From Lobosporangium transversale (Eukaryota), in the NCBI RefSeq assembly GCF_002105155.1, contig NW_019028979.1, forward strand, positions 930,001 to 994,000: a DNA stretch of 64,000 nt. The letters are read 5' to 3'. A program made the position numbers and the translations under genes. Of the stretch, positions 1-64,000 are shown piece by piece. Numbering within the stretch: position 1 is the first letter of the stretch; the number at the start of each line of letters is the position of its first letter. The notes beneath the pieces were generated by a model. That model was not told the DNA's origin and did no database searches. It worked only from the letters and a program-made list of their open reading frames with translations.

Positions 1-598
1 GCAGGAAATATAACATTGTCAGACAATTTACTTGACTAACGTTACTTTTCATTCATCTCTGACAAAAAAATAAAAAATAAAAAATAGAAACCTTGATCGC
101 GCGTTATAATAAGAATAAAAGTATATTTCCGTTGTTTATGTCTTTCATCCTCGTTGCATGACTTTGAGGAAAGGATAAAGAAGTTCTTTTGGGTCAGATC
201 TATACTAAACTTGGCCTAGAAAAGAAAGGAAACAAAATAAAATAAAACTCCATCTTACAAGCTCCTTCTTGTTCTGAATTGGATCGGAGTAAAATTGTTT
301 TTTTTTCCTCTTTTCTTTTCTCCAATGCCATGGCTAGTATGCCTACAATACTTTTATATACTATGACTATGGTGTAGTATAATATATATGATAAATAGAG
401 CGAGCTGTTTGTTTTTATGATCATTGCTACGATTTGTCAATCGTCATGGTGATGATAAGTTTATTTTCTCCCTTTATCTTAGTAGGTTTTTATTTTCTTT
501 TCTTTTATTTATTTATTTTTCAAAGACATGGTTTGTCCCCCCTCTTCTCTCCCTGTCGTTCATTGTCCCCTTGACTTTCTTTTACCTAATAAAAAACG

Positions 599-632
<34 letters not shown>

Positions 633-3600
633 ATTTGATAAATGTCTCGAACTCTAGAATAAGGGGATAAGCCCTCTTTTCTCTCACTGGTACATCACAT
701 CGAACCATATACGGTATATGATACACACTAAAGAAAGAAAAAGAAAGAAAGAAAGAAAGAAGGAAGGAAAGAAAGCTTAATCGCATAAACGCAATAAGGC
801 ATTCTTTCTTTTTTTTTTTTCTTTTTCTTTCTCTCCGCCTATAACCGCGGTGCTGCTGCAAGGACAAATAGATCGAGAGACGTAAAGTGCCTTTCTATAG
901 AAAGAAAGAAAGAAAAAAAAGACTAAAGCAAAGCGTATGGAGGATCTACACATGTGGTTAGGCTGGTTTTTTTTTTTTTTTTTTTTTTTAAATAAACACA
1001 AGATACCCCAGTCCAGTGAGGTTAGTTTCATTGAATTGGTGAGAATCTTTTGGAGTACTGGACCATAAAAATCCCCACGCTTTTATTTTAGGCTTTTTAG
1101 GGGACCGGACTACTTTGTTCACATATCCGTGATTGCCTACGAGTAGAAAACGTTCTTTGTTCTTTGTTTTTTTATTTTTTATTTTTTGTTTTTTATTCTT
1201 TATTTTTTATTTTTTATTTTGGGCTGATTTCTGGTGGTGTTTCAGGCGTGTTCAAGAAAGCCCTTGTTATTCACCCTATCCCTCGACACTTTAGTTTGTA
1301 TATTTAGATATGGTCAAAGTGCTATATTTATTCGTTCATTGATCCACTCTCCTGGACAGAAGCCCGTTCACGCACTCCATCCTCCTTTCTCCACGCATAC
1401 AACTGTCGAAACTAACGTTTTTTTTATTTTTATTTTTATTTTTATTTTTTTCTTTTGCTTTGCTTGTCGATCATTCTTGGACAATGTGTCCTTTAAGATA
1501 AAGTATACCCTGAGTGGGCATGGGCCTTCTTCTTTTCCTCTTCGCCTTGTGTTCAGAATGTTATACGCGTAAAATAAAATGATGCAAAGAAAGAAAAACT
1601 AGATACAAATGCATGAAATAGAAAAAAAAGTAAGTTTTCGTAAGGAAAGAAAGGTGGACCGACAAAACCTTTTTTTGTTGCGCGTGCAAATGAGAGTCAA
1701 TGCGTAGATATTACCATTTGTTTTTTTTTCCTTGATCTTTGCACGGGGAAGGAGAGGAGGAAGATACTTCCATTATTTACTATAGAATCGTAGCCAATAG
1801 GTACGAGCGCGATTTATTTAGACAATCTCATGTTGTGGAAAAAAGAAAAGAAAAAAAAAAAAAAACCACTTCCATCGTTCTCTCTCTCTCTCTCTCTCTT
1901 TTTCCTCTCTCTTCTCCGTCTATCTATCTATCTATCTATCTATCTAATATTTTTCTTTTTTTGTTCACCTCCTTTCTTTTTCCTCCCTGAAATTGAGGCT
2001 AACCTTTGTTTTCAAATATTTCGAATATTTCACATATTATCCAAATCAATTTTAGTCCTGCTTTTTATATTTTGTGTTTTATTGCTTGGTTGCTTACTTG
2101 CTTACTTGCTTATTTGCTTATTTACTTGTTTGCTGTGCCACCGTGTCTTTTATTCTCTTTTTCTTTTTCTTTTTCTTTTTCTTTGTTTGTAACAGGTGCA
2201 ATACAATCACACAATTTACGATGTACTCGGGTGGACGTGATCAATTTTCTTCATTGCTCTATACAATGAAATATTACGAAATATATATAAAATGTAAAAA
2301 TACACATGTACTGAGAGAGAGAGAGTATTTGAACAAAAAAAATAATAGTCCAAGAAGAGCCAGCGATGACCCTTTTCCTTTTTTTTTTTTTTTTTTTCTT
2401 TGAGGGACTCCAGTCGACTGGAATTCAAACTTTTTTGGGATAGTGTGCTGCAACAGCAACAGCGTAGGGTTATAAGAATGTGTGTCGTAAAAAGACAAAA
2501 AAAAAAGCATAAAATGTAGAAAAGTTTAAAAGAGCTCTTCTCCCCCTGAATTGCAAATTAAAGTTTTTTTTATTGAAGAATAAAATTATAAAGAGCACTT
2601 TTTGATTTGAGATTTCAATGGGGTTGAAAATAGTTGCAGAACATTTGATTGCAATCCTCCCTTCAGTCCTACCGATATTATACATTTATACCATGCACCA
2701 TGTAATGTACAGATGTATCATGGCTCCGCTTATCCTGTGTTATACATGTATATGTATATCATCATTACATGTTTTTTTTTTTTTTTTTTTTTTTTTTCTT
2801 TGAGTTGAGCTTCAATCCCTGTTCATGTCCATCATTTATCGCTATCAACCAAAAGATATCACTCACATTTATGACATTCTACAAACAAATACAGGTGTAT
2901 ATTGAAAATATATCCATTCATCCATCATCATCATCAACTTCGTATCAATGATATAGTAGTATATATATATATATCCATATAGAGCAAAATACCCATCTGG
3001 AGTCACACAAATGATTCTTTGTTCTTTATGAAACATCTTCCTCGGTCGCCGATTTGGACATTCATGGATTTTGCAATATTTATATATATATATAATACAT
3101 CATATATGCATTATATATATTATACATCCATTCAGGAGAACACAGGATGACGAAAAAGGCAGCTCAGGTAGATATACTGAAGAATGCATGTAGTCATGTG
3201 GTAGTAGAATGGTATAGAAAGGAATGGTGGAGTATTTCACTTTTTTCCCTTGAGAGAATGATGGTATGTGTTTTGGTTCTAGCTTCGAGCATGAGCAAGA
3301 AATTTGATCGAATGAACGGACAAACAAACGACCAAGCAAACGAACGAACGTTCTCCTTCCTCCCTTTTTTTTTCTTTTTTCCTCCTTCTCTTTTGGTAAA
3401 CCCCCTTCATTTCACTCCTCTATCTCCATATCTCTCCTGTGTCTCTCTGAGGGGTGGGGAATGGGTTTTTGTTTGTCTACGGCTTGGGTATGATCTATTT
3501 GATTTTTTTCTTGCCTATGCTTTCCGTACTTTTGTGTAGTTTATTGCTGTGTATGGTGTTGTAGTTGCAAGTCATCCCTGACTTTTTTTTTTTTTTTTTT

Positions 3601-5186
3601 TTCTTCCTTTCTTGTAACGCCTTCCATAATGAATGGCGATGAGTATATTTTCCTCCTTTGTTCATTTTCGGACTCCCTTTCTACTACACGAAAAAAATAG
3701 TAAAATGTCATCTTCTTCTTCTCCTCGAGGCGCATCGCGAAATTATAATAAAGTATCCTCTAGTCGATTGGTCCTGATGGATGATCGTCCTAGGTTATCG
3801 TCCTTTTTTTTTTTTTTTTTTTTTTTTTTCCTTTCCTTTCCTTTCTTTTTTAGTACTTGATTTTCTCTGTTCATCTCTTCTCTGCCCTTACTGGTCTTTT
3901 TTCAACGATCCACTGAAATGCAAAAATAAAATCAAAATAAAACCATACTGTCATATCATAGATATACGACGTGTAAGAGAGTATGCGAGAAAGGGGTAGA
4001 GAGAAGGACATTTTTTTTTTTTTTCTCATCTGATGATATTTCCGTTGCAGCATATCTTCTGTCTCCTTGCAAGCCATCTTTCCTCCTCCCCCCCCCCCCC
4101 CTCCCCTTCTGTTGACTCGATGTTGTTTGATATGTCTACCACAATCAGCTTTTTTTTTCTTTTTTTTTTTTTTTTTTTTTTCTCTTTTTTACCTTCTTTT
4201 GGATTCCCGTTGTTGATGTAGCTAAGGGGTAGGATAGGTTGACAGACTCGATGGTGTTACTTGGATATTTCTTGTGATAAAGCTCTGCATTCAAAAGATG
4301 GTGACTATGGAATAGGAAGCCGTTGATTAGAGTATAGGACTATAGGAGATAGATATAGGACTATAGGACATGTTGTTTTCCGTTGACTGGCACGGTCCCT
4401 GAGATTGTGAGAGAGTTCTTTTGGAAGGAAAGAAAGTATATACAAAGTGTCCAGGCATTTGATAGGACTGTATATATTTCCAATTCAATGGGATCTGTGA
4501 TTACGGGAATAGACTATAGGAATGAATGTACATGTATAAGAATATAGAGTAAAGATGAGGATGCGATGAGAGGAAAAAAAAGGGTGAGCGTTTTACATCT
4601 GTAGCGTAATATAACTATCATATACATTCAACATATATATTTATATACACATATATACATATACGTATAACCAGCCAGACATTGAGAACGAGAAAGAGAG
4701 AAAGAGAAAGAGAGTAGAGGAAAAGGAGGGATGCAATGCAATTGATTTCTGTTGTATTGTATTGTATATATATATATTGTATATATTGTATATATATTTG
4801 TAAATTAGTTTGCCAAGATTGGCTCTTATTGTAATTTCAATTCAATCGCAACGTCTACTTTGGTCCCTGCGTTCCGCCTCTCTTACTCTTTTTACTCTTT
4901 TTACTCTCTTTACGCTCTTTTTACTCTCTTTTTACTCTCTTTTGAACATGTGTAATACATCTGTACACATGTATAGTATATATGATATATAAAAAAGATA
5001 TATATTATATAGAATATTTACTTCTTTTTATTATCCGTATTCAATCCCTTTCAATCCCTTTCTATGCTCCTCTTGTCCCCCTCGCGTCTGATATAAAAAC
5101 CATTGGCCCTGCCCTGTGCCTTGGACCTTTTTTTGATTTTTGATTTTTTCTTTTCCTTGACATTGTCGCTTCCATAGCACATCTCT

Positions 5187-5257
<71 letters not shown>

Positions 5258-5538
5258 TTCTTTATCCTTTTCTCCTTCCTCACTCTCACTCTCTCTTTCT
5301 CTCTTTCACTCCTTCTTTCGCTCTCATACTTCACGTACACACCCATTCCTTATACACACTCTCTCTTTCTTTTCTTTCCTCTGGACATTTTTCAGACACG
5401 CGCACACTTCTCTTCTACCCTGCTACTCTTCTTCCCTTTCCTTTTCAAGCAAATAAAAGACTGTAACAAACCCTGTCTTCTTCCTTCCTTCCTTCACACA
5501 CACACACACACATATATATTTATACAATTCTTTCCACA

Positions 5539-5678
5539 ATGCCTTCTCTTGCAGAATCAAAGACATTCTCAAATCGGGCACTAGAACGGCTCTTTCGTAG
5601 TCCAGTCACCCAACAAATGATCGGTACGTACCTGCGCCGTCCTCTCGCAACTCAATTGCGTTTGCGTGCACACAAAAT

Positions 5679-5712
<34 letters not shown>

Positions 5713-6228
5713 AACACGTTTTATTGCTCCCCGTTCTTGACTAGTCCCTCTTTACTCTATCACGCTCATATTTATTTTATATATTTTGTGTGATGGATCG
5801 AAGATACAGAGCGGCTATGACAAAATGACATTGGAATGATCACCGTTGTTTGATTAATATCCTGACCCATCGACCTTGTTTTTATTTATTTTATATATAT
5901 TTTTTTTGCGCGGCGCCGCTTTGCCCTTGGCTTTGCTTGGCTTTAATTAGATCACATTGCCAACTTCGCAAGCACAGTTATTGAATGCAGCCCACCACCT
6001 CCATCTCCCTCTACCGATGTCTACACCAGTTCTCTCTCACCACCAGTCACTCCACGCCGTAACAGCAGTCCCAACAATAGCGATTCGACCGCAGTAGTCG
6101 TACCGCCATTGAATGAATTCATCCGTATTTTGGTCATCAACTCGAACGTGCAGGCATCAACATTGTTGCCAACTTTGGTATATCTCGAGCGTCTCAAGTA
6201 CAAGCTCCCTGTAGCAGCAAAGGGTAAG

Positions 6229-6260
<32 letters not shown>

Positions 6261-6308
6261 CCTCCCTTGCCTTTTCCCTTCCCACTATTCTCTCTTTTGT
6301 CTTTGTCG

Positions 6309-6340
<32 letters not shown>

Positions 6341-8660
6341 CCTTTCTGTTACACCACCACTTCCCTTCCCATTTTTTTTTTTTTTGCCGTCTGAGTGCGT
6401 GTACAAAAGGAAAATAGCAAGAGATGTGTGCCCATATCACAGGACAAATATGGATAGATGAGCCTTCTACGCTTTTTTTTTTTTTTTTTTTTTTTTTTTC
6501 TTGCATTGACCTCATGCGCGTCGTCGTCGTCTTTCCCCCTTTGTTGTTATCCCTTCTCATTTTTCCTGTGCTCGAGCGTAGTTTTTTGTACAAAGTTTGC
6601 AATGTTGTTCCTCTTTTACCATCTCTACACATTATCCATCCCTTACCCCTTGTTTCCTTCCCCCCCCCCTACCCTTCTTCTCTTGTATCATTGCACAGCC
6701 TGGGACATTGAAAATACAAGAGAGAAAGAGGAAGAGAGAAAAGTGGGACAGCGGGAATTAGTTGACATTGACTTGAATCAGTGATTTTTTATTTATTATT
6801 ATGGACTGTGCTCATACCACATTTTAGTTGTAAAAAAAAACCCCCCTATTGATTGCCACCATCAGCCTTCCATGTTACTCTTTTTAGTTCCCCCCCCCCC
6901 CCATCCTCCCCATTCCAAAGCTTTATTGGTTGTCTGTGTAAAATGCCAATGTCATCACATCATTTCACCTTCTATTCCTGCAGCCATCTTCCTCTTCCTC
7001 CTCCCCCTCTCCTTTTTTATTTTTTATTTTTTTATTATATTTTTTATATATACAAATGCTAGTGGTCTCTACCACATGCGGGCTACTTTGTTTTCATGCG
7101 TGTCTCTTGAGCCAGTTACCACAATTTCCCGGAAATAAGAGTCATTCGTAATTCAGATGTGCCGCATCTTTATTCTTATTTTTATTTATAAACACTTTCA
7201 ATGTTCGCATAAACATCGAGTTTGCGCGCGACATCTTCCTTACCATGCACGTGTGTGTGTATGTGTAGCATGTTACATGTAGTATATATGTGGCATGTAA
7301 ACATTTTTATGCTCATAATAATGAAAAGAAAAAGAATGGTGGAGGGTTTATTGTGCAATTCTAGTTCAAACTCATGTGTACTAATTCGGTTGATTAATTT
7401 TATTATATTGTACCATATTATCATATCCTAGGTATGCATTGCACTTGTCATCGTGTCTTCTTGGCAAGCTTGATCGTGGCAGCCAAGTACCTGAACGACC
7501 AATCACCAAAGAACAAGCATTGGTCGACACATTCTGCTGTCTTTTCCGTTGGAGAGGTCAATCTGATGGAGAAGCAATTGCTTTCTCTTCTTGTAAGTAT
7601 TTCCACATTGATATGAATCGTATTTTATACTTTTTGTTGGGTTAATGAAAAAGAAAAATACCCTTTTTTGTTCTTCCCGAAGAAAAATTCCAATGCAATG
7701 CCAATGCCACGAGGGAATTTTTTTTTTTTTTTTTTTTTTTTTTATACTTTGTTCTTGGACTGACCAATCTGTATGATGATGTTTGTTTACGCCTTTTTTT
7801 TTTTTTAGGATTTTGACCTTCGTATCACGGAGGCTGACTTGGCATCTAGCCTGCATGATTTTTTACAGCAACAACAAAAGTCAAACATCTCCGCGGTGTT
7901 TGGCCCATCGTCAGATCTATCCAATCAGAAGAATGGTCGCTATGCCTTACCAACGGCCATCTCCACCAGTACCGCTCAGAAGGTCCCCTCCTCGTCCCTC
8001 ATCACTCCCTCAACTCCTTCTCCCCGAAATAGCTTTGTGCCACACTCATTGCCCCAACAATGCTCCAACAAGCGTGGATCTGTCGGTGCATCCAAATCAA
8101 CTCCAGTTAACATTCAGCAGAGCCGATCACAATTGCACATGTTGCAGCAGCAACCGCATGATGCCTTCCGGAGACGACCTTCTCTGCCGAACCAGCCAAG
8201 TCTTGAAGATGATGAGGTCCTTCCTGTATACAAGCGCCCTCTTCGAAGCCATCAAAGCCACCAAAGCCATTACCCTTCTCCCGATAGCGGTTCGGAAGTG
8301 CTCCTCCATACAAGTTCCGCCTCTGGTACGACTCAGTCGATCCGGGATGAGGACATGACCACCTCTTCATTCTCCTCACCCGAGTCCACACATGGCAGTG
8401 TAGCACCACCACCAGCAAAGAGGGCCTCCTGGGGTTCAGGCGCACCCTATGGCCGCCACTCGATGCCTCCTCCAACAGTATCGCTCGCCTTTGCAAGCCA
8501 AGAGCACGTCCACCCCCACCATTCCTTCAACCTGGCTCATCATCATGCTCACCCCCATGCTCAACCATACCATGCTCATCACGCTCATCATCCTCACCAT
8601 CATAAAGTGGTCGGCCACAACGGAGGCTGGACTGGTCCTTCTAGCCGAGCCATGTGCTAA
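5539..8660 (+). CDS. Pho85-type (PCL family) cyclin, 4 exons: 5539-5623, 5951-6223, 7432-7592, 7809-8660
   Basis: GT-AG joins give a continuous frame with cyclin-N motifs (PPLNEFIRILVINSNVQASTLLPTLVYLERLK; GMHCTCHRVFLASLIVAAKYLNDQSPKNKHW; EVNLMEKQLLSLLDFDLRI), typical of PCL1/2-like cyclins. The tail is low-complexity and Ser/Gln/His-rich. Confidence 0.9.
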
Positions 8661-8671
8661 AATAACAACAA

Positions 8672-8706
<35 letters not shown>

Positions 8707-8860
8707 GGCTTTATTATGAACAAGAAACAACACAATACCATAACTTTTACTCTTCTATACTTGTATTTTTAATGTAGTCTCTCTCTTTTTTTTTTTCTTT
8801 TTTCTTTATTGCTCTTTCCGCCTACGTTCTTTTGTACTATATTACAACAAACCCCTCCAT

Positions 8861-8891
<31 letters not shown>

Positions 8892-9129
8892 CTTCTTCTT
8901 CTTAAACTGTGATGCCTCAAATAATATATTAAATATTTTAATGTCCTCTAATGTTCAATATATTTTTATATACATGTATATATAATGTAAATATAATATT
9001 TCGATAATGATTGATAATGCCTTATATAAATCTTTATTCATCCAATCAACTCAGCATTCAACAATGGCAAATGTCATTAAAAAAAAAATAAAAAATAAAA
9101 AATAAAAAAAAAAGTTTAAAAAGTCAATG

Positions 9130-9611
9130 ATAAATCAGGATGGGGTATTATTCCCCCTTGATATTGTTATTCGATTCGATAGCGACCATCATCAATACCC
9201 GCAGAATCATAGGCAACTTTTATTTCCTTCCCCTTGCCTGGTTCAAACCTCTCAGACCTTTATTCTTCTTCTTGACCTCTGGTCCGAGCGTCTGATTCTT
9301 TTACGCTCAAAGGTTACAAGGAACAATAACCGAGTCAAATTTGTCTTGTTGTTTAATCACAATGCGTTGCCCCCCCCTCCATACTTTCTACCCTAAGAGA
9401 GAGATGGTCATTAATAGACTTTATTACTGCTGTCATAGGTACTCTCCTAGCTATTTTTTTTTTTTTTTTTTAAACTAAAAATGAACCTCATGAGTATGCT
9501 CTGATAAATACCTTGGGGCTGCAAAAGTACAGTTTAAAAGATCTTTTCCGATTGAAGACGGTGGGATGGTTTCTGGGATATTCAAGAGATCCAATTTTTA
9601 ATATTGTTCAT
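9130..9611 (-). pseudogene. Degenerate, internally deleted F-box/LRR remnant
   Basis: ATG at 9611 begins MNNIK, then a frameshifted LDLLNIPETI..KDLLNC, matching the N-termini of the array. About 9270-9370 gives QRIVIKQ..KLTRL, like the C-terminal QRIAFRQLGKLTRL of paralogs. Boundaries are approximate. Confidence 0.6.
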
Positions 9612-9666
9612 GTTGTGAAAGAGACGATGATGGAGTGTGATAACAGATCTGTTGTCATTTCGTCAA

Positions 9667-11235
9667 CTATATAATACAAACTTGTCTTCTTATGATTCGC
9701 CTTTCCCTATAATGTTGAATACCGTGTAGACGGAATATGCTGGCGATTAATTCGACAATATCCGGATCGTTATTCAGCACACCATCAAGATGTTTGATTC
9801 TAGTCCAGTTCTTTACAATCCACCTCGCTTCTTCAGGCCCTATTGCTTGGCATATATCATATGAGAAACTCAATGTTGTCAGGCTCTTCAGATTGGCCAG
9901 CTCATTGAGCCCAGCCCTTAGCCTTAGATCCAACGTTCGTGTGCTGTAGTGATCTGCCAAAGCAAGCTCTTGCAGTCCAGTCAGCTCCCCTAGTCGTTTA
10001 AACACTAGCCGTTGGTTCATCATCCCTTCCTCAGATTCTGGATCAAGATCCATATTGAAATAGAGCCTTAGATTCTCAATTCTCGAACACACCCACTGTG
10101 CCCCGTGTACGATCTCCGTCACTGTGATTTTGGACGCTTGTAGAGACCGCAGACGTGGGCAATTAGACAAGATTGCTTGAGCAATACCGTCTGTTTCGTC
10201 GTAGAACGGCGCAGCACCCAGTACCTCAATCGTATTACAAAGTCTGTCTGTCCCCGTCATCCTATCTCCATCTTTACAATCACCCGGTTGCCTTCCTCTA
10301 TTCCTATCCACCAATAGTTCTTGAAGAGCAAGCGGCCCAAAATAGGAGTGCGAGACCTCAAGGGTCCTGACTCGAGACATCTCTCTGAGGACAGTCGCCA
10401 GTTCTTTATCGCTTATTGAGACATTTAGAGTTAAATCCCTCAGATGTGGAAAGATCCACGGACATTGCAATAGCGCTACTCTGTATATAGTATGATGCAC
10501 ATGATATAGGAAATACAGTTTCTCCAAGCTTGGACACTTCCGGACTAGCATCCCCCAGGAATGCAATATTGAGCTTGGTAAAGAATGACTATCAACACGA
10601 TCATAAAGAGTCAAGTAGCGAAGCTGCGGCAGAGCAAAGTCGCTGGCTTCAGCCTGTATATAATCCGGGAACTGAGAGATAGACCCAGTATCCAAGGCCA
10701 GTACCCGAAGCTTTGTGCAGAGTTGGAAGAATAGATCAGTCTCATCGGGCCTGAATCTCATGCGACCGATTACTATGGAACTAATATTAGGACACTCTAA
10801 AAGCGTTCTCCAAAGCTCTTGACCTGAAAGCAGCTCCTCAACCTCATCTCGTACCTCAATTCTAACGTCCCGAATTGTCGAACTGTGGGCCTTGATCAAG
10901 CCACTCATCTCTGTCAGGAACGAGGAGATGCGCATGGCTGGCAATTCTGCACTGTTTATAGTGTGAAGGAGTTCACATCCCTGCAATGACATATATTCGC
11001 GGGGAGGGTATCCTTCAAATATGAGTCTTTTAATATACTTTTTGTGGTCCTGTAGCACCTTGCCTGTTGGTAAGCCGGCTAGTCCTTCCCAAACATCGAT
11101 GGTTTCCCACACGCGCTTTACCAAGACATGATGGAAAGTCTTGGAGACCCGAAGGCAGGTCACAAGGTCTCTACCGTGAAGGAACTGCCCCAAGATTTCG
11201 ATTATTTCAGGCGTGTCCATTGGATGGTGCTGCAT
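9667..11235 (-). CDS. F-box/LRR (RNI-like) protein, intronless, 522 aa (divergent array member)
   Basis: N-terminal F-box-like segment (PEIIEILGQFLHGRDLVTCLRVSKTFHHVLVKRVW), repeated LxxLxL units, and family motifs AILSNCPRL, TLDLRLRAGLNELANLK and EARWIVKNW. Confidence 0.85.
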   Translation of the reverse strand: MQHHPMDTPEIIEILGQFLHGRDLVTCLRVSKTFHHVLVKRVWETIDVWEGLAGLPTGKVLQDHKKYIKRLIFEGYPPREYMSLQGCELLHTINSAELPAMRISSFLTEMSGLIKAHSSTIRDVRIEVRDEVEELLSGQELWRTLLECPNISSIVIGRMRFRPDETDLFFQLCTKLRVLALDTGSISQFPDYIQAEASDFALPQLRYLTLYDRVDSHSLPSSILHSWGMLVRKCPSLEKLYFLYHVHHTIYRVALLQCPWIFPHLRDLTLNVSISDKELATVLREMSRVRTLEVSHSYFGPLALQELLVDRNRGRQPGDCKDGDRMTGTDRLCNTIEVLGAAPFYDETDGIAQAILSNCPRLRSLQASKITVTEIVHGAQWVCSRIENLRLYFNMDLDPESEEGMMNQRLVFKRLGELTGLQELALADHYSTRTLDLRLRAGLNELANLKSLTTLSFSYDICQAIGPEEARWIVKNWTRIKHLDGVLNNDPDIVELIASIFRLHGIQHYRERRIIRRQVCII

Positions 11236-11329
11236 GTCGCGATGGAATTATGATGAATCAAATTGTATGATTCGAAAGCATGTTTGTGTAGGAAGATGTC
11301 ACAAAGGTGACAATGGTTTTTTCAACAAC

Positions 11330-11360
<31 letters not shown>

Positions 11361-11531
11361 CTTTCAAGGGTTTAGGGAACGCATAAAAAATACTGCTTAT
11401 AACTAACGCCGCGTATGGTGCTGATGACCCCCAGCTCTCTGATTGCATCAATTTCTCAGGAACTTGGTATCGCCAATGTGTCCAGTAAGATCAATGGCTG
11501 AATTTTTTTGACTGAACTTGAGAACTTTTGT

Positions 11532-11569
<38 letters not shown>

Positions 11570-12289
11570 TTTGACCCAAGAGACAACTATTTTTTGGCAT
11601 TAGATGTGAGCAGAAAGAAATGCTTCTTAATAAAAAAGTCAAATGGGCAAAATTGGTGGCGTAACCTTATTTATTCTCTCTGGCTTTTACCCTTTTTTAA
11701 TTAAGCTTCGACCCGGACAAGGATAAAATCCGCAAAAAAAAGAAACTCAAGAATGTACAGCTGGAGGATAGCCATGTGGTTAAGAGATGCGGTTTAGATG
11801 TGTATAGAGGAAGGGAAAAGCGGAGGAGAAAAAGAGAAATCTAGGCAAATTAGTAATTGCTAATCTGCGGGAAACTCCCCTCCTCCCCCCCACCATTGCA
11901 TAACCCATTTATTTTGCAAGCTGTGAAGGAAAGATATTAAGTGGTGGTAAAACTGAGGAGATCTTTTCAAACTTCATAAACTCGATCGAGGTCAGTCCCG
12001 TAAAAAAAAAAAAAAAAAAAACAACTTTGGTTTATCTTCAAAAAACGGAGAAATCCACTTCTATCCTCGGCTTATTCCTGTGAATCCATTATGGTTGCTC
12101 TTCTATATATACCATATTGTGATCTGAACTATGCGTATTCTTGTTTCTTTGGTTGACACGGAGGGGCCTTACGCCTAACGGCAATAACCCAAGAATATAT
12201 CGCGCGGTGGTGCCAAACACCGAAGAGTAATAACTAAGGCTCCATCATCCCCATCCAGATCCAGATTACCCTTGGGCGGCTTCCAGGTC

Positions 12290-12625
12290 GCACAAACTAA
12301 CTAGGCAATTGATGTTTGACCAATTCCTCATAATCCATGCCGCATCCTCAAGTAGTATTTATTGAGACTTATCCCCTCTGAAACAAAACCTACGCTGCCT
12401 CTTCAGGTCGTCAAGTCTATCCAGGCCTGCTCTTAGCCTGAAGTCCAGCGCCCGTTCTCCCATTGGTCGTTGAGTTCCAGAGTGTTAGGTTAAGATATTG
12501 TAGTCGAGATCATTTCCCTAGCTGTCTAAGCACAATGCGTGATTTGGTCAAGCCTTTTGCAGTCTCTTGATCAACGCTCGCCTCAAGGTAGTCAGCCCAG
12601 TGTTCACTCATTCTGTTCCATTGGT
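12290..12625 (-). pseudogene. C-terminal F-box/LRR fragment
   Basis: The reverse strand encodes ERALDFRLRAGLDRLDDLK and LEDAAWIMRNWSNINCL, homologous to paralog C-termini. There is no 5' part, and the fragment abuts the start of the 12659 duplication. Confidence 0.7.
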
Positions 12626-12937
12626 AATCCCTGTCACACTCTTAGATACATCATATATGTGTGCAACAGTAACGCGTTACTCTATGTCTAATATGTAAAA
12701 GCATTATAGACTTGGACAAGTACAAGGTACAGGTAAACTTAACGAAGATGATCCCTACACTTAAGACTCTCGACTGAGATATTGTGCAGAAATATCTTCA
12801 CGAGACGCGAAAGCAGATCAAGCTATTCTTTTAGTTGAGAACCTGTATGCATTCTACAGTGTATATGACTATTGCCTCTACTACATGTCCAAGGTCCCTT
12901 CCTTCCATACCAGGCTATGAATAGGCAATGCACTCCT

Positions 12938-14500
12938 TTACTTCCTCAGTCTTTTTGCCCAATATCCAATATATATATTGTGCGGCGCAAGTATATTACA
13001 CATCATATTGCCATTCCAGTACTTGATTCTTGGCCAATTCTCCACGATCCATGTTGCTTCCTCAAGATCTATTTCTTGGAAACAATTATTGCTGAACGAT
13101 AGTAGACGCAGCCACTTCAGGTTGGCTAGCTCATCTAGACCAGTTCTTAGTCTCAAATCCAGCGTCCGCTTTCTTGAGTCCACCTTTATTAGTTTAAGAG
13201 ATTGTAGCTGGGTCAATTTCCCAAGTTGCTTGAAGACACTACGTGTCTTCTCCATGCCCTCAGTAGTCTCTTGATCAGTGTCTATCTCAAGATCAATCTC
13301 CAACATAGTCAGTCCAGTGCTCACCCATTCTGCTCCATTGGCAATCTCTGTCATTGTGATTTTAGGTCCCACAAACTTCTTCAGGCGTGGACAATTGGAT
13401 AAAATAGCTTGAACAATCCCATCCACATCCACAATGTTGCGCTCATTGATCATCAAGCTTTCAACAGTTTCACAAAGCTTCTGCGGCCTTGTCTTCCATA
13501 CCATTTGTCCATTATCAAAAGCCTCTTGCTTGTCAGATAGCAATTCCTGCAGAGACAGCTGACCGACTTCACGAAAGATGTCTAGCCGTTTTAATCCAGG
13601 CATCCGTCTGAGCAATCTCGCCGTGCTCTCGTCTTTTAACTGCGCGTTTGTCAAAATCAGCTCTGACAAGTTATCCTGAGTCCAGGGATGCTGAAGGAAT
13701 ACTTCCTTGTAGAAAACATCGCCGTATTGCTCATATTGGAATGAAAATGATTCGTAGGAATCAAAAAATTCCAGTACACGCAATCCTGAACATCTTCTGA
13801 CCAACACCCCAAGGCAATATGCTTTTGTGTACGAGTCCTGGCTGTATACTCGGATGTTCTTAAGACTTAGTGTGTGAATATTCGAGAGATTATAATCACT
13901 GTCCTCATTACTAAGGAAGCTGGCAGGTAGCCGGTTTAAGGATAGTCCATTCAAGTACAAGTACTTAATTTTCTTGCACACTTGGAGGAATACATCGATT
14001 TCGTCGTCTATTTCTACGGAAGATACTTCTAGATGCTCGAGGTTGGTACATCCCAGCAATGTCTCCCAGAGTTCATGCGATGTTTCAACAACGTCCAAGC
14101 AAAGTCTGGTGATGGTAGAGCTGTGGTTCTTGAGGAGGGGTTTCAAATCGTCATTCGGCTCGTGACACCATCCTTCGAATGCGATGAACTGGAGGCGATC
14201 ACATCCCTGCAATGACCAATACTCGTATGGAATGTCAAAACATTTCATTAGGTCTGCAAAATTATCACTTCGAAATGTTATCGCTTCAATGTATTTCTTG
14301 TGTTTCTGTAGTGTTTCGCCAGTAGGATATACGGAATCAGGTACGACGACACGGATGTCTTTCCATATACGCCTGATAAGGGTGCTATGAAAAGTCTTGG
14401 AGACGCGGATGCAGTTCAGGAGGTCATTTCGCTCGAGAAAGTCTCCAACAGGCGAGATGATTTCTGGGAGCTCCAAAGGATTCACTTTTAGATTGTTCAT
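12938..14500 (-). CDS. F-box/LRR protein copy A, intronless, 520 aa
   Basis: Intact ORF with F-box-like N-terminus (LELPEIISPVGDFLERNDLLNCIRVSKTFHSTLIRRIW) and LRR-like repeats. Confidence 0.88.
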   Translation of the reverse strand: MNNLKVNPLELPEIISPVGDFLERNDLLNCIRVSKTFHSTLIRRIWKDIRVVVPDSVYPTGETLQKHKKYIEAITFRSDNFADLMKCFDIPYEYWSLQGCDRLQFIAFEGWCHEPNDDLKPLLKNHSSTITRLCLDVVETSHELWETLLGCTNLEHLEVSSVEIDDEIDVFLQVCKKIKYLYLNGLSLNRLPASFLSNEDSDYNLSNIHTLSLKNIRVYSQDSYTKAYCLGVLVRRCSGLRVLEFFDSYESFSFQYEQYGDVFYKEVFLQHPWTQDNLSELILTNAQLKDESTARLLRRMPGLKRLDIFREVGQLSLQELLSDKQEAFDNGQMVWKTRPQKLCETVESLMINERNIVDVDGIVQAILSNCPRLKKFVGPKITMTEIANGAEWVSTGLTMLEIDLEIDTDQETTEGMEKTRSVFKQLGKLTQLQSLKLIKVDSRKRTLDLRLRTGLDELANLKWLRLLSFSNNCFQEIDLEEATWIVENWPRIKYWNGNMMCNILAPHNIYIGYWAKRLRK

Positions 14501-15164
14501 GTTGTAAAGGTTGTAGAGAGAAGATGCTGATGAACCTGTTCACAGCTGGCATTCTTTGTTTTTGTTGTACAGGTCACACACGCTTTGGTCACAGCCAAGG
14601 TTTTGACATTGTTCCTTGTCCACTCTTTGGTGAATGTCCTTTCTTCGTCCAAAAGTCCCATCAATACACTGTCAAACTGCGCGAGAGTGTAGGAATCTCG
14701 AAGTGTACAACCTGCCTCACGTCTAACTTGCTGATTGGACGACATGAGTGTAAAGACTAAAGGCCCTCTTACATGCTGAGCAAGGACAGCTGCTTGGAAT
14801 AGGTCATGTGAGACGGCGAAAGACAAACGAAAGAGAAGCATTCTGTTGACCTGATAAATGGATTGCATGTTCCAACCCGGAATCAATACGCTAAAAAGAC
14901 TTAGCATTAGAAATTAATGGCAATAACGGGTCATACTCATTAATGCGATAAAATCCATGGTCTGAGGTTTTTAAACGGACCTATGTCACCTTATAGATCT
15001 TATAGATAGATACATAGTTATCTGGTACAGGTGCCTCTACCAGAAAATGTTAATACCCCATGGGTGTGGTATGTGGACCCATATCTTATTCTCACCGACC
15101 TTCGTATTCACATATCTGTCTACAAATATTTCTGACCTGATAAAACTTGTCTACAAAATATTTT

Positions 15165-15265
15165 ACACCTGATAAGTACACTATGAAAAGTCTTTGGAAC
15201 ATGGATGCAGGTTACAAGAAGTTACAAGAAGCCGTCAACGAGTGGGATGGTTTCTAATATATCAC
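15165..15265 (-). pseudogene. Short F-box N-terminal remnant
   Basis: cctgataagtacactatgaaaagtctttggaacatggatgcagg resembles cctgataagggtgctatgaaaagtcttggagacgcggatgcag in copy A (the CIRVSKTFHSTLIR region). Confidence 0.5.
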
Positions 15266-15732
15266 CTTTTATTTCTATCACAAGTCTCATCCGATTGACT
15301 ACCTTATAAGATGCATGTATTACTCCCATGCTGTATAGAGTGTTTGGTATGCCTTAATAAGACCGATGACATTTCTTTATTCATGTCTTCCACAGCTGGA
15401 TGAAGCTCCAGTAGGGTTTGTAACGAAATAAAAGGGTTGACGTGATATTTGTGTGCAACAGTAACGCGTTACTCTATGTCTAATATGTAAAAGCATTATA
15501 GACTTGGACAAGTACAAGGTACAGGTAAACTTAATGACGATGATCCCTACACTCTTCCGACTGAGATATAGTGCAGAAATATCTTCACGAGACGCGAAAG
15601 CAGATCAAGCTATTCTTTTAGTTGAGAACCTGTATGCATTCTACAGTGTATATGACTATTGCCTCTACTACATGTCCAAGGTCCCTTCCTTCCATACCAG
15701 GCTATGAATAGGCAATGCACTCCTTTACTTCC

Positions 15733-17301
15733 TCAGTCTTTTTGCCCAATATCTATATTGTGTGGCGCAAGTAAATCACACATCAACTTGCCATTCCAGT
15801 ACTTGATTCTTGGCCAATTCTCCACGATCCATGTCGCTTCTTCAAGATCTATTTCTTGGTGATCATCATTGCTGAACGATAGTACACGCAGCCACTTCAG
15901 GTTGGCTAGCTCATCTAGACCAGTTCTTAGTCTCAAATCCAGCGCCCGCGTTTCGCTATCATTTGAGTCCCGCTTTGTTAACTTAAGAGACCGTAGTTGA
16001 GTCAATTTCCCAAGTTGCTTAAAGACACTACGTGTCTTCTCCATGCCCTCAGTAGTCTCTTGATCAATGTCTACCTCCAGATAAACAGTCAATTCGGTCA
16101 GTCCAGTGCACACCCATTCTGCTCCATTGGCAATCTCCGTCATGGTGATTTTAGGTCCCACAAACTTCTTCAGGAGTGGACAAATGGATAAAATAGCTTG
16201 AGCAACTCCCTCGTTTCCGTCGTCCAGTTCGACCACCAATCTTTCAACAGTTTCACAAAGCTTCTGCGGCCTTGTCTTCCATACCATTTGTCCATTATCA
16301 AAAGCCTCTTGCTTGTCAGATAGCAATTCCTGCAGAGACAGCTGACCGACTTCACGAAAGATGTCTAGCCGTTTTAATCCAGGCATCCGTCTGAGCAATC
16401 TCGCCGTGCTCTCGTCTTTTAACTGCGCGTTTGTCAAAATCAGCTCTGACAAGTTATCCTGAGTCCAGGGATGCTGAAGGAATACTTCCTTGTAGAAAAC
16501 ATCGCCGTATTGCTCATATTGGAATGAAAATGATTCGTAGGAATCAAAAAATTCCAGTACACGCAATCCTGAACATCTTCTGACCAACACCCCAAGGCAA
16601 TATGCTTTTGTGTACGAGTCCTGGCTGTATACTCGGATGTTCTTAAGACTTAGTGTGTGAATATTTGAGAGATTATAATCACTGTCCTCATTACTAAGGA
16701 AGCTGGCAGGTAGCCGGTTTAAGGATAGTCCATTCAAGTACAAGTACTTAATTTTCTTGCACACTTGGAGGAATACATCGATTTCGTCGTCTATATCTTC
16801 GTCAGATACTTCTAGACGCTCGAGGTTGGTACATCCCAGCAATGTTTCCCAGAGTTCACGCGATGTTTGAGTATTTTTAAAGCAAAGTCTGGTGATGGTA
16901 GAGTTGTGGTTCTTGAGGAGGAGGTTCAAATGGTCATTCGGCTCGTAACAGTTCCATCCTTCGAATGCGATGAACTGGAGGCGATCACATCCCTGCAATG
17001 ACCAATACTCGTATGGAATGTCAAAACATTTCATTATTAATCTAAGAAACGCGTCTGGTTCATCATCACTTCGAAATGTTATCGCTTCAATGTATTTCTT
17101 GTGTTTCTGTAGTGTTTCGCCAGTAGGACATCTGGAATAGGATTCGGCGACAAGGACGTCTTTCCATATATGCCCGATAAGGGTACTATGAAAAGTCTTG
17201 GAGACGCGGATGCAGTTCAGGAGGTCATTTCGCTCGAGAAAGTCTCCAACAGGCGAGATGATTTCTGGGAGCTCCAAAGGATTCACTTTTAGATTGTTCA
17301 T
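15733..17301 (-). CDS. F-box/LRR protein copy B, intronless
   Basis: Intact ORF. The homologous start MNNLKV is at 17301; the track's upstream ATG at 17355 has no in-frame equivalent in copy A. Confidence 0.88.
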   Translation of the reverse strand: MNNLKVNPLELPEIISPVGDFLERNDLLNCIRVSKTFHSTLIGHIWKDVLVAESYSRCPTGETLQKHKKYIEAITFRSDDEPDAFLRLIMKCFDIPYEYWSLQGCDRLQFIAFEGWNCYEPNDHLNLLLKNHNSTITRLCFKNTQTSRELWETLLGCTNLERLEVSDEDIDDEIDVFLQVCKKIKYLYLNGLSLNRLPASFLSNEDSDYNLSNIHTLSLKNIRVYSQDSYTKAYCLGVLVRRCSGLRVLEFFDSYESFSFQYEQYGDVFYKEVFLQHPWTQDNLSELILTNAQLKDESTARLLRRMPGLKRLDIFREVGQLSLQELLSDKQEAFDNGQMVWKTRPQKLCETVERLVVELDDGNEGVAQAILSICPLLKKFVGPKITMTEIANGAEWVCTGLTELTVYLEVDIDQETTEGMEKTRSVFKQLGKLTQLRSLKLTKRDSNDSETRALDLRLRTGLDELANLKWLRVLSFSNDDHQEIDLEEATWIVENWPRIKYWNGKLMCDLLAPHNIDIGQKD

Positions 17302-17638
17302 GTTGTAAAGGTTGTAGAGAGAAGATGCTGGTGAACCTGTTCCCACAGCTGGCATTCATTTTTTTTTTTTTTTGTTTTGTTGCACAGGTTGCACACTCTT
17401 TGTCCAAAGACATTGCATTTGTTTGTAATGGCTTTTTAGATTTGGTAAGTACGAAGTACTGTACAAGTGGAGTAAATGAAATACCCTCGGGTGAGATTTT
17501 ATGTACAAAGAGATCCTTGAATTATTATTATTTGAGAAACCATCTTTTTATAATCTTCATCGTATGCACCCATATCCAAAGCTCATGCCCTTTACACCAG
17601 GATCGTGGATTGATAATGTATTTCTCTAATCTTTTGGT

Positions 17639-19183
17639 CTAATTGTTAAGGACTATGTTGTGAGACTGAAGTAAGCTATGTACCAAAGTGTACACATCTT
17701 CCTCATTAGTTGGATGGCCATTCAAACATCTGATGCTTGGCCAGTTGTCCACTATCCATGTCGCTTCTTCAAGACCCATTCGCTGGTGATTATCACCCCT
17801 GAACACCAAGCTATCCAAATTCTTCAAATTGGCTAGCTCATTCAGACCTGCTCTCAGTCTCAAGTCCAGAGTTCGTTTGTCATTTTCTCTGCGCCAGGAT
17901 GTTAAGTCAAGGGTTCGAAGCCGAGTCAATTTTCCCAGTTGTCTGAACGCAATGCGCTGTTTCGCCATGCCCTCAGCAGTCTCTTGATCCACGTTTGCCT
18001 CAAGATAGATAGTCAAGTTAGTCAGTCTAGTGCTAACCCATTCTACGCCACTGACAATCTCCGTCACCATGATTTTAGGTCCCGTCAATTGCTTCAAGTG
18101 TGGACAATTTGATAAAATCGCTTGAACAATACCGCTCACTTCAAAATAGTGTTTATCGAATACCAATGTCTCAATTGTTTCGCAGAGCCTCCGAAGCCTT
18201 GTCTTCCGTATCATTTGTCCATTATGCAAAATGTCTTGTTTATCGGTTCGCAATCCATATAGCGAGAACTTGCCGAGCTTACAATGTGGGATATTTAGCT
18301 GTCTTAATTCAGTCATCTGTCTGAGAAGTACTGCCATGTCCTCGTCTTTTATATTCATACAAGGCAAAGACAGATCAGATAGATTTACCAGAGCTCGAGC
18401 GTGCTGGAGGAATGCTTCCCTGCAGAAATCATCGTGCTTTGCATGGTAAGGTTCCCCTTTCTCGTTGGAATCGGCAAATTCCAGCGCATGCAATCCTGGA
18501 CATCTCTTCACCAACATACCGAGACAATACGAGGGCGTGTGCGGGTTTGGAGACTGAGTTACCTTTACATCTTTAATAGCCAGTGTCCGTATATTTGGGG
18601 GAAAACATTCATTGGCCTCGTCACTTAAGAAGCTGACAGGAAAATGGTGTAGAAGTACAAAATCCAAGTCCAAGTGCCTAACTTTCTTACAAACTTCAAA
18701 GAGTAGATCGACCTCATCTTCAATATAAATGTAAAAAGCCCCGAACCGATTGAGGTTGGCACAATCCAGCAGTGTCTTCAAAAGCTCTTGTGAAGGTTGA
18801 CCATGGCTCAAGTGAAACCTGGTGATTGTAGCGCTGTGAGCCTTGATCAAGTTCAAAAGTGAATCTGTTCAGATCGTTCCTCTCCTCGGTATTCGATGGG
18901 CTGGAGGCGACCACATCCTTGCAATGATGTATACTCCCCCGGAATGCTGCCTGCTCGAAATCTAATCTCCTCAATCCATTTCTTGTTATTTTGCAAGGCA
19001 CCGCCAGTAGGATATCTGCATAGAGAAGGTTCAATAGTGATTTTTCTCCATGAATCTGATAAAAGTACTATGAAATGCCTTGGAGACAAGGATACAGTTT
19101 AGAAGATCTTTTCGGGCGAGAAAGTCGCCAATGAGCGAGGTGATTTCCGGAATATCCGTAAGATTCAATTTAATGTTGTTCAT
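17639..19183 (-). pseudogene. Full-length F-box/LRR pseudogene (two frameshifts)
   Basis: ATG at 19183 reads MNNIKLNLTDIPEITSLIGDFLARKDLLNCILVSKAFHSTFIRF and then hits TGA. Homology continues in another frame from ~19050 (WRKITIEP..YPTG..SLQGC) and returns to the first frame at ~18856 for a 405-codon stretch. Confidence 0.82.
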
Positions 19184-19718
19184 GACGAAGAAATGATGCC
19201 AATGGAACATGGAGAATGGAGGTCACTGTAGGACGTTTTGACGCCACCACACATTTGATTGGCTGTGTCAAAATTTGCAGGAACGGAACAGTGAGTAGTG
19301 GCATCTTTCAAGATTTTCATGTGCTGCTGGCGTATAGTGTAAACGAGAGTTCATAAACTCTTTTTGGCAATCTGTCTTTCTCAAGTACTATCATTCCATT
19401 TATGACTGAGGTGACATGGGTATTAAACAAGCGGCCGAATGTCCTCAGCCTTATCTCGACTGGCAAGCTAAACAAAGAGCTAGGTGTAATCAAAGCAGCT
19501 GTACTCATCTTTGACACTTTGACAGCAAGGTCACCCCATTCAATGGGTCAATACATTAAGGATAAAAAAGAAGAATGGGAAAAAAATAAAAAATAAAGCA
19601 GCATCATACAGCTTGATAATAACATGAGTTTCAATCAACTTCAACTTCAATTAGGTCCTGGTTTGAATTTCTTGTGGCTGAATATGTACCAAATTTTTAT
19701 ACACTGAGAAACGCACGT

Positions 19719-20770
19719 TCAAATAGTCATGTCACCCATATCAGCGCATGGCGTTGAATGATGTGCGGATAGTAGGCTGTTTATCAAGCGATCCAAATAA
19801 CTGATTCTTGGCCAATTGTCCACAACCCATGTCGGATCCTCAAATCCTATTAGCTGGCGGTCATTACCACGAAACCCTTTAGATTGGTTAGTACATCCGG
19901 GCGTCCCTAAATCCAAGCTTAACGTTCGCTTTCCCTCTTATTCCTTGGACTCCAAGATGTTAGGTCAGGACTTCGTAGCTGATTCAGCTTCCCTATCCGT
20001 TTAAATGCAATACGCTACTTTCTCATACCATCTACAGTTCCTTGGTCGACATCTACCTCAAAATAGATGGCTAGGTTAGCCAGTCTAGTGCTAACCCAGT
20101 CTGTGCTATTGACAATCTCTGCCACAGTGCTTTTAGGCCCTCTTAGTGGTTCTAGTCACAACAATTCAGAAAAGTAGCTTGAAATATTTCATTCGCGCTG
20201 GCACTTTGTGTATTAATCAACAGCACTCTAATAGTCTCACAGAGTCTCCGTAGGATTGCTTGTTTGTCAGCTAGTGATTCTTGCAGAAAGAGCTTGCAGA
20301 ACTTGCAAAATAAAGCATCTCGCTGTCTTAATTCTGCTATATGTCTCAGAAGTGCTGCCATGCCCTCGTTTTTTTATGGCCATGTAAGGGAGAAGTAGGT
20401 CTAATGGCTTTGTCAGTAGCCAGGGGCGGTGAAGGTATGCTGTGCTTAAGAAATTATTGTGGATTGGTTCCTTTGGATTCTCGCAAAATTGGGATCGCTA
20501 AATTCCAGTGTACATAATCCTAGACATTCCCGGCCCAACGTACCGAAGTAATACAATGATGTATCCGGATATGGAGGGCTGATTTTCTCGGCACTGTAAA
20601 TCCTTAATGTGTATAGATCTGGGAGAATATACTCATTGGTTTCGCTATCCAAGAAATTAATGGGCAACTAGCGTATGGAAATATTCCGCAAGTCTACCCT
20701 AACTTGCTTGCTGACTCTAGGAATATATGAACTTTGACGTTTATACGTATGCTAGGTGTTTTTGGGTTGT
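19719..20770 (-). pseudogene. Heavily degraded F-box/LRR pseudogene
   Basis: Colinear fragments in several frames (ILPDLYTLRI, MAALLRHIAELRQ, RRLCETIRVL, FEDPTWVVDNWPRI) with stops, frameshifts and deletions. Confidence 0.8.
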
Positions 20771-21032
20771 GAACATTGATGGACTTCAAAAGCCCTCCGA
20801 AATACCTTCCACAGTTCGATGAACCGGAGGCCAACACGTCCCCGCAATCAACCTTACTCACCTGGGATAGCCCGCTAATAAACTTGGCTGGTTTTCCCAG
20901 CCCCATTCGGACAACGATATCTCGCCATCAATCTTTTTTTTTTTTTTTTTTTTTTTACTATACTGCATATCGCATGTTTTCTTGGAAAGATTAATGCCAT
21001 TTCCTCATTCTTGCCATCCACAGGTTCGTGGC

Positions 21033-21063
<31 letters not shown>

Positions 21064-22258
21064 GACACGACTTTCATGTGTAACAGCGTTTACTTTTAGG
21101 AAATTCCTCAAACGCCCTAGCGTCACTCAACTTGAATAAATCCGGATTCCCTAAGAGCTGTCATTTTATTTTAGACTCATTCCTTACTTCACTCAGCCTG
21201 GACCAGACGTTGAGCAAACTAGCATTGTAAATCAGCTCTGTCATCTGAGTTCTATGTCATCTTATGCAGACATGGATATATCGACCTAGCTCTTCTTCTA
21301 TGGTCCTATTGAATCCAGCAGCATTGAGCGAGCGAATGCCCATGTTGTAGAAAGGTATGACTAGAGGAGGAAGGGGAAAGAAGTGAGTGGATGAATGCCT
21401 GAATGGTAAAAAATATATTGTCTGATATCATCAATGACAAGAGTAATCTGGACAATGGGAATAATAGCCTTCCGAAGACCATTGTGTATAATTGAGTCAT
21501 TTAGAGAAACAGGTGAAAAATAAAAAAAAAATAATAATAAAAAAAAAAAAAAAAAAGTAAGAGGAAGAGTCAAACAAAGGCGAGATCCGACTTTGACTTC
21601 AGCTAAAACACATCACTCATGCACAGCAACAAAATGGTAGCACGGTTGGCAGCCTATAGCACATTTGCAGAAATGAAAGCACTACCTGTGGGCACATTAG
21701 GCGATGCAAGTCAGCTAAAGAGCAGAGGGCTAGGTTAGAGAAGAACAGGCTATCAGAAGCACATGTTCAACTCACGTCTTCAACTCAGAATCTTTGATCA
21801 TCAGCCTTTGAAAGCATGCACGCGCTAGTTGTTAAGTTGTACTTTGTGATTTTGAAGGCGATATCAGTAACACTAGATCAATTATGGCTAAAGATCTGAA
21901 TTGTAACAATAGCTGTATTGACTGAAGCATGGTTCGGTTGTTTTTGATGATCACTACCAGCGTTCTGAAAGCCTTTTAATATAAACCTAAGTTATATTCT
22001 TCAAAAAAAGAATGTAAAATAAAGACGAAGTATTCCTACACTAAGTATATAAGCTCGGTTGAGATATGAGTACAAAGAGATAAAGCGACCCTTGAGATAC
22101 AAAATCAAGCTTCGATATCCTGCTATGATCATCTTTGTGACCATCACCACCGTGTCATTATCGCCACCAAGTAGGTGTGAAGTTGGAAGCTCACGCTCAA
22201 GGTCATTGCTCTCCATAATAGATTGTGAACTGACAATGTATTTCTCCGCTTCATTGGT

Positions 22259-23819
22259 CTATCTACAAATGGCTATATTGTGCGATTTAAGCAAGTCAGA
22301 CACCAAAGTGTCTACAATTCCATTTTCCTTCAGTTCACCAATCAAGAATTTGATGCTTGGCCAATTATTTGCAATCCATGTCGCATCCTCAAGGTATATT
22401 CGCTGGTAACCATCATCTCTAAAGCATAACCTATGCAGCTTCTTCAGGCTGGCTAGTTCATCCAGACCCGCTCTTAATCTCAAGTCCAAAGTCCGTTTTC
22501 CATTACCACCCAAGCTCCACCCTGTTAAATCAAGGGAACGTAGTTGAGTCAGTTTTCCTAGTTTCTTAAAGACAATGCGCGCCTTCTCCATGCCTTCGGC
22601 AGTCTCCTGGTCAACGTCTGCCTCAAGATTGATAGACAATTCAGTCAGCCTAATGCTAACCCATTCCACACCATTAACAATCTCTGTCACCGTGATTTTG
22701 GACCCCATCAGTTGCTTCAGGCACGGGCAATTTGATAAAATAGTTTGGACAATGCCACCCATCGCAACACTTCGTATGTCGAACACCAATGTCTCAATTG
22801 TTTCGCAGAGTTTCTGTAGCCTAATCTCTCATACCATGTGTCCATTACCCAACACCGCTCGTTTGTCAGCAAGCAATTCCTGCAGGGAAAGCTGGTCAAA
22901 CCCACAAAACGGAACATTGAGCCGCCTTAGCCGAGTCATCTGACTGAGAAGTGCCGCCATATCCCTGTCTTTTATTCTCATGTGGGGAAAAGAAAGATCT
23001 GATAGGTTTGTTAGAGCCCAAGGATGTCGAAGGAATGCTGCCCTGTAGAAATCATCGTGTTTTGGTTGCTTAGATCGCCTATATTCGATGATGTCGACAA
23101 ATTTCAGTGCGCACAATCCTAGACATTTTCTCACCAACAGGCCGAGGCAATACGAGGGTGTATAAGGATGTGGAGGGTTGAGTATTTCGACGCCCGTAAT
23201 ATATAGTGTGCGTATATTTGTGAGAAGACAATTGCTGAGCTCATCATTCAGTATACTGATAGGTAGCTGGTGTATGGCTACACCATCCATGCCCAAGTGC
23301 CTAAGTTTCTTGCAGACTTGTAGAAATAAGTCAACTTCGTCATTTATACGTGTGTGAGATATTTCTAGACGCTCGAGGTTGGTGCATCTTAGTATTGTCT
23401 CCCAGAGCCCCGGTGAAGATTGAGTGTTATCCAAGCAAAGCCTAGTGATAGTGGAGTTGTGGGTTTTGATGAGGTTCAAAAAATCTATTGGTATGGGCAA
23501 CCTCCATGTTAATCTTACATATTTGATGTCGTGGAGGCGGTCACATCCCTGCAATGATCCATACTCCTCTGGAAAGTTGATTTCAAATACAATCCTTTCA
23601 ATATGTTTCTTGTTGTTCTGCAGTGCATCGCCAACAGGATATCTGTCAAATTCGACAGGTGTTGTGACAACGATATCTTTCCATATGCACCTGATAAGGG
23701 CTCTATGAAAAGGCCTTGGAAACGCAGATACAGTTTAGAAGGTCTTTTCGATCGAGGAAGCCACCAACAAGCGAGATGATTTCTGGGAGATCCAATAGAT
23801 TCAATTTAATATTGTTCAT
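22259..23819 (-). pseudogene. Full-length F-box/LRR pseudogene (+1 frameshift and a nonsense codon)
   Basis: ATG at 23819 reads MNNIKLNLLDLPEIISLVGGFLDRKDLLNCICVSKAF. An extra T near 23708 creates TAG. An in-frame TGA at 22829-22831 sits where copies A/B have Trp (MVWK), and the same frame continues to 22259. Confidence 0.85.
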
Positions 23820-24047
23820 GTGAAGAGATGATGTTAATGAGTATCATGAATGTGCAGAGGTATGTCAATAGACAAAACTTTGCACGTGTGTTAAATCAAT
23901 TGCTTTAGTAGCTGCTTCCCCTTTTGATGTTGTCTATGCTCTAAATGATAACGTCCATGTTATATTGGTTGCTTCGGCATCTCTAACGTCCATCCCAAAT
24001 GACCCTGCACACTTGGTTGAACCATGTCATGCTCTTACTTCATATCC

Positions 24048-24104
24048 GGCAATGATATGAAGATTAAAAGAACATCTGGCAATGAGAGGAAGATTAAAAG
24101 AACA
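24048..24104. repeat. 30-bp imperfect tandem duplication
   Basis: ggcaatgatatgaagattaaaagaacatct followed by ggcaatgagaggaagattaaaagaaca. Confidence 0.8.
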
Positions 24105-24199
24105 TACACAAGTGCCTCTCCCATCATCTTAATCTTTCTGCTCAATCGTCTCTACATCACTCAGCTCCCCATGGAATACAGGGGGACATCTCCCGGCCA

Positions 24200-52657: not shown

Positions 52658-54105
52658 GCCTAGACAAGACGTTCATTTGTTAAACAATTCAAATTATTGA
52701 CTTTTTTTTTTTTTTTTTTTTTTTTTTTGCGATGGTTTATATATTATAGATGCTTGTAACGCCAAATCTAACCAGCAGAATCTGGGAACTATCATGTGCT
52801 CAAACTTGTGCACGGAAATTATTGAGTATACTGCACCTGATGAAGTTGCTGTCTGTAACTTGGCATCGATCGCCTTGCCAAAGTTTGTAGATGTCAAGAA
52901 CAAGTGCTTTGACTTTGATCAAATGCATATGGTTGTTAAGGTTGCGGCCAAGAACTTGAACAAGGTCATTGACCGCAACTACTATCCCGTCCCCGAGGCC
53001 GAAAAAAGCAACAAGCGTCATCGTCCGTATGTTGAATCATCTATTAGTTGAATGCACAATATGTATTGGATGTACTCGGAAGGCTCGAGCTAATATGTAA
53101 CTATACACTCTCTTGATAAAAAAAAAAAAAAAAAAAAAAAGTATTGGTCTCGGTGTCCAAGGACTTGCTGACGCCTTTGTGATGCTCCGATACGCCTTTG
53201 ATTCACCCGAAGCCCGTCAACTAAACAAGGACATCTTTGAGACTCTCTACCATGCAGCATTGGAAGCTTCTTGTGAGATGGCTAAGGAACAAGGACCGTA
53301 TGAGACTTATGCTGGATCGCCTATTAGTAAGGGTATTCTTCAGTACGACATGTGGAATGTCAAGCCTAGTGATCGCTGGAACTGGGATCGTCTTAAAGAG
53401 AATATCCAAAAGTATGGAGTACGCAACTCACTACTGGTGGCGCCTATGCCTACAGCCTCAACCAGTCAGATCCTAGGCAACAACGAGTGCTTTGAACCTT
53501 ATACATCCAACATTTACCAACGTCGAGTTATGAGCGGCGAGTTCCAGGTGGTGAACCATCATCTTTTGAACGATCTGACTCAGATGGGCTTATGGAACGA
53601 GGCGATGAAGAATCAAATCATTGCAGCTAACGGGTCGATCCAGGGTCTGTCAGAGCTAGATGATGATTTTAAGAAGTTGTATAGGACCATTTGGGAGATT
53701 CCACAGAAGGCATTGTTGGAGATGGCAGCGGATCGTGCTCCATTTATTGACCAATCACAGTCATTGAACGTCTTTATGTCAGATCCATCATCCAGCAAAA
53801 TTACGTCGATGCACTTTTTCGCATGGAAGAAGGGATTAAAGACAGGCATGTACTATCTCCGCTCGCGTCCTGCTGTGGATGCGATCAAGTTCACAGTAGA
53901 TCAACAAGCTTTGTTGGAGAGTTTGAAGAAACAAGCCCTAGTGGCGAAGGCTGTTAAGCAGCAAACATCAATTAAGACATCGACATCTGTGAATGGATTA
54001 ACGACACCAGAACTGGAGTCTCCCAAGCTGGATGAGGCAGATCAAAAGGCACTCGATGCCATCATGTGTTCACTTGAGAATAAGGAAGCTTGCTTGATGT
54101 GCAGC

Positions 54106-54111
<6 letters not shown>
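50378..54111 (+). CDS. RNR1: Ribonucleoside-diphosphate reductase large subunit, 8 exons: 50378-50396, 50554-50570, 50701-50790, 51227-51581, 51688-52102, 52276-52604, 52750-53026, 53142-54111
   Basis: ATP cone [22 protein letters not shown], then [39 protein letters not shown] and the C-terminal CLMCSG. Confidence 0.97.
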
Positions 54112-54145
<34 letters not shown>

Positions 54146-54869
54146 ACTCCTGTTGTATTTATAGTTTTATTCATATCTACTTTTCACTTTTTCTATGCAC
54201 CCATCGAGCTGCCCATAGCTTTCACGTTTCTTATTTAATAGTATCTTATTGGTTGCAATAGCTTAGTGGTCCTCATTCTACCATAATACGAATAAAAAAT
54301 TTGCAAATTCTGAGAAGAGCGAAAGTTTATCACGCTCCTGCATTCTGCTACATGTGCATTGAGGGATACATTATTAATTGTTGATACCATTGAGATCCAT
54401 TTCATATTGATAATAAAGCTAAAATCACTGCTAGTCATGGGTAATATCGAAAGACAGCTTATTGCGATGAACATGAACAGAAGATGTGCACGCGTTCTGC
54501 GTGTGAGATATGGATGACTCTCTTTTGCTTGCACACAAAACAGCTCTCATTCTTTCTTGATTTCTCTCCCTGTCTCCTCTCTCTTGGCCTTCGTCTCAAC
54601 TTTTTTCCTCTTCCCCCTCTCAATCACTACTTTAGACACTCGGGTACAACCACCTCCTTGACCTCTTCCCAATTCCTAACCCTTTTTTTTCTATTTTCTA
54701 TCTTTTTTTTTTTTTTTTTATCACAAAGACAATAATCATCCCCTGTTGCTTGTACATCCAGAATAAATCATAGAAAAACAGTTTAGAAGAGTTCTTTCTT
54801 GCTTTTGTCCATTGTCCTCTCCATTGCACCTTTTTATTTTGTTTTTTATTTTTTACAACAAAAAGATAA

Positions 54870-55273
54870 ATGGTACCATGGTTCGGCGATATTTACAGCC
54901 TTTGCTTTATGGCCTGCGTCCCTTTACCGACTTGCAATCTATTGAAAAACGCAACTTTACAAGCACGACCACAACCACAATCATACTCGTCTACGATACA
55001 AGTACATGAACAGGAACAGTTTCATCAATGTTTTTTGTATGGTAGTAATAACAATGACTCGTCCATTCAAGATCCAGGCACCATGACTGTAAGCTTGTTG
55101 GGGTTCTTTTTCATCGCATTCCTATTGTCTAATTCACATCGCAAATCCTCTGCTGTTGGTAAGTAACAGAGAAAAAAAGCTAAAAAAAAAAAAAAAAAAA
55201 AAAAAAGGGCGGGAAAACTGTCTCATGAGAGAGAAAGAGAGACCATGACCTTGATCAAATGTTGCTGATCATA

Positions 55274-55308
<35 letters not shown>

Positions 55309-56044
55309 AGGACGGATAGAAATGAGTATATTGTTCATGATATATTCATGTATTCTATTCCTTCAGATCTTCACGATCGGTGGCGTTGGCTCTAGTAGTA
55401 AAAAGTTTATCATATGGGCTACGGCACTCCATCTTGGAGCAACGGTTAGTTTTTTCTGGACGCTCATTGTGAATGCATTTATCCGTAAGTTCTTCACTAG
55501 TGCTGATTTTTATTTTTATATTCTTGCCATGATTGTCCCATGATATAAACAACGATCTTCCTTTTCTCCAACACTTTTAATATCATATCTTAGTTTATCA
55601 GTTTGTCGACGATGGAACGAAGCTTACCACTCGTGTAGGTGTTTTTAAAAGAAAAAAGAAAAAAGAGTAAAAAGCTAAGTCAATGTGAATTACACTTTCT
55701 TTGAGCTAAGGTTTTTTTTTTTTTTTTTTTTTTTTTTCCCCTTCTTACTTGAGCATAGTTCATTACAGGAACTAATCTTGTATGGATAGCAGGGACGACA
55801 TTCATGTCGTTGGATTTGACTATGGATATCACTGGGAAGCATTATGGACAAAGCCCAGGACTCTTTTTCCTGACATTGATATTCCCAGCGATCGCAGTGT
55901 TGCTGTACATGATACTTGTCACTATTCTAGTGTTTCGGGTTTTAGAGGTGTACAAGTCACTCTGTAAGTGGATCGAATTTTTACTTATCACACTGTTGCA
56001 GATCAAGACAGGAAATTATTGACTATTAACACCAACATTTAATC

Positions 56045-56080
<36 letters not shown>

Positions 56081-56378
56081 ACATAGCCATAGCGTCAATA
56101 ATGTTTGCAGCTGGCCAGGTGGTTCGATTTGGAGTAAGCCGTTCTCTTGTGGCCTCAACTTACGGTCGAGTCAACGGCTCCATGTTCGGCACTCTATTGG
56201 ATCTGATCTCAATTGCATTACTATATCAGTTCTGGAATAGTATTACAGAAGGTAAAAGACATCTATCTCTTTTTAATGTTGTATCATAGTCTTTTTCATT
56301 CATCCAGATACGCCAATTAATCCTTCCACTATCGTATTATCTGTTATCTGACCTCATAGACAGTTGCGGTGATGATAC

Positions 56379-56385
<7 letters not shown>
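54870..56385 (+). CDS. Chs7-like chitin synthase export chaperone, 6 exons: 54870-55158, 55311-55484, 55594-55634, 55759-55963, ~56078-56251, 56360-56385
   Basis: FGDIYSLC..PLPTC N-terminus, AVGRIEM, YQFVDDGT, VNGSMFGTL and YQFWNSITED, with several transmembrane segments, as in Chs7 proteins. Confidence 0.8.
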
Positions 56386-56409
<24 letters not shown>

Positions 56410-56831
56410 CGCTGTTTTTCTATAGAAATCGAATTGATATGATATTGTACAGGTTACTTTTTTATTCAGGAGGAGAATACTTTTCTTTTTTACCATCCAT
56501 TTGGAAATGTTATTTCTAATGCTTGCATCTTGCGATCATGAATCTAAGATATCGAGAGACATCTCTTTTTTTTTTTTTTTTTTTTTTTTCTTTTAAACGA
56601 AGCGGAAACAATCGGACCAGACATAAAAACTTCCGTTGACAGGGTCAGGACTGAGAACAAAAGATTGTGAGAAGAGTCGTTTTTGTTTTTCATTGCTGTA
56701 TTGGACTGTTCCTGAGACATTCACGATGACACTGCATGGCGTATTAGGATCCTGAGATCGCGCTAGTTTATATATTCATATAATAATTGTAAAAATAAAA
56801 ATGGTCAGAGAAATGATAAGAATCCTCCAAG

Positions 56832-56862
<31 letters not shown>

Positions 56863-57873
56863 GAATGTATATCATGTCATCTCCACATTTGGTTACATAC
56901 ATGGCAGTGGGTGACAGTCATATGATTCTACAGTGTGTTCGCTTGCTGGTAATTTGTTATAAAACTCTTGGAATGGTGAAATCCCCGAGTGAGCATTGCC
57001 TAATGAGAGAAACGAAAAAGAAAGAGTAAAAAATCAATACGAAAATCAAGAACTTCCAGCTGATTATCTACACACCAAGTATTTACCATTCCAGAGAATA
57101 GCCGAGCTATCGCGATAAAGATGGTTCAAGATCTTTGTTGGTTTTTAAAAAGGAAGCATTAATCCGTATGGCTTAATCAGTATTGCACACAGTTGATCAT
57201 CCTGAAAGTTAAGACAGCATCAACAATATCGAAAAAAAAAAAAAAAAGTCTGGTTCTGACATACATGTCGCTTATTGTCAAACACATCATAATACAGTGT
57301 AACAAACTGGTCTGCTCCACTAGAAGAAACTTCAACATGGGCTCTAATGGGGTCCTATATGTTGACAGGGTGCAGCAAAGGGTATCATGGGTATAAAAAA
57401 AAGAAAGAAAGAAAGAAAATAACGACTGTTGAGACTGAGATTCTTTTTTTTTTTTCTGTTTATGAATGGTCCCTTCCATGACACCATGTCCATGTCCTTG
57501 TTCCTTCTTTTTGACATTCCATCAGTCCATCATCAATTCGTTTCTGGTGCTAAACTGAATGCTTATCCTGTTTTTGCAACGTACGGCCATGTCAGTCTTT
57601 TGCCTTGGAGAAATGGAATCAGTTTCTTTTAGTTTAAAGATGTCTTTGTTTAATATTGCCTTTTTTTTTTTTTTTTTTTGTGCCGCGGCAGATCTCAGTG
57701 GCTTTTTTGCCTATGACTGCTTTCTCTGTGACGATGGGTTTTGTGCACGGATCTGATCCAACAATTAAAATGCTCTGGTCGTCCTTTTTTTTTTTAATTC
57801 TTTTTTTTCTTCTTCGCCTCCAATCTTCTCCTTATTCTGCTTCATCAACACCGCAACCTTTCTTTATAATAAT

Positions 57874-58776
57874 ATGGCTACCAAGTAAATACGATATCCC
57901 TCCTCACTTTTTTTTTTTTTTTTTTTTTTTTTTCTATTCAATGTTCAAATAAACGAAACGTTTTTTTTGTCATAGATACAGTTGAAAAAAAAAAAAAAGT
58001 TAGTTTTTTAACACATCTTGCACATTCTAATTAATAAATGAACTGTTGTAGGAAGATTTTGCTCCTCGGATCTGGCTTCGTCGCTGAGCCTTGCGTCGAA
58101 TACCTGTGCCGTCGCCCTGAGAACAAGTTGACTATTGGTAATACATCTAAGAAGACACTCCTCTCCCATACACACGCGCTCTTTTTTTTTTCTATTTATT
58201 GGTGGCGCGTAAAAAGAGATGTCTTTTGTTGATTATCAAAGATAACAAAAAAAAAAAAAAAAAAAAGACTTATGGGCGATTGGTAATTCGTTGTGTAGAA
58301 TTGGCAGGACAGACAAGTTCAATCCAGTCTTGTTTCTTGTATTTTTGATTGTTTGAATTGTTCAAAGTGAGCGTGTGATAGTTGGGGTGGAACTGATGGG
58401 TGATGTTCAGTGAATCAACCTCTTGATTATCTTTTTTGACTGTTGGATCAAAAAAAAAAAAAAAATCTTTTTTACCAATATACTGGTGAAAGCTCTCTCC
58501 TGTCACAGACAACCCGTCACAATTGCTAAAAAGACGGGGGAGAAGAACAAGATAGGGCCCGTCGCGGGTTTCTTTTAGTGCTTAAGAGAGTGAACTTCTT
58601 TTTGCACTAATCTGTTAATTACAGATAACGGTCAGAAAGTGACCGGGCCCCGTATCTGATCGGTCTTCCCCACGATTATTAATACATTCATACAATGAGG
58701 GTTGTGACCCATCCTGATTTTTTGTTTTTTTATCCGATCACTGATCATGTCCATCTAACTATATTCATCTCTCTCT

Positions 58777-58820
<44 letters not shown>

Positions 58821-59833
58821 TCAGCCGCTAGACGCATTGCTATTGTTCAGGACCTCGCTTCCGCTTACAAGAACACCACTGCCATCTCTTTGGATGTCGA
58901 TGATGAGGTTGCCTTGGATGCTGCTGTTGCAGAGCACGACATTGTCATCTCCTTGATTCCCTACATTCACCACGCCAAGGTCATCAAGTCCGCCATTAAA
59001 GCTAAGGTCAACGTCGTGACCACCTCCTATGTCTCTCCTGCGATGATGGAATATGACGAGGCGTAAGTAAAGTCTCAAGATGGATATTCGAAACATGTAT
59101 CGCCACTCTCAACAGCATCCATTGTGTCATTGTATCTAAAAAAAAAAAAAAAAAAAAAAAAAACTCTATTGTCCAATTTATATCATAGTGCCAAAGCTGC
59201 TGGTGTTGTTGTCATGAACGAGATTGGTGTTGATCCCGGTGTTGATCACTTGTATGCCGTCAAGACTATTAACGAGGTTCATGCTGAAGGTGGCAAGGTA
59301 AATAACAAATGTTTACAATCAATTAGCTTGTGGCTGACTTGTTCATGAACAAAAAAAAATTGGATTGCCAACTATCAATTGCCTTGAATTTGTCAAACAC
59401 CAGATCATCTCTTTCCTTTCTTACTGCGGTGGTCTTCCTGCCCCCGAGGCCTCTAATAATCCTCTTGGATACAAGTTCTCTTGGTCCTCGCGTGGAGTGT
59501 TGCTTGCACTCAAGAACAATGCCAAGTTTTATGAGAATGGCGAGATTGTTGAGTATTCAGGCAATGATTTGATGAACTCTGCCAAACCTATCTCCATTTA
59601 TCCTGCTTTTGCCTTTGTCGGATACCCCAACCGTGACTCAACTCCATACAAGCAGCGTTACAACATCCCAGAGGCTCAGACTATCCTCCGTGGTACCCTC
59701 CGCTATGCTGGATTTCCAGAGTTCGTCAAAGTCTTGGTTGATATCGGATTCTTGGATGATGCCCCCAAGGACTTTTTGACTCCTGAAGCACCCGAGATTG
59801 CTTGGGTACGTATCACATGACAGTATTCGTGGG

Positions 59834-59864
<31 letters not shown>

Positions 59865-60788
59865 TTGACCTGATGAAAACTTTACTGTCATGCCAATTTG
59901 AAATCCAATTAACCATCGAATCAATAACTTTAATTATCACTGTTAATAGAACGATGTCACTGCCAAACGCCTTGGAGCCTCTAGCAATACCGAGACGTAA
60001 GTTGCATTAACATTGTATCGATCTAATGGGTATCTGAAAGATAGAATAGGCACATGGTCACTGACACTAGCTTATTATTGGGAATACGGTTCATATTTAT
60101 AGTGATCTTGTCGAGTTGATCAAGGAGAAGGCTTCAATCAAGGGAGCCGAGCTTGATCGTATTATCAAGGGCATGAAGTGGTATGTCTCTTTGTTTATTA
60201 TTATTTTATTTTTATTTTTTTATAATATGGTGGTTTACTTTAGTATGCCCGGCTGTTGATTAAAGCTTAATTTTTTTTAAAAAAAAATAATAAATTGACA
60301 GGCTTGGTATGTTCTCAACCACCCCTGCTCAGCGTCGTGGCAACTTCCTCGACACTTTGTGCGCTACTTTGGAGGATAAGATGATGTACGCCAAGGGAGA
60401 GCGTGATATGGTCATGCTTCAGCACAAATTCGAGGTTGAGCTCAAGGATGGAACTAAGGTATGAGACTTTGCGACTGGGAATATATTTCAGAACTATATC
60501 GTTTTCTAGAAGAGTTTCATTAACTGACAATGTGCCATTGATCCTTAACATATTTCCGATCTGCTATAGCAAACCCGCACTTCCACGATTTTGGAATACG
60601 GAAACCCCGAGGGCGCATCCGCCATGGCTCGCTTGGTTGGTATGCCTTGTGGTGTTGCCACTCAGTTGGTTCTTGATGGTGTGATCAACAAGCCCGGTAT
60701 CCTTGCACCTATGTCTTCGGACATCAACGATCCTTTGATTAAGGCCATTGAGGCAGAAGGTGTTGTTTGCCACGAGGAGATTCTGTAA
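57874..60788 (+). CDS. LYS9: Saccharopine dehydrogenase (L-glutamate forming), 9 exons: 57874-57884, 58052-58137, 58825-59062, 59189-59297, 59404-59805, 59950-59996, 60103-60180, 60302-60458, 60570-60788
   Basis: KKILLLGSGFVA, VVTTSYVSPAM, NEIGVDPGVDHLYA, SYCGGLPAPE..NPLGYKFSWS, YPNRDS, RGTLRY and AMARLVG. Confidence 0.95.
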
Positions 60789-62195
60789 AAAAAAAAAAAA
60801 AAAAAAAAAAAAAGGTTATCAACAGTAAAAGTAGTAATACAATAAAATATATAAAATAGTTTTTAGACCTGATCTTTAGGCGCACATCAAGGATTTAACC
60901 TTTTTTTTCCTATCTGGATTAGGAGTGGAAGTTCGAACCGCGTGAACTGATGAGGTCTATGATGAAATGTGCATTGTTTGATTCACTTCTCGGCTCTTTG
61001 AATTTGAAAGTGAAGCCTATAATAAAAAATAAAAAAAATAAAAAAAACTTGCTGATCATTGATGTACCCGTGGTGACTCTCCCCTTTTCATGATCTGCTC
61101 TCCTTGACAGGTGTAAGAACACGCGGTAAAGGACAATAGTCGTAATGATCATACACTACTTCTCTTCCTCAACTCTAGTTGTTCTTTTAATTATTATCCT
61201 TCTGATGGATGAAAGCTTTGCAATCAAGCATCTCTTTTGTATACATAGGTAGGGAGAAAGAAAGATTAGATGTAGAGTTCATTGAGGGAGCGAGTGTCTA
61301 GAAACGAGATGATTGAAAGGATCACCAATTCGCTGGATAGGAAAAGCCATGTGCTGCAGCTGTGATGATTTTGGATGACAAGATCAATAAAAAAGATATT
61401 GCCCCTTTTACTTTTTCATTGACAGATCTTACAGCCATCATGACATTTATACATAAATGTGTACATGAGTATGTTATTATATTTGTATTATACATCGACA
61501 TGTACTGTGTATGTATAGATATATTTTTGCAAGAGTTGGAAGCATATTGCATGCATGTTACGACAGATCACTGCTTCTACGCATGTGAATCAGCTATGTA
61601 CATGTAGTGATTGAGAAAGTGAATTTTAATTCCTTTATTCTTTTCTATTTTAATTTCGATTAACAAAGAAAGCAATTACTTACTGCACATGAATTAAATG
61701 AATATTATAAAGCAAAAAAAGATAATCAAGACAAGGATAAATTACGCCTGTCAATGTTTCGGCTTTAAATGAACCTGTGGGGTCTTTTTTTTTTTTTTTT
61801 TTTTCTGTTTCTCTTTCCACTCTCCCCATTCTTTTTTTCGTTTTTACTTTTCTCCTCTTCTCCTCCTTCTCCTCCTTCTCTTCTCTCTTCTCCTTTTTTT
61901 TTTTCCTTTACACTTATTCTTCCCCTTTACTCATTATCTAACTTCTTCCCTTTTGTTTCTTTTTCTTTTCTTTCTTCGACCCATTCTTCATTCCATTTGC
62001 TTTTTTCTTCTTTTGAATTGCTCATTCTTCGCTTTGATCTGTATTTTAAAGCAGGTTGTACAAATCAGGCTAGCTTTCTGATTTTCATTTCTCACACTCA
62101 CACACGACCAACGAAAATATCTTGCAATTATTGCAACACAACATTGTCCCTTTTTTCCCTCTTGTCTTCCCAACAACAGTTACTGTAGTAAACTA

Positions 62196-62199
62196 GCAA

Positions 62200-62255
<56 letters not shown>
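62196..62255. repeat. (CAACAG)n hexanucleotide microsatellite upstream of the START gene
   Basis: Direct reading, ~9 units. Confidence 0.9.
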
Positions 62256-62256
<1 letters not shown>

Positions 62257-62307
62257 TAACAAAAATAAACCCCTCCTTCTGTCCTTGTTAAATCCTTTTA
62301 TAAAACA

Positions 62308-64000
62308 ATGTTGACCGATCAACGATTTCAGGAATGCCTTGCAGAGTTGCAGGTTCCCAAGGTGGCAGACTGGGAGCTGTTTTTGGAGTCTCATGGGTTC
62401 AAGATCTATCGCAAAACACTTCCCAACACTGCTTTGTACGAATACAAGGCCCTGGGTTACTATCCTGATGTGCCTTCTCATCTTTTGGCAGATGTCTTCA
62501 CGGATCTAGAGTACCGTAAGACCTGGGACAAGAACATGGTTGGATACAACGTTCTTGAAAACGATGTGACCCATTATACCACAAAGTTTCCATGGCCGTT
62601 GTCACCACGCGAGTACTTTTATCAGTTGACGGTGCATGAGCCCAAGAAGGGCCATTTCTGTGTCAGTTCTCAAACTGTGGGCAAGATTAGAGCTGCCGAT
62701 GGCACTCTTCAGAACTTTTATAACACCAACAACTACAAGTCCATGGTGACCCTTGCTCCATCTTCCATGACTTCATCTTTCTCTTCGTCATCACCACATC
62801 TCAGTATACCTGGAGCAGCATCAGCATCAGCCATATCTTTGCCTACATCATCAGATCAGCAGCACAGAGTATTCCAGTTGCCGCCTGGGAATAAATCTGT
62901 ACGTGTTGAGGAGTATCGTCAGGATGTGGTTATGGTCCCATCAGAGGATCAAAAAGGCTGCCATGTATGGTTCGGCTATTTTGATGATCCCAAGGTAACG
63001 AATTAAACAAATCATACAGGACCCCTTTGTTTGCTTTATTTGATTACTTGTTTGTTTTGTTTTGTTTCCTTCCTCCTTTTCTCGTCATCCTTTCTCCTTG
63101 CCCTTTTTTATTTATTTATTTATTTTTATTTATTTTTTGCAAGAAGGATGTCAGGGTGTCAGGGTGTCAGGGTGTCAGGATGAAAATAGACTTGCGATTT
63201 ATCGGACTCATATCAATTACAACATCGTATTAGCTCGTATTAGCTCTTGTATCACAACATTTGCTGATGCTATCATCGTCATCATCATTATTATTATCGA
63301 TTTTTATTGTTATTTATTATTACTATTATTTTTTGTAATCTGCTCTGTTGGGTATCCACTTTTTGTTGATTTTAAATCTTTGAGGCGGCATGGGAAGATG
63401 GAGAATAGGAAGTGAAGAGTAGCCAAGTATCTTCTTGTTCAGGCAGGCTCGTATAGGTTGTAATGGCGCCTTCATTAAGGATTTTTAAGGAAATTAATGA
63501 GCTAATAAGACAAAGACTTGAGTTAGGAAGTGCAAAACAAATTTTGTTCAGTGATGCTGTTTGGTGTTGCTGGGATTATCTATGCTATTCTGATCCAAGA
63601 CCCATTGGTTCACAAAGAATGATGCACAGCTTTTTTAATAGATGCACTTTTTTTTGGGCTGAATCTCGCTTGGGCCATGGCCCATGACGAATCTCCCATC
63701 CTATCCAATTGCGAGATGAACTTACCTTTTTTTTTTTATTTTTTTATTTTTTTATTTTTTTTTAGGGCCATATCCCCTCATCCATTGTGAATTGGGCTAC
63801 GAAACATGGGATCCCTGGTAAGAAAAGAATGATAACAAAATTTTTTGTGTGTAATATACTTGTATTGTAAAGTGCCAATCGATGCATTCCAAGCTGACTT
63901 GCATATCAAACCATAGGTTTCCTCAAAGCGATTCAGGATGCTTGTCTCAGGAGAGCAGCAGCTCAGAACGGATCGTTTGTGCCATCATCATCTTTTACGG
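62308..64000 (+). CDS. START-domain lipid transfer protein (PCTP/STARD7/10-like), partial; exons 62308-62994, 63766-63817, 63917->64000
   Basis: LYEYK, DLEYRKTWD, KFPWPLSPREY, VRVEEY and YFDDPKGHIPSSIVNWATKHGIPGFLKAIQDAC match PCTP-type START domains. Confidence 0.85.

Follow-up and report, generated by a model that had tools for sequence, protein, structure and literature searches.

Mosaic F-box/LRR paralogues in Lobosporangium transversale with differences concentrated on a predicted concave face

Two tandem F-box/LRR neighbours in Lobosporangium transversale, genes A and B, are nearly identical over long stretches and differ densely in short patches elsewhere. What these patches are, how they arose and what they might serve is the question raised by the locus, which was analysed within a window (the whole stretch of DNA examined, 64,000 nucleotides). 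A sequence-only reading had described the patches as sharply bounded, placed them on the ligand-binding face of the LRRs and proposed a ubiquitination system of variable specificity.

Gene pair, predicted fold and assembly

The predicted structure of A (pLDDT 86, pTM 0.85) showed three N-terminal helices and 16 LRR strands of the LxxLxL type, which together occupied the 520-aa model fully. Its best structural matches were the SCF receptors TIR1 (E 3e-10), COI1 and FBXL2, with 367 aligned positions for the FBXL2-SKP1 chain (Z 19.9, rmsd 3.9), and the C-terminal LRR solenoid of FBXL adaptors was recognised from the 16 repeats and the FBXL2 and TIR1 matches. Of 44 family members, 38 gave a PF12937 F-box-like match at E<=0.05 (best 1.2e-7); gene A scored 16.1 bits, below the Pfam cut-off of 24.3. 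Positions 13-56 of the family profile gave weak matches to KDM2A/2B chains (E 2e-4 to 5e-4). No NB-ARC or NACHT Pfam family was found in any of the 44 members. The fold model and the SCF-receptor matches support the architecture that had been read from the letters, an LRR solenoid behind a probable F-box.

The comparison of A with B confirmed most of what had been noticed by eye. The F-box (aa 1-42) was identical in protein, with one silent change in the DNA, and the 3' flank (12653-12937) was nearly identical, carrying six substitutions and one 5-nt indel, none of them beside the stop codon. The sole difference within the 554-bp core was at 13883 and was synonymous, and all the peptide pairs that had been quoted were found in the two translations. 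In the coding alignment one identical run extended over 425 nt; when the 120 mismatch columns were permuted 5000 times, the longest run averaged 66 nt and never exceeded 143. The strand-plus-loop segment differed in 10 of the 16 LRRs (1-5, 11 and 13-16) and was the same in LRRs 6-10 and 12. The sharp bounds ascribed to the patches held only in part: the C-terminal part carried many silent changes (pS 0.17), and with 16 of 170 other LRR-domain positions also differing, the patches there are less sharply bounded.

Table 1. Coordinates of the gene pair, its parts and related copies in the window
Feature	Position	Strand	Remarks
Gene A, F-box/LRR	12938..14500	-	intronless ORF, 520 aa; three N-terminal helices and 16 predicted LRR strands
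Gene B, F-box/LRR	15733..17301	-	522 aa; 540 aa if the upstream in-frame ATG at 17355 is used
Duplicated unit, copy A	12653..14566		3' flank, gene and short 5' flank; 92% identity with copy B
Duplicated unit, copy B	15445..17369		92% identity with copy A
F-box-like region of A	14375..14500	-	aa 1-42; protein same as B; PF12937 E 0.0098, under curated cut-off
LRR1-5 of A	14012..14374	-	five variable patches against B; protein nearly identical to P0001 up to aa 125
Near-identical A/B core	13458..14011 (B 16241-16794)	-	LRR6-10; 554 bp
LRR11-16 of A	12992..13459	-	five variable patches, in-frame indels; B counterpart groups with P0060
183-bp tract, A = B	12784..12966		spans stop codon and proximal 3' flank
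Paralogue E, intact	9667..11235	-	522 aa, about 40% identity with A
Family relic, C-terminal LRRs	12311..12640	-	
Paralogue C, broken	17639..19183	-	frameshift near 19045
Family relic, three frames	19758..20691	-	
Paralogue D, broken	22259..23819	-	frameshift near 23712; in-frame stop 22829-22831
Lone 5' (F-box) family fragment	24281..24387	-	

Identical blocks of this kind could come from the collapse of two more diverged copies, or a chimera of them, during assembly. No contig covered the full stretch in the four sequencing runs compared, and no listed piece linked the patches of A to its core. However, X5 contigs were identical to B over 15683-16205, 16253-16483 and 16454-17122 (0 differences), the last of them joining the core to B-specific patches, and three DNA runs matched pieces of unique flank and spacer without a single difference. 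The depth of the X3 core piece was 32 against about 10 for unique pieces, depth being a weak guide here and a run possibly being the source of the window. Together with the one real A/B difference inside the core, the public runs argue against an artefact, which is considered highly improbable. None of the listed runs containing the sequence is on record as RNA. X5, taken as RNA by guess only, covered B apart from 3 of 30 bins that lacked depth, which hints weakly at transcription and says nothing of A being silent. Runs X6 and X7 contained almost none of the sequence words and were left out of the comparison.

Position of the differences and tests of selection

The strand/loop class was defined as x3, x5, x7 and x8 of LxxLxLxx plus the next six residues. 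Outside the core, amino-acid differences between A and B fell on 48 of 104 strand/loop positions and on 16 of 170 other LRR-domain positions (P=6e-12), so that the predicted placement on concave strands and the loops that follow them was borne out. With class-specific dS, omega was 3.2 for strand/loop (P=0.006) and 0.81 for other positions. The signal was carried by LRR1-5, in which 21 strand/loop codons had replacement changes and none had silent changes only (simulated P=0.006); in the C-terminal part, pN/pS was 1.0-1.6 and not significant. The split into N- and C-terminal parts was chosen after data inspection; with both parts pooled and each changed codon counted once P was 0.097, and with masking around indels it was 0.06. 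A shared-dS model gave a higher omega for A/B (4.7, P=4e-9), but was set aside in favour of the class-specific tests because it presupposes equal silent rates in patches and scaffold.

These results show that the predicted target-gripping surface changed faster than silent sites in LRR1-5, and suggest positive selection on the substrate domain of A and B beside a conserved F-box. The expectation of dN/dS above 1 at the patches stood for the strand/loop class as a whole and for LRR1-5, and failed to reach significance in the C-terminal part.

The same data were weighed against genomic drift, that is, birth and death of mostly idle F-box genes with an unconstrained surface and conversion as a by-product of the tandem layout. 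Such drift has been proposed for lineage-specific plant F-box genes (PMC3030570). It agrees with the two broken copies among the five full-length ones in the window and the additional relics, with the A/B scaffold omega of 0.81, which is not clearly purifying, and with the insignificant C-terminal part. Strand/loop omega was also near 1 in the five comparisons that involved C or D, the broken paralogues (0.68-1.48, none significantly above 1), the A-C fit having reached a parameter bound and been refitted without the frameshifted part of C; pairs with E, whose strand/loop fits were saturated at the bound, were dropped. Relaxation, however, reaches an omega of 1 at most and does not yield 21 replacement codons against no silent ones, and long open frames are retained in A, B and the paralogues P0001, P0002 and P0060, with in-frame indels in the LRRs.

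Nor would drift predict that concave strands exceed even the most variable helix positions in variability. Among 40 more distant paralogues, exposed strand positions had an entropy of 2.94 bits and the more variable half of the helix positions one of 1.94 bits, and 64 of 76 sites above 3 bits were strand or loop (39 and 25, respectively), in a comparison of paralogues and not of alleles. A second paralogue pair, P0021/P0051, showed the same enrichment (16/144 strand/loop and 9/349 other positions, P=0.0004). Seven near-identical pairs from other genera showed no significant strand/loop enrichment, the differences there being few and the register approximate. The variable face (0.22) was no richer in exposed hydrophobics than the variable positions of helices (0.41), the values for aromatics being 0.14 and 0.10. 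Drift is considered rather unlikely.

Segment exchange within an expanded family

About 15 kb of the window held three intact genes, two broken genes, two relics and one 5' fragment of the family. In a homologue search, 47 of 48 matches, including all 47 strong homologues, were labelled Lobosporangium transversale, the wider family occurring across Mortierellaceae; family size rests on protein searches. The A/B family is a lineage-specific tandem expansion with birth and death.

At the protein level, A, B, P0001, P0002 and P0060, which make up a close group of at least five paralogues, were mosaics of one another. A grouped in places with P0001 and then with B, and B grouped with P0060. Matching runs of polymorphic columns reached 56 (A-B), 37 (A-P0001) and 29 (B-P0060), each with P=1e-4, and AU tests on three segments each rejected the trees preferred by the other segments, no tested tree suiting all; the tree of segment aa 126-163 was unresolved. 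P0001 and P0002 were also considered as alleles of another strain, which was rejected since runs X1-X3 carried P0002-type letters alongside window-identical pieces.

Run lengths and conflicting trees point to segment exchange, and the A/B core is interpreted as a tract of recent exchange or duplication. The difference between A and B reflects in large part segments common to other paralogues. The claim that the scaffold is homogenised while the surface diversifies was not supported in that form: 24 of 54 surface positions of LRRs 6-10 vary among the five close paralogues, and since the core includes these repeats, the tract erased surface and scaffold differences alike. Segment exchange carries scaffold and surface jointly.

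A programmed or targeted diversifier acting within one isolate, by templated cassette conversion or patch-aimed hypermutation, would also produce dense multi-nucleotide patches. Diversification within an individual is known from lamprey VLR assembly. An excess of transversions in the patches (34 transitions and 42 transversions, against 23 and 7 elsewhere) and relics adjoining intact genes fit this explanation. Silent divergence, however, was not raised in the N-terminal patches (pS 0.034 vs 0.021), and A-D dS was alike in both classes (0.57 vs 0.62), indicating that the patches are not mutation hot spots. Patch variants shift stepwise among paralogues (LDDAETSR, LYDAETSR, LDVVETSH), and the shared tracts cover several LRRs instead of single patches. 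In a second assembly under the same species label, proteins were unchanged, nine of nine pairs being identical or nearly so, with no A/B counterpart among them and the assemblies possibly clonal. A diversifier of this kind is very unlikely.

Relation to known recognition systems and proposed role

FBXL-type SCF receptors (FBXL2, Skp2, FBXL17 and the plant TIR1, COI1 and D3/MAX2), the best fold and profile matches, share with A and B an LRR solenoid preceded by F-box-like helices at the N-terminus. They are conserved, low-copy proteins with fixed substrates, whereas under one species label the A/B family comprises dozens of paralogues that vary on the concave face. In FBXL biology, the F-box recruits Skp1 and the LRR domain takes the substrate.

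The fast-changing F-box families known from Caenorhabditis and from plants have expanded in tandem, conserved the F-box, experienced positive selection on the domain that takes the substrate and produced pseudogenes, and an immune role has been proposed for them (Thomas 2006 via PMC8120010; PMC3030570). The A/B family is alike in the first four of these features; nematode substrate domains are mostly FTH/FBA, whereas here the domain is an LRR solenoid in a fungus, with block exchange between paralogues seen in the protein mosaics. In highly variable plant NLRs, residues of high entropy occupy the x positions of the concave-sheet motif LxxLxLxx, and close paralogues recombine or undergo gene conversion (PMC8226289). 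The high-entropy concave face and the exchange between close paralogues are shared with the A/B family, which differs in having neither NB-ARC nor a signalling domain, in a predicted output of ubiquitination and in a variable face not enriched in hydrophobics. It would resemble the sensor surface of these NLRs in its working, yet is not an NLR. Fungal NLRs show concerted evolution of WD40/TPR repeats shuffled within and between genes (PMC10197012). Both are fungal repertoires diversified by shuffling; the fungal NLRs have near-identical internal repeats and lead to cell death, whereas each A/B gene has dissimilar LRRs exchanged in register between genes. The A/B genes are best read as members of an SCF adaptor repertoire whose evolution resembles that of F-box genes in nematodes and plants and of the highly variable NLRs of plants; they are likely part of a recognition repertoire.

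We propose, with a probability of about 0.6, that A and B are mosaic members of a large F-box/LRR family of concave-face variants, likely Skp1-bound SCF adaptors that would single out proteins that evolve fast and are probably foreign or selfish, and mark them for ubiquitination. Tandem duplication would create the copies, many of them decaying as the broken genes and relics do. Replacement changes and in-frame loop indels have accumulated in the strand/loop class, and replacement changes have outpaced silent changes in LRR1-5. Gene conversion or unequal crossing-over may then move multi-LRR blocks between paralogues, giving fresh patch combinations and the identical A/B core. The F-box is predicted to bind Skp1 and the LRR face the substrate. 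Going by the arms-race signature, the substrates may be bacterial, viral or non-self fungal proteins, or proteins of mobile elements.

A similar signature would be left by adaptive diversification aimed at proteins of the fungus itself, whether host substrates or parties to an internal conflict over meiotic drive, allorecognition or self/non-self at mating. Foreign and native targets are inseparable by sequence. FBXL proteins normally take host substrates, and S-locus F-box proteins act in self/non-self at mating. Stable host substrates, however, poorly explain a lineage-specific expansion with fast surface change, and the ORFs scanned in the window revealed no gene family of partner toxins or of substrates. 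Native targets are judged unlikely.

Marking of foreign or selfish proteins would fit a more tentative extension, namely an innate immune repertoire of F-box-derived LRR receptors in Mortierellaceae, with many receptors per genome, in-register recombination and tagging of endobacterial, viral or competitor proteins for destruction. Some Mucoromycota host endobacteria. A 2010 survey describes fungi as being without LRR pattern-recognition receptors (PMC2939053), and according to a 2023 review the sensors of fungal NLRs are for the most part WD40 or TPR (PMC10197012). With its size and its receptor-like variable face, the fungal LRR family described here is a candidate for these missing receptors. 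The five natural chimeras differ by whole LRR-patch blocks on a common frame, so that specificity could be mapped by comparison, and they render testable the long-standing idea that foreign proteins are the targets of expanded F-box families. If the extension is true, fungi would have in this family their missing LRR-type recognition system, coupled to the proteasome instead of cell death.

The tandem pair and its assembly

The duplicate copies carrying the two F-box/LRR genes, A and B, are 92% identical and contain one intronless ORF each. Every A/B peptide pair quoted in the sequence-only reading was found, as were its near-perfect coding core, in which the single mismatch is synonymous, and its identical F-box (residues 1-42 are the same in both). 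Identity in the coding alignment extends unbroken for up to 425 nt, whereas in 5000 shuffles the longest run averaged 66 nt and never exceeded 143 nt. The 3' flanks differed by 6 substitutions and one 5-nt indel across 285 bp.

Coordinates of the tandem genes and associated features (window positions)
Feature	Position	Strand	Observation
Gene A	12938-14500	-	520 aa
Gene B	15733-17301	-	522 aa
Paralogue E	9667-11235	-	intact
Paralogue C	17639-19183	-	broken
Paralogue D	22259-23819	-	broken
Tandem duplication	12653-14566 and 15445-17369
A/B core	13458-14011		LRRs 6-10
Indel by stop codon	12966-12975		7 nt; alters frame of final residues (A, GYWAKRLRK; B and P0060, GQKD)
Hairpin, A aa 324-337	13490-13530	-	beta-hairpin between LRR10 and LRR11 in model; well conserved in close paralogues
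Loop after LRR2	14249-14263	-	insertion after strand 2
Upstream of A start	14552-14500	-	2 nt missing relative to B
Out-of-frame upstream ATGs in B	17359, 17413
Dispersed repeat in A-B spacer	14998-15095		~100 bp, upstream of A
Degenerate family fragments	15164-15218, 20817-20859		short, intergenic
Beyond the array	25000-63000		ordinary fungal housekeeping genes; numerous long poly-A/T runs

Four of the seven listed public sequencing runs (X1-X3 and X5) were compared with the window, all as contigs. In X5, three overlapping or adjacent pieces matched B without difference, one of them linking the core to the N-terminal patches of B, and X1-X3 matched unique flank and spacer pieces exactly; core depth in X3 was 32, against ~10 for unique pieces. 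These results argue against an artefact in which diverged copies were collapsed, although no contig among the four runs spanned the whole locus and the patch-to-core join was covered for B, not A. Collapse is thus unlikely, and an artefact of this kind is given very little weight. The spacer repeat reached a depth of 135-171 in X1 and X3 (~10 for unique pieces), with numerous loose ends along its edges, and no second copy was found within the window.

An in-frame upstream ATG in B corresponds to the annotated start of the close paralogues P0001, P0002, and P0060. Owing to the 2-nt loss in A, the same ATG opens a 42-codon out-of-frame ORF overlapping the A start; translation may be limited by such upstream ATGs. 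The public protein model of A (P0054), encoded in the window, comprises just its last 188 aa.

Surface bias and probable selection on the predicted fold

In FBXL proteins generally, Skp1 is bound by the F-box and substrate by the LRR face, the LRR strands making up the concave binding face. The latter is also described in the available text of PMC8226289. The model of A (pLDDT 86.4, pTM 0.85) showed three N-terminal helices followed by a run of strands, which could be registered as 16 LxxLxLxx repeats. Foldseek ranked TIR1 first, with COI1, FBXL2, and NLRC4-complex chains within the top six. VIA-align placed FBXL2-SKP1 first (Z 19.9, rmsd 3.9, 367 aligned), with two Leptospira LRR proteins within 1 of its score. 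The best PDB sequence matches of the family profile, all weak (E 1e-4 to 6e-3), were Skp2, TIR1, KDM2A/B, and FBXL5. By analogy, A and B are predicted to bind Skp1 via the F-box and substrate via the LRR face.

Surface positions (x3, x5, x7, and x8, plus the six residues that follow) were predicted from the repeat register of the model strands, independently of the differences, though the alignment had already been seen. Outside the core, A and B differed at 48 of 104 surface positions and at 16 of the 170 remaining LRR positions (P=6e-12), in agreement with the earlier placement of the differences at strand/turn positions. A second paralogue pair showed the same pattern (16/144 versus 9/349, P=0.0004). 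Among 40 more distant paralogues, a set excluding A, B, P0001, and P0002, entropy was 2.94 bits at predicted exposed strand positions, 2.17 in loops, and 1.43 in polar helix positions; the more variable half of the helix positions gave 1.94 bits (P=5e-12 against exposed strand). Surface enrichment was not significant in any of seven near-identical pairs taken from other genera; one cluster supplied four of these pairs, and the most diverged pair gave 13/128 surface versus 24/313 other.

When the surface class was given its own dS, the A-B comparison yielded an omega of 3.17 (P=0.006), versus 0.81 at the remaining positions, and this signal comes from LRR1-5. There, pN was 0.27 and pS 0.03, and 21 of the 46 surface codons carried replacements and 0 silent changes only (simulated P=0.006), with the same result when regions around indels were masked. 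The LRR11-16 surface (pN/pS 1.0-1.6) was not significant, and pooling both parts with one count per changed codon gave P=0.097. In comparisons with the broken C and D, omega was 0.68-1.48 at the surface, none significantly different from 1, and 0.32-0.50 elsewhere. A significant rise in dN/dS was seen in LRR1-5, but not in LRR11-16 or against C and D. Positive selection, which would act on the LRR surface, is well supported for a single region of the A-B pair and, across the family, plausible but unproven; drift, which the available part of PMC3030570 proposes for plant F-box genes, is an unlikely explanation.

Mosaic structure of the close paralogues

P0001, P0002, and P0060, known as proteins from outside the window, are 85%, 78%, and 77% identical to A. 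Their contig is as long as the one that carries P0054 (1,854,208 bases), and they were treated as paralogues from the same assembly. By our reading, X1-X3 contain letter changes fitting P0002 beside pieces identical to the window. Matching runs were scored over 198 polymorphic columns in the ten pairs of these five genes. The longest covered 56 polymorphic columns for A-B (alignment columns 192-338), 37 for A-P0001 (36-121), 29 for B-P0060 (374-477), and 16 for P0001-P0002, each at P=1e-4. Three further pairs gave P values of 0.006, 0.04, and 0.03, and three of the ten were not significant.

Segment trees, for segments picked after the alignment was seen and with the three outside paralogues compared as proteins, grouped A with P0001 at aa 19-125 (support 99), A with B at aa 164-347 (99), and B with P0060 at aa 348-503 (92); aa 126-163 gave no resolved grouping. 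In AU tests of four candidate trees, each of the three segments rejected the trees favoured by the others (P<0.01). Exchange between paralogues, by gene conversion or unequal crossing-over, would account for such mosaics; a programmed diversifier is highly improbable.

The A/B core is best read as a tract that was recently exchanged or duplicated. Across the five genes, 24 of its 54 strand/loop positions are variable, so it spans surface and scaffold alike, which corrects the proposal that the scaffold is homogenised while the surface diversifies. The insertion after strand 2 is present in the five close paralogues, in four versions of varying length and sequence, and absent from distant ones; judged from sequence, it resembles a dedicated hypervariable loop.

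Family setting and proposed function

The window also carries the intact paralogue E, the broken C and D, two relics, and one 5' fragment. The housekeeping ORFs beyond the array matched a lyase (fumarase-like by our reading), amino-acid permease, SAPS, Ecl1, polysaccharide deacetylase, ribonucleotide reductase, and START families. Homologues of A numbered 48; the label Lobosporangium transversale was attached to 47, and the other, a weak match, came from Linnemannia elongata. The profile, built from 44 sequences, matched 4787 clusters at E<=0.001, a count that will take in unrelated LRR proteins, and 495 at E<=1e-30; all ten examined, hand-picked among the best 150, bore names that we take to be Mortierellaceae. 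Of the six Atlas rows listed, five had their highest frequency in Mucoromycota and the other in Basidiomycota.

Selection on nematode F-box genes was reportedly studied in Thomas 2006, as cited in PMC8120010. The available portions of the sources describe, in C. elegans, F-boxes under purifying selection joined to substrate domains under positive selection, together with an immune hypothesis (PMC8120010); concave hypervariability and gene conversion in plant NLRs (PMC8226289); shuffling in fungal NLRs (PMC10197012); a reported absence of LRR receptors from fungi (PMC2939053); and F-box and LRR proteins solely as candidate effectors of endofungal bacteria (PMC7482071). No Lobosporangium F-box literature was found in a search largely outside subscription papers and supplements, where a genome-paper mention could be missed, and no Mortierella title or abstract start among the matches listed concerned this family, nor did any match listed under the other topics searched.

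In summary, the observation is real, with support beyond what one pair could give. The genes have duplicated and decayed, their changes are surface-biased, and the close paralogues are mosaics. We put at roughly 60% the whole mechanism, in which such genes, with a selected surface and exchange between paralogues, would encode Skp1 adaptors directed at foreign or selfish proteins; native or internal-conflict targets are quite unlikely. The underlying logic has precedents in nematodes and plants; the new elements here are its fungal setting, the LRR scaffold on which it plays out, and the shuffling of blocks among paralogues.
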